Source: Promethearchaeota archaeon (GTDB lineage: Archaea > Asgardarchaeota > Lokiarchaeia > Sigyniarchaeales > SOKP01). Taken from it: 64,000 bases of DNA. The position numbers and the translations under genes were made by a program. The notes beneath the pieces are model-generated. The model was not told the DNA's origin. It did not search any database and saw nothing but the letters and a program-made list of their open reading frames with translations. Below are positions 1 through 64,000 of the stretch, one piece after another. How positions within the stretch are numbered: position 1 is the stretch's first letter; each line of letters starts with the position of its first letter. The DNA lies in assembly GCA_016839555.1 (NCBI GenBank), contig JAEOUA010000006.1, positions 352,001-416,000 on the forward strand, given 5' to 3'.

Positions 1-2
1 AT

Positions 3-650
3 GAAGCATTTGAGGTTTATAGCAATCTAGAAAAAAGTCATGAGAAAAAAAAGGATCTGATTGATCCCGAAACTGAATTCATCGGTCACTGCTCAAACCT
101 CCAAGCGTGGTATGAATATGATTACGATCTAAGAATTTTACATAGCAGCTTGTCAATTCCTTTACTCAAAAAAATGGCATTCCTGGGAGATAAAAAGGCA
201 ATTATTAAATTGAAAGAAAGTATTGCAACTAGAATAGCCTCAGGAAATTATAATACGATTATCTTCTACCTAAATGAGAAATACCTAGAACTATTTACTA
301 ATGAAGAATTGGAGGTAATTTTTGAAGAATGGCTAGAAACTAATACGAATTTCAGCCCTATGGAAAAAAGAAGATTATGGTATCCTCTACTTAAAGAATT
401 GATTGAAAGAAAAGTCTCTAAAGCTCAAAAAATCATTATGGAAGAAATAATTTCATCTTTAGAGGAGAAAAATTTTGAAACATTTCGCTATTTATTAACA
501 AATAATTACTTAAAGCTACTTAGCTTGGATGAACTTGAAGAAATTTATGATCTTATTCCTAAAAACGAAAAGGTTGCGCTAAAAAAAATCGAAAATCTAA
601 TTCTCAAAGCTACTATTAAAAATAGAAGAAATTTAGAAATTGAAGACTAA
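3..650 (+). CDS. Hypothetical protein, 5'-partial, carrying a Lokiarchaeia-type conserved helical domain
   Basis: The frame of ORF 150..650 is open back to base 3 (EAFEVYSNLEKS...PETEFIGHCSNLQAWYEYDYDLRILHSSLSIPLLKKMAFLGD). I recall this motif from an expanded lokiarchaeal family that is often fused to LRRs. Confidence 0.7.
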   Translation, partial: EAFEVYSNLEKSHEKKKDLIDPETEFIGHCSNLQAWYEYDYDLRILHSSLSIPLLKKMAFLGDKKAIIKLKESIATRIASGNYNTIIFYLNEKYLELFTNEELEVIFEEWLETNTNFSPMEKRRLWYPLLKELIERKVSKAQKIIMEEIISSLEEKNFETFRYLLTNNYLKLLSLDELEEIYDLIPKNEKVALKKIENLILKATIKNRRNLEIED

Positions 651-673
651 TAAAAATGCCAAGAATTTTCAAT

Positions 674-1501
674 CTATTTTATTGAATAATTTTTTTTCTG
701 TTTCTTTCCAGCAATTTTGATCTCATCGATGATTTCCTTGAGAGAGGATCCATTATCTTTCAAAATATTTTCTTCAAGATAACTCCCCATAACAATAATA
801 TCTGCTCCTGCTTCCACAAAACTCTTCGCATCTTCTTTTGTATTTACTCCCCCTCCTGCAATAATTGGAATCGATAATACCTGGGAACATAATGAGATAT
901 GTTTTGGGGGAATCCGATCACCACCAGAACCCGCTTCTAAATATACCATTCGAAATCCGTACATTTCAGCAGCCAACGCATATGCGGCAGTTAATTTTGG
1001 TTTATCCCTTGGTAAAAGTTTAGCTTTTCCAACCCATCCCGCTGTTGCGCCAGGTTCAATTATTAAATACGCCATAGAAATATGTTCAAGTCCAGAGATT
1101 TTTATAGGGTAAGAAGCTAAAGCTTGTTGACCAATAATAAAGTAGGGATCTTCTGAATTTAATAAAGACATAAATAAGATAGCATCTGCTTCACAACAAA
1201 AATTTGAAATTCCTCCAGGAAAGATAATAACTGGTACTTCTATCTTTTCTTTAATATTACATATTGTTTTTTCTACAAATCCTTGATCAATGATAGTACT
1301 TCCCCCTACTAAAATGGCATCTGTACCCGCTTCTTGAGCATATTTCGCTATTTTAGCAGCCACATTAGGGCTTTGATTAAAGGGATCGGGATCAATTAGG
1401 CTGAAGTGTAAAGCACCCTCTTCATTAATTTTTTTAATTAAATATGAATAAGTACTATTTTTTTCTGTTTTATTTATAGAAATATCTCCCATTTTTATCA
1501 C
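674..1501 (-). CDS. Geranylgeranylglyceryl phosphate synthase (GGGPS, group II)
   Basis: LIDPD, VGGS, FMSLLNS, YLEAGSG and GGG motifs. Confidence 0.95.
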   Translation of the reverse strand: MIKMGDISINKTEKNSTYSYLIKKINEEGALHFSLIDPDPFNQSPNVAAKIAKYAQEAGTDAILVGGSTIIDQGFVEKTICNIKEKIEVPVIIFPGGISNFCCEADAILFMSLLNSEDPYFIIGQQALASYPIKISGLEHISMAYLIIEPGATAGWVGKAKLLPRDKPKLTAAYALAAEMYGFRMVYLEAGSGGDRIPPKHISLCSQVLSIPIIAGGGVNTKEDAKSFVEAGADIIVMGSYLEENILKDNGSSLKEIIDEIKIAGKKQKKNYSIK

Positions 1502-1514
1502 TCTTTGATTATTC

Positions 1515-2909
1515 TCATTTATTAGTTTTTATACTAATAATCATTTTTTGAATTTTATTATAAATTTCTTCTACTTTTGTTTTCCATTCGTCAAAATTTG
1601 TAGAAATTTTTGGAAAATTTCTATATCTTTTAGAGATTTCATTCATTCTGAGTCGTAAATAATTAAGATCTAACAATAGATCAGGACGCATTATCCCCTT
1701 AAAGGCTTTGAAAGCCATATCAATTAAGGATAATGTAAGATCTCCGGTTTCTGCAATTTGTAAAATTTCTGACGCTGTTAAAAGATCTTTTTCTAATCCA
1801 AAATTTAAATCCGAATTTGTTAAGGATTGAAGAACTCTTCGTAACAAATCTAATGCCGCAAATTCCGCTCCAAAAGAGGTCATTACTTTTATATTATAAT
1901 CCCATAATTTCTCTAGGGAATAATCTCCACTATCTATTGCTCCGGAAGCGGTCAAAGCGGCATAATATCCCCCTCTCATTGATGGATCTATTCCCCCACC
2001 ATGCAAAGGATTTACTTGAAAGGCAGCATCTCCAACGAACATAATACCATTTTCAGCACAGGACCAGAGCGGGCGCCTAATTGGAGCAACCCCCCCACCA
2101 GAGGATAAAACTTCTATAGTTGGAGTAGTAATAAATTCTTTAAATACGTGTGTTTTGTAAAGTTCTTTTACTTTTCCACCATAATTCATGTATACTCCTA
2201 TACCAAGATTTAGGGAATAGTTGCCCTTGGGAAAATACCACATATACCCACCTGGAGCTTTATCTTGATCCAAAATTATAGATATATAGGTAGGATCTTT
2301 TACTTCTTGATCTTTTTTCGGAAACTTAATAATTTCCCGATAGCATAATATAGCATCCTTCTCAGAAATCTCGTTCTCAATCAAATCGCTCTCAATCTTT
2401 TTACGTAAAGGAGAATAAAGACCACTCGCATCAATCACTATTTTTGATTTGAGGTCTGCTTTTTCTCCGTTCTTTAACTTGACTTTTATTCCAGAAACAT
2501 GATTATTTCTATAGAGTAGGTCTATAGCCTTAGTATTATCTAAGAATTGATTGACTCCTGCGTCTAATGCCTCATTTAATAATCGTTGTCCAAATTTTAC
2601 GCGATCAACTATATAGCCCGTTTGTTTTGGGTCTTTCATCTCAATACATTTCTTTCGATTTGGAGAGTATAATTTTGCTCCTACTATTGGACATGATAAT
2701 TCCTCTCCTACTGGTGGTGCTATATCAAGTAGGTTAAAAATTTCTCTTCCCACTGCATCTCCGCATATTTTGGTCCCTATTTTGTTTTTGGCTTTACTAT
2801 CAATTAAACATACATCTAAGCCATTTTTCGCGGCAAACCGTGCCGCAGTGGTGCCACCAGTGCCAGCTCCAACGACAATAACATCAAATATTTGATCCAA
2901 AGAATCCAT
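1515..2909 (-). CDS. Geranylgeranyl reductase family FAD oxidoreductase (DGGGPL reductase)
   Basis: VGAGTGG FAD motif, KICGD, PGGYxWxFPKG, GDAAxxVNPLHGGG; directly upstream of GGGPS. Confidence 0.9.
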   Translation of the reverse strand: MDSLDQIFDVIVVGAGTGGTTAARFAAKNGLDVCLIDSKAKNKIGTKICGDAVGREIFNLLDIAPPVGEELSCPIVGAKLYSPNRKKCIEMKDPKQTGYIVDRVKFGQRLLNEALDAGVNQFLDNTKAIDLLYRNNHVSGIKVKLKNGEKADLKSKIVIDASGLYSPLRKKIESDLIENEISEKDAILCYREIIKFPKKDQEVKDPTYISIILDQDKAPGGYMWYFPKGNYSLNLGIGVYMNYGGKVKELYKTHVFKEFITTPTIEVLSSGGGVAPIRRPLWSCAENGIMFVGDAAFQVNPLHGGGIDPSMRGGYYAALTASGAIDSGDYSLEKLWDYNIKVMTSFGAEFAALDLLRRVLQSLTNSDLNFGLEKDLLTASEILQIAETGDLTLSLIDMAFKAFKGIMRPDLLLDLNYLRLRMNEISKRYRNFPKISTNFDEWKTKVEEIYNKIQKMIISIKTNK

Positions 2910-3103
2910 GAAAATCGTCTAGATTTATAAACTTATTTTAACCTAAGTTTTAATTATTTTTTATTATTTATTATTTTTTACCAAAATCACTATTCAATCT
3001 ATCTCAAAATACCTAATGGTTCAATCATGTGAATCTAAAATTGTTAAATTTTCCGTAAAATAATTTAGAAAATAAAAATGTTTTAAATTTTTTATATCTT
3101 CAA

Positions 3104-3895
3104 TCAAAACATCGAACTGAAATACACAATTAGAAATATAATTAAGGTCGTACCTATTGTAATGGTAAGATCATCCCAAGTTGAGGGACTGATTAATTCT
3201 ATAAAGGTGGCTACAAGACTCGTGAGCAAGGAATATAAAATAACTTCTCCAATAGATAATGTTAATTGAGTAGTCCCTATATTCAAAAATCCAAAAATAA
3301 AAAATGCTCCGAAACTTAAGATGAATGCACTTATTAACAAGATTAAAGAGCCTTCTACACTTCTTGTAGTTTTTGTCCACGAAAAGTTAATAAAATGCTT
3401 ACCATATTTTTTTCCAAACAGAGAAGCAAGGGTATCTGAAACGATCATAATCAATATTCCCGCAATGGCAAAATAAATTTGTTCTGGAAAGAAGATTGCC
3501 GCGATAGTGATAATGAGAGTAATTGCTAAACAATAATGAAAGGGACCTTGTAGATAGGGTCTCTCTAGCTCCTCTTCTGCCTCTTCGCCAATTGTATCGT
3601 ATAATTCTTTGAGTTTTTTAACTTTACTTTTTTTAGAACTAAGGAGAGTGACAATGGTTAACAGTCCAGCAATTATTGTGCCAAATAATTTCCACGTGAA
3701 AAATGGTGTGGCCAATACGGCAAGTCCAGCAAATAAATGAACAACCTTCCTCGCTTGGAATTTCGAAACCTTTTCTTTCTTATATAATTCCAACGGAACT
3801 ATTATTGTTATTCCAATGTAAACAAACGCTATGAGAACTACAATTAAGTCAATAAGAAGAGTTGATAAATTATAATTTGAAGGAAATAATTCCAT
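3104..3895 (-). CDS. Polyprenol/phytol/dolichol kinase family (SEC59/VTE5/DGK1) membrane protein
   Basis: RKxxH, DxxAxxxGxxxG, RSVEGS and DD motifs; multiple TM helices. Confidence 0.85.
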   Translation of the reverse strand: MELFPSNYNLSTLLIDLIVVLIAFVYIGITIIVPLELYKKEKVSKFQARKVVHLFAGLAVLATPFFTWKLFGTIIAGLLTIVTLLSSKKSKVKKLKELYDTIGEEAEEELERPYLQGPFHYCLAITLIITIAAIFFPEQIYFAIAGILIMIVSDTLASLFGKKYGKHFINFSWTKTTRSVEGSLILLISAFILSFGAFFIFGFLNIGTTQLTLSIGEVILYSLLTSLVATFIELISPSTWDDLTITIGTTLIIFLIVYFSSMF

Positions 3896-4151
3896 TTTAA
3901 ATACCTATTCTTTGTGATTATCGGTAAGAAATTTTTTTTTTTTATAAACTCTTTCCGATTTAGAAGAGTATTATATGTGACAAAATCATAATTAATTATA
4001 ATCTAATCAATATTAGTCATTTTATTATTAAAATAAATGTGATTAAGAATATCATAATAAGAAATTTAGATGTTATATAATTATAAAATGCATATATAAA
4101 GTTGGTTAAATATTTTTAATTTCTTAATTCATCTAAGTAGGGATAACAAAT

Positions 4152-5819
4152 ATGGGAGTTAAGAACCAAAAATTGGATGCTCTAAGAGCATATGAGAGGG
4201 CGTTATTCAGAGGTTGTGGGTTTTCATATGAAGATCTGCAAAAACCTAGAATTGCGATAGTTAATTCATGGAATGAAGTGAATCCTGGACATATCCATCT
4301 TAGAAATTTAAGTGCTTTCGTAAAAGAAGCTATTAGAAAGCATGGCGGCACGCCAATGGAATTTAATACAATAGGCGCATGTGATGGCATAGCAAATTCT
4401 GGAAATTTCTCAAAATATGTTTTGCCTTCAAGGGAAGTAATCGCAAATTCAGTTGAATGCATGATAAAAGCCTATAATTTTAATGGAATGGTAATGTTAT
4501 GCTCATGTGATAAAATCATTCCCGGAATGCTGTTAGCTGCTGTAAGGTGTGATATCCCCACTATTTTCCTAACAGGAGGGATAATGGAGGCTAAAACATT
4601 TACAGAAGGCCCTTTAAAAGGAAAAACTTTTGTCACCAGCGATATTAAGGAAGCAATTGGCATGTATAAAGCGGGAAAATTAACTTCGGAAGAGTTTTTT
4701 CAAATAGAATCTGAAACATGCACATCTCCTGGGGCTTGTAATATGATGGGTACCGCTAATACAATGGCTTGCATCGTAGAAGCAATCGGCTTATCTTTAG
4801 CTGGATGCGCTACTGCTGGTGCTCTTAGTAAAGAACGAGAAAAATTATGTCTTGAGACTGGGAAAGTAATATTAGAACTAATTGAGAAGAAAATCACCGC
4901 ACGAGATATAATCACTCCAATCTCAATGGAAAATGCTATAAAAACCGCCCTATCATTTGGAGGATCTTCAAACATGGTATTACATATGTGTGCTCTTTCT
5001 CATGAAATAGGAGGAAATTTGAATCATTTTGATTTTGAAAGTTTGAGTAGATCAGTTCCATTATTGGCAAAATTTAAACCCGCTTCAGACTATACTCTTA
5101 CCGATTTTCATAAAGTGGGAGGTGTGAAAAGAATAATGAAACATCTTTCACCTTTATTAGATTTATCAGCGATAAATGTAAGGGGCAAAACTTTGAAAAA
5201 ACATTTAGAAGATATACAAATCAAGGGGAGCCCCATAGTGAGAACTTTGGAAAATCCCTTAGAAGAGCAAGGGGGAATTGCAGTTTTAAAAGGAAACTTG
5301 GCACCAGAGGGGGCGATAGTAAAGCAGAGTGCCTTAAGCCCAAATATGAGATACCATAAAGGAGTCGCAAGAATATTTAATTCCGAGGAGGAAATAAAAG
5401 ATGCGTTATATGCGGGAGAAATAAAGGAAGGTTCTATATTAGTTATACGATATGAAGGTCCAAAAGGTTCTCCTGGAATGCGAGAATTATCTATTCCCGC
5501 AGCAATGTTAATTGGGATGGGATTAGGAGAATCGGTTTCTATGATAACAGATGGTCGTTATTCTGGAGCTACAAAAGGCCCTTGTATCGGTCATGTCTGT
5601 CCAGAAGCAATGGAAGGAGGTCCTATTGCGATAGTAGAGAATGGAGATATCATAGAAATTGATATTAATAATAGAGAGCTGAATCTGTTAGTTTCTAAAG
5701 AAGAGATTAAAAAAAGATTTAACAAGTGGACTCCTTTAAAACCTAAAATAACAGAAGGATATCTAAATATCTATCGAAAACATGTAGGTTCAGCTAAATA
5801 TGGAGCTTACTTGAAATGA
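4152..5819 (+). CDS. ilvD: Dihydroxy-acid dehydratase
   Basis: [44 protein letters not shown]. Confidence 0.93.
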
Positions 5820-6991
5820 TGGATAGCAAAAAAATAAAAAAAAATTTGGAAATGATTGCTTTTCCAAGACTTGCCGGAACAATATATGAACAACAGGCAA
5901 ATCAATTAATTAAAGCTGAAATTGAAAAATTAGGATTGAATCCAGAATCTCAAAAATTCACATTTTCCACATTTTATCCAAGAATTTATAAAAAGTTGGC
6001 TTTTACCTCAATATCTTGGTTGCTTATTGTATTTTTTATCTATATCAATACCATATTCATACTTATCAATATTATTATTCTTAGTCTTCTTTTTATCCCT
6101 CTAATACTTCTCACGCGAAATCCCGAAGATATAAGAATTGGAAAAAATTTTGAATCTGAAAATATATTTGTAAAAATTAACGCAAAAAATCAAGGTTCCA
6201 GGGAAAGATTCGACAAAAAATTTGAATTTTTATTATTATGTCATAAAGATTCAAAATCCCAAAGATTAACTATAACGATTCGGAGTATCAATATAAAAAT
6301 ATGGATTTATTCCCTCATTATAGCCGTAATTTGCTTGTTGTTAAAATATTTCTTTTTATCGAATATTTTTTTTAACATATTTGTTATATGTGTAATTGGA
6401 ATAAATTGTTTAAATACATTCTTAATAAATATAAATACTACAGGCAATAAATCTCCTGGGGCAATCGATAATGCATCAGGAGTGGCCATAGTATTAGAGC
6501 TATTAACTTACTTCTCTGAACCGAAAAATAGGCTTAAAAATATTGATCTCTGGTTTATCTTTACGGGAGCCGAAGAAAATGGTACAATGGGAATTAGAAA
6601 CTTTTATAAAAAGCATATAAAGCAATATCCTCATAAAGAATTAAGATATTTAAATTTTGATTCACTCGGATCTCATTTGGATACTTTTGCCGTGAAAAAT
6701 AAATTACAACACACGCAATTTTTTAAACTATTTGTTGAACTCTCTAAAGAATTAAATCCAACTTATCATATAAAATATTTTGTTTTTGCAGTGAATAGAA
6801 GCGATGGATATTATTTAAAGAATAAAAATTTTAAAGGATTAGGTTTTGCAGATAAAAAAGTATATAAATATATTCATTCATCCCAAGATACCGTAGATAA
6901 GGTCGATTCAGATTTTCTTGAGGCTTTTTGTAAGGTAATTGCTAAATTTCTCGAAGAATATGATAATAATATGGATAAAAACCTTATTTGA
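5816..6991 (+). CDS. Membrane-embedded M28 family zinc peptidase
   Basis: [25 protein letters not shown] and terminal HSSQD; two TM hairpins inserted; ATGA overlap with ilvD. Confidence 0.8.
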
Positions 6992-7141
6992 AAAAAATTT
7001 TGAAAGATATGTAAATAAAAATGATATAAAAGAGTACATAAAGATTAATCAAAAAAATTGAAATAAGATTAAATTATGGAAAAAGATAAAAGAAGAAATA
7101 AAAGAAGTTTTATTAGAGAGACCGATTGGTTTTTACAATAG

Positions 7142-7786
7142 TTGTTTACTAGAATTCCTGCACCATATTTTGGTGTAATTGGATACTCCATATTTGGCTT
7201 TTTCATATCCTTTGCCTTAATATTATACATTTTTGAGGATCCTACATTTAGTATTTTTCAGAACTGGATTAGTCAATTAAGCGTGGGGACTAATGGCTCA
7301 AATATCTTTTTCTTCTTAGGAATAAGTATAGCAAGTCCATTTATGCTACTATTTCATTATTCGATAGTAAACTCATTTTATTATAAAACTAATAAAATTA
7401 ATACTTTATTATTCTTATATATCACAGCATCTATACAATCATTAGGAAGTTTTTTAGCAGGCATATTTCCATTAAACTTAAATAAAATACATGGATTTGT
7501 AGGTGAGATGTGTTTTTTTGGAGCAATGTTTTTTTATTCAGGGCTTTTATATTTATATATTAAAATCAAGGGTGAGGGGGGCCAAAAACTAATTTGGGTT
7601 GGTATTTGTTCTTTAGTAGTTATTATATTTAATGCGGCAAAGATATACACCGCAATCACAGGAAAGCTTTTTCCGGTGTTTCCTAATTATTTCTTAGAAT
7701 GGATTGTATATCTCACATTTCTAATTTCAAATTATAGATTAGCTTTTATTTTTTTAGAAGAGCAAGGATCAAAAAAAGTTGAATAA
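7142..7786 (+). CDS. DUF998-like multi-pass membrane protein
   Basis: NWISQLS, GIFP..H and LEW motifs; about 6 TM helices. Confidence 0.6.
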   Translation: MFTRIPAPYFGVIGYSIFGFFISFALILYIFEDPTFSIFQNWISQLSVGTNGSNIFFFLGISIASPFMLLFHYSIVNSFYYKTNKINTLLFLYITASIQSLGSFLAGIFPLNLNKIHGFVGEMCFFGAMFFYSGLLYLYIKIKGEGGQKLIWVGICSLVVIIFNAAKIYTAITGKLFPVFPNYFLEWIVYLTFLISNYRLAFIFLEEQGSKKVE

Positions 7787-7938
7787 AGAGTCTCATATTT
7801 CAATAAATCTATAATTGTTAATCTTTAAATAAGAATTCCACAAAGTATTGTAATACAGAGACTGCTATTCTGCTTGCCGTAGTAGCAGGACCTTTCGCTT
7901 TAGCGGCCATCCTATCATTATTTTTAAGACCTTATATA

Positions 7939-8175
7939 ATGAAAATTATTCGTAAAAAGGAGCTAAGAGAGATTGAAATCCCCTTTGTAGATAATAAGAA
8001 ATATTGTAGCAATTGCGGTGAAGAAACTTATTTACAAGATGTATATTGTAATAATTGTGGTGAAAAATTGATATTCGAAAATAAAATGGGTGTGTACAGA
8101 GGAAACTGTCCAAATTGTAATGAGTTATATTATGAAGGTGCGAAATATTGTACAAGATGCGGTTATAAATTATAA
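7939..8175 (+). CDS. Double zinc-ribbon protein
   Basis: Four CxxC pairs; the frame continues upstream into a hydrophobic segment (see findings). Confidence 0.8.
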   Translation: MKIIRKKELREIEIPFVDNKKYCSNCGEETYLQDVYCNNCGEKLIFENKMGVYRGNCPNCNELYYEGAKYCTRCGYKL

Positions 8176-8200
8176 TTATAATAAATTTTTTTTCTTTTAA

Positions 8201-9949
8201 TTATAATTCTTCTAATTCTTTTTCTTTTACCATTAATTTATTTATAAATTTTTCAAAATCTTTTAATTCAGAAGATTTATTTACTCTTTCAGTTGTAGAA
8301 TTATTGATATTTAAATCCGAAGAAAATATCTCATCTTCTTTGATTATAGGTTTTTTATTTTTATCTATTTTAAGTAAATCTTTCCCATTTTCTAATATGG
8401 GAGGTTTCTTAAGTTTTTGTTCTTCAACACCAGGTTCTTTTATATTTGTTTTGATGGGTATTTCTTCTTTAATTAAGTTTTTATTTAAAATTCTTTTATT
8501 ATTCTCATTTATTTCGAAGTTAGTTAAAGATTCTCTTGGTATAAAAGGATTCCACAATAAAAATGGTCTTTTAAAAGAATTCACACGAATAAGACAACGC
8601 CCTTTTTCTAAAATTGATAGATAATGCTCATCTATTTCATTTAAATTTAATAATTGACATTGAAATTCTTTTTCCATATGATTTTTGAATATTACCAATA
8701 TTCCACAATTTGCTAATATTTCCTCGCTTACTTGAGGTCGTGTTGCGATTGAAATCAAACATTCCCCCGTACCTCTTTGAAGCAATGCGATATCTTCGAG
8801 GTAAGTGGTTAATTTTGTCTGGTTAGTTAAATCTTTGGGAGCAAAATATTGCGCATCTTCGACAATGGTAATGTGTTTTATTCCTTTATATTCTCTGCTT
8901 CCTTTCGTGAGATTTTCATCCCATAAATATTTCAAAATCATATTAAGAAAAAATAAAGCATCTTCCTTTTCCCCACCAAGCCGTATAATTGAACTTAAAT
9001 CAATAATAATATTCTTTTTAAACAGTTCTTTTATTTTAAATTCGGTTTTTGTGCCAAAAATCGCTTTTAATGGGCCTATTGAGAAGCGTCTAATTCTATT
9101 TCTGATGCTTATTAATGTTTGCGCCAGCATGGGCACCTTATTTCGCTCTTTTTTCAGGTAAATTCCACATTGCTTATAGAATCCCTCCCAATTCTGCAGA
9201 CTTTTATTTTTACATACTTCTGTTAGCACATCGACCAATGCTTTTTGCATTTGAGGGGAGTACTCCGCAGTTTCATCCAAGAATTGCCCACTTTTTAAAA
9301 TATCAAAAATCCTTTCTGCATGAATTTCAGGATGAGCTCCTTCAGGATCAAATATATTTATAGAAAAATTTTCTCCCGGTCTAAAAACCAATACATCTTC
9401 AATTATATTTTGCAAAAAAATATACTCTGCTTTAAATTCAATAAGTAAAAAGGGAATTTCATACTTTTTTTTAAAATTTATTAAAAAATTTTGGACAAAA
9501 TTACTTTTACCCATCCCAGTAGAACCACATATAAACACATGTTTTTCAAGATCATCAAGAGACAGATTAAATCTATGTTTTTTTACATTCTGGTTCATAA
9601 TTTTACCAATAAAAATTTTACCTTTTCGAGCTCTTAATCTTGAAGGATATTCTAGATTTATAATATCATCGTCAGAATACGTTATAGAGATAATATAGAT
9701 TCCAGAAGAAATGAATAGAAGAAACTGAGAAAGAAATACCATTATTGTATCATATGGTTGAGAAGGAAGTTCAGAAGGTACATATCGAGTAAAATTGATA
9801 AGAAAATCTAAAAAAAGAACGAAAATCATAAGTGGTATGATATAATTTAAATACTTTAGGTTGAATTCTCTAACTTTTGAAATATAATATATAATAGTTA
9901 CTATATTCAAAATTATAGTAAAAATGAGATTGAGTTGAATAAAGTACAT
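8201..9949 (-). CDS. Membrane-anchored HerA/FtsK/VirB4-like (DUF87) ATPase
   Basis: Three N-terminal TM helices, Walker A GSTGMGKS, IIIDLS, variant Walker B ITIVEDAQ, ATRP (TQxP-like), GRCLI. Confidence 0.8.
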   Translation of the reverse strand: MYFIQLNLIFTIILNIVTIIYYISKVREFNLKYLNYIIPLMIFVLFLDFLINFTRYVPSELPSQPYDTIMVFLSQFLLFISSGIYIISITYSDDDIINLEYPSRLRARKGKIFIGKIMNQNVKKHRFNLSLDDLEKHVFICGSTGMGKSNFVQNFLINFKKKYEIPFLLIEFKAEYIFLQNIIEDVLVFRPGENFSINIFDPEGAHPEIHAERIFDILKSGQFLDETAEYSPQMQKALVDVLTEVCKNKSLQNWEGFYKQCGIYLKKERNKVPMLAQTLISIRNRIRRFSIGPLKAIFGTKTEFKIKELFKKNIIIDLSSIIRLGGEKEDALFFLNMILKYLWDENLTKGSREYKGIKHITIVEDAQYFAPKDLTNQTKLTTYLEDIALLQRGTGECLISIATRPQVSEEILANCGILVIFKNHMEKEFQCQLLNLNEIDEHYLSILEKGRCLIRVNSFKRPFLLWNPFIPRESLTNFEINENNKRILNKNLIKEEIPIKTNIKEPGVEEQKLKKPPILENGKDLLKIDKNKKPIIKEDEIFSSDLNINNSTTERVNKSSELKDFEKFINKLMVKEKELEEL

Positions 9950-9993
9950 TTAGAATATTTTCTGAACTAATGTTTTAAACTGCACTATTATTT

Positions 9994-10707
9994 TTGAGTA
10001 ATCCTTTTGAAATGAGTTTAAATATTTTAAATTGGAATAAAAAATGGATGTTAATGAGTTTTATTTTTCAATTATTTTTCTCCGAAAATTCAACTTTATA
10101 TACTGGCATTCCGGATATTGTAAATGGATTAGAAGAGTTATGTATGTCTATAAATGAATTTTTACTCCTTTTATTTGGCTATATGAAGTATATTTTTGCC
10201 CTGATATTGATAATACTTGGAATAATGACTCTTTTAAGATATCGAGGGATTTATATTCTCCAAAGATATAGTCAAAATTCCTATGATAAAAAGGAAAAAA
10301 TTACTGAAAAATTAAAAAAAACTCACGTGATTCTTGGAATTGTATATATTTTCACAGGATTCGGAATTATCTTTAATTATTTAATATATATCTTAATATG
10401 GGTCTTAGATCCACTCCCTGATGGACTTTTTTTTCAATTTCTTGATATTGGTGGTATGATTGAACCTCAATATATTCTCAGGATTTCAAATATAGATTTT
10501 GCAATTCAGCCTCATGAAAAAACAATTTATATTTGTGTGGCTTATTTTTCTTTACTTTCTTTGATCCAAATTTCAACAAGTATCTGGTTTATCTCAAAAG
10601 GAGGACAGCTTTTAACCCATCCCAACATGACCTACTCAATTTTAATTTCAGGAGTAATGGAAGGAATTTTAGCAGGATTTACCACATGTCTTCCATTTAT
10701 GATATAA
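9994..10707 (+). CDS. Hypothetical 4-TM membrane protein (true start probably ATG 10048 or 10054)
   Basis: Long ORF with four hydrophobic segments; divergent from the ATPase gene. Confidence 0.7.
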   Translation: MSNPFEMSLNILNWNKKWMLMSFIFQLFFSENSTLYTGIPDIVNGLEELCMSINEFLLLLFGYMKYIFALILIILGIMTLLRYRGIYILQRYSQNSYDKKEKITEKLKKTHVILGIVYIFTGFGIIFNYLIYILIWVLDPLPDGLFFQFLDIGGMIEPQYILRISNIDFAIQPHEKTIYICVAYFSLLSLIQISTSIWFISKGGQLLTHPNMTYSILISGVMEGILAGFTTCLPFMI

Positions 10708-10735
10708 AATTAGGTAAAATTAGATTAAATAATGA

Positions 10736-11509
10736 TTATATAATTTCTTTGAATATTTCTTTTGCAATTTGATAAGTGGGATTAGAATCTGGTAATTCTA
10801 AAAGACTTTTTCCATTAAAGTTATATTCAAGAATTTGATTATCATCTGGAAAAAATCCTAATAGTTTAACATTGTTTTTTTTTAAGTTTTCAACTTCTTT
10901 TTCTAAAACTTCTTTTAAAGAATCTGGAAATCGATTTCCAAGAATCCATATATTTTCAAATTTTAAACTTACTTCATCTATTAACTCGATAATTCTTTTC
11001 ATAGTATGAAACCCCATTTTTGAGGGATCAGTCACAATTATTAAATCTGTTACGTCTCTACCCGTTTTCCGTGAAAAATGTTCTAATCCCGCCGGAGAAT
11101 CAATTAATGTGAATTGATAATTTTTGGATAAGGTATCTACTACATTCTTTAAAACATTATTAATGAAGCAATAGCAACCACTCCCTTCTTGTCTTCCCAT
11201 CTCCAAGATGTCAAAGTCGTCCATTTCAATTATCGAGCTAAACACATCCCCTTCGATGATTTGATTTTTAGGCATGTCAAGTGGTAGCAACTGTTTTTCT
11301 ATTTTGCGTTTTAATTCTTGCATTTTGGATGCTAATGTATCAGAAAAATCAACTTTTCTTCCAATTACATCTCCGACATTCGCGTCAGGATCGGAATCTA
11401 TAACTAAAATATCAGCAGAGTCGTTTTCTGTCAAGAATTTAAGAAAGAGAGCTAAAGATGTGGTCTTTCCCACTCCTCCTTTTCCGGCAAAGGCTATAAC
11501 TTTTTTCAT
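10736..11509 (-). CDS. cooC: CooC/AcsF-type nickel-insertion ATPase (CODH/ACS maturation)
   Basis: GKGGVGKT, IDSDPDAN, GCYC metal motif, DSPAGLEHFSR. Confidence 0.9.
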   Translation of the reverse strand: MKKVIAFAGKGGVGKTTSLALFLKFLTENDSADILVIDSDPDANVGDVIGRKVDFSDTLASKMQELKRKIEKQLLPLDMPKNQIIEGDVFSSIIEMDDFDILEMGRQEGSGCYCFINNVLKNVVDTLSKNYQFTLIDSPAGLEHFSRKTGRDVTDLIIVTDPSKMGFHTMKRIIELIDEVSLKFENIWILGNRFPDSLKEVLEKEVENLKKNNVKLLGFFPDDNQILEYNFNGKSLLELPDSNPTYQIAKEIFKEII

Positions 11510-11679
11510 TTTCTTACAAGTTTTACTACCTTATATATTCTATATTAAAAAATGGAGAGAATATTAAAAATTTAATAGTGATATTTTAAAAATAATTTGG
11601 AAATTAAAAAAGAATTTAAAATGACTTCTTAAGATATAATTAATAAATAATTAAGGATAAAGAATAAGAAATCTACATA

Positions 11680-12495
11680 CTATTGCTGTTGTTTGTAGAG
11701 CGGAATAATATTTGAGGTAAAGTCTTCAAGGGTGTATGGGAAATCATCTTCACTAGCAATTTTTCCAAGTTCTAACGAGATTTCTCTCGCAAGCAACCAA
11801 AACGCTAAACCTAATGCTTTTTTACCGCGATTATTTGCGGGGACTGCTAAATCAATTCCAGAAAGTGTGTCGTCGGTATCAAATAAAGAGACTACGGGAA
11901 TTCTCGCATGTTTAGCTTCTTCAAGAATTACTTTATCTGCATGGGGATCAACGATAAATACGACACTAGCATCCTTAATATATGTGTCAATATTTGGATT
12001 CGTAAGGGTACCAGGTATGAAGCGGTCTACAATGGCTCGACAACTAAGCGCTTCAGAGAATTTTCTGACGGGCTCCTTCCCATATCTTCGTACGGAAGAT
12101 ACAATTACCTTATCACTATCTTCTTCAATATATTTACTAAGAAATTTTGCAGCGATTTTTATTCGTTCTTCGGTTTTTGTGAGGTCTATTACATATAGTC
12201 CATAATTAGTTTGACGGTAAATAAACCTGCGGGCATCTCCAGTTAAAAGTTTGGTTCCTATATGAATTCCACAACTTAGAAAGAGATTTTTCTTTTCTTC
12301 ATCTTTATCTATTATTTTTTCTTCTTCCTCAAGGGCGCTAATATCCTCAGTATCAAGTAAATCTAGTTCTTCTTCTAAATCTAAATCATCTTCAAAATCT
12401 TCTTCAAATGTTTCTATAAAATCTTCTTCAAAATCTACCAGAGGTTCTTCATCCTCATTCTCAATTTCTTCAGACTTTTTCTTCTTTTTAGCCAC
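11680..12495 (-). CDS. rps2: 30S ribosomal protein uS2 with acidic N-terminal extension
   Basis: GIHIGT, RFIPGTLTNP, DPHAD, PANNRG. Confidence 0.95.
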   Translation of the reverse strand: MAKKKKKSEEIENEDEEPLVDFEEDFIETFEEDFEDDLDLEEELDLLDTEDISALEEEEKIIDKDEEKKNLFLSCGIHIGTKLLTGDARRFIYRQTNYGLYVIDLTKTEERIKIAAKFLSKYIEEDSDKVIVSSVRRYGKEPVRKFSEALSCRAIVDRFIPGTLTNPNIDTYIKDASVVFIVDPHADKVILEEAKHARIPVVSLFDTDDTLSGIDLAVPANNRGKKALGLAFWLLAREISLELGKIASEDDFPYTLEDFTSNIIPLYKQQQ

Positions 12496-12873
12496 GATAT
12501 AAACCTAGATATGATTAAAAAATTGTTATTAATAATTTGTTAATAAATAGAATGTAATATAGTTTTAATAATTTATTGAATCTCTTTATTCTTTAAATGA
12601 GTTCTTTTAAGGAATACTTATTGTTAAAACAATTTGATTATTGCTATGAAATTTTTTTTAAAAGAGATTGATGGATTTAGGAATTTCATAAAATTCTCGT
12701 TATAAAATATACAAATAGTCGGTTTAAAATAAATTAATATAAATCTAAACTATGATTAGTGGAGTACTTTAAAATCTCAATTTTTTTGAATAATTGTCAA
12801 AATTAAAATATTAATATTATTTCATTTCTTTAAAAAATCAATAAGAAATTTAAAAAAATTAAAAGTTGATAAT

Positions 12874-13356
12874 ATGGTTAGATTGGCTATAGGGGTTGGT
12901 GTGGGTATAATTTTAAGTTTTTTCAGCGTATCTCTTTTCAATGAATGGGAAACTTTTCGCACATCTTTACAATTTTCCCAATATAGTGTATTGCAGGCAA
13001 TCGGAAATTTGATCGGAGATATATTTGATTTTGATATTATTCATTTTTTCTCATCAGGACCTTATAATATTGATAATTTCTTTCAACCAGCCCTTTTGGC
13101 ATGCTTATTAATGGGACTTATTTCAGGGGCTATTGCGAGGGGTCTTAGAAGGGGCTTTATTGCTGGTGTGTTAGTTATCGTTCTTTCCTTATTAATATGG
13201 ATTTGTTTGAGTATTTTTGCAGGAACTGATCTCATTTCATTATTTCAAGGACCACAGCTTATCGAGACGATTGGAGGGATCTTAGGTGCCCTTACAGGAG
13301 GAATTCTGGGAGGATTAGCAGGAGGATTTATTTCTAGAATACGGGAAACTGATTAA
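12874..13356 (+). CDS. Gly-rich membrane protein (DUF5518-like)
   Basis: Four TM helices with GxxxG repeats (GLISGAIARG..RGFIAG; GGILGGLAGG). Confidence 0.65.
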   Translation: MVRLAIGVGVGIILSFFSVSLFNEWETFRTSLQFSQYSVLQAIGNLIGDIFDFDIIHFFSSGPYNIDNFFQPALLACLLMGLISGAIARGLRRGFIAGVLVIVLSLLIWICLSIFAGTDLISLFQGPQLIETIGGILGALTGGILGGLAGGFISRIRETD

Positions 13357-13470
13357 ATTCAATTTTTTCTTTTGTACATCTTAAAATTTTTCATTCAAAT
13401 CTACAAAACATTAAAAAGATCAAATCATCGTTAATTTAATTTTAAAATTTGTTTCTTTGTTAAAAATACA

Positions 13471-14034
13471 ATGAGCACCAAAAAAAATAAACCTCATGAA
13501 AACAAAGGAAATAATAGAATACCCACTCGAGATTTTGCATTTGAATTATTAAGGAAAGTGAAACTGCCATTTAATATTAGACGGCATTCAATTAATGTAG
13601 CAAATAAAGCATTAAAAATAGCTAATAAAATTAAAAAAATTCAAGTAAATAAAAATTTAGTGGAAATCGGCGCATTATTACATGATATTGGGAGATGCAT
13701 AAGTCATGGTTTCGACCATGGGCTCTTAGGGGGAGAGATTTTACTAAGTTATGGTCTTTCAGAACGATTAGCAAGAATATGTGAAACTCATCTTCTAGGA
13801 GGGTTAGATAAGGAAGATGCAAAAAAAGTGGGGTTACCTATTAAGGATTATCTACCAAATACATTGGAAGAAAAGATTGTATGTTTAGCAGATAAGCATA
13901 TGAAGGGAAGGCATGAAGTATCTATTGAAGATCGCTTCCAAATATGGTTCAAAAAATATGGAAAAACTAAAATATTATTAAAATCAAAAAGAAGAGTGGA
14001 GCGAATTCAAAAAGAAATTAAAGCTCTTTTTTAA
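13471..14034 (+). CDS. HD-domain (HDIG) phosphohydrolase
   Basis: H...LLHDIG, HG, ETH, P.TLEEKIVCLADK. Confidence 0.88.
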   Translation: MSTKKNKPHENKGNNRIPTRDFAFELLRKVKLPFNIRRHSINVANKALKIANKIKKIQVNKNLVEIGALLHDIGRCISHGFDHGLLGGEILLSYGLSERLARICETHLLGGLDKEDAKKVGLPIKDYLPNTLEEKIVCLADKHMKGRHEVSIEDRFQIWFKKYGKTKILLKSKRRVERIQKEIKALF

Positions 14035-14509
14035 TTTTATTTAATATCCCGTTTTCTTCAATTATGTTAAATAAAAATTCTGGTAATTTATTAAAATTGA
14101 TTGCTCTACCTGTTGAAAGATTTTTTATCAATCCCTCTTGTAATATTATTTCTATATGATCTCCTTCAGAAAAATCCTCATCTTTCCAATTATAAGTGAT
14201 TCCAGGGATACCTTGATTTATTAAGTTCCTAAAATATATTCTTGCAAAAGATTTTGCGATGATCGCTTGTATCCCAAGAATTTTAAACACATTAACAGCC
14301 TCTTCACGAGAGCTCCCACAGCCAAAATTTTCTCCGGCAACGATGATATTTAATTTTTCTACTTTTTGAGGAAAGTCTGAATCAATTTCTTCGCAAGTAT
14401 ATTGAGCCATCTCATAAGAATCTCTAAGGGTCAAACAATGACTTGGAACAATATCATCAGTATTTATATTATTTCCCATAATATATACGAAACCTTCTAT
14501 TTTTTTCAT
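14018..14509 (-). CDS. leuD: 3-isopropylmalate dehydratase/homoaconitase small subunit
   Basis: NTDDI, NFGCGSSRE, SFARIYFRN. Substrate specificity (Leu vs HAC) is not resolved. Confidence 0.88.
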   Translation of the reverse strand: MKKIEGFVYIMGNNINTDDIVPSHCLTLRDSYEMAQYTCEEIDSDFPQKVEKLNIIVAGENFGCGSSREEAVNVFKILGIQAIIAKSFARIYFRNLINQGIPGITYNWKDEDFSEGDHIEIILQEGLIKNLSTGRAINFNKLPEFLFNIIEENGILNKIKKEL

Positions 14510-14511
14510 AT

Positions 14512-15771
14512 TTATAACACTTCTCTTGGATCAGTTATTTTTCCTTTAATAGCCGAAGCTGCTACCGTAGCTGGTGAAGCTAAATATACTTTAGAAGTTG
14601 GGTCTCCCATTCGACCTGCAAAATTTCTGTTCGTGCTACTAATACACACTTCTTCTTTACCCAAAACTCCTAAATGGCCTCCAATACAAGGCCCACAAGT
14701 GCTATTGCCTAAAACAGCACCTGCTTTAATAAAAACTTCAATAAGACCTTCTTCAAGAGCTTCTAAATATATTTTTTTAGATGCAGGGATAATAATCAAC
14801 CTTGTTTGTTTATTAACTTGGTTTCCATTTAAAATAGTTGCAGCAATTCTGAGATCTTCTATTCTACCATTTGTACAACTTCCAAGAAATGCTTGATCGA
14901 TATTAATTCCCTCAACATCATTAATTTCTGCAATATTTCCTGGACTATGAGGTTTAGCTACAACTGGGATAAGATCAGACAAGTTATATTCAAATTCTTT
15001 TTCATAAGATGCATCTTCATCCGGAATTACAAAGTTGTATGGTTTTTTCGTGATTTTATTTAACCAATCTTTTAATTTTTTATCTGGGAGAAAAATTCCA
15101 AATTTTGCTCCAGCTTCAACTACCATATTCGAGATGGTCATTCTCCCATCAATTGAAAGCGACTCAGCTCCTGTTCCATGAAATTCTAATGACTTGTAAA
15201 GTGCACCTTTTGTAGAAATATCACCTATGAATTTAAGAATGAAATCTTTTGCCATTACTGCTTTAGGTAATTCTCCAGATAAATTGATTTTATACGAGTT
15301 TGGGACTTTGAACCAGAGTTTTCCAGTCGCAAAAACAACTGATACATCTGTTGCTCCAATACCAGTAGAGAGGCAATTAAAAGCGCCATATGTAGTAGTA
15401 TGACTATCACTTCCAACAATTAACATTCCAGGTCTAGCGAATCCTTTCTCTGGTAATACTTGATGACATATGCCTTCATTCATTCCCATATTGTGGACAA
15501 ATTTGTACTTTTTAGCAAATTGTCTACAAACTTGATGCATTTGTGCGGCGGAGATTGTTGGGGCGGGTACCCAATGATCCAGAATAAAAAATATTTTATT
15601 GGGATCCCACACATAATCTAAGTCTAATTTTTTATATTCTTCATGGATCCTACCCCCTAATTGCTCATGAATCATGACCATATCAATTTCTGCCTCAATA
15701 AATTGCCCAGGAGTTATCTCATCTATTTCCGAATGTTCTAAGAGAATTTTTTCGCAGATTGTATAAGCCAT
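14512..15771 (-). CDS. leuC: 3-isopropylmalate dehydratase/homoaconitase large subunit
   Basis: GICHQ, DSHT, GSCTNGR, CGPCIG, STNRNFAGRMG. Confidence 0.9.
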   Translation of the reverse strand: MAYTICEKILLEHSEIDEITPGQFIEAEIDMVMIHEQLGGRIHEEYKKLDLDYVWDPNKIFFILDHWVPAPTISAAQMHQVCRQFAKKYKFVHNMGMNEGICHQVLPEKGFARPGMLIVGSDSHTTTYGAFNCLSTGIGATDVSVVFATGKLWFKVPNSYKINLSGELPKAVMAKDFILKFIGDISTKGALYKSLEFHGTGAESLSIDGRMTISNMVVEAGAKFGIFLPDKKLKDWLNKITKKPYNFVIPDEDASYEKEFEYNLSDLIPVVAKPHSPGNIAEINDVEGINIDQAFLGSCTNGRIEDLRIAATILNGNQVNKQTRLIIIPASKKIYLEALEEGLIEVFIKAGAVLGNSTCGPCIGGHLGVLGKEEVCISSTNRNFAGRMGDPTSKVYLASPATVAASAIKGKITDPREVL

Positions 15772-15781
15772 TTTTTATTTT

Positions 15782-17098
15782 TTATTTTTTAATTTTATTT
15801 TTTAATTTTTGAAAATCGGCGTCTATTTCTAATAGGGCATTTTTTAATAATACACAAGTGTCTTTTAGGATTTTAGGATCAACTTTGTCAGCACTATCTT
15901 CCGGAGTATGTGCCCATTTTGAGGCTGAAATCGAGCCTAAATCAATTGCATTAAATTTTCGTGCATGAAATGGTAGAGAATCCGTATGAGCACCAGTTAA
16001 GAAGTGAATTCCATATATATCTATATTTCTTTTCCTAGCTGCTTTTTCCAAATATTTGCTTAATAAAGATGTTAATTCTTTTTTGGGGATTATTCCATAT
16101 GATTCAATATATTCTATTCTATTGTGTTTGCAATTTTTACAGGAAATCATATCTAGATTAAATTGAAATACTTTTTCTTTTGAAAAAAGATGTTCATGCT
16201 TATTAAGAAATATCCTTGATCCCATAGTACCAAGTTCCTCAGCAGAAAATTGGCAAAACCATAAATAAAAATTATTCAAAGGATGTTTTCTAAAATATGA
16301 ACTTAATTCAAATACAATAGCCATGCCCGAGGCATTATCTAGTGCGCCAGGAGATTTATTATGGGTACTCAGAAACATTAAAAAAAGATTAGCGGTTATT
16401 ACGAATCCTGCTGAAAGCCATAGACCAAAATCTAATATAAATCCCGCCAAAATCCAAGAGCGGATATTAACTGAAAAAAATAGAGCCATAAATAGCAAAT
16501 ACCAAAATGCTTTTGCAATCATAATGAGACAAAATGAAATCCCCCCGAAAAGGAATATCCGATAAATATTGACTCTCCATTGAGTTTTTAAATTTTGAGA
16601 CTTTGAGTCCAGATGAGCGGATATAACAAGATTACCTGCTTTATTATTAGTTAAAAGTTTTGCGGGTACTTTTACAAATACATTTGTAGCATCAAATATC
16701 TCTCCATAATATTTTCCCCAAAAACCTGGATTTTCCGGAGATTTTAATCCTCTGAGAATTAATAAGACAATGAGGCTTAACACACCTAATATAAAGAGAG
16801 AAATCAGAATTTCTATATAACTAAATAAGAGAAATGCCAATAAAAATACACATGTTATCATAGCAATTAATTTAATTAAGGTTGTGGAATAGAAATCTGA
16901 AAATTGAAACAATTCTTTTTTAATTTCTTTCCTATTAAAACCTAATTCTTTGAATTTTTTTACAGTCAGCTCTACGGCTTTCTCCTCTCCTTCCGTCCCA
17001 GCTAAACGTGGAAAACTGAATTCTTTAACATATTCAAATAATCGCTTTTCATTAAATGACTGGTCTTCGAACACTTTACTATTTGCTTTTATTACCAT
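15782..17098 (-). CDS. Membrane-embedded M28 family zinc peptidase (paralog of 5816..6991)
   Basis: FPRLAGT, AHLDSKSQ, SPGALDNASG, AEELG, NLDM, HTPED; same TM insertions as the paralog. Confidence 0.82.
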   Translation of the reverse strand: MVIKANSKVFEDQSFNEKRLFEYVKEFSFPRLAGTEGEEKAVELTVKKFKELGFNRKEIKKELFQFSDFYSTTLIKLIAMITCVFLLAFLLFSYIEILISLFILGVLSLIVLLILRGLKSPENPGFWGKYYGEIFDATNVFVKVPAKLLTNNKAGNLVISAHLDSKSQNLKTQWRVNIYRIFLFGGISFCLIMIAKAFWYLLFMALFFSVNIRSWILAGFILDFGLWLSAGFVITANLFLMFLSTHNKSPGALDNASGMAIVFELSSYFRKHPLNNFYLWFCQFSAEELGTMGSRIFLNKHEHLFSKEKVFQFNLDMISCKNCKHNRIEYIESYGIIPKKELTSLLSKYLEKAARKRNIDIYGIHFLTGAHTDSLPFHARKFNAIDLGSISASKWAHTPEDSADKVDPKILKDTCVLLKNALLEIDADFQKLKNKIKK

Positions 17099-17121
17099 TT
17101 CAATTTATTTCAATAATTTTT

Positions 17122-17715
17122 TTAGAATTGAATTTTTTTTAATTCATTCATAACGATTTTTTGGATTTGCTTTTGCACTGTTTCTATTTTATCATCAGAA
17201 TTGATGACATAATAGTTATTTTCTTCCGCTCTCTTAAGATACAATTCCCTCACTTTTCTTAAAAAAGTAATATTCTCAAATTTTTCTAATTTTTGTTCTT
17301 TTTTTCTTTGAAGGGAAAGTTCTGGAGGAATATCAAGAATAATAGTGATATTAGGCTCTTCCACAAACTTATTTAAAGTTTTAATCCATTCTATAGATAA
17401 TAATTCGGATTGAGAGGATTGATATACTACAGAAGATTCTAAGAATCTATCTGAAATTACAATATAATTGCGCTCTATTTTCTGTTTTATTTCATTAAAG
17501 AAATGATGAGACCTGTCAGCAGCAAATAAAAGAGCATCAGTAGAAGGATGAACATCGTTATTCTTTAAATATTTTCGTAAAAGTAGCCCTATTTCATTAT
17601 TAGAAGGTTCTTTTGTGAGATGAATTTTATAACCTTTCGCAATTAAAAATTCAGAAAGCAAGCTACAGTGAGTTGTGGTACCACATCCGTCAATTCCTTC
17701 AAAACATATATGCAA
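17122..17715 (-). CDS. tmk: Thymidylate kinase
   Basis: FEGIDGCGTTT (variant P-loop), KEP, LFAADR, SDRFLESSVVYQ. Confidence 0.9.
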   Translation of the reverse strand: MHICFEGIDGCGTTTHCSLLSEFLIAKGYKIHLTKEPSNNEIGLLLRKYLKNNDVHPSTDALLFAADRSHHFFNEIKQKIERNYIVISDRFLESSVVYQSSQSELLSIEWIKTLNKFVEEPNITIILDIPPELSLQRKKEQKLEKFENITFLRKVRELYLKRAEENNYYVINSDDKIETVQKQIQKIVMNELKKIQF

Positions 17716-17973
17716 GTTTTTCTTACTCCACTAATTGTGAGTATCAAAAATATAAATAGAACTATATAAATTAAAACTAAATCTTCTATTTAAAATATTC
17801 ATAAAGAGAAATTAAAATTTTCCATATAGTCATTTTCTAAAAAGATTTAAATAACTTTAATTAAATGTTATTATATATTATTCTAAACGGTTGGAATAAT
17901 CATAAACTATCCGAATCGTTTTTAGAATTTTTATTAGCAAAATAATAACAATTACTGGATAGTCTTATATAAA

Positions 17974-18402
17974 ATGTTAGGAAAAAAATATGCGTATTGC
18001 CCAAATTGTAGAACAAGAATTAAAAATCCAAAAAGAAAAAAGCTAACATCTTATAATTATCAAATATTAATTATCGCTTCGATTGCCACATTAGGAGTTG
18101 GTCTAGTAGCATTTATTCTTTATAGGTTAATATTTCAGAAGAAGAAATACTGTCCTGAATGCCAAAGTATTGTGGAATTTTATAAGTCCCCGGAGGAGTT
18201 TCCAAAAAAGGTAGCAGTTAAAAATCTGCTTGAACGGCTTGAAATAGAGAGAGTAAAAGAAAAATCTAAAGACGAAATTAAAAAAGAAGAGGATAAAGTT
18301 CTCTTAGAAGATACCTATATTATATGTTCTTTTTGTGGTGAAAAAATTGAGGCGGGTTTAGACGTATGCCCTTTTTGCGGAAAGGAACAAAAACCTTCTT
18401 AA
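17974..18402 (+). CDS. LITAF-like zinc-ribbon membrane protein with C-terminal zinc ribbon
   Basis: CPNC - hydrophobic segment - CPEC, then CSFC/CPFC. Confidence 0.7.
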   Translation: MLGKKYAYCPNCRTRIKNPKRKKLTSYNYQILIIASIATLGVGLVAFILYRLIFQKKKYCPECQSIVEFYKSPEEFPKKVAVKNLLERLEIERVKEKSKDEIKKEEDKVLLEDTYIICSFCGEKIEAGLDVCPFCGKEQKPS

Positions 18403-18597
18403 ATTATGTTTATAGGCATATTGGGAAAAAATATTAAAGAACCTAAATATTTACATCTTAATAATAAAATAAAAAATTAATTATTTGCTTATTAAAAATT
18501 GGTCTAAATATCTTTTTAATAACATTTATATATTTAAATATTTAGAGCTTATTAATAAAATGAAAACTTACCGAAAATAAATTGGAGGAATATAGAG

Positions 18598-18987
18598 ATG
18601 GAACGAGGATATTGTCCGCATTGCAATAAGATCGTGAAGGCGAAACGAGAGGATCTAGATCTCCTACTAATTATAATTCTGGCCATCTTTACAGCAGGAA
18701 TTGGGGTGGCGATTTATTTAGCCATTTTTTATTCAAAATATGAGAAAAACCTGTGTATCAATTGCAATCATAAATTAAAACCCATAACAGGAGAAGAAGC
18801 ATTATCTCAAGAAGAGATGATACCAATAGTAAATCCCTATAAGCTTAGTTCAAAAGAGGAGATTTCCGAAACGGATAATTTTTATACAGGAAAACAACTA
18901 ACTTTATGCCCTTATTGTGGACAGAGAATTGAACCTGGAATAAAAATTTGTCCTAATTGTAATAGTTTAATTGAACCGGGAGAATAG
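18598..18987 (+). CDS. LITAF-like zinc-ribbon membrane protein (paralog of 17974..18402)
   Basis: CPHC - hydrophobic (IFTAGIG) - CINC, then CPYC/CPNC. Confidence 0.7.
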   Translation: MERGYCPHCNKIVKAKREDLDLLLIIILAIFTAGIGVAIYLAIFYSKYEKNLCINCNHKLKPITGEEALSQEEMIPIVNPYKLSSKEEISETDNFYTGKQLTLCPYCGQRIEPGIKICPNCNSLIEPGE

Positions 18988-19121
18988 ATGTTTTTCCTTC
19001 CTTATTTATAAAAAATCTTACCTTTTAAAAAATAAGTATTAAAAGAAATTATTAAATTAATACAAGTTTATTTTACACAATCAAAATTATTTTTGACAAA
19101 TAATGCTTAAGGTGGTTAAAA

Positions 19122-20018
19122 GTGGTAAGTAAAGGAATGCGTAGAGTTTTAAAATTCCTCGAAAAAAGAAATGAACTTGAAGTGAAGCAGAAAGTTGCTG
19201 AATCCAGGGAAAGTTTAGAGAGCTTGGCAACCCTTGTTGAGCTTCCTGATGATGTGGAACTAAACCATATCGAAATAAATGGAATTAAAGCTGTTTGGAT
19301 TGATACTCCTCAATCAAATTCTGAAAATATTATCCTTTATCTACACGGGGGAGGATATATGGAAGGATCTTTGACAACTCATCAAGACTTAGCGATGAGA
19401 ATTGGAAGGGCTTCAAAAGCACGTGTACTCTTAATTGACTATAGGTTAGCACCTGAAAAACCTTTCCCTGCCGCTTTGAATGATACTATTTCATGGTATG
19501 AATGGTTAATTGGCAGTCAAAAAATACCCTCCTCAAATATTATATTAGCAGGCGACTCAGCTGGAGGTGGTTTAGTTTTAGCTACACTATTAAAACTCAA
19601 ACAATTAGAAATTCAATTACCATCTGCAGCAATATGTCTTTCTCCATGGACAGATTTAGCAATGGAAGGGGAATCTATCAAAACCAAGGCAGATATCGAT
19701 AAATTTTTAAAAATATGGGACTTATTTTTTATGGCTTCTTTATATATTCAAGATAATGATCCTAAAAATCCCTTTATCTCTCCTCTATATGGAGATTTGG
19801 GTGGACTTCCACCATTACTTATTCATGTGGGAAACTCGGAAATTCTTTTAGATGATTCAGTACGCCTAGCTAAAAAGGCTGAAAAAGCCGGTATTGAAGT
19901 GGAATTAAGTATTTGGGAAGATATGATTCATGTATTTCAAGCGTTCGCTGATTGGGCACCCGAGGGAAAAGAAGCTATTGACAAAATCGGGCAATTCGCA
20001 CAATCACATTTTAAATAA
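19122..20018 (+). CDS. Alpha/beta hydrolase, HSL-family esterase
   Basis: HGGG oxyanion motif, YRLAPE, GDSAGG nucleophile, terminal H. Confidence 0.92.
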   Translation: MVSKGMRRVLKFLEKRNELEVKQKVAESRESLESLATLVELPDDVELNHIEINGIKAVWIDTPQSNSENIILYLHGGGYMEGSLTTHQDLAMRIGRASKARVLLIDYRLAPEKPFPAALNDTISWYEWLIGSQKIPSSNIILAGDSAGGGLVLATLLKLKQLEIQLPSAAICLSPWTDLAMEGESIKTKADIDKFLKIWDLFFMASLYIQDNDPKNPFISPLYGDLGGLPPLLIHVGNSEILLDDSVRLAKKAEKAGIEVELSIWEDMIHVFQAFADWAPEGKEAIDKIGQFAQSHFK

Positions 20019-20049
20019 AGTTTAAATAAGTATTGTGGTGTCCGCCCTT

Positions 20050-21285
20050 TTAAAAGTCAGGATTTAATTTTTTTTTTAATCTTAATCGATCTTTAATAAT
20101 GCTTAGAATTGTAGATTCTACAGGGGTACAGCCTTTAATAAAAATTCCTTTTTTGTAATCTTTAACTTTTGAAGTACAATTTCCAATTAAATATGTTTCA
20201 TCATAAAGATCAGAGTAGGTTACTCCCTTTCCAATTGCAAGATGTAAGGGATTATCTTCCGTAAAATTTTGATCAATAAATTCTTTATTATTTTTCAATA
20301 AATTAAAAATGGTAGAAAGACAAGCAGAACAAGAATTAATATCTATTAATCTTACATTTTTATATTTGATTGAAATAGTTTCAGGAGAAGGTTTTAAAGG
20401 GTGAATAAAAGCTTTAATGTTTTCTGGTATTGTTATAATATCCTTCTGTGATTTGGGGCTATTTGGCAGAAGTTCTGAGATTAATTTTAAATGAGGGACC
20501 TCTTTTAATCTCCATTTAGGTTGAGTAATTGCTAAAGCGATGATATCAGCAGCTAAAAAATTAGTGGATGCAATAATAGTATCGAGTTTTATTGGTTCTC
20601 CAGAGGAGGGCCCCATCCCTTCGTGAGCATAGGAAGCATCAATTATCGATAAATCTGCAGAAAAAACATGCGCAAGGTCCGAAATCGCGATATCGAGTTC
20701 TTTCACCTTTTTCATATCTTTTTGGTATTTTTTAATTAATTCAGGAGCTTCTTTATGATGGAGTGTTATTTTCTCCCGCTTATAAATTAATCCTTTTAAA
20801 TTTTTAAAACTAAGGGACGCTCCACAGTGCATATGCATTTTTAACACAGGAATAGAGATTATATGATCTATATCCTCCCAAAATCCTGTTACTTTTATTT
20901 TTTTTAAGATTTTACCGTGAGGTATTTTTAATTCAATAGGCGGTTTTTTATCTAAATCAATAAATTGTAAATCTTCATTTTTAAGTAACTCAGAATATCC
21001 AGATTGTTCAAAAGCTTTTTTTGTATCCGTATTAATAATTGGAGAATCTCCAATAAAATAGTTTGCTTTATATCTGCGTTTTAGATAATCAAAAACAGCA
21101 CTCACAACTTCAGCATTTGTATTAATCCCTAAATGAGGATCAGTTTCTCTTCCAACATTGGGTTTTAATAATATATTTTTACCGAAAAAATCAGGTATTT
21201 CTATATTATCTAGTGAAAATTTAACTGCAAGAGCAATATCTTTATTTTGAGCGAGAGAGACAACCGCTTTTTTCCTACCCATCAT
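20050..21285 (-). CDS. DUF362 domain Fe-S protein
   Basis: LLKPN, KxHxxC..S.KNLKG, EGMGP; C-terminal CSAC / GNC / GCTP cysteines. Confidence 0.8.
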   Translation of the reverse strand: MMGRKKAVVSLAQNKDIALAVKFSLDNIEIPDFFGKNILLKPNVGRETDPHLGINTNAEVVSAVFDYLKRRYKANYFIGDSPIINTDTKKAFEQSGYSELLKNEDLQFIDLDKKPPIELKIPHGKILKKIKVTGFWEDIDHIISIPVLKMHMHCGASLSFKNLKGLIYKREKITLHHKEAPELIKKYQKDMKKVKELDIAISDLAHVFSADLSIIDASYAHEGMGPSSGEPIKLDTIIASTNFLAADIIALAITQPKWRLKEVPHLKLISELLPNSPKSQKDIITIPENIKAFIHPLKPSPETISIKYKNVRLIDINSCSACLSTIFNLLKNNKEFIDQNFTEDNPLHLAIGKGVTYSDLYDETYLIGNCTSKVKDYKKGIFIKGCTPVESTILSIIKDRLRLKKKLNPDF

Positions 21286-22139
21286 TTAATCCCGAGAAAG
21301 TCAATTATTTTTGTTTTCATTAATTCGGCATTAGGAGATTTTCCCGTCCACCATTCAAAGGCGATCACACCCTGATTTACTAACATATCTAATCCGCTTA
21401 ATGTTTCACATCCTATTTCAGACGCTTCTTTAAGAAGTTTAGTTATTAATGGATTATAAACCACATCAAATACAAATAAATCTGGATGGAGAAAATTTTT
21501 TGGCACTGGAGTTGCATCAGTCTTAGGATGCATTCCTATTGGTGTGGCATTTATTAATATATCAGCAGATTTTATTTCCTCCTCTATTGTTGACTCATTA
21601 CTTAATTTCCCTATAATATCAGCATTCATCTTTTCTTTTACTTCATTAGCTAGCTTACGGGCTTTTTCTTCTATAATATCTAAGAGAACAATTTTTTCTG
21701 CTTCTTCTGATAGCATATAGCATAAAGCTCTAGCCACCCCTCCAGCACCAATCATTAGAACTTTTTTATTCGAGATAATACAACCAGCATCTAAGAGGGA
21801 TTTTTTGGCACCATCGGCATCCGTATTTCTTGCTTTAAGGTATCCATCCTCATTTTTTATAGTATTGATCGCGCCTAATTTCTGAGCAAAAGGATCAATT
21901 TCGTCTAAAAAACTCATAACTTTTTCTTTATGAGGAATGGTTACATTGACCCCTTTGATACCTAATGCTCTAATTCCATTAATCGCCTCTTTTAATTGAT
22001 CTGGATGGACATCAAATGCAATATATATAAAATCTAATCCTAATTCTTGTAACGCAGGGTTCCACATAGTCGGACTCATACTATGTTCTACAGGTTGGCC
22101 GATTAAACAGAAGGTTTGAGTTTTTCCTGTAAAAGTCAT
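21282..22139 (-). CDS. aroE: Shikimate dehydrogenase
   Basis: HSMSP, NVTIPHK, GAINT, NTD, GAGG, NATPIGM, DVVYNP, GLDMLVNQ. Confidence 0.95.
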   Translation of the reverse strand: MTFTGKTQTFCLIGQPVEHSMSPTMWNPALQELGLDFIYIAFDVHPDQLKEAINGIRALGIKGVNVTIPHKEKVMSFLDEIDPFAQKLGAINTIKNEDGYLKARNTDADGAKKSLLDAGCIISNKKVLMIGAGGVARALCYMLSEEAEKIVLLDIIEEKARKLANEVKEKMNADIIGKLSNESTIEEEIKSADILINATPIGMHPKTDATPVPKNFLHPDLFVFDVVYNPLITKLLKEASEIGCETLSGLDMLVNQGVIAFEWWTGKSPNAELMKTKIIDFLGIK

Positions 22140-22276
22140 ATTTCATTCCTATTTTAATGTATAATATGTTTTATCATTAAATTATAATATTTTTTATCAT
22201 TTAACCAATTTAATTTATTTTACAATTCATTAATCATTTATTTTATCAGAAAATTTAGTATTAATTCAATCTTGAA

Positions 22277-22825
22277 ATGACAAATTTAAAAAAAGATTCA
22301 ATTGCGTTGATTGGTTTTATGGCGACAGGAAAGACTATTGTCGGTCAGAAACTTGCCCAAGTTCTTAGTAAAGATTATAAATTTATTGAAACCGATCAAA
22401 TGATCATAGATGATGCGGGCAAGTCTATTCCAGAAATATTTGAACAAGATGGAGAAATCCGGTTTAGAGAATATGAGATCCAAGCGTGCAAAAAAGCTTC
22501 CCAGCTGCATCATATGGTAATCTCATGCGGTGGCGGAGTGGTTCTAAATAAAATTAATATAGATTATCTCAAACAAAATTGCCATATTGTCTTGCTGACG
22601 GCTACTGCTGAAGAAATTTATAATAGAGCTATGAAGGATGGGCAGGAAACGAGACCAGTCATCGATAAAGATGATCCTAAAGCTGAAATTAAGAATGTTT
22701 TAGATTTTCGAGAACCTTTTTATAACGCCGCTGCAGAGATTGTCGTTAATACCACGAATAAGAGTTTGGAGGAAATTGTAGCTGAAATTATTACTAAAAC
22801 AAAAATTACGGAAAATAATAAATGA
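22277..22825 (+). CDS. aroK: Shikimate kinase, bacterial (NMP-kinase fold) type
   Basis: GFMATGKT, D...I.EIF...GE..FR..E, CGGG, RP, R.P.Y. Confidence 0.92.
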   Translation: MTNLKKDSIALIGFMATGKTIVGQKLAQVLSKDYKFIETDQMIIDDAGKSIPEIFEQDGEIRFREYEIQACKKASQLHHMVISCGGGVVLNKINIDYLKQNCHIVLLTATAEEIYNRAMKDGQETRPVIDKDDPKAEIKNVLDFREPFYNAAAEIVVNTTNKSLEEIVAEIITKTKITENNK

Positions 22826-22963
22826 TAACTTTAAATCTTTTAATGTTTAAAGTTAAATCAAATCAATAAAAGCACAAACATGTTAATAGAAAATTATACT
22901 TTTATCTATTTATCAATAAATGTATATAAATTATATTTAAGAAGATGCCTATAGCAAAATACT

Positions 22964-23812
22964 ATGTCTATCATAGAAGATTTCATTCAGCTCATAAGTT
23001 CTCTTGAGCGAACTTTTGAAGTTCCTAAGATTGAGCAAATATTTTTTCCTTCTATGGAAATGAATCTTGCAGATCAAAATTATAATAATTTTGGGGCTAT
23101 AAAACTCCAAGATGATTCAATTGGCATAATTTACATAGGATTAAACTATGATATAAAACGAAAAGCCCAAGATTATAAAACTGAAACATTAGAGAGAATA
23201 AATCCATATTATCTTGCAAAAGAAGTTGAATCAAAAGATCTTTTTAGGAAGACTCTTGCTTTTGGAGCAATTAATGCCATCTGTCAATCTTTTCTAAAAC
23301 AAATTAACTATTCCTTCGATTTTACGACTGACAGTTTGGGATTACTTTCCCTTCAAGAAGGAGATTTAGTGGGAATGGTGGGATTATTCCCTCCATTGTT
23401 GAAAAGGATCGAGAAGATGAATATTCCTTTATATATCATCGAAAAAAAAGAGCATTTTGTTCAGAAACATAAAAAATGGGAAGTCTCATTAGATCCGAGC
23501 CTATTAAATAAATGTAATAAAGTGCTGTGTACAAGCACTACCGTATTAAATGATTCTATAGATGAAATACTTTCTCATTGTCAAAATGCTGAAAGAATTT
23601 CTATAATTGGCCCAACAGCCGGTTTTTTACCTGATCCATTATTTAAAAGAGGAATTGATGTGATTGGAGGGACTTATGTATCTTATCCTTCATTATTTAT
23701 GGAGAGGATTAATCAAAATAAAAAATGGGGTAATTCAACAAAAAAATATTGTATTCAAGCTAAAAATTATGTTGGACTTACGTCATTATTAAAAAATTTA
23801 GAAAAATCATAA
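22964..23812 (+). CDS. DUF364 (Rossmann-like, putative heavy-metal chelation) protein
   Basis: GAINA, VGMVGLFPP, TSTTVLNDS, IGPT motifs. Confidence 0.75.
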   Translation: MSIIEDFIQLISSLERTFEVPKIEQIFFPSMEMNLADQNYNNFGAIKLQDDSIGIIYIGLNYDIKRKAQDYKTETLERINPYYLAKEVESKDLFRKTLAFGAINAICQSFLKQINYSFDFTTDSLGLLSLQEGDLVGMVGLFPPLLKRIEKMNIPLYIIEKKEHFVQKHKKWEVSLDPSLLNKCNKVLCTSTTVLNDSIDEILSHCQNAERISIIGPTAGFLPDPLFKRGIDVIGGTYVSYPSLFMERINQNKKWGNSTKKYCIQAKNYVGLTSLLKNLEKS

Positions 23813-23913
23813 TTTATCATTACTCCATCTCTTTTAAACTATTTTCTAGTTTCTTAAAAATAACTTTTATATAGTTTTTAGAAATAAAAAAATTCCTATA
23901 AGCGTAGATTTAA

Positions 23914-24144
23914 ATGTCTATACTTTACTTTTTATATAGTATATCAATAATATACGGGGTTTTGGTAGTGGTAGAATATAAGCGGATTAAATGCCCAGAA
24001 TGCGGCAATGAAGACCCAAGGAAATTATTTGAGCAAGCCGATAAAACTACAGTGTTATATTACAGTATGCAGGGAACTCCTGTATACCGTAAGCAAATGA
24101 AATGCGGAAATTGTGGTAATATCTTTGATAAAAATAATAGTTAA
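23914..24144 (+). CDS. Small zinc-ribbon protein (true start probably GTG near 23968)
   Basis: CPECG...CGNCG. Confidence 0.7.
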   Translation: MSILYFLYSISIIYGVLVVVEYKRIKCPECGNEDPRKLFEQADKTTVLYYSMQGTPVYRKQMKCGNCGNIFDKNNS

Positions 24145-24207
24145 TTCTTATTAATTTCATTAAGTTTTACCTTTTTTTTATTATAGCATTCCATTAGAGA
24201 AATTATT

Positions 24208-25410
24208 CTAAAGTGATAAGATTATTTTATTTTGAGCTTTAAGCATTCCTTCCATGATTAAAACCATCGCATCTTGAATATAAGGCAAATTTGCAGGGAC
24301 ACTTCGTTTTGCATCCACGCTTGCCATTAAGACTTCATTTAACCCCCTAAGGATCATGTCGGTATCATACCAGGGTCGTTTGGATGCCCACCACTGAGCA
24401 CATGAATGGATCCCCCGATCAAGCAAATTTCGGGCATTATCAAAAATCTTTCTCTTTTCATAATCCATGCTTTCGTAATATTTAGCAGATAAATGAACAA
24501 TGGTTAAGGCAAACATTAAAAATCTATGCTGTTCGATATGTATTTCGTTCTCTGGATTAAACCAGAGGGGGTAAGGCACATCCATTGCAAGATCATACGG
24601 CATAGTAGACCAAGAGGAATCTCTGGGTTTTTGTTTCTCGCCTAAAGGAAAAATGTCTACGATTTCTGAGATTGTGCATATTCTAATATCTTGTTGATTA
24701 GGTAATGCTTTAAATAAAGGAATTAAAAAGTCTGATATGGCAAGTTTGACATGATGGCCAAATGTTTCTCCATCCATAGCAAGAATTAGATAAGTATCTT
24801 CATTGGTGTTCGTATATTTTAGGCGGTTGATGAAGGTATCTACATTATTTATTTTATTAAAAGCACAATCGATTGAGATATAATCGTCCCGGAAAATCAG
24901 CTTTAAACCGTTAGGATGTTGAGAGATAAAATTTATTGGAAAATTCGGGAGAGAATTTGCGATTCCGCTCATGATAATCCATTCAAAACCCATTTTATTC
25001 ACTACATCAAGGACTTCTTCGGAAATGGCCATTTCAGGTGGGAAAAATCCTCTTGGTTTGTAAACTTTGCCAAAAAAATGTTTATTGGTCTGATTATTTA
25101 ATTTTATCTGGCGTTTAATCTCTGGTTCTGGAATTAATGGCAGTAAAGGGTGGAATTTTCCAGAACTTGTAAATTCGATTTGCCCCCGTGATGCCAAGGT
25201 TATTATACCTTCGATTAGATCAGAATAGCCAAAATCATCTAATTGCTCTGTGAGAGTTCCATTAATATTTAGAGTTATTTTTGTATCTGGATATTGTTTT
25301 AACGCATTAATAAGTGGGAAGTAGGATTCTCTTACAATTTGTTTAATAACAGGTGCTATCTGAGTAGGAGGTTGATAGATATGGAAAAGAAAGCTAAAAT
25401 AGACAACCAT
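24208..25410 (-). CDS. Glycoside hydrolase family 57 protein
   Basis: HIYQP, HPLLPL, PPEMA nucleophile, DGETFGHH, SSWS. Confidence 0.88.
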   Translation of the reverse strand: MVVYFSFLFHIYQPPTQIAPVIKQIVRESYFPLINALKQYPDTKITLNINGTLTEQLDDFGYSDLIEGIITLASRGQIEFTSSGKFHPLLPLIPEPEIKRQIKLNNQTNKHFFGKVYKPRGFFPPEMAISEEVLDVVNKMGFEWIIMSGIANSLPNFPINFISQHPNGLKLIFRDDYISIDCAFNKINNVDTFINRLKYTNTNEDTYLILAMDGETFGHHVKLAISDFLIPLFKALPNQQDIRICTISEIVDIFPLGEKQKPRDSSWSTMPYDLAMDVPYPLWFNPENEIHIEQHRFLMFALTIVHLSAKYYESMDYEKRKIFDNARNLLDRGIHSCAQWWASKRPWYDTDMILRGLNEVLMASVDAKRSVPANLPYIQDAMVLIMEGMLKAQNKIILSL

Positions 25411-25572
25411 AATTAATTTCTTTAATCCTATAAAGTAATTAAACTCTTGTTAAATATCGTATATAATCAGAAATAATTTCCAAAGATATGATATAGCTTT
25501 TTGAAGCAAAATTAATTTATGAGTTATAATTTCTTTAAAGTATAAGTTTATAATAATCAAATGCTCTAATCT

Positions 25573-27078
25573 ATGAGAATTCCTAAAACTCCGATAATTA
25601 TTTCTTGTTCTCAGTATACCCAGCGAAAAGATTCTGATGCTCATTTGGATCCTCTCAGTTTAATGATAAAGACTGGACGGAACGCAATAAAGAATGCGGG
25701 AGTAGAAGAAATAAAGGAATATATTGATGCTATTTATATGATGAATATCAATAGCTGGTCTTACAAAGATGCTCCGGCAGCATTAGGGAGTGCGCTCAAT
25801 ATAATCCCCAAAGAGAAAGTATATTTACCAGATGGTGGAAATACTCCCCAAATGTTAGTCAATCGGGCAGCTAGAAAAATTTCAACACATAATCTTAGAG
25901 GAATTTTAATTATCGGAGCTGAATCGTCCTATTCTCTATTTCTTGAAAGAAAAGGAAAAATAAAATTAGATTGGCCCAAGAGGAGAAACCCAGATTATAT
26001 GGAAGGCGAACTATGGGATGGTATAAATCAATTCGAAAATAAATATAAGTTTAAATTTCCTCCATTAAGTTATGCCGTCCTTGAAAATGCGGTAAGAAAT
26101 GCTGCGGGAAGGAGTATAGAAGAACATAGAGCGTATATAGGGAACTTATTCCAGCATTTCTCTGAAATAGCAGCTAAAAATCCATATGCATTTTCTCAGA
26201 AGGTTTATACCGCCGAAGAAATTATTAATCCCACTAGAAATAATCGAATGATTTGTTTTCCTTATACAAAGAGTATGTGTTCGAATATGTTTGTGGATCA
26301 ATCGGCGGCAGTTTTGATAATAAATAAACCTATTGCAGAAGAGTTAGGGATTAGTAAAACCCATTGGGTTTATATAATGGGAGGAAGTGATTTAAAAAAT
26401 ATTCATGAGATTACTCGCCGCCCACATCTCCATACATCTCCAGCAGCTCGCGAGGGAGTAAAATTAGCTTTAAATCAAGCAGGTTTAGAATTAGAGGAGA
26501 TAGATGCATTTGACTTGTATAGTTGCTTTCCATCTATCGTAGAAATAATGAAGAAAGAAATAGGAATCTCAGAAAATGATCCCAGAGATTTAACATTAAC
26601 GGGAGGGCTTCCCTATTCTGGAGGCCCATGGAGTAATTATTCGCTTCACGCAATTGCGACCGCTGTCGAAAAAATACAGAAAAATCCAAAATTAAAAATT
26701 ATGGTGGTTGCAAATGGCGGATATAATACCAAGCAATCTTTTGGCATTTATGGGAAAAATCCAGCGGCAATTCCTTGGAATGTTGAAAATTCCTCCACCA
26801 TTCAAGATGAGATCTTAAAGAATTCCTTGAAAGATCCAATTAAAAAAGCAAACGGAATGTTGATGATAGAGGGATATACAATTACCTATAATCGAGATCA
26901 ACAACCAATAGAAGGCATTGTAATTGGAAAGATAGAGGAAAATAGAAGAACGCTTGCTTATATTAAAGTGAATCAAGATAAATTAATCGAGCTTGAGCAT
27001 ATAGAATTGTTAGGGAAAAGCTTTCCTGTCTATTATGATAACAAATTACAATATAACATTATTGAAATAAAATATTAA
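25573..27078 (+). CDS. Thiolase-like protein (acetyl-CoA acetyltransferase subfamily)
   Basis: GGNTPQ, NPYA, VDQSAA, DLYSCFP, TLTGGLPY.GGP..NY. Confidence 0.82.
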   Translation: MRIPKTPIIISCSQYTQRKDSDAHLDPLSLMIKTGRNAIKNAGVEEIKEYIDAIYMMNINSWSYKDAPAALGSALNIIPKEKVYLPDGGNTPQMLVNRAARKISTHNLRGILIIGAESSYSLFLERKGKIKLDWPKRRNPDYMEGELWDGINQFENKYKFKFPPLSYAVLENAVRNAAGRSIEEHRAYIGNLFQHFSEIAAKNPYAFSQKVYTAEEIINPTRNNRMICFPYTKSMCSNMFVDQSAAVLIINKPIAEELGISKTHWVYIMGGSDLKNIHEITRRPHLHTSPAAREGVKLALNQAGLELEEIDAFDLYSCFPSIVEIMKKEIGISENDPRDLTLTGGLPYSGGPWSNYSLHAIATAVEKIQKNPKLKIMVVANGGYNTKQSFGIYGKNPAAIPWNVENSSTIQDEILKNSLKDPIKKANGMLMIEGYTITYNRDQQPIEGIVIGKIEENRRTLAYIKVNQDKLIELEHIELLGKSFPVYYDNKLQYNIIEIKY

Positions 27079-27809
27079 AGAAGGGAAAGGAAATTCCTCA
27101 TTGTGGTAATATTAAGTTGCCCAGGCGCAGTGGTCTCTTCTAAGGCAGCATAGGTGAAAAAGGAGCCCTCCTTTATACACATTATTCTTGAAAAGATACC
27201 CAATTCTCCCATACAAAATGAGATAATTTTATACCCTTGCGAATTAAAGTTAGCGCATAGCTTCAAAGGGATGAGATTGTCTTCAAATTGAGTTGCTGTG
27301 AAAATTATTTTAAATATAAAGGATTCAAAGATAATTTCATCAGCTTGAATTAATTTTTTTAACTTACTCATATAATTCTCAATAAGTTGTAGAGCCTCTT
27401 GAAGCGGTTCTGTAGTTTGGAAATTATGATAAGAAGAAATTATTTTAACTCCTTTTTTCATACATAAATCAACAATCTCTTGTATAAGATTAATTGGAGA
27501 TCGTATTTCAATATCAAGATAATCTGGTTTTGCTTCAATTAATCTCTTAAGTATAGAAAGTCTCTGAGAAGATTTAAGTTCGAGATGTCCTCCTTCAAGA
27601 TTACTTCTGAGCGTAAAAATAAGAGGTATATTAGTTAAGCTTAGAAGTTGTTCCAAAAAAGACCTGCTAATTAGATTTACATCGTCGATATAATCAAATC
27701 GTAATTCAATAAAATCAGGCTTTTCTTTTATGATCTGCTTTAATATTGTTGTATTTATATCAATATTAGACGTTTTAATTGGGACGGCAATACAAAATTT
27801 ATCGCTCAT
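27075..27809 (-). CDS. aroD: Type I 3-dehydroquinate dehydratase
   Basis: ELRFD, FTLR..EGG, YLDIE, SYHNF, MGELG..SR, APGQ. Confidence 0.92.
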   Translation of the reverse strand: MSDKFCIAVPIKTSNIDINTTILKQIIKEKPDFIELRFDYIDDVNLISRSFLEQLLSLTNIPLIFTLRSNLEGGHLELKSSQRLSILKRLIEAKPDYLDIEIRSPINLIQEIVDLCMKKGVKIISSYHNFQTTEPLQEALQLIENYMSKLKKLIQADEIIFESFIFKIIFTATQFEDNLIPLKLCANFNSQGYKIISFCMGELGIFSRIMCIKEGSFFTYAALEETTAPGQLNITTMRNFLSLL

Positions 27810-27837
27810 AATTTAAATAAAAAAATTAAAATATTTA

Positions 27838-28494
27838 CTAAACTTCCAAAATATCTTTGATTTCGTCTTCGGTAAGTTCCAAAGTGTTTTGAGCATCGAC
27901 CTTTTTTAATTTTCCCTTTTTCCTATAATGTTCAATTATTGGTTTTGCATTTTTTTCATATACATCTAATCGCTTCTCTAAGGTTTCTTCAGAGTCATCA
28001 CTCCTTTGTTGAAATTCTATTTCTGCTCCACACTGATCACAAATCCATTTATTTTCCCCTATTTGTTTTTTAGGTTGAAGAGTATATTTATTATAAATTT
28101 CTCCACATTCAAGACAGCTGAATCTCCCTAAAATTCGTTTCTTAATAATATCTCGAGGGACATCAAGTAAAAGAAATGAATCTACATCTGCATTTTCATC
28201 TAAAAATTCTACTTGATTCATATTTCTAGGATATCCATCTAAAATCCAAGATTGTTTTTCAATCTTAGATAATTTATCTTTAACCAATTCATTTGTCAAG
28301 CTATCTGGAACTAATTCTCCCGCTTCCATATATTCTTTAGCTTTTTTACCTAAAAGTGTTTCATTTTTAAGATTTTCTCGAAATATATCGCCGGTACTTA
28401 TATGTTTAAATTCAGGAACAATTTCCATAATTCTTGAGGAGAACGTCCCTTTACCCGCGCCTGGAGGTCCAAATATCAATATATGTTTAGCCAT
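27838..28494 (-). CDS. adk: Adenylate kinase, bacterial type with Zn-binding LID
   Basis: GPPGAGKGT, HISTGDIFR, GELVPD, LDGYPR, CxxC...CxxC LID, RSDD. Confidence 0.92.
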   Translation of the reverse strand: MAKHILIFGPPGAGKGTFSSRIMEIVPEFKHISTGDIFRENLKNETLLGKKAKEYMEAGELVPDSLTNELVKDKLSKIEKQSWILDGYPRNMNQVEFLDENADVDSFLLLDVPRDIIKKRILGRFSCLECGEIYNKYTLQPKKQIGENKWICDQCGAEIEFQQRSDDSEETLEKRLDVYEKNAKPIIEHYRKKGKLKKVDAQNTLELTEDEIKDILEV

Positions 28495-28845
28495 TTTATT
28501 TTTTTCTATATTCTTTTTTTATATGATATATTAACGTGATTTATTAAGTTTAAAAATATTAAAAAAACTTTAGGTTTAAAGTTTTTTAAAATATAAGAAT
28601 TGGATATTTATCATTTTATATTAATTTTCATTAAAAAAGCATTATTCTCAATCATCAATTTATTGAACTACAAAAGAAAAATATGTAATAAATTATTTTT
28701 GGTATAATCTATTTTAATAAATTAAACTTAATTTAATTAAAACTAATTAATAATAATTTCCAATCTTTTTTATTCTGATTAATTTGATGAAATTTAAAAA
28801 GCATAAAATAATTAGATAGTAAATTAAGTTTTTGGGTAAAATAAT

Positions 28846-30396
28846 TTGAAAATTCTTTATATCAATCCAGCAAGAATACGAGCGGGCTTAGATTTCGTGA
28901 TTAAGGGACAGCCTTTAAATTTAATGTCAATAGCGGCGATGGTCCCAGAGCATGATGCGAAATTAATTGATTTTAAGGTTCAAAAATATGATGAAAATCA
29001 ATTAAAGAGAGAATGTAATCGACATGATGTTGTTGCTCTAACAAGCATGACTCCACAAATATATGGGGCATTAGAAAATGCGAAAATAGCAAAAGAGCAA
29101 GGATGTACAACCATTATAGGGGGGTATCATCCAACTTTAGATCCCGAATTTGTAACGAAAAATTCTTCCATTGATTATGTGATAAGAGGAGAAGGGGAAC
29201 ATACCTTTCGGGAATTAATTGATTTTCTTGACGGGGATAAGGAAAACATTTCATTGAAGGAGATAAAAGGAGTATCATATAAAAATGACCAAGAAAAAAT
29301 CATACATAATGAAAAACGCCCGTTAGAACCTAATTTAGATAATTTCCCCATGCCAAGACGGGACCTTATAAATTATAAGGATTATTTATATTTAGGGGCG
29401 AGAGTAGCCTCAGTAGAGAGTTCAAGAGGATGTCCACATTCATGTAAATTTTGCTGTATCCATAAAATGTGGAATGACCATAAGCTTTCTTATAGAACAA
29501 AGAGCATAAAGAGGATTATGCAAGAGATATATGACGTGAATTGGAACAACGATTTTATATTCTTCTGCGAGGATAATTTCACAATTAACGTAAAGCGAAC
29601 TAAAAAGATTCTTAATACCATTATTAGGTCTGGTATTCACCATAAGATGTTATTTAGCTGCCAATCTAGAGTGGATACCCTCTATAGGCATCCAGAAATT
29701 ATTGATTTAATGGATAAAGCAGAAATAAGGCAGGTATTTCTTGGTATTGAATCTGTTCATCAACAAAGCTTAGATGCCATGAATAAAAGAAATACTAATC
29801 CAAAAATGACTCGTAAAGTGGTAAATATGCTTCAAGATCGGGGGATTTCTATATTCGGTGGAGTGATTATAGGTTATCCAGGAGAAACTAAGAAAATGGT
29901 CCGACAAACTATCCAATATACGAAATCTCTGAATTTAACCTGTGTACAATTTACACCAATTACAGCCTTTCCAGGAACGGAATTTTATGAAGAAATGAAA
30001 GCACAAGGAAAAATTGTAAGTAATAATTATAGAAGATACAATCTATTTCACTCCATGATGAGAACAGATGAATTAACCGCAGAAGAAATGTATAACTTAG
30101 TAGTTGAAGCATATGCATCTTATTATTTAAGCGGAGAATGGTTAAGATTAGTCACTCTTAGATATGCGAATCCACTTGGTAAATTTAATTGGATGGGACA
30201 TAATGTTCCTAGATTTGTAAAACAGACGATGAAGAACGGATGGGCAATGCTTCGCACACAGGGAATAGAAACTTCAAAAGTCTCACCAGAATTAAGGCAA
30301 ATCGAAAAGAACGCAAAAAGTGCAAAAAAGAAGACAGGTGAAATCTTCAAAATTGAAAATCAAATAGAGCCCTTAGTCATTGAAAAACAAATTTAA
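28846..30396 (+). CDS. Cobalamin-binding (class B) radical SAM protein
   Basis: N-terminal B12-binding domain (GGYHPT, GEGE), SRGCPHSCKFC, GIES, GYPGET, FPGT. Confidence 0.9.
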   Translation: MKILYINPARIRAGLDFVIKGQPLNLMSIAAMVPEHDAKLIDFKVQKYDENQLKRECNRHDVVALTSMTPQIYGALENAKIAKEQGCTTIIGGYHPTLDPEFVTKNSSIDYVIRGEGEHTFRELIDFLDGDKENISLKEIKGVSYKNDQEKIIHNEKRPLEPNLDNFPMPRRDLINYKDYLYLGARVASVESSRGCPHSCKFCCIHKMWNDHKLSYRTKSIKRIMQEIYDVNWNNDFIFFCEDNFTINVKRTKKILNTIIRSGIHHKMLFSCQSRVDTLYRHPEIIDLMDKAEIRQVFLGIESVHQQSLDAMNKRNTNPKMTRKVVNMLQDRGISIFGGVIIGYPGETKKMVRQTIQYTKSLNLTCVQFTPITAFPGTEFYEEMKAQGKIVSNNYRRYNLFHSMMRTDELTAEEMYNLVVEAYASYYLSGEWLRLVTLRYANPLGKFNWMGHNVPRFVKQTMKNGWAMLRTQGIETSKVSPELRQIEKNAKSAKKKTGEIFKIENQIEPLVIEKQI

Positions 30397-30500
30397 TTTA
30401 ATATATTTAATTTTTTTAAGAAAATATTATTACTTGCCGAAAAATTATTAAAATTTACCAAAATTGATAAAAAGAAGAAACTTATTTTGGATTTAAGAGA

Positions 30501-31283
30501 TTATTTCAAATCTTCAATAATTAATTGAGCAACCTTCTCTCCGGATAAAAGCATCCCACCAAATATAGGTCCCATACGCTGTCCTCCAGACGCAGCATTC
30601 GCAGCCATACCCGCAACGTACACTCCCGGATATATTTCTTTAGTTGTATCTAATAACATCTTTTCTCCAATTTCCGCATTCATAGACCGCTCTCCTTCAA
30701 TTGTTCCAGAAGGAGTATTAAGCTTTGCATTCGGGACCTTTTTTAACACCACATTCACCACGTCGAGATCATGCCCTGTCGCGTCCAATACACATTTACT
30801 TTCAAATGTCAAGGGATCGATATGCAGTCCCGCTATCTCCACGGCTTTCCAATTCACTACTGCCCCAATAACTTTATTATTATTATCTATTTTAACATCT
30901 TCAACGCAAATTAAGTTGAAGATTTTTACTCCAGAATCAATAGCTTTAGCTGTTAGTTTACCCACGGATTCTATGGCATCTGCGACATAATAATTTGGCT
31001 CAAATTCTGTGGTTTTTATATTATATGAGTCCAAAATTCTTTTTGCTTCGCTCTGTACCACGATTTTATTAAACATCATGCCTCCTCCAAGCATCCCACC
31101 GCCTATAGAAAGTTTACTTTCAAAAATAATTGTTTTTAGCCCAGATTCTGCTAAATAATTGGAGGCAACTAAGCCTGCAGGACCTGCTCCCGCAATAATG
31201 ACGTCTGTACGGAGATTATCAATAAATTCTTCCATATATGTTTTAACAATAGCTTTCGTTATGAGCGTTTCATCTAAAGGCAT
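30501..31283 (-). CDS. thi4: Sulfide-dependent thiazole synthase (non-Cys Thi4)
   Basis: GAGPAG, GGGMLGGG, LHIDP (His at the Cys position), ATGHD, RMGPIFGGMLLSG. Confidence 0.93.
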   Translation of the reverse strand: MPLDETLITKAIVKTYMEEFIDNLRTDVIIAGAGPAGLVASNYLAESGLKTIIFESKLSIGGGMLGGGMMFNKIVVQSEAKRILDSYNIKTTEFEPNYYVADAIESVGKLTAKAIDSGVKIFNLICVEDVKIDNNNKVIGAVVNWKAVEIAGLHIDPLTFESKCVLDATGHDLDVVNVVLKKVPNAKLNTPSGTIEGERSMNAEIGEKMLLDTTKEIYPGVYVAGMAANAASGGQRMGPIFGGMLLSGEKVAQLIIEDLK

Positions 31284-31420
31284 ACTAAAATCACATTTTT
31301 TTTTCTACTTTAATTTATTGAAATAATTCTTACATTAAATAATAAAGAAAGCTAAAAAAAGAGAGTTATTAAAAAAGTATAAAACATATATTTTTAAAAT
31401 AAAAATTTTTTTCTTTAATA

Positions 31421-31624
31421 ATGAACTCAAAGCAATCGGAACCAACTATAAGTGAAGAAACTAAAAAAACCATATTCGAACTAATCTCTACACCAGGAAT
31501 AGAGATTGAAGATATCGTAGAAAAAGTGGGACTTGATTACGAAACCATAATGGATTTTTTATCAAATGAATATTTAAAAAACGATTTAGCTCACGGTAGA
31601 CGGCTCTGTTGTAGATTTTCATAA
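31421..31624 (+). CDS. Small HTH-like protein with C-terminal CC motif
   Basis: IEDIVEKVGLDYETI resembles an HTH; ends RRLCCRFS. Confidence 0.55.
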   Translation: MNSKQSEPTISEETKKTIFELISTPGIEIEDIVEKVGLDYETIMDFLSNEYLKNDLAHGRRLCCRFS

Positions 31625-31729
31625 TCTTATTTTTATTTATACTTTTTTAATCATCTATGCGAAATTTTGAATTAAAGATTATATTATAGGTCTTTATAAA
31701 AAGTTATGAGTGTAGATTTTCCTAAACTT

Positions 31730-32326
31730 TTAAGATCTAAAATTTTTATCATCTAAAAAATTAGATAATTTACTTAAACACGAATCACAGTATTCTACTG
31801 GTTTTTCATCAGTTTCCCCTAAATGGTTCGAAAACCTCATGATACAATAATTTTTACAATGTCTCAACCCAAAAGTATGCCCCAATTCATGAACAGCTTC
31901 CTTTAGTGTTCTTGATTTAAATAATTCTTCATTGCTTTCATAATTATAAAATTCTTGTCTTAAGCGAGTTACTGAAATAATACATGTGCCATAAAATTTT
32001 AATAATTTATTTTCTGGAGCAGTTGCTATTCCGAACACAAAATTTAATCCTGCAGAGTAAATATCCACATCCAATATTCCCAATGTACGAAAGAATTGTT
32101 TGTTGATTGAATATTGAAAAAGGCGATTTAAAATAGGATCAGCAAAATATTGTTGTCTTGCTTTATTATAATCTGATTGCTTTAAAGGCATTTCATCATT
32201 TAAAATTTTAATCGAAAGATTGAATTTATTGAATATTTTATTTAACCCATCCTTTAATTCTTCCAGAATTGTATTATTTATATCCCCAATTTTTCGAATA
32301 TAGATTTTTTTTTCGGTCTTAAACAT
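31730..32326 (-). CDS. Archaemetzincin (M54) zinc protease
   Basis: RQQY, NFVFG, HELGHTFGLRHC..CIM, CxxC. Confidence 0.92.
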   Translation of the reverse strand: MFKTEKKIYIRKIGDINNTILEELKDGLNKIFNKFNLSIKILNDEMPLKQSDYNKARQQYFADPILNRLFQYSINKQFFRTLGILDVDIYSAGLNFVFGIATAPENKLLKFYGTCIISVTRLRQEFYNYESNEELFKSRTLKEAVHELGHTFGLRHCKNYCIMRFSNHLGETDEKPVEYCDSCLSKLSNFLDDKNFRS

Positions 32327-32370
32327 TTCAAATTACATAAAATTTTTTTATTAAAAAGAATTTTAGTAAA

Positions 32371-32494
32371 TACTAAGTCAAATCAAAACATCTTCTAAAG
32401 GGCTTAGTACGTAAACACGGTTTCAATATGGTGTGATCAATATATTGGAATGTGAATCTTTAGAATTATTCAAATCTTAGATTATGTTTTGGTT
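32371..32494 (+). promoter_or_regulatory. Putative structured 5' leader RNA of the uL11-uL1-uL10-P1 operon
   Basis: Four 9-11 bp complementary segments, all needing G-U pairs on the + strand (see findings). Confidence 0.5.
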
Positions 32495-32520
32495 GAAATT
32501 TAAGAAAAAAGTTGAACATC

Positions 32521-33018
32521 ATGAGTGAAACTGAAAGAGTTGTTGTGAAAGCTCTAGTGACTGGAGGAAAAGCGTCAGGTGGACCTCCTATTGGTCCTGC
32601 CGTAGGGCCGACAGGGATAAATATCAAAGATGTGGTGGATGCGGTGAACGAGAAGACTCAAATGTTTAAAGGACTCTCCGTCCCCGTCCGAATTGAATGC
32701 GATCCCGAAACTAAACAATTTGAAATATTCGTTGAGACACCTTCAACTTCGAGTCTCTTGTTGAAAGAATTGGGAGCATCAAAAGGAAGCTCTTCGAGGA
32801 TAGAAGAAAAAATCGGTGATTTAACCTTAGACCAAGTGAAAGAGGTTGTAAAAGCAAAAAAAGATATTTTTTTGGATAAAACATTTAAGGCAGCTGTGAA
32901 ATCTGTGTTAGGTACGGCATTATCTATAGGGGCCACCGTTGAAGGAGAAAATCCTCGTGTAATTCAAAAAAGGATCGATAATGGAGAGTATGACGACCAA
33001 CTAACGGAGGAAATATAA
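32521..33018 (+). CDS. rpl11: 50S ribosomal protein uL11
   Basis: GGKASGGPPIGPAVGP; ATG 32521 is preferred over TTG 32512. Confidence 0.97.
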   Translation: MSETERVVVKALVTGGKASGGPPIGPAVGPTGINIKDVVDAVNEKTQMFKGLSVPVRIECDPETKQFEIFVETPSTSSLLLKELGASKGSSSRIEEKIGDLTLDQVKEVVKAKKDIFLDKTFKAAVKSVLGTALSIGATVEGENPRVIQKRIDNGEYDDQLTEEI

Positions 33019-33746
33019 TGAAGGTAAGTGAAAAATTATTAAAAAAATCTTTAGATGCTGCGATAGACTTATCGGTGAGAAGAAAGAAGGGATTCGAGCC
33101 TAAAAAAAGAAAGTTTGATGAAAGCATTGATTTAATCATAAATTTAAAAGATATTGATTTACAAGATCCTAAGCAAAGAATCGATAAAGAATTAATTCTT
33201 CCACATCCCATTTCAAAAAGTCGAAAGGAACAACTTTGCGTTATCGCAGATGGAGAATTCTTAGTACAAGCCAAAAATCTTAATGTAGATACAATGAGTC
33301 AAGAAGATTTGGAAAAACTAAATACCCAAGAGAAAAAGGAAAAGAAAAAGTTCGTTAAAAAATATGATTTTTTCATAGTGGAATCTCGGTTCATGCCGAC
33401 TCTGGCTCGTTATTTAGCTCGATTTCTGGGTCCTCAAGGAAAGATGCCAAAACCATTCCCTGCAGGGTATGGAATTGTATCCTCACCAGAAGAACTTGAA
33501 AATGCTATTGATCGATATAAGAGAATAATTCAAGTTCGAATAAAGAAAAATCCTATAGTTCAGGTTAAAGTAGGAAAGAAATCAATGGAAATGCAAAAGC
33601 TCTTCGAAAACATTAAAACAGTTGTAGATTATGTAGTTGATCAAATGCCACATAAGTTTAATAATATCAATTCTATATATATAAAAACAACAATGGGAAG
33701 ACCTGTGAAAGTAGAAGAGGAATTCCTGGAGGATATTGGTGAATAA
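33018..33746 (+). CDS. rpl1: 50S ribosomal protein uL1
   Basis: RKFDESIDL, LGPQGKMP, KTTMG. Confidence 0.96.
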   Translation: MKVSEKLLKKSLDAAIDLSVRRKKGFEPKKRKFDESIDLIINLKDIDLQDPKQRIDKELILPHPISKSRKEQLCVIADGEFLVQAKNLNVDTMSQEDLEKLNTQEKKEKKKFVKKYDFFIVESRFMPTLARYLARFLGPQGKMPKPFPAGYGIVSSPEELENAIDRYKRIIQVRIKKNPIVQVKVGKKSMEMQKLFENIKTVVDYVVDQMPHKFNNINSIYIKTTMGRPVKVEEEFLEDIGE

Positions 33747-33748
33747 AT

Positions 33749-34687
33749 ATGATAACTGAAAAAAAAGTTCCTCAATGGAAAAAGAATGAAATTGAGTACT
33801 TAGTTAATCTAATGAAAGAATATAAGAATATCATTGTAATTAACGTATCAAATGTTAATGATAAACAGATACAAGAAATGAGGAAGTTATTACGTGGAGA
33901 TGCAGTTATTCGAATGTCAAAAAAATCCTTGCAAAAACGGGCGATTAAAAGATATGAAGAAGAAAGTGGAAAAGAAAATTTAGATCTCCTCAAAAAAAAA
34001 ATTCCAGGGCAATCAGCATTAGTTTTTACAGACTTAGATCCATTTGAACTAAAACGCATATTTTTAGAGAATAAATGGATGGTTGCTGCAAAGCCAGGAC
34101 AAATTGCGCCCGTAGATATTGTTGTTCCTAAAGGAGATACGGGATTGCCCACAGGACAAGTCATAAGTGAACTTAATATGATTTTGAAACTTCCTACTAT
34201 GTTAAAAAATGATACTATTCATATCCGAGAAGATACCGTGACACATAAAAAAGGTGATATTGTATCTATGAAAGAAGCCTCAGTATTAAAAAAATTAGGT
34301 ATTGAGCCAATTGAATCTATCATTAGAATCCATAGTACATGGTCAGATGGGGATCTTATACCAGCTGATATATTATATATGGATATAGAACAATTCAGAG
34401 AAGATATTATAGAAGCACATCTCACAGCAACAACAATAGCTATTGAATTGGGAATTCTAGATAAGGAAACTATTCGTCCGCTATTACAAAAAGCATATAG
34501 AGAAGCCTTATCTGTATTATTTGAGTTATCAATAGTAGATATGAATTTCATAGAAGAATATATCAAAAAAGCAGAAATGAATGCAAAATTACTAAGTGAA
34601 ATTGCATTTAGAGGGGTCCCTGCTCCGGATATACAAGACCAACATGGAAAAAAGCAAGAGAAAAGCGATACTGAGAAAAAAAAATAA
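33749..34687 (+). CDS. rpl10: 50S ribosomal protein uL10 (P0); in-frame TAA precedes the conserved tail that runs to 34735
   Basis: VPQWK, AKPGQIAPVDI, GDTG; the same frame continues EKESDDELTGIGSLF-TGA after the TAA. Confidence 0.93.
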   Translation: MITEKKVPQWKKNEIEYLVNLMKEYKNIIVINVSNVNDKQIQEMRKLLRGDAVIRMSKKSLQKRAIKRYEEESGKENLDLLKKKIPGQSALVFTDLDPFELKRIFLENKWMVAAKPGQIAPVDIVVPKGDTGLPTGQVISELNMILKLPTMLKNDTIHIREDTVTHKKGDIVSMKEASVLKKLGIEPIESIIRIHSTWSDGDLIPADILYMDIEQFREDIIEAHLTATTIAIELGILDKETIRPLLQKAYREALSVLFELSIVDMNFIEEYIKKAEMNAKLLSEIAFRGVPAPDIQDQHGKKQEKSDTEKKK

Positions 34688-34794
34688 GAGAAAGAATCTG
34701 ACGACGAGCTTACTGGAATTGGCTCGTTATTTTGAGCAATATGATTATAAAAAAATTACTAAAATAAAAAATAACAAGAGGTTGTTAATATAAG

Positions 34795-35094
34795 ATGGAA
34801 AGTGTATATGCTGCTCTTTTACTTCATAAAGCTTCCAAAGATATTACAGAAGAAAGTATTGAGAAAGTATTAAAGGCTGCAGATGTGAAGCCAAATAAGG
34901 AACAGATTACAAAGTTAGTATTGGGTTTAAAAGAAATGAATATAGAAGAAATTCTTAAGTCTGCTGCTATTACTCCGGTAGCTTCGGTTCCTTCGGGAAA
35001 AGCGGCACCAGTAAAAGAGGAAAAGAAGAAAGAAAAGAAAGCGAAGGAAGAAGAGGAAGAAGAAGAGCCTACTGGTATAGGAAGCTTATTTTAA
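34795..35094 (+). CDS. rpl12: 50S ribosomal stalk protein P1 (aL12)
   Basis: YAALLLH, acidic hinge, C-terminal GIGSLF. Confidence 0.96.
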   Translation: MESVYAALLLHKASKDITEESIEKVLKAADVKPNKEQITKLVLGLKEMNIEEILKSAAITPVASVPSGKAAPVKEEKKKEKKAKEEEEEEEPTGIGSLF

Positions 35095-35373
35095 AATATT
35101 TAAAACATTGACTAAAAATTGTAAGTATAAAATATAAATACATTCAATTTTTTTAATTCTTTTTTATTAGTAAGCATTTATCATACATCATAATTATTGC
35201 TATCATAATATATTTGTTCGAATTCTAAAAGAACTAAGAAATTTTAAAATCAATTTTATTTAGGGGGTTTCTTAAAATACAAAACTTTTTTTAAAATTTT
35301 GATTTATTTTCTTTAGAAACTAGATATACCTAAATAAATACTTCTGTATTATCCTAACGAGAATAAAATAAAA

Positions 35374-36840
35374 ATGGCTGGAAAATTTTTAAAACTCTTT
35401 TCTCCACTGGTCAAAATAATGCCTGAGGTTCGGCAGCCACAGCGTGAAGTAACTTTCAAACAGAAATTTATATGGACAATGGTGGCATTAGTCATCTACA
35501 TTGTAATGAGCAATATTCCTTTGTATGGTGTAAATATTGCGGAGTCCCAAGATTATTTTTATTGGTTAAGAGTCATCCTAGCCAGTCATCGAGGAATGCT
35601 TACAGAGCTTGGGATCGGTCCAATAGTAACTGCGGGATTAATTATGCAGCTTTTAAATGGTTCAAAACTTATTAATGTGAATATGGCAGATCCGTATGAT
35701 CGGGCGATGTTCAGTGGTACCCAAAAAGTCTTGTCTATGATATTAACTGTATTCAATGCTATTGCATATTTATTTGGGGGTGCATTCGGACCTGTCGAGG
35801 ATATAGGTCTCATAAATGGAACTCTTATTTTTATCCAATTATTCGTTGCTGGAATAATTATTATCTTATTAGATGAATTGCTGCAAAAAGGCTGGGGGAT
35901 AGGAAGTGGAGTTTCATTATTTATCGCCGCAGGAGTCGCTGGGCAAATATTTTGGAACATATTCAACTTTATCGAAGCTGATGAGGGAATTCCAAGAGGC
36001 ATCTTAATTGCATTTTTTAGCGTATTATTTGATGGGAATCCAGAAACTACCTTAGCTGATATTTTTGTGAGGGAACAATTGCCCTCGATTATAGGAGGTA
36101 TTACTACCCTAATTATTTTTGTTATCGTGATTTGGTTTGAAAGCGCTCGGATTGAGATTCCACTTCAATATAAAGGATACAGTGGATTTAAGGGAAAATA
36201 TCCTATCAAATTATTGTATGTGTCCAATATTCCCGTTATATTAGTAAATGCTTTATATGCAAATTTCCTCTTTTTTGGTCAAATGCTTGCTGGACCGGAT
36301 TCAGTTCTCCGAGGAGGCGGAGCTGATTTTTGGATTGATCTAATTGGGACGTTTACCACTGAGCAGGCTCAGACTGGAGGTGGAGGCACTCGATTAATAC
36401 CCACGGGAGGACTTATATATTTCTTTACACCACCTCAAGGATTAGGCCAATTAATTGGAGATCCGGTCCGGGCTATAATATATTTAGCCATATTCATCGT
36501 TTTATGTGTCTATCTAGGTCGTGTATGGGTGGAGGTTAGTGGATTAGCTCCCAGAGATGTGGCAGCTCAAATACTTGATTCGGGAATGCAAATTCCAGGA
36601 TTTAGAAGTTCCGAAAAAATAATCCGGAGAATTTTAAAACGATATATTCCTGTCCTCGTCGTTTTAAATGGTATTATAATTGCACTTTTAAGTTTCTTCG
36701 CGGACAGTCTCGGTGCACTTACTTCTGGAACGGGATTGCTCATAGCGATTGGCATAACGCATCAATATGCAGAAACAATCTCTAAGGAGCTCGCTGCAGC
36801 CCAATACCCCGGGATGCGAGGATTATTAGGAATGGACTGA
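35374..36840 (+). CDS. secY: Preprotein translocase SecY/Sec61alpha
   Basis: ELGIGPIVTAG, GIGSGVSLFIA, YPIKLLYVSNIPVIL, PGFR, GTGLL. Confidence 0.97.
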   Translation: MAGKFLKLFSPLVKIMPEVRQPQREVTFKQKFIWTMVALVIYIVMSNIPLYGVNIAESQDYFYWLRVILASHRGMLTELGIGPIVTAGLIMQLLNGSKLINVNMADPYDRAMFSGTQKVLSMILTVFNAIAYLFGGAFGPVEDIGLINGTLIFIQLFVAGIIIILLDELLQKGWGIGSGVSLFIAAGVAGQIFWNIFNFIEADEGIPRGILIAFFSVLFDGNPETTLADIFVREQLPSIIGGITTLIIFVIVIWFESARIEIPLQYKGYSGFKGKYPIKLLYVSNIPVILVNALYANFLFFGQMLAGPDSVLRGGGADFWIDLIGTFTTEQAQTGGGGTRLIPTGGLIYFFTPPQGLGQLIGDPVRAIIYLAIFIVLCVYLGRVWVEVSGLAPRDVAAQILDSGMQIPGFRSSEKIIRRILKRYIPVLVVLNGIIIALLSFFADSLGALTSGTGLLIAIGITHQYAETISKELAAAQYPGMRGLLGMD

Positions 36841-37074
36841 TGATAGATAGAAATTAGCAATCTATTCAACAATAAATCATCTAAAATTAAATGTTTAATT
36901 TCTAAAATTTAATACTATAGCTTTTTTGGTTATTCAGTTAGTTTAAATATAATTTATTTAGAATTTTAGACATATAAAAAAATCATTTCGAATATTAACT
37001 TTAGTCGAGTTAAATCAAACTAAACTATTTGGCTAAAATTTTAAATTAATGCTAATTTAATTATATGTATAGTT

Positions 37075-37866
37075 ATGTTATTTCAAATATTTCAAACAGG
37101 TACAATTAAGGAGATTTTATTAACCCCTCCAGGTTCTATGTTTTTTATATTATTGTTAGCAGCGGGTATCGCATTAATTTCTTCGGGACTGACGAAATGG
37201 TTAACTGACACAGAGGAGATGGAGAGAAAGCAGCGACAAATTAAGGAACATGAGGAGGAAAAAGAAAAGATTATTGAATTAGCCGAAAATAATCCAATTA
37301 AATACAGAAAAGAGCGAAAACGATGGGAACGCAAGGATGAAATGTTTAAAAAAAGTCAGCAAGGAATGGCAATGCAACGAATTAAACCCACATGTATTAC
37401 CTTGCTTCCGATGATCATTTTTTTCCTCATAATCCGGGCATTATTTAGTAATGAGCCAATTGCTCTTTCGCCGATGAATGCAAATGATATCCCGCTTATT
37501 GGGGGGATCCTTCAAGGGGTAACTGGAACATTGAGCGAGGCAAAATTAGCAGATAACCTTGCTTCATTGGTTAAAATTGGTCTTTCTAATCCCGAGATTT
37601 TTGAACAATATCAAGAATTAATTTTAAATGCATATATTCTGCTAAAAGTGGTAGCTGAGCCTTGGACAGAACTTTTTTATGAGTTGCCGGCGATTATTGG
37701 TCCGTATGATGGTTGGATTAATTTCACCACATGGTATTTTTTGGCGAGTTTTGGGGTGAATACATTAATTCAGAGACTTCTGGGAATTCAAACCCAAACA
37801 ACAGGTGGCATGTCTCAAATGATGGGTGGTTCAAAAGCGAAAACTCTCGAATTTCCTGATGTGTAA
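37075..37866 (+). CDS. EMC3/TMCO1 (DUF106, Oxa1 superfamily) membrane insertase
   Basis: TM - coiled coil - KP..IT..P TM ... WYFL.S motif; follows secY. Confidence 0.85.
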   Translation: MLFQIFQTGTIKEILLTPPGSMFFILLLAAGIALISSGLTKWLTDTEEMERKQRQIKEHEEEKEKIIELAENNPIKYRKERKRWERKDEMFKKSQQGMAMQRIKPTCITLLPMIIFFLIIRALFSNEPIALSPMNANDIPLIGGILQGVTGTLSEAKLADNLASLVKIGLSNPEIFEQYQELILNAYILLKVVAEPWTELFYELPAIIGPYDGWINFTTWYFLASFGVNTLIQRLLGIQTQTTGGMSQMMGGSKAKTLEFPDV

Positions 37867-38107
37867 TTTTTCTAATAATTTTAAGTGTTTCGATTTTTCT
37901 GGTAATTTTTATTTTTTTAATCATAATTTCTGAAAAAAATTTTTCCCCTCAATTTGTAAAAGGGGTGCAAAAAACAATATTCCTCCACTTAAGGAAATGG
38001 TTAAAAATTATTATGAATTGAGGGTCTTTAATAAGTATAAAATTCTATCTTAATCTTTTCTTTTATAATTATGCTAAAATTGATATTAAAAAAAAAAAAG
38101 AGATTTT

Positions 38108-39385
38108 TTATAGAGTGTGTTCATAGTCTTTCGGATCTAATAACAAGAAGCCAATAAGACCCAGATTTGAAATCACTGCCACAAAGATAAAAACATATAT
38201 GTATGATGCTGTGAGTTCTAGGACAAATCCTGATAATGAAAGCCCTAATATACCTCCTAAGTTTGCAAATGCATTGCAGAGTGAATAATATGTGCTGTCC
38301 ATTTCAAGATGTTGTTTACTGATTTCTGTTACGACCGCAGCATAACTAGAATGCCTCCAGCCTATAGCGACTCCTACAAAAGACGAAAAAATAAGTAAAA
38401 TAGGCCAAGCAATTGGGATAATCATTAAAAATAAAGCAATTGTGGTGATTATGAATGCTAAAAACACACTAAGCCTTCTCGTTTTCTTATCTGCAATTTG
38501 ACCTGCGATAAGGGCTCCAGCTACAACTCCCAAAGAGACAATCATTGTGATGAAAGCATTATAAAGATATACATCAACATCACCGCTCGGTAAAGATAAT
38601 TCCGTTCCAACAGAGGTTAAAACGCCCATTTCAACTAACACAAAAATGGAAATGATCAGTACGCCCACACTTTCTACCATAGCTGAAAATAAAGAAAATC
38701 CATAGGCTTTCCAATCTCTTGAATTATTAAACATATTTTTGAGATGTAATCCTAATTTTACTTCTGGATATTCTTTTGGTTCTTTTATAAATATTGTTGA
38801 AAAAGACGATAAGATTGTAAGGATACCCACTATGATAAACAGCATCGATACATTAAGTAGACCTGAAACTAAAAGGATGGCAAATGCTGGACCTCCAGCA
38901 ATCGCACCTATAGATCGCATCCCCCAAGTATATCCGGAGATTCTGCCCAATTTTTCTTTTGGTGTAATATCTATAAATAATCCATCAATAATTGTGTCTC
39001 CAAACGCCATACCGAGAAAAATCAAGAACCCCATTATGGTAAACGCTGTAATTGCATTTGATGCGGTATAAAAATTAGGAATTCCCATGATTATCCACAA
39101 AATTCCAGCAAACGACACCATTCCAATTATCCAAGGACGTCGTCTTCCAAATCTTTTTGATCCAAACTTATCTCCAATCATACCATAAAGTATTTTAAGA
39201 ATCCACGGTATCCCTATGATAGAACCTAAAAAGGCAATCGCAGACGCATCTAAAACACCTATAATTGAAATCAAATAGATTGGAATAATAATCGCAAATA
39301 GAGATTGATCAATCCCTTGAAAAAGGTAATTAACCGAGAATACTGCGATATAATAGTTTTTAAATTCTAAAATTTTTTCTCCCAT
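38108..39385 (-). CDS. MFS transporter (AmpG/BT1-like)
   Basis: YLFQG, PWILK..G...D, GRRRPW, D...DG; about 12 TM helices. Confidence 0.85.
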   Translation of the reverse strand: MGEKILEFKNYYIAVFSVNYLFQGIDQSLFAIIIPIYLISIIGVLDASAIAFLGSIIGIPWILKILYGMIGDKFGSKRFGRRRPWIIGMVSFAGILWIIMGIPNFYTASNAITAFTIMGFLIFLGMAFGDTIIDGLFIDITPKEKLGRISGYTWGMRSIGAIAGGPAFAILLVSGLLNVSMLFIIVGILTILSSFSTIFIKEPKEYPEVKLGLHLKNMFNNSRDWKAYGFSLFSAMVESVGVLIISIFVLVEMGVLTSVGTELSLPSGDVDVYLYNAFITMIVSLGVVAGALIAGQIADKKTRRLSVFLAFIITTIALFLMIIPIAWPILLIFSSFVGVAIGWRHSSYAAVVTEISKQHLEMDSTYYSLCNAFANLGGILGLSLSGFVLELTASYIYVFIFVAVISNLGLIGFLLLDPKDYEHTL

Positions 39386-39594
39386 TGTTTTCCCACTAAT
39401 GTAATATGTTTTGTTATAAAATCTTAATTAATTTATAAAGGTATAGAATTTCAGTTCATAAGTAAATTTAATATTCAGTTAAAATCGTGAAATCAATGTT
39501 TCACGAAGAATTTTATATAACACACAAAAAACCAAAAATGAGTTTCTCCTTTTATTCTGATATAAATTTATTGATTAAGAAAAACAAGAATAAG

Positions 39595-39701
39595 CGCAGC
39601 GGATGGGATTCGAACCCATGCACGTATAAACGCACTGGCTTTTTGGCATAATAACCAGAATAGCTCCAAGCCAGCGCCCTACCAGGCTAGGCGACCGCTG
39701 C
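39595..39701 (-). tRNA. tRNA-Ser(GGA) with canonical 37/38 intron (39641..39663)
   Basis: Acceptor GCAGCGG/CCGCTGC, G73, long variable arm, GGTTCGAATCC; anticodon-loop TTGG pairs with intron CCAA in BHB geometry. Confidence 0.93.
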
Positions 39702-39918
39702 TCAAATACTAGTCAAATCTTTAGATAAGCTACTTTTTTAAAAGCAACGGACTTAATTAATTTTTTCATTATATATCAGGTAAAAGGCTGGATAAAAATT
39801 CATTAATAAATTACTATTCCCATTTACTAATTTGATTATCTTTTATTGTTAATTTCAGAGGAATGCCTTAAAATAAAGTTATATAAGAGATAAAACAAAA
39901 AAAAAGATAGTAAAAAAA

Positions 39919-40191
39919 TTATGCTGTGGGAATTTCAACCATTTTGCTCATTAAATCCTCAAGTTTGGCAGATTTAATAGCTGCGAGTACATCTTTATGA
40001 GAGGCTCCTTTCTTTATATCTATGGTTTTATCAATAGGCTCAAGATGCTTATAATTACATCTTCTTCGCTTGATTTTTGTACCATCAATAAGAAGATAAT
40101 TTTTATCAATGATGTCAACGATTACACAATATCGTGCGGCTTCTCTTCCCATAGTTTTTATGCACAATCTACCAATATCGTATACACTCAT
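39919..40191 (-). CDS. rpl14e: 50S ribosomal protein eL14
   Basis: GRLCIKTMGREA..CVIVDIID, RRRCNYKHLEP. Confidence 0.95.
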   Translation of the reverse strand: MSVYDIGRLCIKTMGREAARYCVIVDIIDKNYLLIDGTKIKRRRCNYKHLEPIDKTIDIKKGASHKDVLAAIKSAKLEDLMSKMVEIPTA

Positions 40192-40308
40192 TATAATTCG
40201 TCACCAAATTATTATTGTTCAATTAGCATACTAGTTTTTCACCAGTATGATAATTCTTTTATTATTAAATCAATAAATCTAAAAAAAATAAAATCTTTAT
40301 GATTTAAT

Positions 40309-40863
40309 TCATAATTTATTATGTTTATTTCTTTTTTGTAATTTCTGAATAATTTTATTAACAACCTGCTCAATGGATAGGTCTTTTGTATCAATGATTA
40401 TATCGAATATTTCTTTTTTTAGTTCTTCATTAGTTATATCGATTCCATACAAATCTTTAAAGCGCGAAATTTCCGAATTTTCTCTGAGTTTCGTCTCTTT
40501 TAGTTTTTTTTGATAATCTTCCTCATCTCGAGCCATCATTCGTCGTACTCGTGTTTCTAATGGTGCTTCAAGCAAGACAGTGCAATCTGCGCTATCTTTA
40601 AGGAGGTAACCACTTAAAAGGCTATCTATAACAAGATCCTTCTTTTCAGTAGCAATTTTTAGAATTTTTTGATCTAATTCTTTATCGATTTGCGGATTTT
40701 TTTCAACATACATAGAGAATTGCTCTAAAGACATATTTTTTTCAGATGCTAAACTTCTAAACGCATCACCCGTAGAATAATAGTCGAGTTGCAATTTTTC
40801 TGCCAATAAACGTCCGATAGTACTTTTGCCTATGCCATGAAGGCCCGAGATGGTTATGAGCAT
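40309..40863 (-). CDS. cmk: Archaeal cytidylate kinase
   Basis: ITISG..G.GKST, G..FR..A, ID..LD, LYGID; lies between eL34 and eL14. Confidence 0.9.
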   Translation of the reverse strand: MLITISGLHGIGKSTIGRLLAEKLQLDYYSTGDAFRSLASEKNMSLEQFSMYVEKNPQIDKELDQKILKIATEKKDLVIDSLLSGYLLKDSADCTVLLEAPLETRVRRMMARDEEDYQKKLKETKLRENSEISRFKDLYGIDITNEELKKEIFDIIIDTKDLSIEQVVNKIIQKLQKRNKHNKL

Positions 40864-41025
40864 GATAATTATTAGTAATTTTTTAAAACATGAATTAATT
40901 ATCCATAAAAATTGGAGATAATATAATTATTTTATTGCTTTTATTCTAAATATTAGAGCTCTTTTTGAAGGGAATTAAAGGGTGTTAATTTAAAAAATAA
41001 GTAAATACATCATTTCAAAATGAAT

Positions 41026-41295
41026 TTATAAACTTCTTACTTTCTCTTGTAGAAGAGTTTGAAGGCACTTGGCGCAATACCTCCCACTTTCTGGCCTTGT
41101 CGCCCTCCTTGCGGTCTTATTCGTTTTTTTCATATCAACAGGGCGAAGTCGAGGGATTGATTGTAAAGGTCTCTTGCAAATTGCACAATGCGCCCTTTTT
41201 GGCTTTCTCCGCCAATAATGCGTCGTATTTTCATTTCCAGGCGTTCTTATTGTTTTTCTCTTTTGAGTTTTACTTCTTAAACCGGGTCGAGGCAT
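41026..41295 (-). CDS. rpl34e: 50S ribosomal protein eL34
   Basis: MPRP, RTPG, CxxC...RP..G..CxxC. Confidence 0.95.
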   Translation of the reverse strand: MPRPGLRSKTQKRKTIRTPGNENTTHYWRRKPKRAHCAICKRPLQSIPRLRPVDMKKTNKTARRATRPESGRYCAKCLQTLLQEKVRSL

Positions 41296-41669
41296 TTTAA
41301 TCGTATTATTTTATTTATTTTTTCTTTAATTTGCTCATAAATTATGTCTTTTATAATATTATGAACTTAATTAACTTAACTAAACTGATTATAGCTTAAA
41401 AGGAGAGAAAAATAGTATTTAATTCTCGTTGAACATGGTAATATCTAAAAAAGATTCCTTGTCTGAATACTTAGCGGGTTTTTCCGATACTTAATTAGAT
41501 CAGGCTATTCACGAGTACGGATTGAAGGGATCAAGTTTTGCCGTAAATCTATTTTTTTATTTCCATTTCATAAAAAATAAAAATAGTATTAAATTATTAA
41601 CTGAATTATTTCTTATTTGAAATTACAATTTTGAATTATATTTAAAAAAAATATGAAATATTAATAAAT

Positions 41670-41972
41670 TTGAAGGGAGATATGAAAATGCCAAAATATA
41701 TTGTGATTCATCCATATAAGGAGCGATCTTTAAAGGCAATGATAGACTTTCCTCCTGAGAAAAATGTGATATTCAAAACTTTAAAATCAAATTGTACAAG
41801 CGATGCTGATTGGGTGAGAAGCTGGGCAGTACTTGAACAGGAAAAGTTATATTGCGAATGGAATGCAAAAGATCCTGAATCTATTCGTGCTGTATTTGAG
41901 AAGATTGGAGGAAATGTTCCAATAGAATCAATTGATGAGCTGCACGTAATAGAAGGAGATGATTATAAATAG
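41670..41972 (+). CDS. DUF4242 (SCO4226-like) small protein (start probably the ATG at MPKY)
   Basis: MPKYIVIH, W.RSW, YCEWNA.D.E.I pattern. Confidence 0.6.
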   Translation: MKGDMKMPKYIVIHPYKERSLKAMIDFPPEKNVIFKTLKSNCTSDADWVRSWAVLEQEKLYCEWNAKDPESIRAVFEKIGGNVPIESIDELHVIEGDDYK

Positions 41973-42137
41973 TAGCTAATATGTGAAGTAATTCAACCCT
42001 ATGACTTCAAAAATCAATTATTTAATTATTTTTTTTTTCTTTATCTTTATTTATTCTATTTTTAGAATTAACTTGTACTTAGTGAGGAATAATTTATATA
42101 AATGAAAATATTAAAAATTCAATTAATAAAATCTTAA

Positions 42138-43079
42138 CTAATATCCAAATATTGTAGGTCTTAATAAATAGAAAAAAATACCGACTAATATCCCAATTAT
42201 AAGAGAAGAGATTAATACACGCAGTGTTGAAGAATTGGATAATTCTCTAATAGCTATTGTGATTAATATTGGCACCCAAAAACTCATTGTAATAAATTCT
42301 ATTATATGAACAGTAGCCCAAACCGGAGAATTTGGACTTAACAGCGAGAAAAATGTTTCATCAATTTGTGAACTACTGGCAATACTGACATCTGGTAAAC
42401 CAATCCAGAGTATGATAGCATTTAAAATATTGATTAATAATAGGGGAGCAAAAGCGCACAGCATCATTTTTGTTTTATATGCTTTTTGTTTTTGGAGTAA
42501 AGTTCCCCCCTTATAAATACTGAAAGGACTTAATTCTCTTTCTTTAAGTTGCTGCTTTTCTATAGATTCCCTTCCAAATCTCTGCTCTAATCTTTCACTA
42601 AAATTTACGGAGTAGTTAGCTCCTTTTCCATATAACCATATTAAAAAAAGATATAGAAAAGATTGAAAGACGGATCCAAAAATAAAAAATGTGAGGAAAA
42701 CAACTAATGATAATAATATAGGAAATCGCATAGTTTGGATAATTTCTTCGACATAAATATGAGAAAAAATTGTTAATCCTTGTATACCGAATGCTAATGA
42801 ATTAAATAAGAGAATAAGATATCCAGGGCTTTTCTTTCGAAGATGATTTATATCCCAAAATGCTCTAGCAGGATTAATAAATAAATATATTATGGTCTTG
42901 ATAAAACCCAAGGGAGCTACCCATTCTTCTTCTATTCTGCGTAAAAGAGGAAAGCTTTCTATTTTTTCAGTTCTTAACCTTTTACCGCAAAATGTACAAG
43001 TAAAATAATTTGCTCTATTTTCATTACCGCAGCGGGGGCAACGCAGAGTTGCTATTGTCGACATTTTTGAAAAGATCAA
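42138..43079 (-). CDS. Zinc-ribbon plus Yip1-domain membrane protein
   Basis: N-terminal CPRC..CTFC; FINPARAFWDI start of a Yip1-like domain; five TM helices. Confidence 0.7.
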   Translation of the reverse strand: MIFSKMSTIATLRCPRCGNENRANYFTCTFCGKRLRTEKIESFPLLRRIEEEWVAPLGFIKTIIYLFINPARAFWDINHLRKKSPGYLILLFNSLAFGIQGLTIFSHIYVEEIIQTMRFPILLSLVVFLTFFIFGSVFQSFLYLFLIWLYGKGANYSVNFSERLEQRFGRESIEKQQLKERELSPFSIYKGGTLLQKQKAYKTKMMLCAFAPLLLINILNAIILWIGLPDVSIASSSQIDETFFSLLSPNSPVWATVHIIEFITMSFWVPILITIAIRELSNSSTLRVLISSLIIGILVGIFFYLLRPTIFGY

Positions 43080-43122
43080 ATAAGTAGATTATGATATATA
43101 TAAAAATAATAGTTTAAAAATT

Positions 43123-44193
43123 TCATTTCAATTTAATTATTGAGAAATTTGTTGATTTTTCAATATTATAGTCTCTGTTCGTGAACTGCTTTATAAGGTC
43201 TAAATTAGTTTTTGCATGATTCGTGACTTTTAATACCTTAATTTTAGATGGCGCATTAACAGAGGCCATCAACGGAAGTAATTGATCACTCAAATAATTA
43301 TCAACAGGAATATGATTTTGAATATAGGGAATAATATTACTAGCTGCCATTTTTCCAACTTGTTCTGAGGTGGTATGTTTTTCTCCTAAAATCGTTCCGC
43401 TTGAAATTATTGCTCCAGTATCTCCATTAGCCCATAAAGAAAGTCCTACTCCAGTACTTAAAGATTTAACATATTCAAATTTAATAACCGTTTTAAGTCC
43501 TAATTCTTTATATATTGTCTTTTCAGCGGAAGATTTTATTCGCTCTGCTACATGGGCATTTGATAAGTTGGTAGTACAAACAATTTTGCCCGCAATAAGA
43601 TCCACAGTTCCTAATTTTGTGAGATTAATAGGTTTTAAACCCATTTTTGGTGGAAAAATTTCACATATAGTAAGAGCACCTCCTTTTGGATAAAATCCAT
43701 ACTTTTGGATTTGTAGATTAATTGTAAATCCTAAGTCTTTGAAAATTTGATATGTTACATGATTTAGATAATTTAATCCAGGTGCCCATTTACCCAATGT
43801 ACCTCCTCCATTAAGATTAATAAGAACTTTTTCTGGTTGAGTAAAACCTAAACAAGCAATTTGGATTGGTTGTAATAAGAGGCCAATACTCGCCGCCGTT
43901 CCTATATTTATATCTAACTTCTGTTTTAATCTTTTTGATTTTGGTTCAAATTTTACTTCTGTAGTTCCTACTTCACATTCACTAAGCTTACTATTAGTTA
44001 ATTCTGCAAGGCACCTTAAGCCCAAAAGATGCTGGAGTCTCAAGCCAGGACGGGAACGATTTGCTCTAATATTATAGATATAAATTGGCTGATTAAATAA
44101 TACAGAAAAGCCAGCACTTAATCTTAAAATAGCCCCTCCTCCCTCCCCCATTGATCCATCTATTTCAAGAATATCTATATCCTTATTATTCAT
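43123..44193 (-). CDS. rtcA: RNA 3'-terminal phosphate cyclase
   Basis: DGSMGEGGG, IRANRSRPGL..QH, GFYPKGG, DQL, TNHAKTN (adenylated His). Confidence 0.95.
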   Translation of the reverse strand: MNNKDIDILEIDGSMGEGGGAILRLSAGFSVLFNQPIYIYNIRANRSRPGLRLQHLLGLRCLAELTNSKLSECEVGTTEVKFEPKSKRLKQKLDINIGTAASIGLLLQPIQIACLGFTQPEKVLINLNGGGTLGKWAPGLNYLNHVTYQIFKDLGFTINLQIQKYGFYPKGGALTICEIFPPKMGLKPINLTKLGTVDLIAGKIVCTTNLSNAHVAERIKSSAEKTIYKELGLKTVIKFEYVKSLSTGVGLSLWANGDTGAIISSGTILGEKHTTSEQVGKMAASNIIPYIQNHIPVDNYLSDQLLPLMASVNAPSKIKVLKVTNHAKTNLDLIKQFTNRDYNIEKSTNFSIIKLK

Positions 44194-44195
44194 TG

Positions 44196-45257
44196 TTATT
44201 CTTCATGTTCTTTATATAATGTCTTGATCCTTTCAATTCCATTGAAATCCTCGAATCTATTAATGACTTCATTAGGAACCAATGATCTCCACTTCTTATT
44301 GTTTTGATTTATTAAATTTCTAATATGGGTTCCATTATATTTATTCTGAAAAATAGTTATTTTTTTTGAAATCTTATAGCCTTTTTTTTTGAAGAGTTCT
44401 CGTACCCAATCGCTATTAGAAAATAAAATATCAAAATCTCCAATAATGGAAACCACATGTTCAACCCATTTGCTTGCATCGAAAATATCTGGGATATAAT
44501 AAATGGAATATCTACTCTCAGGAATCTCTCTTTTTTTTAGAGCTGCCCTAATAAACTCTTTCCTTTCTTCTTTAGTAAAGGGATTATATTTAGTGTGTGA
44601 TATTTGGGAGCTTCCAATCCCAATCTTCAAATAGTTATGGCTTTCAAGAATGCGATAAATTACATGAATATGACCATGGTGGAGAGGTTGAAACCGTCCA
44701 ATAAAAAGTGCAATATCTTTAATTTCTCTTTTTTTTTCAGATTTTTGTTCAGTAGTAAAAAAAGATTCTAAATTAGTGTCTAATAATTCATTCCAAATTT
44801 CTTTAGAATAATCTACTAAATTATCTTTCTTTAATAAGTCTATTAATTCCTCTCTTGTATAAAACCTACTCTCTTTTGGTTCTAATTCTTCTGGATTGGG
44901 TTTTAATTTTACCCCGGGATTGACAATTCCTAGAAAAATATAGGCCACTTCTTTTGTAAATTTATCCTCTTCAGCATTTAGGTCATAGAAAGTTAATTTT
45001 TGGACTTCTTTTGGATGAATACCGAGTTCTTCTTCAAGTTCTCTAAGAGCGTTAGTTTTTATCGCATCCAAATTGAGATGTTCTTGATATTCAACATGTC
45101 CGCTCGCACTATCTGTGAAGTATCCTGGATATGATTTTTTATTTTTAGATCTCTTTTGGACTAGAAATAGTATGTTACCATCTTTATTTTTTGTGATAAT
45201 AAATACCCGAATAATTAAATGGGGAATTTTATTTTTGTGAGCCTTTTTCCTTTCCAT
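44196..45257 (-). CDS. NUDIX (IDI-like) / nicotinamide-nucleotide adenylyltransferase fusion
   Basis: N-terminal QKRS..K..YPG...SASGH and RELEEELG; C-terminal FIGRFQPLHHGH, GS, NPFT..ER, W..LVP. Confidence 0.85.
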   Translation of the reverse strand: MERKKAHKNKIPHLIIRVFIITKNKDGNILFLVQKRSKNKKSYPGYFTDSASGHVEYQEHLNLDAIKTNALRELEEELGIHPKEVQKLTFYDLNAEEDKFTKEVAYIFLGIVNPGVKLKPNPEELEPKESRFYTREELIDLLKKDNLVDYSKEIWNELLDTNLESFFTTEQKSEKKREIKDIALFIGRFQPLHHGHIHVIYRILESHNYLKIGIGSSQISHTKYNPFTKEERKEFIRAALKKREIPESRYSIYYIPDIFDASKWVEHVVSIIGDFDILFSNSDWVRELFKKKGYKISKKITIFQNKYNGTHIRNLINQNNKKWRSLVPNEVINRFEDFNGIERIKTLYKEHEE

Positions 45258-45356
45258 AGGAAAAATATGTTTTGATATTTGCCCCGATTGAAGATATTTT
45301 ATTTCCTCTTTTTTAATACAAGCTAAAGTTTCATTTTCCGTAAATAATTCAACCCT

Positions 45357-46238
45357 TTATGATAATTGAATTTTAATTATATCTCCTGAAGCAATATTTA
45401 ATTTTTTTGCGGCATTTTTTTGGTTTAAAGATATTTCAAGATATCCTGTAGAACCCTTCATAAATAGCAAAGTATTTATGGGAACATCTGCAAAATGAGA
45501 GACATATTGTCCCTTATATGTTTTATTATTAACTTGTAATAAAAGATTTTGATTTTTATTCAGAAAGAGATTGAGTCCCGGATCCATAGTTTGAATTTGA
45601 TTATTATCGTGTATTTTAATTGTGGTCGTGATATTTCCGAAATTATCAATATATTGTACGGTACATTTCATTACACCTGTCTTTGAGCTTATTTCATTTA
45701 AAATAGGGATTTTAATTAAATCATTTTTATCTATACTTGAACCAAAATTATTTAGGGAAACATTATTAGAAATATAAGCACCAACGGGAGCCATAATATC
45801 TCTTCCATGAAATGTTTTTGATACTGGCTTGTGGAAATATTTCTCGTTTTCAACAATATAACATTCCATAATATTATCTTCTAACGCATTAGGAAAAATA
45901 CCATTATCGGGCCCTACAAAATAATATTTATTTTTAGTTTTTATGACTAAGATCTTTCTTTTACTACCTACTCCTGGATCGACTACACAAATAAATACGC
46001 TTCCTTCGGGAAAATACCTATAAGTTGATTTTATAAGATATGAGGCTTCAATAATAGAAAATTTCGTGATAGAATGGGATAAATCTATAATTTTTATTGA
46101 GGGATTAATTTTAAGTATTATAGCTTTCATCGATGCAACATAATGGGACCCTCTTAATCCAAAATCTGTTAATAGTGCAATTACTCTCTTTTGTAGCTCA
46201 TTATTTCTATTAAATTTATACATGATTTGATTATACAA
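45357..46238 (-). CDS. SAM hydroxide adenosyltransferase / chlorinase-fluorinase family (DUF62)
   Basis: LLTDFG, VVDPGVG, GPDNG, TFHGRD, DNFGN, GYLEI. Confidence 0.93.
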   Translation of the reverse strand: MYNQIMYKFNRNNELQKRVIALLTDFGLRGSHYVASMKAIILKINPSIKIIDLSHSITKFSIIEASYLIKSTYRYFPEGSVFICVVDPGVGSKRKILVIKTKNKYYFVGPDNGIFPNALEDNIMECYIVENEKYFHKPVSKTFHGRDIMAPVGAYISNNVSLNNFGSSIDKNDLIKIPILNEISSKTGVMKCTVQYIDNFGNITTTIKIHDNNQIQTMDPGLNLFLNKNQNLLLQVNNKTYKGQYVSHFADVPINTLLFMKGSTGYLEISLNQKNAAKKLNIASGDIIKIQLS

Positions 46239-46326
46239 TTAATTTGTGAATAAATTAGTCTAAAAAATAAAGAATAACCTCAAAGATGTTTTTTGAGAAT
46301 TAAAATATCTAATTTTGTTAACTTAA

Positions 46327-46746
46327 TTATTTTTTTAACTGTTTCAAATAAGTAGATAGGTTTTTAATAATAGTTAGGAGTTGCGCATAATAGAGATTAT
46401 CGCTCACTGCTTTTTCAGTTTTTTTTATAGTATTAATTTCTTTTTTTGTTTCTTGTAAATATTTTTGAATCTGATCCTCATCTAAGATTTCCTTAACTTT
46501 GGTATTTAATTCTTTGGATAATTCATTTACACTTTTGTTTGACTGGATTCGAAATTGCTTTAACGCCTCTACAATAAGTCTCACGTTTTCTGTTAAAGAA
46601 ACTGTTTCCTTGGAAAACGTTTTACTCATTTGGTTAATTGCTTTATTCATCTTCTCCACTTGTGCTATTGTTCCATCCAAGCTTTCGGTAATTTGGTTTA
46701 TTTTATTAATCATCTCATCAAGAAGTTGTTCCATATTTTCACTCAT
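46327..46746 (-). CDS. Hypothetical all-helical coiled-coil protein
   Basis: Heptad pattern, no Pro, no TM helix; GGAGA upstream. Confidence 0.75.
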   Translation of the reverse strand: MSENMEQLLDEMINKINQITESLDGTIAQVEKMNKAINQMSKTFSKETVSLTENVRLIVEALKQFRIQSNKSVNELSKELNTKVKEILDEDQIQKYLQETKKEINTIKKTEKAVSDNLYYAQLLTIIKNLSTYLKQLKK

Positions 46747-46787
46747 GCTATTTTCATCTCCTATATAAATTTATTTTTAATTTTTAA

Positions 46788-47213
46788 TTACTTTTTTTCC
46801 GCTTCTTTTTCTATAATACCTAATTGCTGCTTTTTTATATATTTAACCGTGGAAATCGCTTCAGATAAGAGCATTTCTACCGTCTCTTGATTTAATATCT
46901 CTTCTGACAATTTAGAAAAATTTTCTAATTCATTAGTTAATTTTTTAATTGAGGTGAGACCGGTTCTATCTTTTATTTTTTCAATTTCATCAGTTGCAGA
47001 GGTACCTATCTTTTTAAGAACTTCTATATGTTTGGTCTGAGTTAAAGCGATCTCATTTGAGAATTCATTTAATTTTTTATTTAACGTACTCACCTTGTCC
47101 TCGATGCTCTTATTAAGACCATCTAAACTAGTTTTTAATTCTTGAATTGTTTTTCCTAATTGGGAAATTCTATTATATATATTTTGAAGTAAATCTGTTA
47201 ACATTTCAGCCAT
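46788..47213 (-). CDS. Hypothetical all-helical coiled-coil protein (probable paralog/partner of 46327..46746)
   Basis: Similar length; shared LL...N.I.Q....SLDG N-terminal pattern; GAGGT upstream. Confidence 0.75.
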   Translation of the reverse strand: MAEMLTDLLQNIYNRISQLGKTIQELKTSLDGLNKSIEDKVSTLNKKLNEFSNEIALTQTKHIEVLKKIGTSATDEIEKIKDRTGLTSIKKLTNELENFSKLSEEILNQETVEMLLSEAISTVKYIKKQQLGIIEKEAEKK

Positions 47214-47426
47214 TTTGCTATACCTCTTTCATAAGTTCATATTATAAGCTCTTTCTTTATTCAGAGTTCTTATAAATATTATAAAAATCTTAATTTATAT
47301 AATTATTTAAACATTTTTTAAAATTTTAAGAAACCCTTTGTTATATTCTCATTAAGAATAAAATTTTTATTTTTTCTATTATATTATTTATTAAGGTTTA
47401 TGCTCCGCATTAAGCGCCAAGCCTGT

Positions 47427-47603
47427 GGTCCATTAGCTCAGCCTGGTTTAAAGGTTTCTTACAAGCTTGACTACAAGCGCAGGTCTTATAAATGACCGAT
47501 GGACATACAAAGAAAAAAGTGTCCATTCTCAATAAAAACCTGAGATCCGGGGTTCGAAATGAATCTCTGATTAAGAAATTTCATGAAAATCCCCGATGGA
47601 CCA
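47427..47603 (+). tRNA. tRNA-Ile(UAU) with three introns (47451..47474, 47492..47537, 47559..47589)
   Basis: Acceptor GGTCCAT/ATGGACC plus A73; anticodon stem CAGGT/ACCTG with loop CT-TAT-AA; T stem CGGGG/CCCCG; each insertion folds into BHB-type geometry; 76 nt after splicing. Confidence 0.85.
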
Positions 47604-47722
47604 CTCTTTTTTTCTAAATCTTTAAAATATTATAACAAAGGAACTTTAAAAATTTTTAAATTAAAAATTCCCTCATTTTTGAAAATAAGGAGAAGATTGA
47701 AATATAAACAAACCAGAACGAA

Positions 47723-48412
47723 TTATTTCGCGTCTCTATCTAAGTGAGAATCTATTAATTTCAATAACCATCGTTTTATCTGCATAAGGTTTTTAAGTAA
47801 TCCTGGGACGCGTGTTTCTGGAAAGGTTTTTTCGGGTTGGAGATTCTGAGCCGTGACCATCCATTTATTCAATGCCAACTGAACTAAATTGGCACCTTCC
47901 GCTTGCATAAATAGGGGAACAACAGCCGCAGATTCTCTGGCATCTCCAATAGCAAAATATATCTTTCGATTAATATCTTTTGTCATTGTTAAATTGGCGC
48001 ATTCGTCTATTTTACGCTCTACTAATATCGTTTTTAAAATTTGAGTTTTAAGATCTTTGTCCTTCTTATTAAACCTCACTTTTCTCTTTAATAGCAGTGG
48101 GAGAGAGCAATTTTTTAATCGGTCAGAATTTTTATCATCGTTATAATAGTTTTGAATCTTTATTGTGTTATCCTCAAAAATTTCTATTGAGGTAAACGTT
48201 TTATTATTTGAATAGAGAATTGCTTTAGAGCCCTCGTTAAAATCTTGAATTAATTTTAACCAGATACATCGAGTTTGCACGCTATTCTCTGTATGATATG
48301 CCAATTCAAAAAATTCTCGTTTGGTTAAGGGCTCAATGGGTTCGATGATCTCTTCCTTAAACCATTCCCGTGAAATCACATCATTGAATTGAGATAAGAG
48401 TCTATTGTTCAA
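47723..48412 (-). CDS. Hypothetical protein
   Basis: 229-aa ORF with GGAG upstream; no motif recognised. Confidence 0.7.
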   Translation of the reverse strand: MNNRLLSQFNDVISREWFKEEIIEPIEPLTKREFFELAYHTENSVQTRCIWLKLIQDFNEGSKAILYSNNKTFTSIEIFEDNTIKIQNYYNDDKNSDRLKNCSLPLLLKRKVRFNKKDKDLKTQILKTILVERKIDECANLTMTKDINRKIYFAIGDARESAAVVPLFMQAEGANLVQLALNKWMVTAQNLQPEKTFPETRVPGLLKNLMQIKRWLLKLIDSHLDRDAK

Positions 48413-48736
48413 ATTATATCTCCCAATTATTAATTTTTATATTAATTAAAATTATTATAAAATTTCAAGTTATTTAATAGTATATTCTTTTTTTAAATTA
48501 ATTAATTTTCTTATTTATTTATTATCTTGTTAGCTATACAATAAGAAGAGAGTAAAAAATGGGGAAATGATATTGAACGAAATTAAATAATATTAAAAAT
48601 AAACAGAGTTAAGATTTAACCTAAAACCTTATCATAAGAACTAACTACCAAAACGGTAAAAAACGGAATAATGAGGTTTTAAAATATTGGTTTTTAAATT
48701 CTTTTTATGAAAATCTCCCACAAAAAAGAAAATAAG

Positions 48737-50110
48737 TTAAGAATTTATTTGAAAATAGGCTTTTTCTAATCTTTCAACAGCCAAAATAATATCCTTTTTA
48801 GTAGATCCAATAGCTGCATTCATGACGATATATGGGATTGGATAATTTTCAATACAGTTGCCAAAGGTTTTTTGATTTGGGTCATACACTCTTGGACCTG
48901 TAACTCTGAGGTTATAGAGAGCCCCTCCAAGTTCAAACAATTTTTTTTGTGTAAGATTTTGTAAGCTCATTGCTACTGCCACAGGATTAAAAATATCTAA
49001 TACTCTTTCATTAATTTTTTTAGCAAAGTTATATAATAGATCTTCCAATAATTTCCGATTTTTTTGTTGCTTTTTAATAAGCTTGTTATATCCTTCAATA
49101 CCAAGTGATAAAATTGAAATTAAGAAATTCACTACTGGCGATGCGGAAGCTCTTCCTGGATAGGCTCTACTAATTTTTTCGATGGTTTCTTCATGTGGGG
49201 AGGCGATCAAAGCACCACCTACAGGAGTAAGAAAGTTTTTATCTGTTGATTGAATAATAGCATCTACCCTTCCCGCATCGATAGCAGAACGGATCAATCT
49301 CATCCATTCAATACTTTGTACTCCATAGGCATTAACAACAATATGAACAAGATTTTTTCTTTCTGCAAGTTTACTAATTGCCTTTACATCATCAGCTTCC
49401 CTTGGAGGAAAAAAACTCGTAAAAGACACTATGGCGAAACAATTTTCATTTAATCCACTTTCAATATCTTCAATGGGTATTCTGACAGCATCCCCGAAAA
49501 GTTTTCCCTCCACAATTTTTGGGTAAAGCCCAACAAAATCTATAGATTTTAAAATCGAGTTGTGATCTAGCCGTGGAATTAAAACCGTTCTTTTCGTATT
49601 CGAATCATTTTTGTTTCTATTTGGTTTTAAAGCAGTTAAAGCTAACGCTAAGGACATACCGGTAGCAACTGGAGTGATAATCGCGGCTTTAATATTAGGT
49701 AATCCAAAGTTTCTCATAATATCTCTTGCTAAGTAATTCGTGATTTCGTACATGATTGAGCCCCCAGGAGCTTTAGGCTGTGGAGCCGTTAAAAAACCAC
49801 TCCTTCCTACTCCATGGCAGAAACCACCTGAGATTTTTAAATGCAAGGGAGATGCGATCCTTGCCTCTCGTTCGCCAACTTGAGACGCATTCATATCCTT
49901 ATCTGTATCCATCTGAGAGAGCACATTTAATAAAAATTCAATTTGTTCATCGGTCCATGGATTAGTTGGTACATTTTTTTGCTCAAATAAAATTTTGATT
50001 GGTTTTAAATAATTTTTTAATACTAATTGTCCTCTATTAAGTATATTTTCGGGAATTTTCGAATGTTTGAAATATTTCATAATTTTATTTAGATTTACCA
50101 TAAGTATCAC
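48737..50110 (-). CDS. spcS: O-phosphoseryl-tRNA(Sec) selenium transferase (SepSecS)
   Basis: VGEREAR, HGVGRSG....QPKA.G, ATGM, NAYG, QSTDKNF..PVGG (PLP Lys), YPGRAS. Confidence 0.95.
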   Translation of the reverse strand: MILMVNLNKIMKYFKHSKIPENILNRGQLVLKNYLKPIKILFEQKNVPTNPWTDEQIEFLLNVLSQMDTDKDMNASQVGEREARIASPLHLKISGGFCHGVGRSGFLTAPQPKAPGGSIMYEITNYLARDIMRNFGLPNIKAAIITPVATGMSLALALTALKPNRNKNDSNTKRTVLIPRLDHNSILKSIDFVGLYPKIVEGKLFGDAVRIPIEDIESGLNENCFAIVSFTSFFPPREADDVKAISKLAERKNLVHIVVNAYGVQSIEWMRLIRSAIDAGRVDAIIQSTDKNFLTPVGGALIASPHEETIEKISRAYPGRASASPVVNFLISILSLGIEGYNKLIKKQQKNRKLLEDLLYNFAKKINERVLDIFNPVAVAMSLQNLTQKKLFELGGALYNLRVTGPRVYDPNQKTFGNCIENYPIPYIVMNAAIGSTKKDIILAVERLEKAYFQINS

Positions 50111-50239
50111 TCACTTTTGAGCTTTAATTAATTATTCAAATAATAATTGCTATTACCTAAATTAAATTTTATTCTCAAATATTTTTATTGAAGATCTTAT
50201 CAACCCAAAATATCGAGTTAAAGAAGAAGAAAAATATTT

Positions 50240-50362
50240 TGGCGGCCCTCGAGGGGAATCGAACCCCTACCCCTTCGCAGGGTAACTGGATTTGAAGTCC
50301 AGCGTCAGAGACCACTTATCTTTCGCAAGCGAAGCGCTTCCAAAATCCGACCGTCAAGGGCC
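50240..50362 (-). tRNA. selC: tRNA-Sec(UCA), 9/4 fold, encoded CCA, ~30-nt D-arm insertion (probable intron 50316..50345)
   Basis: 9-bp acceptor GGCCCTTGA/TCGAGGGCC, G73-CCA, 6-bp anticodon stem with CT-TCA-AA loop, long variable arm, 4-bp T stem; immediately upstream of SepSecS. Confidence 0.92.
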
Positions 50363-50573
50363 ATTTTATTTACAAATGAGAAAAATAGAAAACAATCTCT
50401 ATGTGAGAGATATTAATTATTTTTATTGAAATTTCTGCTTTTAAATTATTATAAAGATTCAAAAATTTCTATTATTTAGTTTTTTAAAAAAAATATAAAG
50501 AATATAATTATAAGTGTTTAAAACAATAATACAAAATGTAAAATGTAATTTAAAAAAAGGTGATTAAAAAAAT

Positions 50574-52370
50574 ATGGTAAAAGTGAATGGGGCACAATTG
50601 ATTGTACGCGCCTTAAATAATCAAGGGGTTGAAGTGATCTGGACTTTATGCGGAGATAATGATATGATATATAATTATTGTCATGATAAAGAATGTACGG
50701 AAACAGGTATCGATTTAATCGATTTTCGCCATGAGCAAGCAACCGGTCATGCTGCAATGGGCTATTATCTAGCTACAGGAAAGGTTGGTGTCTGTTCTGT
50801 TCAGTCAGGTCCCGGGATTACAGATCTATTTCCCTCCATTCCAATTGCTTGGGATGCAAGTATCCCTGTAGTTGCGTTATGTACAGCTACTCCATTAATG
50901 GAGTTTGAAAAGCTTGCCTCCAATGAAATAGATGTAGTGCCTGCTTTTCGCCCTGTGACAAAATGGGCGGGATATTGTTATGAAACCGCACGATTACCTG
51001 AATACATCAATATGGCTTTTCGAATTGCATCTACGGGTCGTCCTGGACCAGTACTCTTATTAGTCCCGGTTGATGTTTTGGTTAAAGAATGTGATGATGA
51101 GCTTGAGATTGTCAAACAAGCTTTTAAGCCAGTAGAAACACTTCGAGCTTTTGAAGGGCCTTATGGAAACGAAAAACAAGTTAAAAAAGCACTTGATTTA
51201 TTATTGGAGGCTAAACGTCCACTAATATTCGCAGGTACGGGAGTTAATTTTTCGGGAGCTGCTGAAGAACTTCTAAAGTTTGCTGAAATGACACAGATCC
51301 CCGTAGGAATGTGGGGTTTTGGTCTTGGATGTTTTCCTCCGGATCATCCTTTGTATTTCGGTTTAGCAAGTCCATTAGATGGTCCTGGGACAACATTACT
51401 TAGTACAGTGGACGTCGTTTTAATATTAGGATCAAGAATTACTGGAATGATGAATTTTGGTTATATGCCGTGTTTTAATGATGATGCTAAACTTATCCAG
51501 GTTGATATTAAAGCAGAAGAGATAGGTAGAAATCGTGCTATTAATGTACCTATAGTAGGCGATATTAAAGGTGTTCTTACTCAATTAAATAGATTTGCCG
51601 CAGAAAAATTAGAAAATTTCTCGATAAACCATAATTCTTGGATTAAAGAAGTGCAAGAACAACTTAATAAATTTTATGAACGTGTGGAGAAAGAAGGGTC
51701 CTCTGATAAGATACCAATTCAGCCTCAACGCTTAGTAAAGGAGATCGGTGAGTTTATGCCTGAGGATAGTTATATTATTTTAGATGGTGGGGATACTACA
51801 GTGTGGGGATTGACTGCTTTAAAATCGTTTTTCCCGAAGTCTATTTACTTTTCAGGTGCCCTAGGAATTCAACATCTGGGGGGGGGAGTACCTTGTGCGA
51901 TTGCTACAAAATATGCTCATCCTAACAAGAAAATACTTGTTCTTACGGGTGATGGTTCGTTTTTATTAAATGGAAAAGAGCTAGATACCGCTAGAAGACA
52001 TGATTTACCTTTTGTTGTGGTGATTAATAATGACCGCTTATGGGGAATGGTTGCTAGAGGGCAAAAAATTGCGCACGGAAGAAAAGCTTTCGGATTGGCA
52101 TCAAGTCTTAGTGATGAAACTAGATATGATAAATATGCTGAAGCCTTTAATTGTTATGGGGAATTAGTCACTGATCCAAATGAAATTAAGGCAGCATTAC
52201 AGAGAGCTTTCAATTCTGGCGTCCCTGCTGTAATAGATGTACGGGTCAATCCAAAAGTGAATACTGTAATGGATTATTTAGCAAAAGAAACTTACAACCC
52301 AGCAACATGGAAGCGAGAGGTGAAAGAAAAAGAAGAAGCAGAGGAAATAATTTTAGAAGTTAAAGATTAA
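50574..52370 (+). CDS. TPP-dependent enzyme, acetolactate synthase-like / 2-hydroxyacyl-CoA lyase family
   Basis: FRHEQ, SGPG, GRPGPV, GDGS...NN TPP motif. Confidence 0.85.
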   Translation: MVKVNGAQLIVRALNNQGVEVIWTLCGDNDMIYNYCHDKECTETGIDLIDFRHEQATGHAAMGYYLATGKVGVCSVQSGPGITDLFPSIPIAWDASIPVVALCTATPLMEFEKLASNEIDVVPAFRPVTKWAGYCYETARLPEYINMAFRIASTGRPGPVLLLVPVDVLVKECDDELEIVKQAFKPVETLRAFEGPYGNEKQVKKALDLLLEAKRPLIFAGTGVNFSGAAEELLKFAEMTQIPVGMWGFGLGCFPPDHPLYFGLASPLDGPGTTLLSTVDVVLILGSRITGMMNFGYMPCFNDDAKLIQVDIKAEEIGRNRAINVPIVGDIKGVLTQLNRFAAEKLENFSINHNSWIKEVQEQLNKFYERVEKEGSSDKIPIQPQRLVKEIGEFMPEDSYIILDGGDTTVWGLTALKSFFPKSIYFSGALGIQHLGGGVPCAIATKYAHPNKKILVLTGDGSFLLNGKELDTARRHDLPFVVVINNDRLWGMVARGQKIAHGRKAFGLASSLSDETRYDKYAEAFNCYGELVTDPNEIKAALQRAFNSGVPAVIDVRVNPKVNTVMDYLAKETYNPATWKREVKEKEEAEEIILEVKD

Positions 52371-52548
52371 GTAGATTTTAACCAATACTCAAATTATTTT
52401 TTCATAATTATTTTATTTTTTTTTAATCATTTTTTACTTGATTAAAATTTCTAAATTTAAGAATACATCAATTTTAATACATCAAAAGTGAATTATTTTG
52501 CCAGAGATTTATAAATCCTAATCGCTCCAAATTACAATATAAAAGAAA

Positions 52549-53253
52549 TTATGGGTATGACGAGTTGATCTTACTTTCATTCTTTTTATTTAAGTCATCG
52601 CAGTCTAATCTTCGATATCCTGGTTTCATTAATTGCAGATCATAAATTCTTTGTAAAAATGACACGATTATATGGGAAGTAGCTCCGAATATGGTGTATT
52701 TTTTATCATTTGAGGGACGATAGACATATTTTCCAACTGCAATCTTATTTTCACCCAAATGATATTGTCTTTCTTTATAGTTTCTTTTATTGGCGAAAAA
52801 AGTAATGGGTATTTTGACAATTTCCCTGACTTCACTCTCTTGTTTTATCATTGGTTGGTCATAATTAATATATGCTATAATTGGGGTTATGATAAAGAAT
52901 TTAGGAGTAATATGGTCATTAAGGGCACCCAATATTTTTATTTTTTCTCTGGGAATTCCTAATTCCTCTTCTGTTTCTCTTAAGGCAGTATCTAAATAAT
53001 CATTATCTTTTTCTTTTTCAAATTTTCCTCCCGGAAAGGACATTTCACCGGAATGTTTGTCTTCTTTTCTATGGGTTCTTTTTATTAATACTAAATAGTA
53101 GGGTTTAGTTTTATTTTTATGTGGAAGAATAAGAAATGAGACCGCCCCATGTGTAAAAGCTTTATCTTGAAAACATAATCGGGAGGATGAATTTAGTTTT
53201 AATGCCTTCTTTAAAATTAAATCTCTATTAAAACAAAAATCTTTTAAGTCCAT
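52549..53253 (-). CDS. CoA pyrophosphatase (NudL/NUDT7-like NUDIX)
   Basis: HSGEMSFPGG...TALRETEEELG, EV, IFGATS. Confidence 0.88.
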   Translation of the reverse strand: MDLKDFCFNRDLILKKALKLNSSSRLCFQDKAFTHGAVSFLILPHKNKTKPYYLVLIKRTHRKEDKHSGEMSFPGGKFEKEKDNDYLDTALRETEEELGIPREKIKILGALNDHITPKFFIITPIIAYINYDQPMIKQESEVREIVKIPITFFANKRNYKERQYHLGENKIAVGKYVYRPSNDKKYTIFGATSHIIVSFLQRIYDLQLMKPGYRRLDCDDLNKKNESKINSSYP

Positions 53254-53966
53254 TAGTCTAAGTTTTGTGTGATTTTATTTTTATGTTTTAGATATTCTTT
53301 AAGTGAAAGTATTTTGTTAAGGGTGAACCGTTTAAGCCCTGATTTGGATAATTGATATCCATATACTCTTTCGATAAACGTGGCAATCATAAACGCGGTT
53401 GCTCCCCATATAAGATAATTTTTATTTGTTTCTTTATCAGAATAATTAAAATAAAAGATGGGAAATCGTTTTTCTTCTATTAGGAATGCTTGCTCCTTAA
53501 AGTTTTTTGTATTGGTGAAAAATTCAATTGGAATTTTAACAATTTCTTTTACTTCTTTATCATCTTTAACTAATTTATTATTTGAATCAATTTTTCCCAC
53601 TATAGGTGTTATTATGTATTTAGTCATTGTTGGAAAATCATTCAAGCACCCAAGAATTTCAATCTTTTCTCTTGAAACTCCTATTTCTTCCTCAGCTTCT
53701 CTTAAGGCGGTGTCTATTAAAGTGATATCTTTGCTAGGCTCAAATTTTCCTCCTGGAAAGGACATTTCACCTCTATGATTTCTGCCTTTATTTGTTCGCT
53801 GAATTAAAATCAAATCATATGATTTATTTTCGTAGGGGATAATCGAAAAAAGCACAGCTGAAGTTACAAAAAAGTTATCATTTAATCTAATTCTTAGAGG
53901 ATCATCAAAAGCATATAATTTAGCTCGAATTAGATCCTCATTATATATAAAATTCATAAAAGGCAA
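53253..53966 (-). CDS. CoA pyrophosphatase (NudL/NUDT7-like NUDIX), tandem paralog
   Basis: HRGEMSFPGG...TALREAEEEIG, IWGATA. Confidence 0.88.
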   Translation of the reverse strand: MPFMNFIYNEDLIRAKLYAFDDPLRIRLNDNFFVTSAVLFSIIPYENKSYDLILIQRTNKGRNHRGEMSFPGGKFEPSKDITLIDTALREAEEEIGVSREKIEILGCLNDFPTMTKYIITPIVGKIDSNNKLVKDDKEVKEIVKIPIEFFTNTKNFKEQAFLIEEKRFPIFYFNYSDKETNKNYLIWGATAFMIATFIERVYGYQLSKSGLKRFTLNKILSLKEYLKHKNKITQNLD

Positions 53967-54053
53967 ATTTGCAAAAAATTTTAAGATTATCCTTAATTAT
54001 TAATAATCAAAATATTTAATTTTTTAAATTTTTTAGCAGATGATGAATGAAGC

Positions 54054-54350
54054 ATGAAATTACCGAAGGAGATTCAAGAGAAGCAATATCTTAAGACGGC
54101 GGGAGGTATGAAAAGAACTTGTTCGGTAAAAGGATGTAATAATGAAGCCGTTAGAAGTCTTTCAGAAGAAACATGGGAAGGATATTTAAGATTGGCGGAT
54201 TTAGATTATGTTGAGAATCGCAATAAAAAGATTTTTTTATGTAAAAAGCATTATAATGAAGCTAAAAAAGTAAAGAAAGAAGAAGATAAATATAATTTGA
54301 AAAAGGGTTTTCTCCAAGATTCTCGGTATTCAGGGAGGGAGCCTCTTTAA
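54054..54350 (+). CDS. Small conserved zinc-finger protein
   Basis: CSVKGC...AVRS...LCKKHY (C3H ligands). Confidence 0.75.
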   Translation: MKLPKEIQEKQYLKTAGGMKRTCSVKGCNNEAVRSLSEETWEGYLRLADLDYVENRNKKIFLCKKHYNEAKKVKKEEDKYNLKKGFLQDSRYSGREPL

Positions 54351-54351
54351 G

Positions 54352-54519
54352 TCAGAAGTTTATTGAACTAACTATATCTTCAAAAGGGATAAAGGATGTT
54401 TCTGCTATCATTTGAGCATAAAATCCATTTATCAAATTATATTGAGCTAATATTAGCCCATACGTGAAAAATATAAGCGCAAGAAGTAATATAATGATAC
54501 TTATAATTTTTTTTCTCAT
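54352..54519 (-). CDS. Small single-TM protein (55 aa, below the ORF-track cutoff)
   Basis: MRKKIISIIILLLALIFFTYGLILAQYNLINGFYAQMIAETSFIPFEDIVSSINF fills the intergenic gap exactly. Confidence 0.55.
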   Translation of the reverse strand: MRKKIISIIILLLALIFFTYGLILAQYNLINGFYAQMIAETSFIPFEDIVSSINF

Positions 54520-54608
54520 ATCTGATTGTGAAATAATTTATAAAAATAGATAAATATTTGGAAATAAATGACCCAATCATTAAAAATTTAGAAAGAAGAA
54601 ATTAAAAA

Positions 54609-55490
54609 TTAGCCTTCAATTAATTTCTCTACCGTTTTTATCTTTGCTTCTACTTTTTTGAGTTTATATTGTAATTCATTATCGGTGTCTTTATAGTCTT
54701 CTTCATCAATTTCTTTTGAAGAGTATCTTCCTTTATTGAGCCTGATTTCTCCAATTAAATCATTTTTCTCTAAAATTAAGTCTTGAAGCCATAATCCTAG
54801 CCCACCTTTTAATTCTTCACGCTCTTCTTCTAAGTCTTGCTTTTCGCCTTTATATCTGTCTTTTAATTTATTAAATATATTTTCGTCCACTTTTTTTAAT
54901 CGATATTCTCTGGTGAGATTTTTAAGCTGATAAATTTTAGCATCAATTTTATTACTTAAATCTTGTATTATGAATACATCATCCATTTTTTTCGTTAATT
55001 CATTTTCTCTTTCTTTTAATTCTTTTATGAGGGTTTTAACAGCTTTTAGTTTGATATTGACATTCTGTTTATAGTCAAAATCGGTCTCATATCTATCATC
55101 CTTCATCATATTTGAGACTTCATCTAATTTTTCAAGCAATTTTTCTTTCTCAAATTGTAGGTCGGAATATTCAGCATACAATTCGACTTGATATTTTACC
55201 TCTTCTGGCAGTGGTTTAATCTCCTTTTCCTTTTCTTTTTCCTTTTTCTTCTTTTCTTCTTCCTTTTCTGCTTCTTCTTTCTCTTCCTCTTTTATTTTCT
55301 TATCTTTCTTTTTTGTGATTGTTTTACTTATAATTTTTGCCTCTTTAATATCATCTTGAACCTTGCTTTCTGCTTCTTTATTTGCTTTTGTTGGCAAGTC
55401 TGAAAGTAAAGGCTTGCCACAAATTATGCAGTATTTATCCTTTGGGCGAATAGGATTGCCACAATAAGGGCAAAACTGCCTCTCTGACAT
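54609..55490 (-). CDS. Zinc-ribbon plus CdvA-like coiled-coil protein
   Basis: CPYC..CIIC, KE-rich linker, coiled coil with L..EY..K.VDE..F..L and RY..KEIDEEDY motifs. Confidence 0.6.
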   Translation of the reverse strand: MSERQFCPYCGNPIRPKDKYCIICGKPLLSDLPTKANKEAESKVQDDIKEAKIISKTITKKKDKKIKEEEKEEAEKEEEKKKKEKEKEKEIKPLPEEVKYQVELYAEYSDLQFEKEKLLEKLDEVSNMMKDDRYETDFDYKQNVNIKLKAVKTLIKELKERENELTKKMDDVFIIQDLSNKIDAKIYQLKNLTREYRLKKVDENIFNKLKDRYKGEKQDLEEEREELKGGLGLWLQDLILEKNDLIGEIRLNKGRYSSKEIDEEDYKDTDNELQYKLKKVEAKIKTVEKLIEG

Positions 55491-55762
55491 CGTAAGATTA
55501 CCTTTAATTATTTTTTTGTTTTATTGATTGTATTATTAAAAGAATTAAAATTATTATAAATAAATCTGATGGAGTTCAATATTTAATATTTAAATGAATA
55601 ATTAAAGAAATTGACTTTGATTAATAATCTATTTAATTTAGTTTTATAGCATTTTCAGATTATGATATATGATAATAATAAAGATTAGAGAGATAGAGTT
55701 AATAAGATTATTTTGGATTAAAAGACTTTAGAAATGTAGAATTAGGTAAATTTTATATAAAG

Positions 55763-57181
55763 ATGAATATAGAAGATAAAATTCCTATTAATATGGGCCT
55801 GCTTGGGCATATTGATTCTGGAAAGACTGAAATCGCAAAATGTTTGTCAGAAATAATTTCTACTGCAGGGATCGATGCCCATCCGCAAAGTAAGGAAAGA
55901 GGGATCACAATAGATTTGGGATTTACCAGCTTCATGTTAAATAATTATTTAGTAACCTTAGTTGATGCTCCAGGACACGCAGACTTGATAAAAATTAGCG
56001 CCTCTTCATTAGAAATCATAGATTTAGCCTTAATGGTCATTGATATTAATAAAGGGCCACAAATCCAAACTGGAGAACATTTAATTATGATTGACTCGTT
56101 AGGTATTACAGATATTGTGGTTCTTTTAAATAAAACCGATTTATTTGAGGGGAATATCAAAGATCAAATCAAAAAGACAAGAAAATTTTTCGCAACAACA
56201 TCATTTGGCTCAAATGTTCCAATCTATCCAGTATCCGCAAAAGAAGGAACGGGTTTTGAAGAATTAAAAAAAGGGTTACTTGAAATTATAAAGGATTTAA
56301 CTATCAAGAGGGATTATAAAGGAGATATAATAATTCCCATAGATCATCATTTTATAATTAAAGGGAGAGGCGCGGTGATAACGGGGACTTTAGTGTCTGG
56401 AAAGTTATCAATAAACCAGCAATTAACAATCCTTCCTATTAACTCTACTACTCGGGTTAAAAATATCCAAATATTTCATCAAAATGTTGAGTCCGCACGT
56501 GCGGGACATAGAGTGGGCATAAATTTAAAAAATATTGAGATCAAAAATATATTTCGCGGATGCTATGCGACTGATAATGTTAATGCTTTTGATATAAGTA
56601 GAATATTCGAAATTGTGGGTGAGAAAACTGATCTTTTTAAGCATGAAACGAAGTTTGGCACCCAATTGCATGTTACAATTGGAATGGACACCACTATTGG
56701 AAAAATATACCCCTTTAAAGAATTAGATGGAAAAAAACTTAAATCCTCAATTAAAGCTCATGAGAATGGATTTAAAGCCATTTTAATTTTAAATGAAAGA
56801 ACTTTGATTAGAAAAGGGCGAAATATTATGCTCTTAAGCAGATTAGATTTGCCCCCTAACACATTACGTATATTAGGATCCGCGAAACTCACAAGGACTT
56901 ATGATGCACCTCCATTATTCTATAAATATAAAATTAAAAAGGGTAAAATTGATAATCTCGATCATCCTCAAGGAATTATCTGTACAGGGTTGGCTCAGAG
57001 TATTGAAGGAGCAAGAAAAATAGTTGGCAGAGAATTAGAATCCCCCTTTTCTCAAGTTATTGATACATTTGGAACTAAAGGAGCAGTTATTATAGGAATT
57101 GAGGATAAAACTCTCAATATACAAAGAAATGAGCAAGTAGTTCTCAAAGAACTCAGGAGTTTTCGATTAAAATTCCATTAA
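55763..57181 (+). CDS. selB: Selenocysteine-specific elongation factor SelB/eEFSec
   Basis: GHIDSGKT, STAGID.HPQSKERGITIDLGF, DAPGH, QTGEH, DHHF.IKG.G.V.TGT. Confidence 0.93.
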   Translation: MNIEDKIPINMGLLGHIDSGKTEIAKCLSEIISTAGIDAHPQSKERGITIDLGFTSFMLNNYLVTLVDAPGHADLIKISASSLEIIDLALMVIDINKGPQIQTGEHLIMIDSLGITDIVVLLNKTDLFEGNIKDQIKKTRKFFATTSFGSNVPIYPVSAKEGTGFEELKKGLLEIIKDLTIKRDYKGDIIIPIDHHFIIKGRGAVITGTLVSGKLSINQQLTILPINSTTRVKNIQIFHQNVESARAGHRVGINLKNIEIKNIFRGCYATDNVNAFDISRIFEIVGEKTDLFKHETKFGTQLHVTIGMDTTIGKIYPFKELDGKKLKSSIKAHENGFKAILILNERTLIRKGRNIMLLSRLDLPPNTLRILGSAKLTRTYDAPPLFYKYKIKKGKIDNLDHPQGIICTGLAQSIEGARKIVGRELESPFSQVIDTFGTKGAVIIGIEDKTLNIQRNEQVVLKELRSFRLKFH

Positions 57182-57244
57182 ATAATATTTAAATTTTTAT
57201 TAAGATATTATATTAATAAGTAAGTTTAATATGGTAAGCTGAAT

Positions 57245-57670
57245 ATGGCAAGTTCACATTTTTCAGAACTAAATAATATAGATAAAGAAGTCCTTTCCGA
57301 ATTAATGCGGAATTTAGAGTGGTTAGAAAGTTCCACTGATTTAGAGGGTACTGCTATTATCTCAAAGACAGGCTTGCGAATTGCTAGTTCTGAAACGGCT
57401 GATCTAACAGCAGACATCTATAGTGCCAGTCCCGCTACATTAATTTCATTGGGGGAGAAAATAAGTAGTGGATTAGAACAAGGTGAGCTGCGAGATATTG
57501 TTATTCGAGGAGAGGATGGCTATACTATTATAGTAGTTGGCTCGAAAGAGAATAATTTCATGCTCTTTACAAATTGTAAAAAAGCCTATAAGCTTGGGTA
57601 CTATTTCCATAAGATTCGTAAAGCTTTCAAATCTATGGAATCGCTGCTTAACAAAATAGAAGCTGAATAA
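57245..57670 (+). CDS. Roadblock/LC7 domain protein
   Basis: G.AIIS..GL.IAS, A.L.SLGE, L..G.L..I.I.G..G, LG pattern. Confidence 0.88.
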   Translation: MASSHFSELNNIDKEVLSELMRNLEWLESSTDLEGTAIISKTGLRIASSETADLTADIYSASPATLISLGEKISSGLEQGELRDIVIRGEDGYTIIVVGSKENNFMLFTNCKKAYKLGYYFHKIRKAFKSMESLLNKIEAE

Positions 57671-57713
57671 TCTAATTTTATTTTAAATAAGAAATTAAGT
57701 TGTTATTTTTAAT

Positions 57714-58157
57714 TTAGACATGTTTCCAAATAATAAAATCATTATTTTTTAAATTGTAAAAATTACACGCAAAACTCGGCGAAAAACCATTTACTTTATA
57801 AATCCATCCTTCTCCAATGCCATTAATACCTTTTACATAAATTTGCGGTCCATAAAATGCTATATCTACAACACAACGACTAATTAAAGCATGATACACA
57901 GTAGTTAGGCCATTTGTAAGAGTAATATTTTGATGGATTTCATTTGTTTTTAATCCCGAATAATCAATAATTAAGGTAATATTATACACTTCAGGAACTC
58001 TGACACCATAAAAATATGGAATGGAATTAGTACTTGAATCCTCAGATTTAGGAGGATCGAGATAGGGAAGAATGTAATAATTAAAATAAATTAAGGAGCC
58101 AAAACTAACGATTCCTATTATTGCAATAACTATATATTTAATGTATTTTTTTTCCAT
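57714..58157 (-). CDS. Membrane-anchored DUF4430 (transcobalamin beta-domain-like) protein
   Basis: N-terminal TM helix; TVY..L, YV.GING, W.Y.VNG..P...C..Y.LK.ND.I.W. Confidence 0.75.
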   Translation of the reverse strand: MEKKYIKYIVIAIIGIVSFGSLIYFNYYILPYLDPPKSEDSSTNSIPYFYGVRVPEVYNITLIIDYSGLKTNEIHQNITLTNGLTTVYHALISRCVVDIAFYGPQIYVKGINGIGEGWIYKVNGFSPSFACNFYNLKNNDFIIWKHV

Positions 58158-58181
58158 TGTTTAAAAATAAAATAAAGTGGA

Positions 58182-59069
58182 TTATAAATTATATTGTTCA
58201 AATAAAATTAAAAGCACTATTAGTACTTGAGTATCATCGAGTTCATAATTAGTTTTTAAGAAATCGTATATAATTTTTAATGATGTTAATATCTCAATGG
58301 TATTAACGTTTGGTTTTAGTGTGTAATCACCACGGAGCATTTCGAGATAATATGTTCCAAAGGCATTTATCTTTGCATAGATTAAAATCCCAGTTATTCT
58401 ACTATAAATGAGTTCTGTTGACTGAATTCCAGTTTGTTTAATATTAAATTGAATAAATTGAAAATCTTCCTGAATATTTAATATATAATTATTTTCAGTC
58501 GCAGTCTCGATTGCTAATTGCTTTACATATTTCAGATTTTTAGGAATTAAAATCCCAGAATCAAATACATAATGTCCTAAATACATATTATAATAAATTT
58601 CGCCATTTGAACAATTATTACGAGTTAGATTCACTGAGCCTCTCGGTTTAGTAATGATTATGTCCATATAAGGCATATTTGTATTTGGAAATTTATTATA
58701 AAATCCCCAAGTGTCATTTACATGCCGGTCATAAAAGCCAGTAAAATTAACCTTAACTTTTCCTCCTGGACCTGTTGCCCACTGTTGCCAAACATCTTGC
58801 CAATTGTCTGTTGAATTCTTATCAAAGTTATACCAAGGATAAGTAACACCAAATCCTATAACATTATAAATATATTCAGTACTCATATTTATTTTACTTG
58901 AATACTCATCTGGAATACTAGATTGTGTATGTGGGTTAGGAGAATTTTTTACGGCGGTAAATGCATTGAAATCAACATTTTGACTATTTGGTTGGATTTT
59001 AAGAAATGCCAATGGAAAAAAAATTCCTATAAGTAAGATAGTTGCAATTATGATAATCTTATTTTTCAT
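58182..59069 (-). CDS. Exported/surface hypothetical protein
   Basis: N-terminal signal/anchor; Asn/Tyr-rich with several N-x-S/T sequons. Confidence 0.7.
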   Translation of the reverse strand: MKNKIIIIATILLIGIFFPLAFLKIQPNSQNVDFNAFTAVKNSPNPHTQSSIPDEYSSKINMSTEYIYNVIGFGVTYPWYNFDKNSTDNWQDVWQQWATGPGGKVKVNFTGFYDRHVNDTWGFYNKFPNTNMPYMDIIITKPRGSVNLTRNNCSNGEIYYNMYLGHYVFDSGILIPKNLKYVKQLAIETATENNYILNIQEDFQFIQFNIKQTGIQSTELIYSRITGILIYAKINAFGTYYLEMLRGDYTLKPNVNTIEILTSLKIIYDFLKTNYELDDTQVLIVLLILFEQYNL

Positions 59070-59111
59070 TTTTTCATATCTATTTTTATTTTTAGATTAA
59101 CTTAATATATA

Positions 59112-59219
59112 ATAGGTTAACTTTCCTATAAAAATTTTTCCTTTTTGATTGATTATCTAAGGTTCATGGTTTAATATCATATAAATTGTAAAAATTTATT
59201 AGTAGGATAAATTACCTAT
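59112..59219. promoter_or_regulatory. Two TAGG-N8-CCTA palindromes (59112..59129, 59202..59219), candidate TF operators
   Basis: ATAGGTTAACTTTCCTAT and GTAGGATAAATTACCTAT in the divergent intergenic region. Confidence 0.45.
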
Positions 59220-59256
59220 AGTTTATAAGAAAGAAAAAATTAGTAAACATGAATAA

Positions 59257-59979
59257 ATGATGAATAAAAAACCAAATATGAATGATAATAAAATTATTAA
59301 AACATTCAAGGATAATGAATCTAGCTATACTGAAACGGAAATAAATTCTGATAATGAAATTCTCTTAAAAAAACAATCAGAGTTAAAAGGTAAGGAAGAA
59401 AATTATATTCAATCTGTGTGGTTACAAAAATTTTCATTCAGAATCGCCCTTATTAGTATGTTTAGTGCGCTTGCAGTAGTTTTAGGGTATACTTTAGCTC
59501 CTATCCCTAATGTAGAACTCTTTACCTTAATGATATTCCTTGGAGGCTTCATAATGGGCTATAAAGAAGGAGTAATAATAGGGCTTTTAAGTTCTTTTAT
59601 ATTTGTATTTTTTAATCCTTATGGAATATCACCTTTACCCCTTTTAACATATCAAATTATACATTATGGATTAGTAGGATTAGCGGGAGCCTTAACCTAC
59701 AAATTTCTGAAAGGGAAAGATTTTTTTAAACCAAAAGATGATTTATATGTATTTAAAATTATACTTTTATTCGGATTTATTGGGGCAATTATCACAGTTA
59801 CTTACGATTTAATTACAACACTTATTGGCGCAATTATGATATATAGTACTTTTGATGCTTTCGTACCTTATTTTCTTTCAGGTGTATTTTTCACTACTGT
59901 TCATGAGATCGGGAACACGCTCGGTTTTGTTTTTATCTTACCTGGATTAATCCAACTGTTATATAAAATCTTGTATTAG
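59257..59979 (+). CDS. ECF transporter S component (CbrT-like)
   Basis: A.ISMFSAL, IPNVEL, G...G..IG, NPYG; about 6 TM helices. Confidence 0.75.
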   Translation: MMNKKPNMNDNKIIKTFKDNESSYTETEINSDNEILLKKQSELKGKEENYIQSVWLQKFSFRIALISMFSALAVVLGYTLAPIPNVELFTLMIFLGGFIMGYKEGVIIGLLSSFIFVFFNPYGISPLPLLTYQIIHYGLVGLAGALTYKFLKGKDFFKPKDDLYVFKIILLFGFIGAIITVTYDLITTLIGAIMIYSTFDAFVPYFLSGVFFTTVHEIGNTLGFVFILPGLIQLLYKILY

Positions 59980-60114
59980 GAGTTTATTTTAAAAAAATTA
60001 GTATTAAAGATATAGATTTATATCTGTTGTTAAGATCCTTTTTTATTAAATTATTCAATCTGATTAGATTTTATAAACAAATAGAATTAGGAATGAGCTA
60101 AAATTCCGATTAAA

Positions 60115-60603
60115 TTAATTTTGATCTTCCAGATATAGAAAATTTAGTTCTCCACCCGCTTCTTCGATTTTTTCAATCGCTTTTTTACTCGCTTTTTCTA
60201 CAGTTATGTTTACTTTTTTGTTTATTTCTCCTCTTCCCAGAAGTTTTTGAATATTAATCTCATCCAAATTTATAGTATACATATCTCCCGATTTTGAAGC
60301 TTTTTTCTGTTGTACATATTTATTAAGATTTAAATCCAAATCTTTTACATTTAGAGAATTGATGTGGGAGAGTCGAACCATATCTTGAGGGCGTTTAAAG
60401 CCCTTTTTACCCAATTTCCAATCGGGATCTGGAAAGCCAAGTTCCTTTTGTTTGAGATAATAACTTTTCATACTTTTTTTCAATTGTGTCGTTTTACCCC
60501 GTCCTGCGCGTTGTCCAGTTTTTCGATGTTGGCCAACCCGACCATAGCCCATGGTCCTATTTCCTCTTTTTTTCTGAGACTTCTTTTTATATTTTCGTGT
60601 CAT
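60115..60603 (-). CDS. rpl15: 50S ribosomal protein uL15
   Basis: RG.RT.G.G...HR..G.R.GRG, KLLGRG, A..KIE.AGG. Confidence 0.96.
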   Translation of the reverse strand: MTRKYKKKSQKKRGNRTMGYGRVGQHRKTGQRAGRGKTTQLKKSMKSYYLKQKELGFPDPDWKLGKKGFKRPQDMVRLSHINSLNVKDLDLNLNKYVQQKKASKSGDMYTINLDEINIQKLLGRGEINKKVNITVEKASKKAIEKIEEAGGELNFLYLEDQN

Positions 60604-60616
60604 TTTTCATTCCTCT

Positions 60617-61165
60617 TTACATCATTTTATGAATTAGTTGATTGATATACACGCCAACATAACCAAGAGTACCTCCTTCATTGAAATGTTTTTTTATGGA
60701 TCCTAAATGTCCTCCTTTAGGCGGATGTAATCTGAAGACAGGTTTAATTTTATGGATGTATTTATTATGATATTTAATTTTACCTTCAATTAAATTATTC
60801 GCTAAATCTTTAATATTTTTATAATCAGTATATTTACGAAGATATTCATCTGTGAGTGGTTTATTACCCTCAACTTTTCCTCGAGTCCTTAAAAGTCTAA
60901 CGAGTGTTTTTTTATCAACTTCACCAAAACAAATATAACTATTAACTTTTAGAAGCATTCCTAATTGACTTTTTACACCCCATACGAGCACTGCATGGTT
61001 TACTTTATGCATTCGTAGCATTTTAAGTGTATCTTCATTTTTCTTACTCATTCTTGGGGCACCTCTAATACGAATTGCCATATATAGCTGGGGAGCTTCT
61101 ATCTGGTTTAAGTTAATTTTTAGCTTCTTCCTACTTATTATGTCATTAGCCATCATATTCTCCAC
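60617..61165 (-). CDS. rpl30: 50S ribosomal protein uL30
   Basis: IRIRG, TL.MLR, FRLHPP.GG. Confidence 0.96.
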   Translation of the reverse strand: MENMMANDIISRKKLKINLNQIEAPQLYMAIRIRGAPRMSKKNEDTLKMLRMHKVNHAVLVWGVKSQLGMLLKVNSYICFGEVDKKTLVRLLRTRGKVEGNKPLTDEYLRKYTDYKNIKDLANNLIEGKIKYHNKYIHKIKPVFRLHPPKGGHLGSIKKHFNEGGTLGYVGVYINQLIHKMM

Positions 61166-61177
61166 TCTATGTAAATA

Positions 61178-61795
61178 TTATACATTAAAATTGTATTTAT
61201 GAGCGTTTTTTAAAGCATTAAAAGTCGCTTTAACTAGGTTTTCACTTGTTCGTGTATCACCGAAAGTTTTAGACCAAATATCTTCAATTCCCGCTAGTTT
61301 CAAAACTTGCTTTACTTTATCTGCACAAGCGAGACCAATACCTGCAGGAGCAGGAATTAATTGAACTTTTACAGAACCACATTTTCCTTCCGTTTTAAAT
61401 GGAATACTATGATTTCCTCCACAGCCACACTCAATACTGCCACAACCTCTTAATACGGGAACAACAGCTAATTTCGCTCTATCTATTGCCTTACGGATGG
61501 CGGGTCCAACTTCCTTATTTTTTGCGCTACCATAACCTAAAAATCCATCAGCTCCTACAATAACAACCGCTTTAAATCGTGATTTTTGTCCACTAGCAGT
61601 CATTTGCTGAACCATTTTAATAGTAATAACATCTTCCTCGAGTTGTGGTAGAAGTTGGTCAATAACTTCCTTTTCCTTCACAACTAAATTATTTTGAAAT
61701 ATTTTATCAATTGTGATTAAACCTTGTTGGACAAGCTCGCCTAATTTTGTTTTAGGGATCCACAGATCCTCAGCTTCTTTTCGACGTCTGCTCAT
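61178..61795 (-). CDS. rps5: 30S ribosomal protein uS5
   Basis: W.PKTKLG, RGCGS.EC.C, PAP.G.GL. Confidence 0.97.
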   Translation of the reverse strand: MSRRRKEAEDLWIPKTKLGELVQQGLITIDKIFQNNLVVKEKEVIDQLLPQLEEDVITIKMVQQMTASGQKSRFKAVVIVGADGFLGYGSAKNKEVGPAIRKAIDRAKLAVVPVLRGCGSIECGCGGNHSIPFKTEGKCGSVKVQLIPAPAGIGLACADKVKQVLKLAGIEDIWSKTFGDTRTSENLVKATFNALKNAHKYNFNV

Positions 61796-61802
61796 TTTTT
61801 TA

Positions 61803-62396
61803 TTAATTGTTTGATTTTATACTTTCAAATGTAGTTTTAAAAATTTTTGTAAAATTTTCAGGATTAATATCTTTTTTCTTTAGATATCCTGAGAACACCT
61901 CTTGGTATTTTTCTGGTTGTTGTTTTTTTAATAATTTAGCATAATCTTCTATATGAGAACCATTATACCTATTTTCTAAACTTTCTGGAAAAAATTTCTC
62001 ACGATAAGGGATATTCATCCCAGTATCAATTATCCCTTTAAAAGCGGCAAGCACGCGGTTTTTATGATAAAAAATACCTAAATCAAGGATAGCTTCTTTT
62101 ATTCCCGCTTTTTTAGCACGTATACCTGCTAAATATCCTGTTAAATATGATGCGGGTATATTACCTGTATTAGCTTGCCAATTAAAATTATTAGATAGTT
62201 CTTTTGAGTTTGCAGAGCTAATAACTTCGTCTCCTCCAAATTTTGACTTGATAAATTGAACTTCAATATGATTTAAAGAAGCTCTAATAATTGCTCTTAA
62301 TTTTTTTGATTTTATTAATTTTAATCTCTTTTTATAATTTGTATTTCCCTCAATTCTTCTGCGTAAAGGTAGACGGTGTCTGGGACCTTTTGCCAT
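61803..62396 (-). CDS. rpl18: 50S ribosomal protein uL18
   Basis: RRR.EG.TNY..RL, GN.PA.YLTG, G.HI..YA. Confidence 0.96.
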   Translation of the reverse strand: MAKGPRHRLPLRRRIEGNTNYKKRLKLIKSKKLRAIIRASLNHIEVQFIKSKFGGDEVISSANSKELSNNFNWQANTGNIPASYLTGYLAGIRAKKAGIKEAILDLGIFYHKNRVLAAFKGIIDTGMNIPYREKFFPESLENRYNGSHIEDYAKLLKKQQPEKYQEVFSGYLKKKDINPENFTKIFKTTFESIKSNN

Positions 62397-62400
62397 ATAA

Positions 62401-62856
62401 TTATCGACCTCTCCTTATTAAATCATGTTCATTAATATATCGATTTAAATGGGCAACATTATTAAACATCCCACCTTTTGCTTTTTTATAGAGCTCACGA
62501 TAAGTAGTTTTAGTAATAATCTTTCTATCCCGCAATTTTTTTAAGGTCCTACGAAGTGGACGGATACGCTTCATCCATGCTTGCTTTTTTGGAGTTCTTG
62601 CTTTTTTAGCACCCTTTCTTTTTCCTAATCCTGTACCAAGACCCTTCTTCTTTCGTTTATGTTGTAATTTTTGTCTATAATTAGAAGTGCCTTTTTTGTA
62701 TTCTTTTCTAATAATTCCTTCCTTTATTAAATTGCGTATATCTTCTCTCGTGATAGCCATCTTAATTTCATCTAGGAAATATGGATCGAAATACACTCGA
62801 TTTTCTCCGCAGTTTAAAATTTCTGCAGCCATCCTTTTTTGCGCACTTACATTCAT
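62401..62856 (-). CDS. rpl19e: 50S ribosomal protein eL19
   Basis: QKR.AA, AITR.DIR, G.RKG...AR, LY..AKGG.F. Confidence 0.97.
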   Translation of the reverse strand: MNVSAQKRMAAEILNCGENRVYFDPYFLDEIKMAITREDIRNLIKEGIIRKEYKKGTSNYRQKLQHKRKKKGLGTGLGKRKGAKKARTPKKQAWMKRIRPLRRTLKKLRDRKIITKTTYRELYKKAKGGMFNNVAHLNRYINEHDLIRRGR

Positions 62857-62922
62857 TTCAATTCAGTTTTAATAATATTGTATAGTTTTAATTAAAATAT
62901 TATTTTTTATGATGTATTCTTA

Positions 62923-63390
62923 TTAATCTTCTTCCACTAATTCTTCTTCATCTATATCAGGAATCTCTCCCTCTATAATTGCTTCCAACTCTTCAAGTTC
63001 TCTTTGTGAGATTCCAACATTCAATATTTTAAATCCTTTATTTCGTGCAAAATCTATTAGAGGAATTCTCTTTCGAGCCCCTATTCTCCTCGATATTTTT
63101 ATAGCATGGCGTTTCGGATTCAAATCTTCTAAATCTTGTTTGGTAATCACTCTTACTTCCTCATATCCAGAAGGATGAATACCTCTTATTTCTTTAGGAG
63201 TTCGATATCCTATATTAGGTGATTTCACTCCGGATTTTGTTTTTTTCCTCGTTTTAGAATCAATACCTCTGGCTTTTCTCCATGAATCTTTAACCCTCTT
63301 ATATCTCCAAGATTCAACTCTTCTAAATTCTGGTCGTTTCTTTTTCATTTTTTTTCGCAGTTCCAATAATTTCTCTTTAGAACGATTCAT
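62923..63390 (-). CDS. rpl32e: 50S ribosomal protein eL32
   Basis: P.F.R, WRK.RG.DSK, GY, HPSG. Confidence 0.96.
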   Translation of the reverse strand: MNRSKEKLLELRKKMKKKRPEFRRVESWRYKRVKDSWRKARGIDSKTRKKTKSGVKSPNIGYRTPKEIRGIHPSGYEEVRVITKQDLEDLNPKRHAIKISRRIGARKRIPLIDFARNKGFKILNVGISQRELEELEAIIEGEIPDIDEEELVEED

Positions 63391-63412
63391 AATTTTACAC
63401 CTTTTAATGGTT

Positions 63413-64000
63413 TTATCTTATCTCCCATAAAACTTGATCTCCATGCAATATTTTATAAAGATATACTCCATCTTGATAAATTCTTGGGTCTTTTTTGCGA
63501 ATCCTACATATTTTTTTAATATTTGCTGCGGTTTGACCTAATATTTCTTTGTCAGGACCAATTAAATGGACATCTTCTCCTTTTACTTCAACATCCAATT
63601 TTGTTGGATCATATTTAACTTTTCTCGGCGCACGTTCCCCTAAAAAATTAATAATCCGGATTTCTTTTTTCTGAGGGTCTGCTTCAACAGAACAGGGGAA
63701 ATGAGAATAGCAGACTTTAGAAATATAATGATAATTTGTTGTGATTCCTTTCATTAAATTTTGAATAATATTGATAATAGTGTTAGCTAATGCAACTGTT
63801 GAGCTTTTCGGGAAATGAGCTTTAAAAATTAATTTATTCTTTTCTTTTTCAATAGAAATACCTCTAATATGGGAAAAATCTTTTGAGACGGAACCATTGG
63901 GGCCTTCTATTTCTATATAATGATTTTCACCTAATTTTACTTGTACCCCTTCCGGTATTTCTATTTCCTCCTTAAATAATGCTTGTTTTACCATAGTCAT
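63413..64000 (-). CDS. rpl6: 50S ribosomal protein uL6
   Basis: IPEGV, YSHFP, NFLGE, D.R.YQDG.Y. Confidence 0.96.
   Translation of the reverse strand: MTMVKQALFKEEIEIPEGVQVKLGENHYIEIEGPNGSVSKDFSHIRGISIEKEKNKLIFKAHFPKSSTVALANTIINIIQNLMKGITTNYHYISKVCYSHFPCSVEADPQKKEIRIINFLGERAPRKVKYDPTKLDVEVKGEDVHLIGPDKEILGQTAANIKKICRIRKKDPRIYQDGVYLYKILHGDQVLWEIR

What the first reader, a model, noticed from the sequence alone, without database searches (positions are those of the whole stretch)
47427..47603. tRNA-Ile with a UAU anticodon split by three non-canonical BHB introns
Seen: three insertions interrupt a complete cloverleaf. Intron 1 (21/22; 47451-47474): central helix GGTT/GACT, bulges TAA and ACA, helix AGGTTT/AAGCTT. 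Intron 2 (38/39; 47492-47537): TTAT/ATAA, bulges AAA and AAA, helices TGA/TCA and ATGGACA/TGTCCAT. Intron 3 (59/60; 47559-47589): a strict BHB with TTCG/TGAA, bulges AAA and AAT, and TGAA/TTCA. Splicing leaves 76 nt with anticodon TAT (47487-89), A73 and a C13-A22 mismatch. Known: most archaea read AUA with agmatidine-modified tRNA-Ile(CAU) made by TiaS; eukaryotes use an intron-containing tRNA-Ile(UAU) whose anticodon pseudouridylation depends on the intron. Inference: this archaeon may decode AUA the eukaryotic way. Intron 2 pairs directly with the anticodon and could gate its modification.
Basis: partly seen in the sequence, partly recalled or inferred. Interest (0 to 1): 0.85.

Follow-up and report, generated by a model that had tools for sequence, protein, structure and literature searches.

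The report
Loki tRNA-Ile(UAU) with ACA-marked intron
This is a real three-intron isoleucine tRNA gene with the rare UAU anticodon in a Loki-type Asgard archaeon that lacks the usual archaeal AUA-decoding enzyme, and its middle intron carries a conserved, apparently undescribed ACA-tagged hairpin that may direct chemical modification of the tRNA's own anticodon before splicing.

Summary
Observation confirmed: removing the three introns gives a 76-nt tRNA-Ile(UAU). The host is a Lokiarchaeia (Promethearchaeia) archaeon. TiaS was found in none of 161 class genomes but in 184 of 400 Asgard genomes, and the UAU anticodon arm occurs in 124/134 family genomes. UAU without TiaS is known (Nanoarchaeum, Korarchaeum, ARMAN), multi-intron tRNAs are routine in Asgard, and this scan has noted both on other DNA. 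New here: the anticodon intron is kept in all 107 homologues examined while the other introns come and go. It holds a covarying stem followed by an unpaired ACA at a fixed distance (103/107; ANA 106/107; other tRNA introns 1/38). Its 5' end can pair with exon G29-C32 in a fold as stable as the splicing fold. That geometry matches the H/ACA spacing rule and a tRNA top half, and Cbf5, Nop10 and Gar1 are present. Best guess (about 45%): the intron recruits Cbf5 to make pseudouridine 34, possibly also 36, before splicing, keeping Elp3 off U34. This would parallel yeast with a different enzyme. It is not a canonical H/ACA guide (no K-turn, no 5' pocket), and no expression or modification data were obtained.

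The parts
47427..47603 (+). pre-tRNA-Ile(UAU) gene, 177 nt, four exons, CCA not encoded
   Evidence: conserved in family
47427..47450 (+). exon 1 (positions 1-21)
47451..47474 (+). intron 1, D-arm 21/22, BHB; labile (about 74 of 92 scorable homologues have a D-arm intron)
47475..47491 (+). exon 2 (positions 22-38), with anticodon TAT at 47487-47489
47482..47485 (+). exon G29-G30-U31-C32; anticodon stem in the splicing fold, partner of intron GACC in the alternative fold
47492..47537 (+). intron 2, anticodon loop 38/39, relaxed HBh' motif; present in all 107 homologues of the two related families examined
47494..47497 (+). GACC, conserved intron 5' segment complementary to exon 29-32 (candidate 3' pocket-like strand)
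47498..47506 (+). intron stem, strand preceding the ACA (P1b-like)
47507..47509 (+). unpaired conserved ACA, 13 nt after the G that can pair with C32 (candidate ACA box)
47519..47527 (+). intron stem, partner strand (P1a-like), after a variable A/U-rich linker
47532..47535 (+). ATAA, intron half of the BHB central helix (pairs U33-U36)
47538..47558 (+). exon 3 (positions 39-59)
47559..47589 (+). intron 3, T-loop 59/60, strict BHB; labile (about 38 of 90 scorable homologues)
47590..47603 (+). exon 4 (positions 60-73, discriminator A73)
47387..47394 (+). possible archaeal TATA box (TTTATTAA); consensus match by eye only
   Evidence: sequence; not tested
47606..47614 (+). T-rich run after the gene, possible terminator
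   Evidence: sequence; not tested

Best explanation
The gene makes the AUA-reading tRNA of a TiaS-less Lokiarchaeia archaeon, probably derived from Ile2(CAU) by a C34-to-U change (about 93% for the decoding role; comparative evidence, expression not shown). Introns 1 and 3 are ordinary, labile BHB introns removed by an (alpha-beta)2 EndA. Intron 2 is functional (inferred). Before splicing, its 5' GAC(C) pairs with exon C32-G29, and this short helix stacks on the intron stem. That gives about 13 nt of helix followed by an unpaired ACA, with U33-U34-A35-U36-A37 in the loop on top. This copies the lower half of an H/ACA guide (3' pocket strand + P1 + ACA) and the T-arm/acceptor/CCA half of a tRNA. 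Cbf5 with Nop10 and Gar1 would bind ACA through its PUA domain and convert U34, perhaps then U36, to pseudouridine. The RNA then switches to the near-isoenergetic BHB fold and is spliced. Psi34 would keep Elp3 from modifying U34 and limit misreading of AUG, as in yeast but with another enzyme. Shown by sequence comparison: gene, TiaS loss, intron retention, stem covariation, ACA conservation and spacing, presence of the enzymes. Inferred: the fold switch, Cbf5 binding, the target base, any modification.
For: TiaS 0/161 in the class against 184/400 in the phylum, controls positive; own-genome tblastn and read-through HMM negative. AUA is 36.0 per 1000 codons against 18.8 for internal AUG. Anticodon intron in 107/107 homologues against 12/17 for the tRNA-Gly(GCC) anticodon intron in the same family. 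ACA 14-16 nt after position 37 in 103/107, ANA in 106/107; other tRNA introns 1/38 and 6/38; ACA background in the linker 14/998 positions. The three introns without ACA all keep A-N-A, and Cbf5 reads the two A's (PMC7075261). ACA stays put when the stem sequence changes wholesale; 7 of 8 stem pairs show two-sided changes. In the 100-intron set, intron nt 0,+1,+2,+3 pair with exon 32,31,30,29 in 100,100,100,88; in the 77 of the 38/39 type their BHB partners pair in only 56,40,25,9. The two folds differ by a median 0.1 kcal/mol (-15.7 against -15.6 here). Spacing fits the n+15 +/-1 rule; 3'-side pairing matters most; an ACA-bearing guide can modify both U's of an unpaired UVUN (PMC7075261). Cbf5 also acts guide-free through PUA and CCA, helped by Nop10 and Gar1 but not L7Ae (PMC2018633). 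Cbf5 intact, Nop10, Gar1, Elp3 and two EndA subunits are present. Yeast precedent for intron-dependent Psi34 excluding ncm5U34: PMC11408192. Two Atabeyarchaeia UAU introns also start with GACC and have ACA 13 nt on.
Against: There is no upper stem, K-turn or 5' pocket pairing, all of which H. volcanii guides need in vivo. The ACA lies in a hairpin loop, not in a free 3' tail. The exon side of the alternative helix is invariant, so there is no two-sided covariation for it. In the second family the pairing falls to 2-3 bp in 3 of 5 added genes, and Atabeyarchaeia have an A-C mismatch there. In 82/100 introns U33 faces U, so the first unpaired U could be U33 rather than U34. The ACA is about as constant relative to the BHB bulge (13-14 nt) as to the alternative helix. 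UAU introns of two other Loki families (L336, L174) and of Woesearchaeota (L228, L308) lack the motif. The one control with ACA at that place is an Ile2(CAU) intron. A fused acceptor-T minihelix was not modified by Cbf5 in vitro. The genomes are related, so the counts are not independent; by genus, ACA is in 17 of 18.
Confidence: 0.45

Rival explanations
1. U34 and U36 are pseudouridylated by the single TruA-family enzyme acting like yeast Pus1 on the anticodon while it is paired with the intron in the BHB helix. ACA is then a determinant for that enzyme or incidental.
For: Yeast Pus1 (TruA family, from memory) needs the anticodon-intron duplex. The 38/39 register puts U33-U36 wholly in the helix. 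TruA is intact. It explains intron retention.
Against: Only one TruA, classed as the 38-40 enzyme. It does not explain the ANA rule, the fixed spacing or the conserved GAC that is poorly paired in the BHB fold.
Confidence: 0.17
2. U34 stays unmodified, as in Mycoplasma mobile, and the ribosome or tRNA body prevents AUG misreading. The intron is retained only because precise loss is rare or because it shields U34, and its motifs serve folding or splicing.
For: M. mobile precedent (PMC3575796). Bacterial UAU genes found here have no intron (L216, L289, L322). Some Loki UAU introns lack ACA.
Against: Elp3 is present, and in yeast it modifies unprotected U34 after splicing. An unpaired ACA kept while the stem and linker diverge is not needed for a BHB. 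The Gly anticodon intron is absent in 5/17 in the same family.
Confidence: 0.2
3. The stem-ACA element is functional but serves something else: another PUA-domain or RNA-binding protein, control of splicing order, or the excised circular intron acting in trans on another RNA.
For: Stem and ACA are strongly conserved, while exon pairing weakens in the second family. The Haloferax tRNA-Trp intron guide works in trans.
Against: The would-be pocket strands vary too much for a fixed outside target. The conserved 5' segment is complementary to this tRNA.
Confidence: 0.16
4. UAU decoding here is the inherited forerunner of the eukaryotic intron-containing tRNA-Ile(UAU), not a parallel solution (a question separate from the modification mechanism).
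For: The host is an Asgard archaeon. An anticodon intron is present in every archaeal UAU gene seen here, as in yeast.
Against: Most other Asgard families keep TiaS (184 of 239 genomes outside this class), including Freyarchaeia with a listed Ile2-CAT and large-genome families I take to be Heimdallarchaeia (identity inferred from listing order, not tested). UAU also occurs in Nanoarchaeum, Korarchaeum and ARMAN, which suggests repeated origins. No tree or root test was run.
Confidence: 0.1
5. The gene is a degenerate pseudogene or its product is not an isoleucine tRNA.
For: tRNAscan-SE flagged the Atabeyarchaeia Ile-TAT gene as 'possible pseudo'. Aminoacylation and splicing are not shown.
Against: Mostly single-copy conservation in 124/134 genomes with compensatory changes in the anticodon stem. 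No TiaS or TilS alternative found. The body is closest to Ile2(CAU) genes of TiaS-positive Asgard (54-55 identical positions, against 47 for own Ile-GAU and 50 for Lys).
Confidence: 0.02

Closest known systems
tRNA-Ile3(UAU) of Nanoarchaeum equitans, Ca. Korarchaeum cryptofilum and ARMAN-2/-4/-5 (PMC8450103, PMC6000648, PMC3239211)
   Same: UAU anticodon replacing the TiaS/Ile2(CAU) system; anticodon-loop intron in ARMAN-2 and an intron in Korarchaeum.
   Different: Found across a class of large-genome Asgard archaea rather than scattered small-genome lineages; three introns; relaxed 38/39 intron with a conserved stem-ACA element not reported for those.
Yeast pre-tRNA-Ile(UAU) with Pus1-dependent Psi34/Psi36 (PMC11408192)
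   Same: UAU anticodon with an anticodon intron in a cell that has Elp3; the intron is probably needed for modification.
   Different: No separate Pus1 found; the candidate enzyme is Cbf5; BHB-type splicing; descent from a common ancestor not shown.
Archaeal box H/ACA guides, including Sso1/Ape7 that guide Psi35 of pre-tRNA-Tyr (PMC2651775) and H. volcanii sR-h45 SL2 that modifies UVUN (PMC7075261)
   Same: Lower stem followed by ACA/ANA, 3'-side pairing with the target, 14-15 nt spacing, an intron-containing pre-tRNA as substrate.
   Different: Those are stand-alone RNAs with an upper stem, K-turn and two pocket strands. Here the element lies inside the target's own intron, is circularly permuted (ACA in a loop), and lacks the upper stem, K-turn and 5' pocket.
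Box C/D guide in the tRNA-Trp intron of Haloferax volcanii (via PMC11408192)
   Same: A tRNA intron that carries a guide for modifying its own anticodon arm.
   Different: C/D methylation acting in trans, versus a proposed ACA/Cbf5 pseudouridylation probably in cis.
Multi-intron tRNA genes of Asgard archaea (PMC11291895; bioRxiv 10.64898/2026.10.13.758758)
   Same: Non-canonical BHB introns in the D-arm and T-loop, (alpha-beta)2 EndA, missed by standard finders. An Atabeyarchaeia Ile-TAT gene is listed in a supplement.
   Different: The preprint's main text does not mention UAU, TiaS, guides or modification; the Nat Commun main text does not mention Ile.

Membership tests
tRNA-Ile3(UAU), TiaS-independent AUA decoder | Cloverleaf with UAU anticodon and A73 | tested here: met
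tRNA-Ile3(UAU), TiaS-independent AUA decoder | tiaS (and tilS) absent | tested here: met
   own genome 92% complete, tiaS in 0/161 class genomes
tRNA-Ile3(UAU), TiaS-independent AUA decoder | tRNA-Ile2(CAU) absent | tested here: inconclusive
   No CAU tRNA of any kind was found in this assembly. No CAU version of the body among one-mismatch matches in 161 genomes. The CAU scan found Ile2-like genes in 2 TiaS-positive controls and none in 18 Loki genomes, but missed most Met genes.
tRNA-Ile3(UAU), TiaS-independent AUA decoder | Expressed, spliced, charged with Ile, reads AUA not AUG | not testable with these tools
   needs RNA data and biochemistry
Archaeal BHB tRNA introns | 4-bp central helix with cuts 2 nt into flanking bulges | tested here: met
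   introns 1 and 3 hBHBh', intron 2 relaxed HBh'
Archaeal BHB tRNA introns | Broad-specificity (alpha-beta)2 EndA in the genome | tested here: met
   two subunits; one has Aeropyrum/crenarchaeal EndA as its best PDB match, including the specificity-loop region
Canonical archaeal box H/ACA guide RNA | ACA/ANA box directly after a lower stem | tested here: met
   (ACA 103/107, ANA 106/107); it lies in a loop, not a free tail
Canonical archaeal box H/ACA guide RNA | n+15 +/-1 spacing to a target U via 3' pocket pairing | tested here: inconclusive
   fits U34 if the base facing U33 is counted (U.U in 82/100), otherwise U33; pairing weak in some f2 genes
Canonical archaeal box H/ACA guide RNA | 5' pocket strand pairing 3' of the target | tested here: not met
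   the segment after the stem varies and is often non-complementary
Canonical archaeal box H/ACA guide RNA | Upper stem with K-turn or K-loop for L7Ae | tested here: not met
   none seen in alignment A1
Canonical archaeal box H/ACA guide RNA | Cbf5, Nop10, Gar1 encoded | tested here: met
   L7Ae not searched
Canonical archaeal box H/ACA guide RNA | Pseudouridine formed at the target | not testable with these tools
   needs CMC mapping or mass spectrometry
Eukaryotic Pus1/intron-dependent tRNA-Ile(PsiAPsi) | Dedicated Pus1-type synthase beside the 38-40 enzyme | tested here: not met
   single TruA-family hit, classed as TruA 38-40

The most novel reading that the evidence does not exclude
The anticodon intron of Lokiarchaeia tRNA-Ile(UAU) is a built-in, permuted half H/ACA element (stem + ACA, no K-turn) that recruits Cbf5 to pseudouridylate U34 and possibly U36 of its own precursor through a fold that alternates with the splicing fold. 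This would be a third route to accurate AUA decoding in archaea and an RNA-directed parallel to yeast Pus1.
Probability: 0.4. Interest if true: 0.82.

Novelty: new variant of a known kind. Interest (0 to 1): 0.62.

Why it matters
How an archaeal U34 anticodon avoids reading AUG was not addressed in the papers I could search; the one prokaryotic case I found studied biochemically is Mycoplasma mobile. Lokiarchaeia have cultured members (my knowledge), AUA is a very common codon here, and the intron gives a precise prediction that can be tested with a short transcript and three recombinant proteins. If true, it adds a cis-acting ACA/Cbf5 mechanism to tRNA modification, gives an ancient tRNA intron a reason to be kept, and shows Asgard archaea reaching the eukaryote-like PsiA(Psi) anticodon by another enzyme. 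If false, the gene is simply a new member of the known Ile3(UAU) kind.

Tried and rejected
Sequencing runs: no RNA holder listed; this is no evidence either way. ARAGORN and Rfam on the unspliced gene: nothing relevant. One search used the wrong family (TIGR03280 is not TiaS) and is ignored. One search was a wasted search. One search used a stem register off by one and was redone. Loose anticodon patterns over other Asgard families were mostly noise. They gave UAU genes in Atabeyarchaeia (G155) and another Loki family (G056), but none in three other TiaS-negative groups (f19, f26/f27, f28). The candidates there were Pro(GGG) and Lys(CUU) genes, so UAU in those groups is untested here. Searches for CAU tRNAs in the own assembly found none at all. 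A canonical 37/38 register for intron 2 was rejected (C32-A35 do not pair). Considered and dropped: box C/D motifs in intron 2 (no consistent boxes seen by eye); the excised circle as a complete H/ACA guide (pocket too small, 5' side not conserved); ACA as an alternative pairing register (it persists when the stem sequence changes). The covariance model found clear hits only in the two related families among 78 genomes (strict filters, 66 candidates scored per genome, so not proof of absence). Paper searches for Asgard/Loki with TiaS, agmatidine or pseudouridine, and for UAU with Cbf5, returned nothing relevant; the library lacks most subscription papers. No complex prediction was run (protein-only tool).

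Full report
Observation. The 177-nt stretch 47427-47603 (+) is as described. Removing 47451-47474, 47492-47537 and 47559-47589 gives 76 nt that ARAGORN calls tRNA-Ile(tat); the unspliced gene is invisible to ARAGORN and Rfam. All three introns have a 4-bp central helix with both cuts two bases into the flanking unpaired stretch. Intron 3 is a strict BHB, intron 1 has a 6-bp intron helix and a 2-bp exon helix, and intron 2 is relaxed because C32 faces C40. Relatives lacking intron 1 or 3 read straight across the predicted junctions.

Host. The neighbours include an Asgard selenocysteine-system protein and SepSecS. Named records carrying the same anticodon-arm motif, some at the same coordinates as family members here, are Promethearchaeota/Promethearchaeia, i.e. 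Lokiarchaeia. The assembly is 92% complete. It encodes two EndA subunits, one matching the crenarchaeal broad-specificity type best. Multi-intron tRNAs are routine in Asgard archaea (PMC11291895; bioRxiv 10.64898/2026.10.13.758758), so three introns are not remarkable.

Decoding role. TiaS was not found in this genome by Pfam search, by tblastn with seven Asgard TiaS proteins, or by an HMM run on six frames read through stops. It was found in 0 of 161 class genomes and in 184 of 400 phylum genomes, with positive controls. No TilS passes cut-off. The UAU anticodon arm occurs in 124 of 134 family genomes. AUA makes up 36.0 per 1000 codons against 18.8 for internal AUG. Absence of Ile2(CAU) could not be shown in this assembly, since no CAU tRNA of any kind was recovered. 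Ile2-like CAU genes were seen in two TiaS-positive controls but in none of 18 Loki genomes in an insensitive scan. The mature body is a little closer to those Ile2 genes (54-55 identical positions) than to own Ile(GAU) (47) or Lys (50), a weak hint of a C34-to-U origin. A published supplement lists Ile-TAT for Atabeyarchaeia-2 and Ile2-CAT for Freyarchaeia, matching their TiaS status here (0/3 and 6/6; genomes identified by exact length). UAU replacing TiaS is known from Nanoarchaeum, Korarchaeum and ARMAN, and this scan has reported it on other Asgard DNA. This part is a new member of a known kind, best read as a parallel to eukaryotes, since most other Asgard families keep TiaS. I ran no tree test.

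Homologues were collected mainly by an exon motif. All 107 examined in the two related families have the anticodon intron. D-arm, variable-loop and T-loop introns are present in roughly 74/92, 23/100 and 38/90, and the anticodon intron of tRNA-Gly(GCC) in 12/17. Intron 2 has a fixed plan: a short 5' segment G(A/G)(C/U)C, a stem, an unpaired ACA, a variable A/U-rich linker, the partner strand, then the BHB half. The stem covaries strongly (7 of 8 pairs with two-sided changes, with the tool's caveat on relatedness). ACA starts 14-16 nt after position 37 in 103/107 and ANA in 106/107, against 1/38 and 6/38 in other tRNA introns (the controls include a few mis-called genes). The three introns without ACA have AAA, AAA and AUA. 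ACA stays in place in a lineage whose stem sequence is entirely different. By genus, 17 of 18 have ACA. Two Atabeyarchaeia UAU introns also begin GACC with ACA 13 nt later, though in a tight hairpin.

The 5' segment pairs with exon C32, U31, G30, G29 in 100, 100, 100 and 88 of 100 introns, while its partners in the BHB fold pair in only 56, 40, 25 and 9 of 77. The exon side is invariant, so this is conservation consistent with pairing and not covariation. It weakens to 2-3 bp in three of five added genes of the second family. The fold with G29-C32 paired to GACC and stacked on the intron stem has -15.7 kcal/mol against -15.6 for the splicing fold here, with a median difference of 0.1 over 100 homologues.

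Mechanism (inferred). In that fold, 13 nt of stacked helix lead to ACA, and the anticodon loop sits on top. H/ACA guides place the target U 15 +/- 1 residues from ACA, counting the 3' pocket strand and lower stem. Cbf5 reads the two A's, 3'-side pairing matters most, and an ACA-bearing guide can modify both U's of an unpaired UVUN in sequence (PMC7075261). U34-A35-U36-A37 is such a UVUN, and U34 falls at n+15 or n+16 if the base opposite U33 is counted. The arrangement also resembles a tRNA T-arm plus acceptor stem plus CCA, which Cbf5 modifies without a guide through its PUA domain, helped by Nop10 and Gar1 but not L7Ae (PMC2018633). Cbf5 (catalytic Asp and PUA intact), Nop10 and Gar1 are present. 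So is Elp3, which in yeast wrongly modifies U34 of this tRNA when intron-dependent Psi34 is missing (PMC11408192). I therefore propose that intron 2 recruits Cbf5 to make Psi34, perhaps Psi36, before the RNA refolds and is spliced. I put this at about 45%.

Against it: no upper stem, K-turn or 5' pocket, which H. volcanii guides need in vivo; ACA in a loop rather than a tail; U33 could be the first free U; ACA is about as constant relative to the BHB bulge; a rigid minihelix was not modified in vitro; UAU introns in two other Loki families and in Woesearchaeota lack the element. It works like a half H/ACA guide at best and is not a member of that family. Rivals: unmodified U34 as in M. mobile, TruA acting like Pus1, or another ligand for the ACA.

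Novelty and verdict. The gene type and the multiple introns are known. The stem-ACA element was not found in the papers I could search or in earlier scan notes on this tRNA. The scan has unverified notes on a different, K-turn-type self-guide in Asgard tRNA-Tyr introns; these are leads only, not support. Verdict: new variant of a known kind, interest 0.62; 0.82 if Cbf5-dependent Psi34 is shown.

Noticed in passing
L015 (G005:C13, about 17950-18120, minus strand): The homologous anticodon intron seems to hold a second, nested BHB-like insert in its 3' end (helix GTAG/CTAT), which would force ordered splicing.
   Followed up: no
L228, L308, L292 (Woesearchaeota, one unnamed record, Nanoarchaeales): tRNA-Ile(UAU)-like genes with longer 37/38 introns that contain CTGA and ATGATT-like words; possibly box C/D-type guide elements rather than the ACA element.
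   Followed up: no
L216, L218, L289, L322: Intronless tRNA-Ile(UAU)-like genes in records titled Gemmataceae (L216, L218) and Saccharibacteria (L289); L322 has the same body as L289, title not seen.
   Followed up: no
L252 (JBHLKM010000001.1) = G140:C1:218473: A record titled 'Candidatus Hodarchaeota' carries this gene, but by coordinates it is a member of this Lokiarchaeia family; the title should not be read as UAU in Hodarchaeales.
   Followed up: partly
phylum search: TiaS is also missing from families f19 (0/19), f26-f28 (0/12) and f9 (Atabeyarchaeia, 0/3), implying one deep or several losses; UAU genes were confirmed here only for f9.
   Followed up: partly
own genome: No ATP_bind_3 (TtuA/Ncs6/TilS-type) protein passes cut-off, so the usual U34 thiolase seems missing or divergent; the assembly is 92% complete.
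   Followed up: no
own genome: No initiator or elongator tRNA-Met was recovered, and several ARAGORN calls (Phe-AAA, Lys-TTT, Leu-TAG, Gly-CCC, Arg-GCG) look like mis-parsed genes with non-canonical introns.
   Followed up: partly
L507 (G020:C54:25900-26200); G307:C1: Arrays of intronless tRNA genes, including a CAU gene, unlike host tRNAs; possibly mobile elements or contaminating contigs.
   Followed up: no
L361, L372, L384 (G130, G105, G076): Near-copies of the anticodon-arm motif (ACCGCAGGTCTTATAA) without a recognisable 3' half, in two genomes about 11 kb from the gene; possible integration-site remnants.
   Followed up: no
window:47723-50110 (minus strand): The tRNA gene is convergent with an Asgard putative selenocysteine-system protein (NF045535) and SepSecS; no link tested.
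   Followed up: no
window:44196-45257 (minus strand): Nudix/IPP-isomerase-like N-terminal domain fused to an archaeal NMN adenylyltransferase, next to RtcA and a SAM hydrolase-like gene.
   Followed up: no
L498 (G167:C1:2079639): The one control intron with ACA at the same distance belongs to an Ile2(CAU)-like gene of a TiaS-positive genome; chance or shared ancestry.
   Followed up: no

Follow-up and report, generated by a model that had tools for sequence, protein, structure and literature searches.

The closest described system is the tRNA-Sec gene of Lokiarchaeota, which contains a 31-nt intron in the T-loop (Mariotti et al. 2016, PMC4989117; Santesmasses et al. 2017, PMC5330540); when reported in 2016, this was the sole case of an intron in an archaeal tRNA-Sec. 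A sequence-only reading of the DNA described here had correctly mentioned such a T-arm intron. The published gene and the one described here belong to the same group and share the 9/4 fold, a 7-bp D-stem, a 4-nt D-loop, and an insert of ~30 nt at a non-canonical site; in both loci the gene encoding EFSec is located upstream on the opposite strand (about 6 kb away in the published locus (PMC4989117) and 5.4 kb away here). However, the published intron interrupts the T-loop, whereas the intron that we propose is located in the D-stem, between positions 15 and 16 (15/16); our gene has no T-loop intron, although many of its relatives have introns at both 15/16 and the T-loop.

The D-arm is interrupted in other Asgard tRNA-Secs. 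The tRNA-SeC genes of Atabeyarchaeia and Freyarchaeia have been listed with three introns and one intron, respectively, with positions not given (Valentin-Alvarado et al. 2024, PMC11291895, Supplementary Data 4). We mapped the D-arm introns from the listed coordinates: Atabeya-1, Atabeya-2, and Freya (L130, L133, and L134) each have one in the D-loop, at 19/20, whose central helix is 4 bp long. Variable-arm and T-loop introns are also present in the Atabeya tRNA-Secs, as is a T-loop intron in the Freya tRNA-Sec. These genes share with ours an interrupted D-arm; they differ in the position of the intron (19/20) and in its sequence, which is unrelated. The earlier suggestion that a D-arm site might be new is therefore too broad for Asgard tRNA-Sec; for the narrower case of 15/16, our search of open-access text located no description of an intron at this site in tRNA-Sec.

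More distant comparisons are also informative. According to the main text of a preprint (bioRxiv 10.64898/2026.10.13.758758), D-arm introns are the most common class of missed introns in Asgard tRNAs; these resemble the insert described here in that they are overlooked by annotation programs, have bulge-helix-bulge (BHB) boundaries, and have been gained and lost repeatedly, but neither a tRNA-Sec example nor a Lokiarchaeia family is mentioned in that main text. The non-canonical BHB/HBh' introns of Thermoproteales that are cut by (αβ)2 EndA (PMC4090602, PMC5829648) share the motif geometry and the enzyme type; they differ in that 15/16 is absent from the positions given in the review text, and the host gene here is tRNA-Sec. 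Sun et al. describe unusual insertions, up to 142 nt, in some Lokiarchaeia tRNA-Secs, which the accessible portion of their text does not term introns. With abundant D-arm introns already known in Asgard, the intron at 15/16 in tRNA-Sec is a modest advance, that is, an added site in a known type of element.

The window (the whole stretch of 64,000 nucleotides that was analyzed) contains these features:

50346..50362, minus strand: tRNA-Sec exon 1 (9-nt acceptor strand, C8-G9, and D-stem positions 10-15)
50316..50345, minus strand: putative tRNA-Sec intron, 30 nt at 15/16 (BHB geometry and fold of the spliced product)
50240..50315, minus strand: tRNA-Sec exon 2 (G16 first, encoded CCA last)
48737..50101, minus strand: SepSecS, 454 aa from ATG 50101 (PF05889, E 6e-116; TIGR03531, above cut-off)
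55763..57181, plus strand: EFSec/aSelB, 472 aa (PF21440 aSelB_III)

The tRNA-Sec gene (50362-50240, minus strand; 123 nt with the insert) is the only tRNA-Sec detected in the genome, which is 92% complete. As the sequence-only reading had stated, it is located directly upstream of SepSecS, with the start codon of the latter 138 nt downstream on the same strand. This arrangement is found in 80 of the 87 loci with enough flanking sequence (some of which are duplicates of one genome), mostly with 22-35 nt between the genes. A search against Rfam returns a tRNA-Sec match of 45.3 bits (E 1.7e-7); disruption of the D-arm by the insert keeps this score just below the gathering threshold of 47. ARAGORN misses the gene without its intron mode and, with it, miscalls the gene as tRNA-Arg.

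The gene has the UCA anticodon, G73, and long variable arm of an archaeal tRNA-Sec, and, as had been noticed, 36 nt separate the D-stem strands GTCGGA and TCTGAC. When 50316-50345 are removed, the remaining 93 nt fold as a 9/4 (acceptor/T) cloverleaf with a 7-bp D-stem and a 4-nt TGGT D-loop, also as in archaeal tRNA-Sec and as had been predicted from the letters, and ARAGORN identifies the spliced sequence as tRNA-SeC(tca). Exon 2 includes the TGGT loop (50314-50311), the 3' D-strand (50310-50304), and the anticodon TCA (50295-50293), followed by the long variable arm, a 4-bp T-stem, G73, and the encoded CCA.

BHB geometry places the intron of the window gene at 15/16. In the central helix, AGAT (50321-50318) faces exon GTCG (50351-50348) with three of four pairs and a G13·A mismatch, so the central helix is imperfect, as first described. 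It is flanked by two 3-nt bulges, GA|T (50347-50345) and AA|G (50317-50315), by a 4-bp inner helix h' in the intron (50344-50341 paired with 50325-50322), and by a 2-bp exon helix h (C8-G18/G9-U17). Because A15 is repeated, junctions at 14/15 and 15/16 yield an identical product; we rejected 14/15 for this gene, since it allows only one of the four central pairs vs three at 15/16. Owing to the G13·A mismatch, the intron is not classed as a strict BHB (four central pairs between two 3-nt bulges); we classify it as a relaxed BHB, for which three central pairs are the minimum, judged by its central helix (H) with 3/4 pairs, its 4-bp h' and 2-bp h, its two 3-nt bulges, and the restoration of a canonical tRNA, equal to the intron-less orthologues, when the insert is removed at the cut sites. 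By itself, the window gene provides weak evidence for a BHB intron: P = 0.013 for three central pairs and a 4-bp h' relative to shuffled introns, and, according to the main text of the preprint (10.64898/2026.10.13.758758), a 3-of-4 central helix alone is common by chance and the relaxed class is permissive. The insert hairpin is present in the minimum free energy (MFE) fold of the precursor; the insert and D-arm alone fold no better than chance (z -1.4).

The orthologues extend the analysis from one gene to a family. Within the same Lokiarchaeia family, about 50 genomes have a 29-34 nt insert at 15/16 or 14/15. In a class-wide pattern search that misses inserts >30 nt, 90 genomes of this family were matched, 67 with exactly the spliced form and 23 with an insert; the same pattern, with the same length limit, matched seven genomes outside the family, none of which has the insert. 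When named genomes were scanned, an insert of 29-34 nt at the site was found in 52 stretches, most of them titled Promethearchaeota. NCBI titles among the matches suggested a wider range (Thorarchaeota, Hodarchaeota, Hermodarchaeota, Odinarchaeota, and Chlamydiae); we rejected this range because L040 is G021 and L070 is G034, both of this family, and the other-titled matches included in the SepSecS tree group with its members.

Both search patterns were blind to the BHB. Nevertheless, the central helix has all four pairs in 45 of the 47 distinct intron-bearing genes (6.1% for shuffled introns), and the full hBHBh' motif is found in 38 (0.9% for shuffled introns); 42 of the genes have the site at 15/16 and five at 14/15, and all other registers score zero. 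The five genes with the 14/15 site have a different insert sequence, and their helix, bulges, and inner stem are each displaced by one base; in one of these (L063), only the 14/15 register rebuilds the D-stem. This coordinated shift speaks against a retained loop, which would not be expected to move in step with a cut site. (The 14/15 intron, 32 nt long, is seen in the tRNA-Secs of L053, L058, L063, L067, L068, and L073; chromosome CP070831.1 contains two of these copies, L058 and L068.) In the central helix, three genes have a two-sided change from C12-G to U12-A; in the inner helix, both sides have changed at +2:-7 (U-A to C-G in two genes) and at +4:-9 (G-C/U-A/A-U). The 3' end of the intron is nearly fixed (A at -2, U at -3, and A at -4 in 42/42 of the 15/16 genes), and mean identity is 93% in the exons vs 56% in the middles of the introns. 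The orthologues are kin, so these counts overstate independence.

Together, the orthologue pattern and the BHB geometry support the intron reading and the boundaries 50316-50345 that had been proposed at the outset. The 30-nt insert is most likely a BHB intron at 15/16, and we consider it very probable that it is a non-canonical archaeal tRNA intron that is spliced.

In the mechanism that we propose, the 5' D-strand (G10-G13) of the precursor would give up its pairing with the 3' D-strand and pair instead with the 3' end of the intron. The BHB would then form from the exon helix (C8-G18/G9-U17), the central helix, the bulges GA|U and AA|G, and the intron hairpin; the central helix would be the relaxed GUCG/AGAU here and GUCG/CGAU in most relatives. 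(αβ)2 EndA would cleave both bulges, and RtcB would ligate A15 to G16; we infer this cleavage and ligation from the predicted motif and the encoded enzymes.

The genome contains genes for RtcB and for two EndAs, the latter on G000 C3 and C4. One EndA has the catalytic residues (Y139, H147, and K178), and its K57 is aligned with the specific-loop K44 of its best solved relative, 3p1z/3ajv (E 5e-40) from Aeropyrum pernix. The second EndA lacks the catalytic His, so it is probably a structural subunit in an (αβ)2 arrangement. Only (αβ)2 and ε2 EndAs with the specific loop cleave relaxed motifs, and this loop is kept in Asgard (PMC5829648); the host of our relaxed BHB has RtcB as well as an EndA that carries this loop's lysine and is probably of the (αβ)2 type.

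The Sec machinery is also encoded: in addition to SepSecS and EFSec, the genome contains a PSTK-like protein (E 7e-47, below the family cut-off), a SelD gene containing a single in-frame TGA, and four genes of the VhuD type, each containing two TGAs, that is, UGA selenoproteins. From its gene content, the Sec trait appears intact and live. The sequence-only reading had connected splicing to Sec insertion on the grounds that PSTK reads the D-arm in eukaryotes; recognition of the D-arm is correct, but it is not confined to eukaryotes, because archaeal PSTK also binds the 7-bp D-stem and compact tetraloop of tRNA-Sec (PMC3035459). The 7-bp D-stem and UGGU tetraloop would form only after ligation, so the synthesis of selenocysteine, and with it that of selenoproteins, would depend on the splice.

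The earlier description of a relaxed BHB holds for the window gene; it does not extend to the family, in which the central helix has all 4 bp in 40 of the 42 distinct genes with the 15/16 site. The window gene shares the C-to-A change at -6 with G005 (L002), a congener, and with L152, a contig from a metagenome; the presence of this change in three independent sources indicates that it did not arise by sequencing error and is not confined to the window, and the relaxed central helix is a trait of these three near kin only. L152 was the single DNA contig recovered when we scanned metagenomes for spliced or unspliced copies of these exons; it contains the intron, its exons are identical to those of the window gene, and its intron differs at four of 30 positions with the inner helix kept. 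In the window precursor, U(+1)-A(-6) pairing is possible and generates a competing slipped register, and the energy of the BHB conformer exceeds the predicted MFE (an extended-D-stem fold) by 5.4 kcal/mol; the gap is 3.6 kcal/mol in the second G·A gene tested and 1.0-2.2 kcal/mol in most relatives tested. We consider it unlikely that in the G·A lineage the insert is either retained as an extended D-arm or spliced so slowly that selenocysteine synthesis is gated.

The first of these possibilities, that the BHB was weakened in this small lineage and the insert is retained in a working tRNA-Sec, fits the precursor MFE, which holds a 6-bp D-stem extended by the insert hairpin, and the fixation of the G·A mismatch in the window gene, L002, and L152. 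However, the remainder of the BHB is kept in all three (the GAU strand, the bulge A, and an h' that includes U-A/U-G and G-C pairs), drift is seen in the intron but not in the exons, which remain identical, PSTK recognizes a compact tetraloop, and the EndA of this genome is of the type that cleaves relaxed motifs; we regard retention as very unlikely. We assign an even smaller chance to slow or conditional splicing, in which the G·A allele would be a selected throttle on selenocysteine synthesis: the larger gaps to the BHB conformer in the two G·A genes and the location of tRNA-Sec just upstream of SepSecS are in its favor, but sister species are many times without the intron, or have lost it, with the Sec system in place, a canonical relative (L066) has a larger gap (6.6 kcal/mol), and nothing ties the intron to a selenium signal. 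A pseudogene or assembly error, with the working tRNA-Sec in the unassembled part of the 92% complete genome, has a negligible probability and is largely refuted by the same insert and mismatch in the independent assemblies L002 and L152, the intact exons (identical to those of L152), and the conserved position beside SepSecS.

Returning to the spliced intron, we used a quick tree of SepSecS from 59 linked loci (a sample that is enriched for intron bearers and includes a few duplicate genomes) to map the states of the 15/16 site; the state changes 13 times, with at least 10 changes forced by well-supported branches. The conserved intron ends are compatible with a single origin and, after it, either exact loss on repeated occasions or allele transfer. 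In one locus (L043), an intron-less 5' tRNA-Sec relic (about 65 nt; 4765-4819) is located 3.1 kb upstream of a full two-intron gene (1516-1672; both on the minus strand), with three ORFs without Pfam hits between them; the arrangement resembles the outcome of an insertion in which the 5' allele was replaced and is a single case that fits allele replacement. The L043 contig is titled Chlamydiae bacterium SM23_39; its SepSecS groups with the same archaeal family, so the contig is probably mis-binned. We found no copy of the intron or of a 5' tRNA-Sec relic elsewhere in the genome described here, a result that gives no support to a recent transposition event inside this genome; no viral contig in the collection searched matched the tRNA-Sec D-arm/anticodon pattern, so a virus-borne origin is without support from that collection.

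Mapping the introns in the tRNA-Secs of the relatives, as had been suggested, places sites at 15/16, 14/15, 37/38, and the T-loop within the same family, with the latter two occurring in several combinations. Five loci (L135, L136, L137, L144, and L148) have an anticodon-loop intron (about 37/38), some with a T-loop intron as well. One genome (G017; L009 and L147) contains two tRNA-Sec copies, one without introns and the other, located at a contig end, with two; bin contamination is a possible explanation.

Other tRNAs encoded by the genome described here are also interrupted. The tRNA-Phe(GAA) gene (G000:C7:243891-243993, plus strand) has a 29-nt intron at 15/16 with a 4/4 central helix and is miscalled by ARAGORN as tRNA-Leu; D-arm introns are present in tRNA-Pro(TGG) (C12:329021) and tRNA-Glu(CTC) (C5:597028). 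Within the window, a tRNA-Ile gene (47427-47603, plus strand) has a TAT anticodon that is split by three introns; its exons join to a 76-nt tRNA-Ile(tat).

Because the insert hides the gene from ARAGORN and lowers the Rfam match below its cut-off, surveys of the Sec trait in Asgard can undercount tRNA-Sec. The family also provides a natural series for EndA specificity, that is, the same exons without an intron, with a strict BHB, with the G·A BHB, and with a BHB shifted by one base. The known picture of tRNA splicing and Sec synthesis is unchanged; two adjacent sites, 15/16 and 14/15, join the T-loop and 37/38 sites in the tRNA-Sec of one Lokiarchaeia family, and introns of this type are routine in the lineage.
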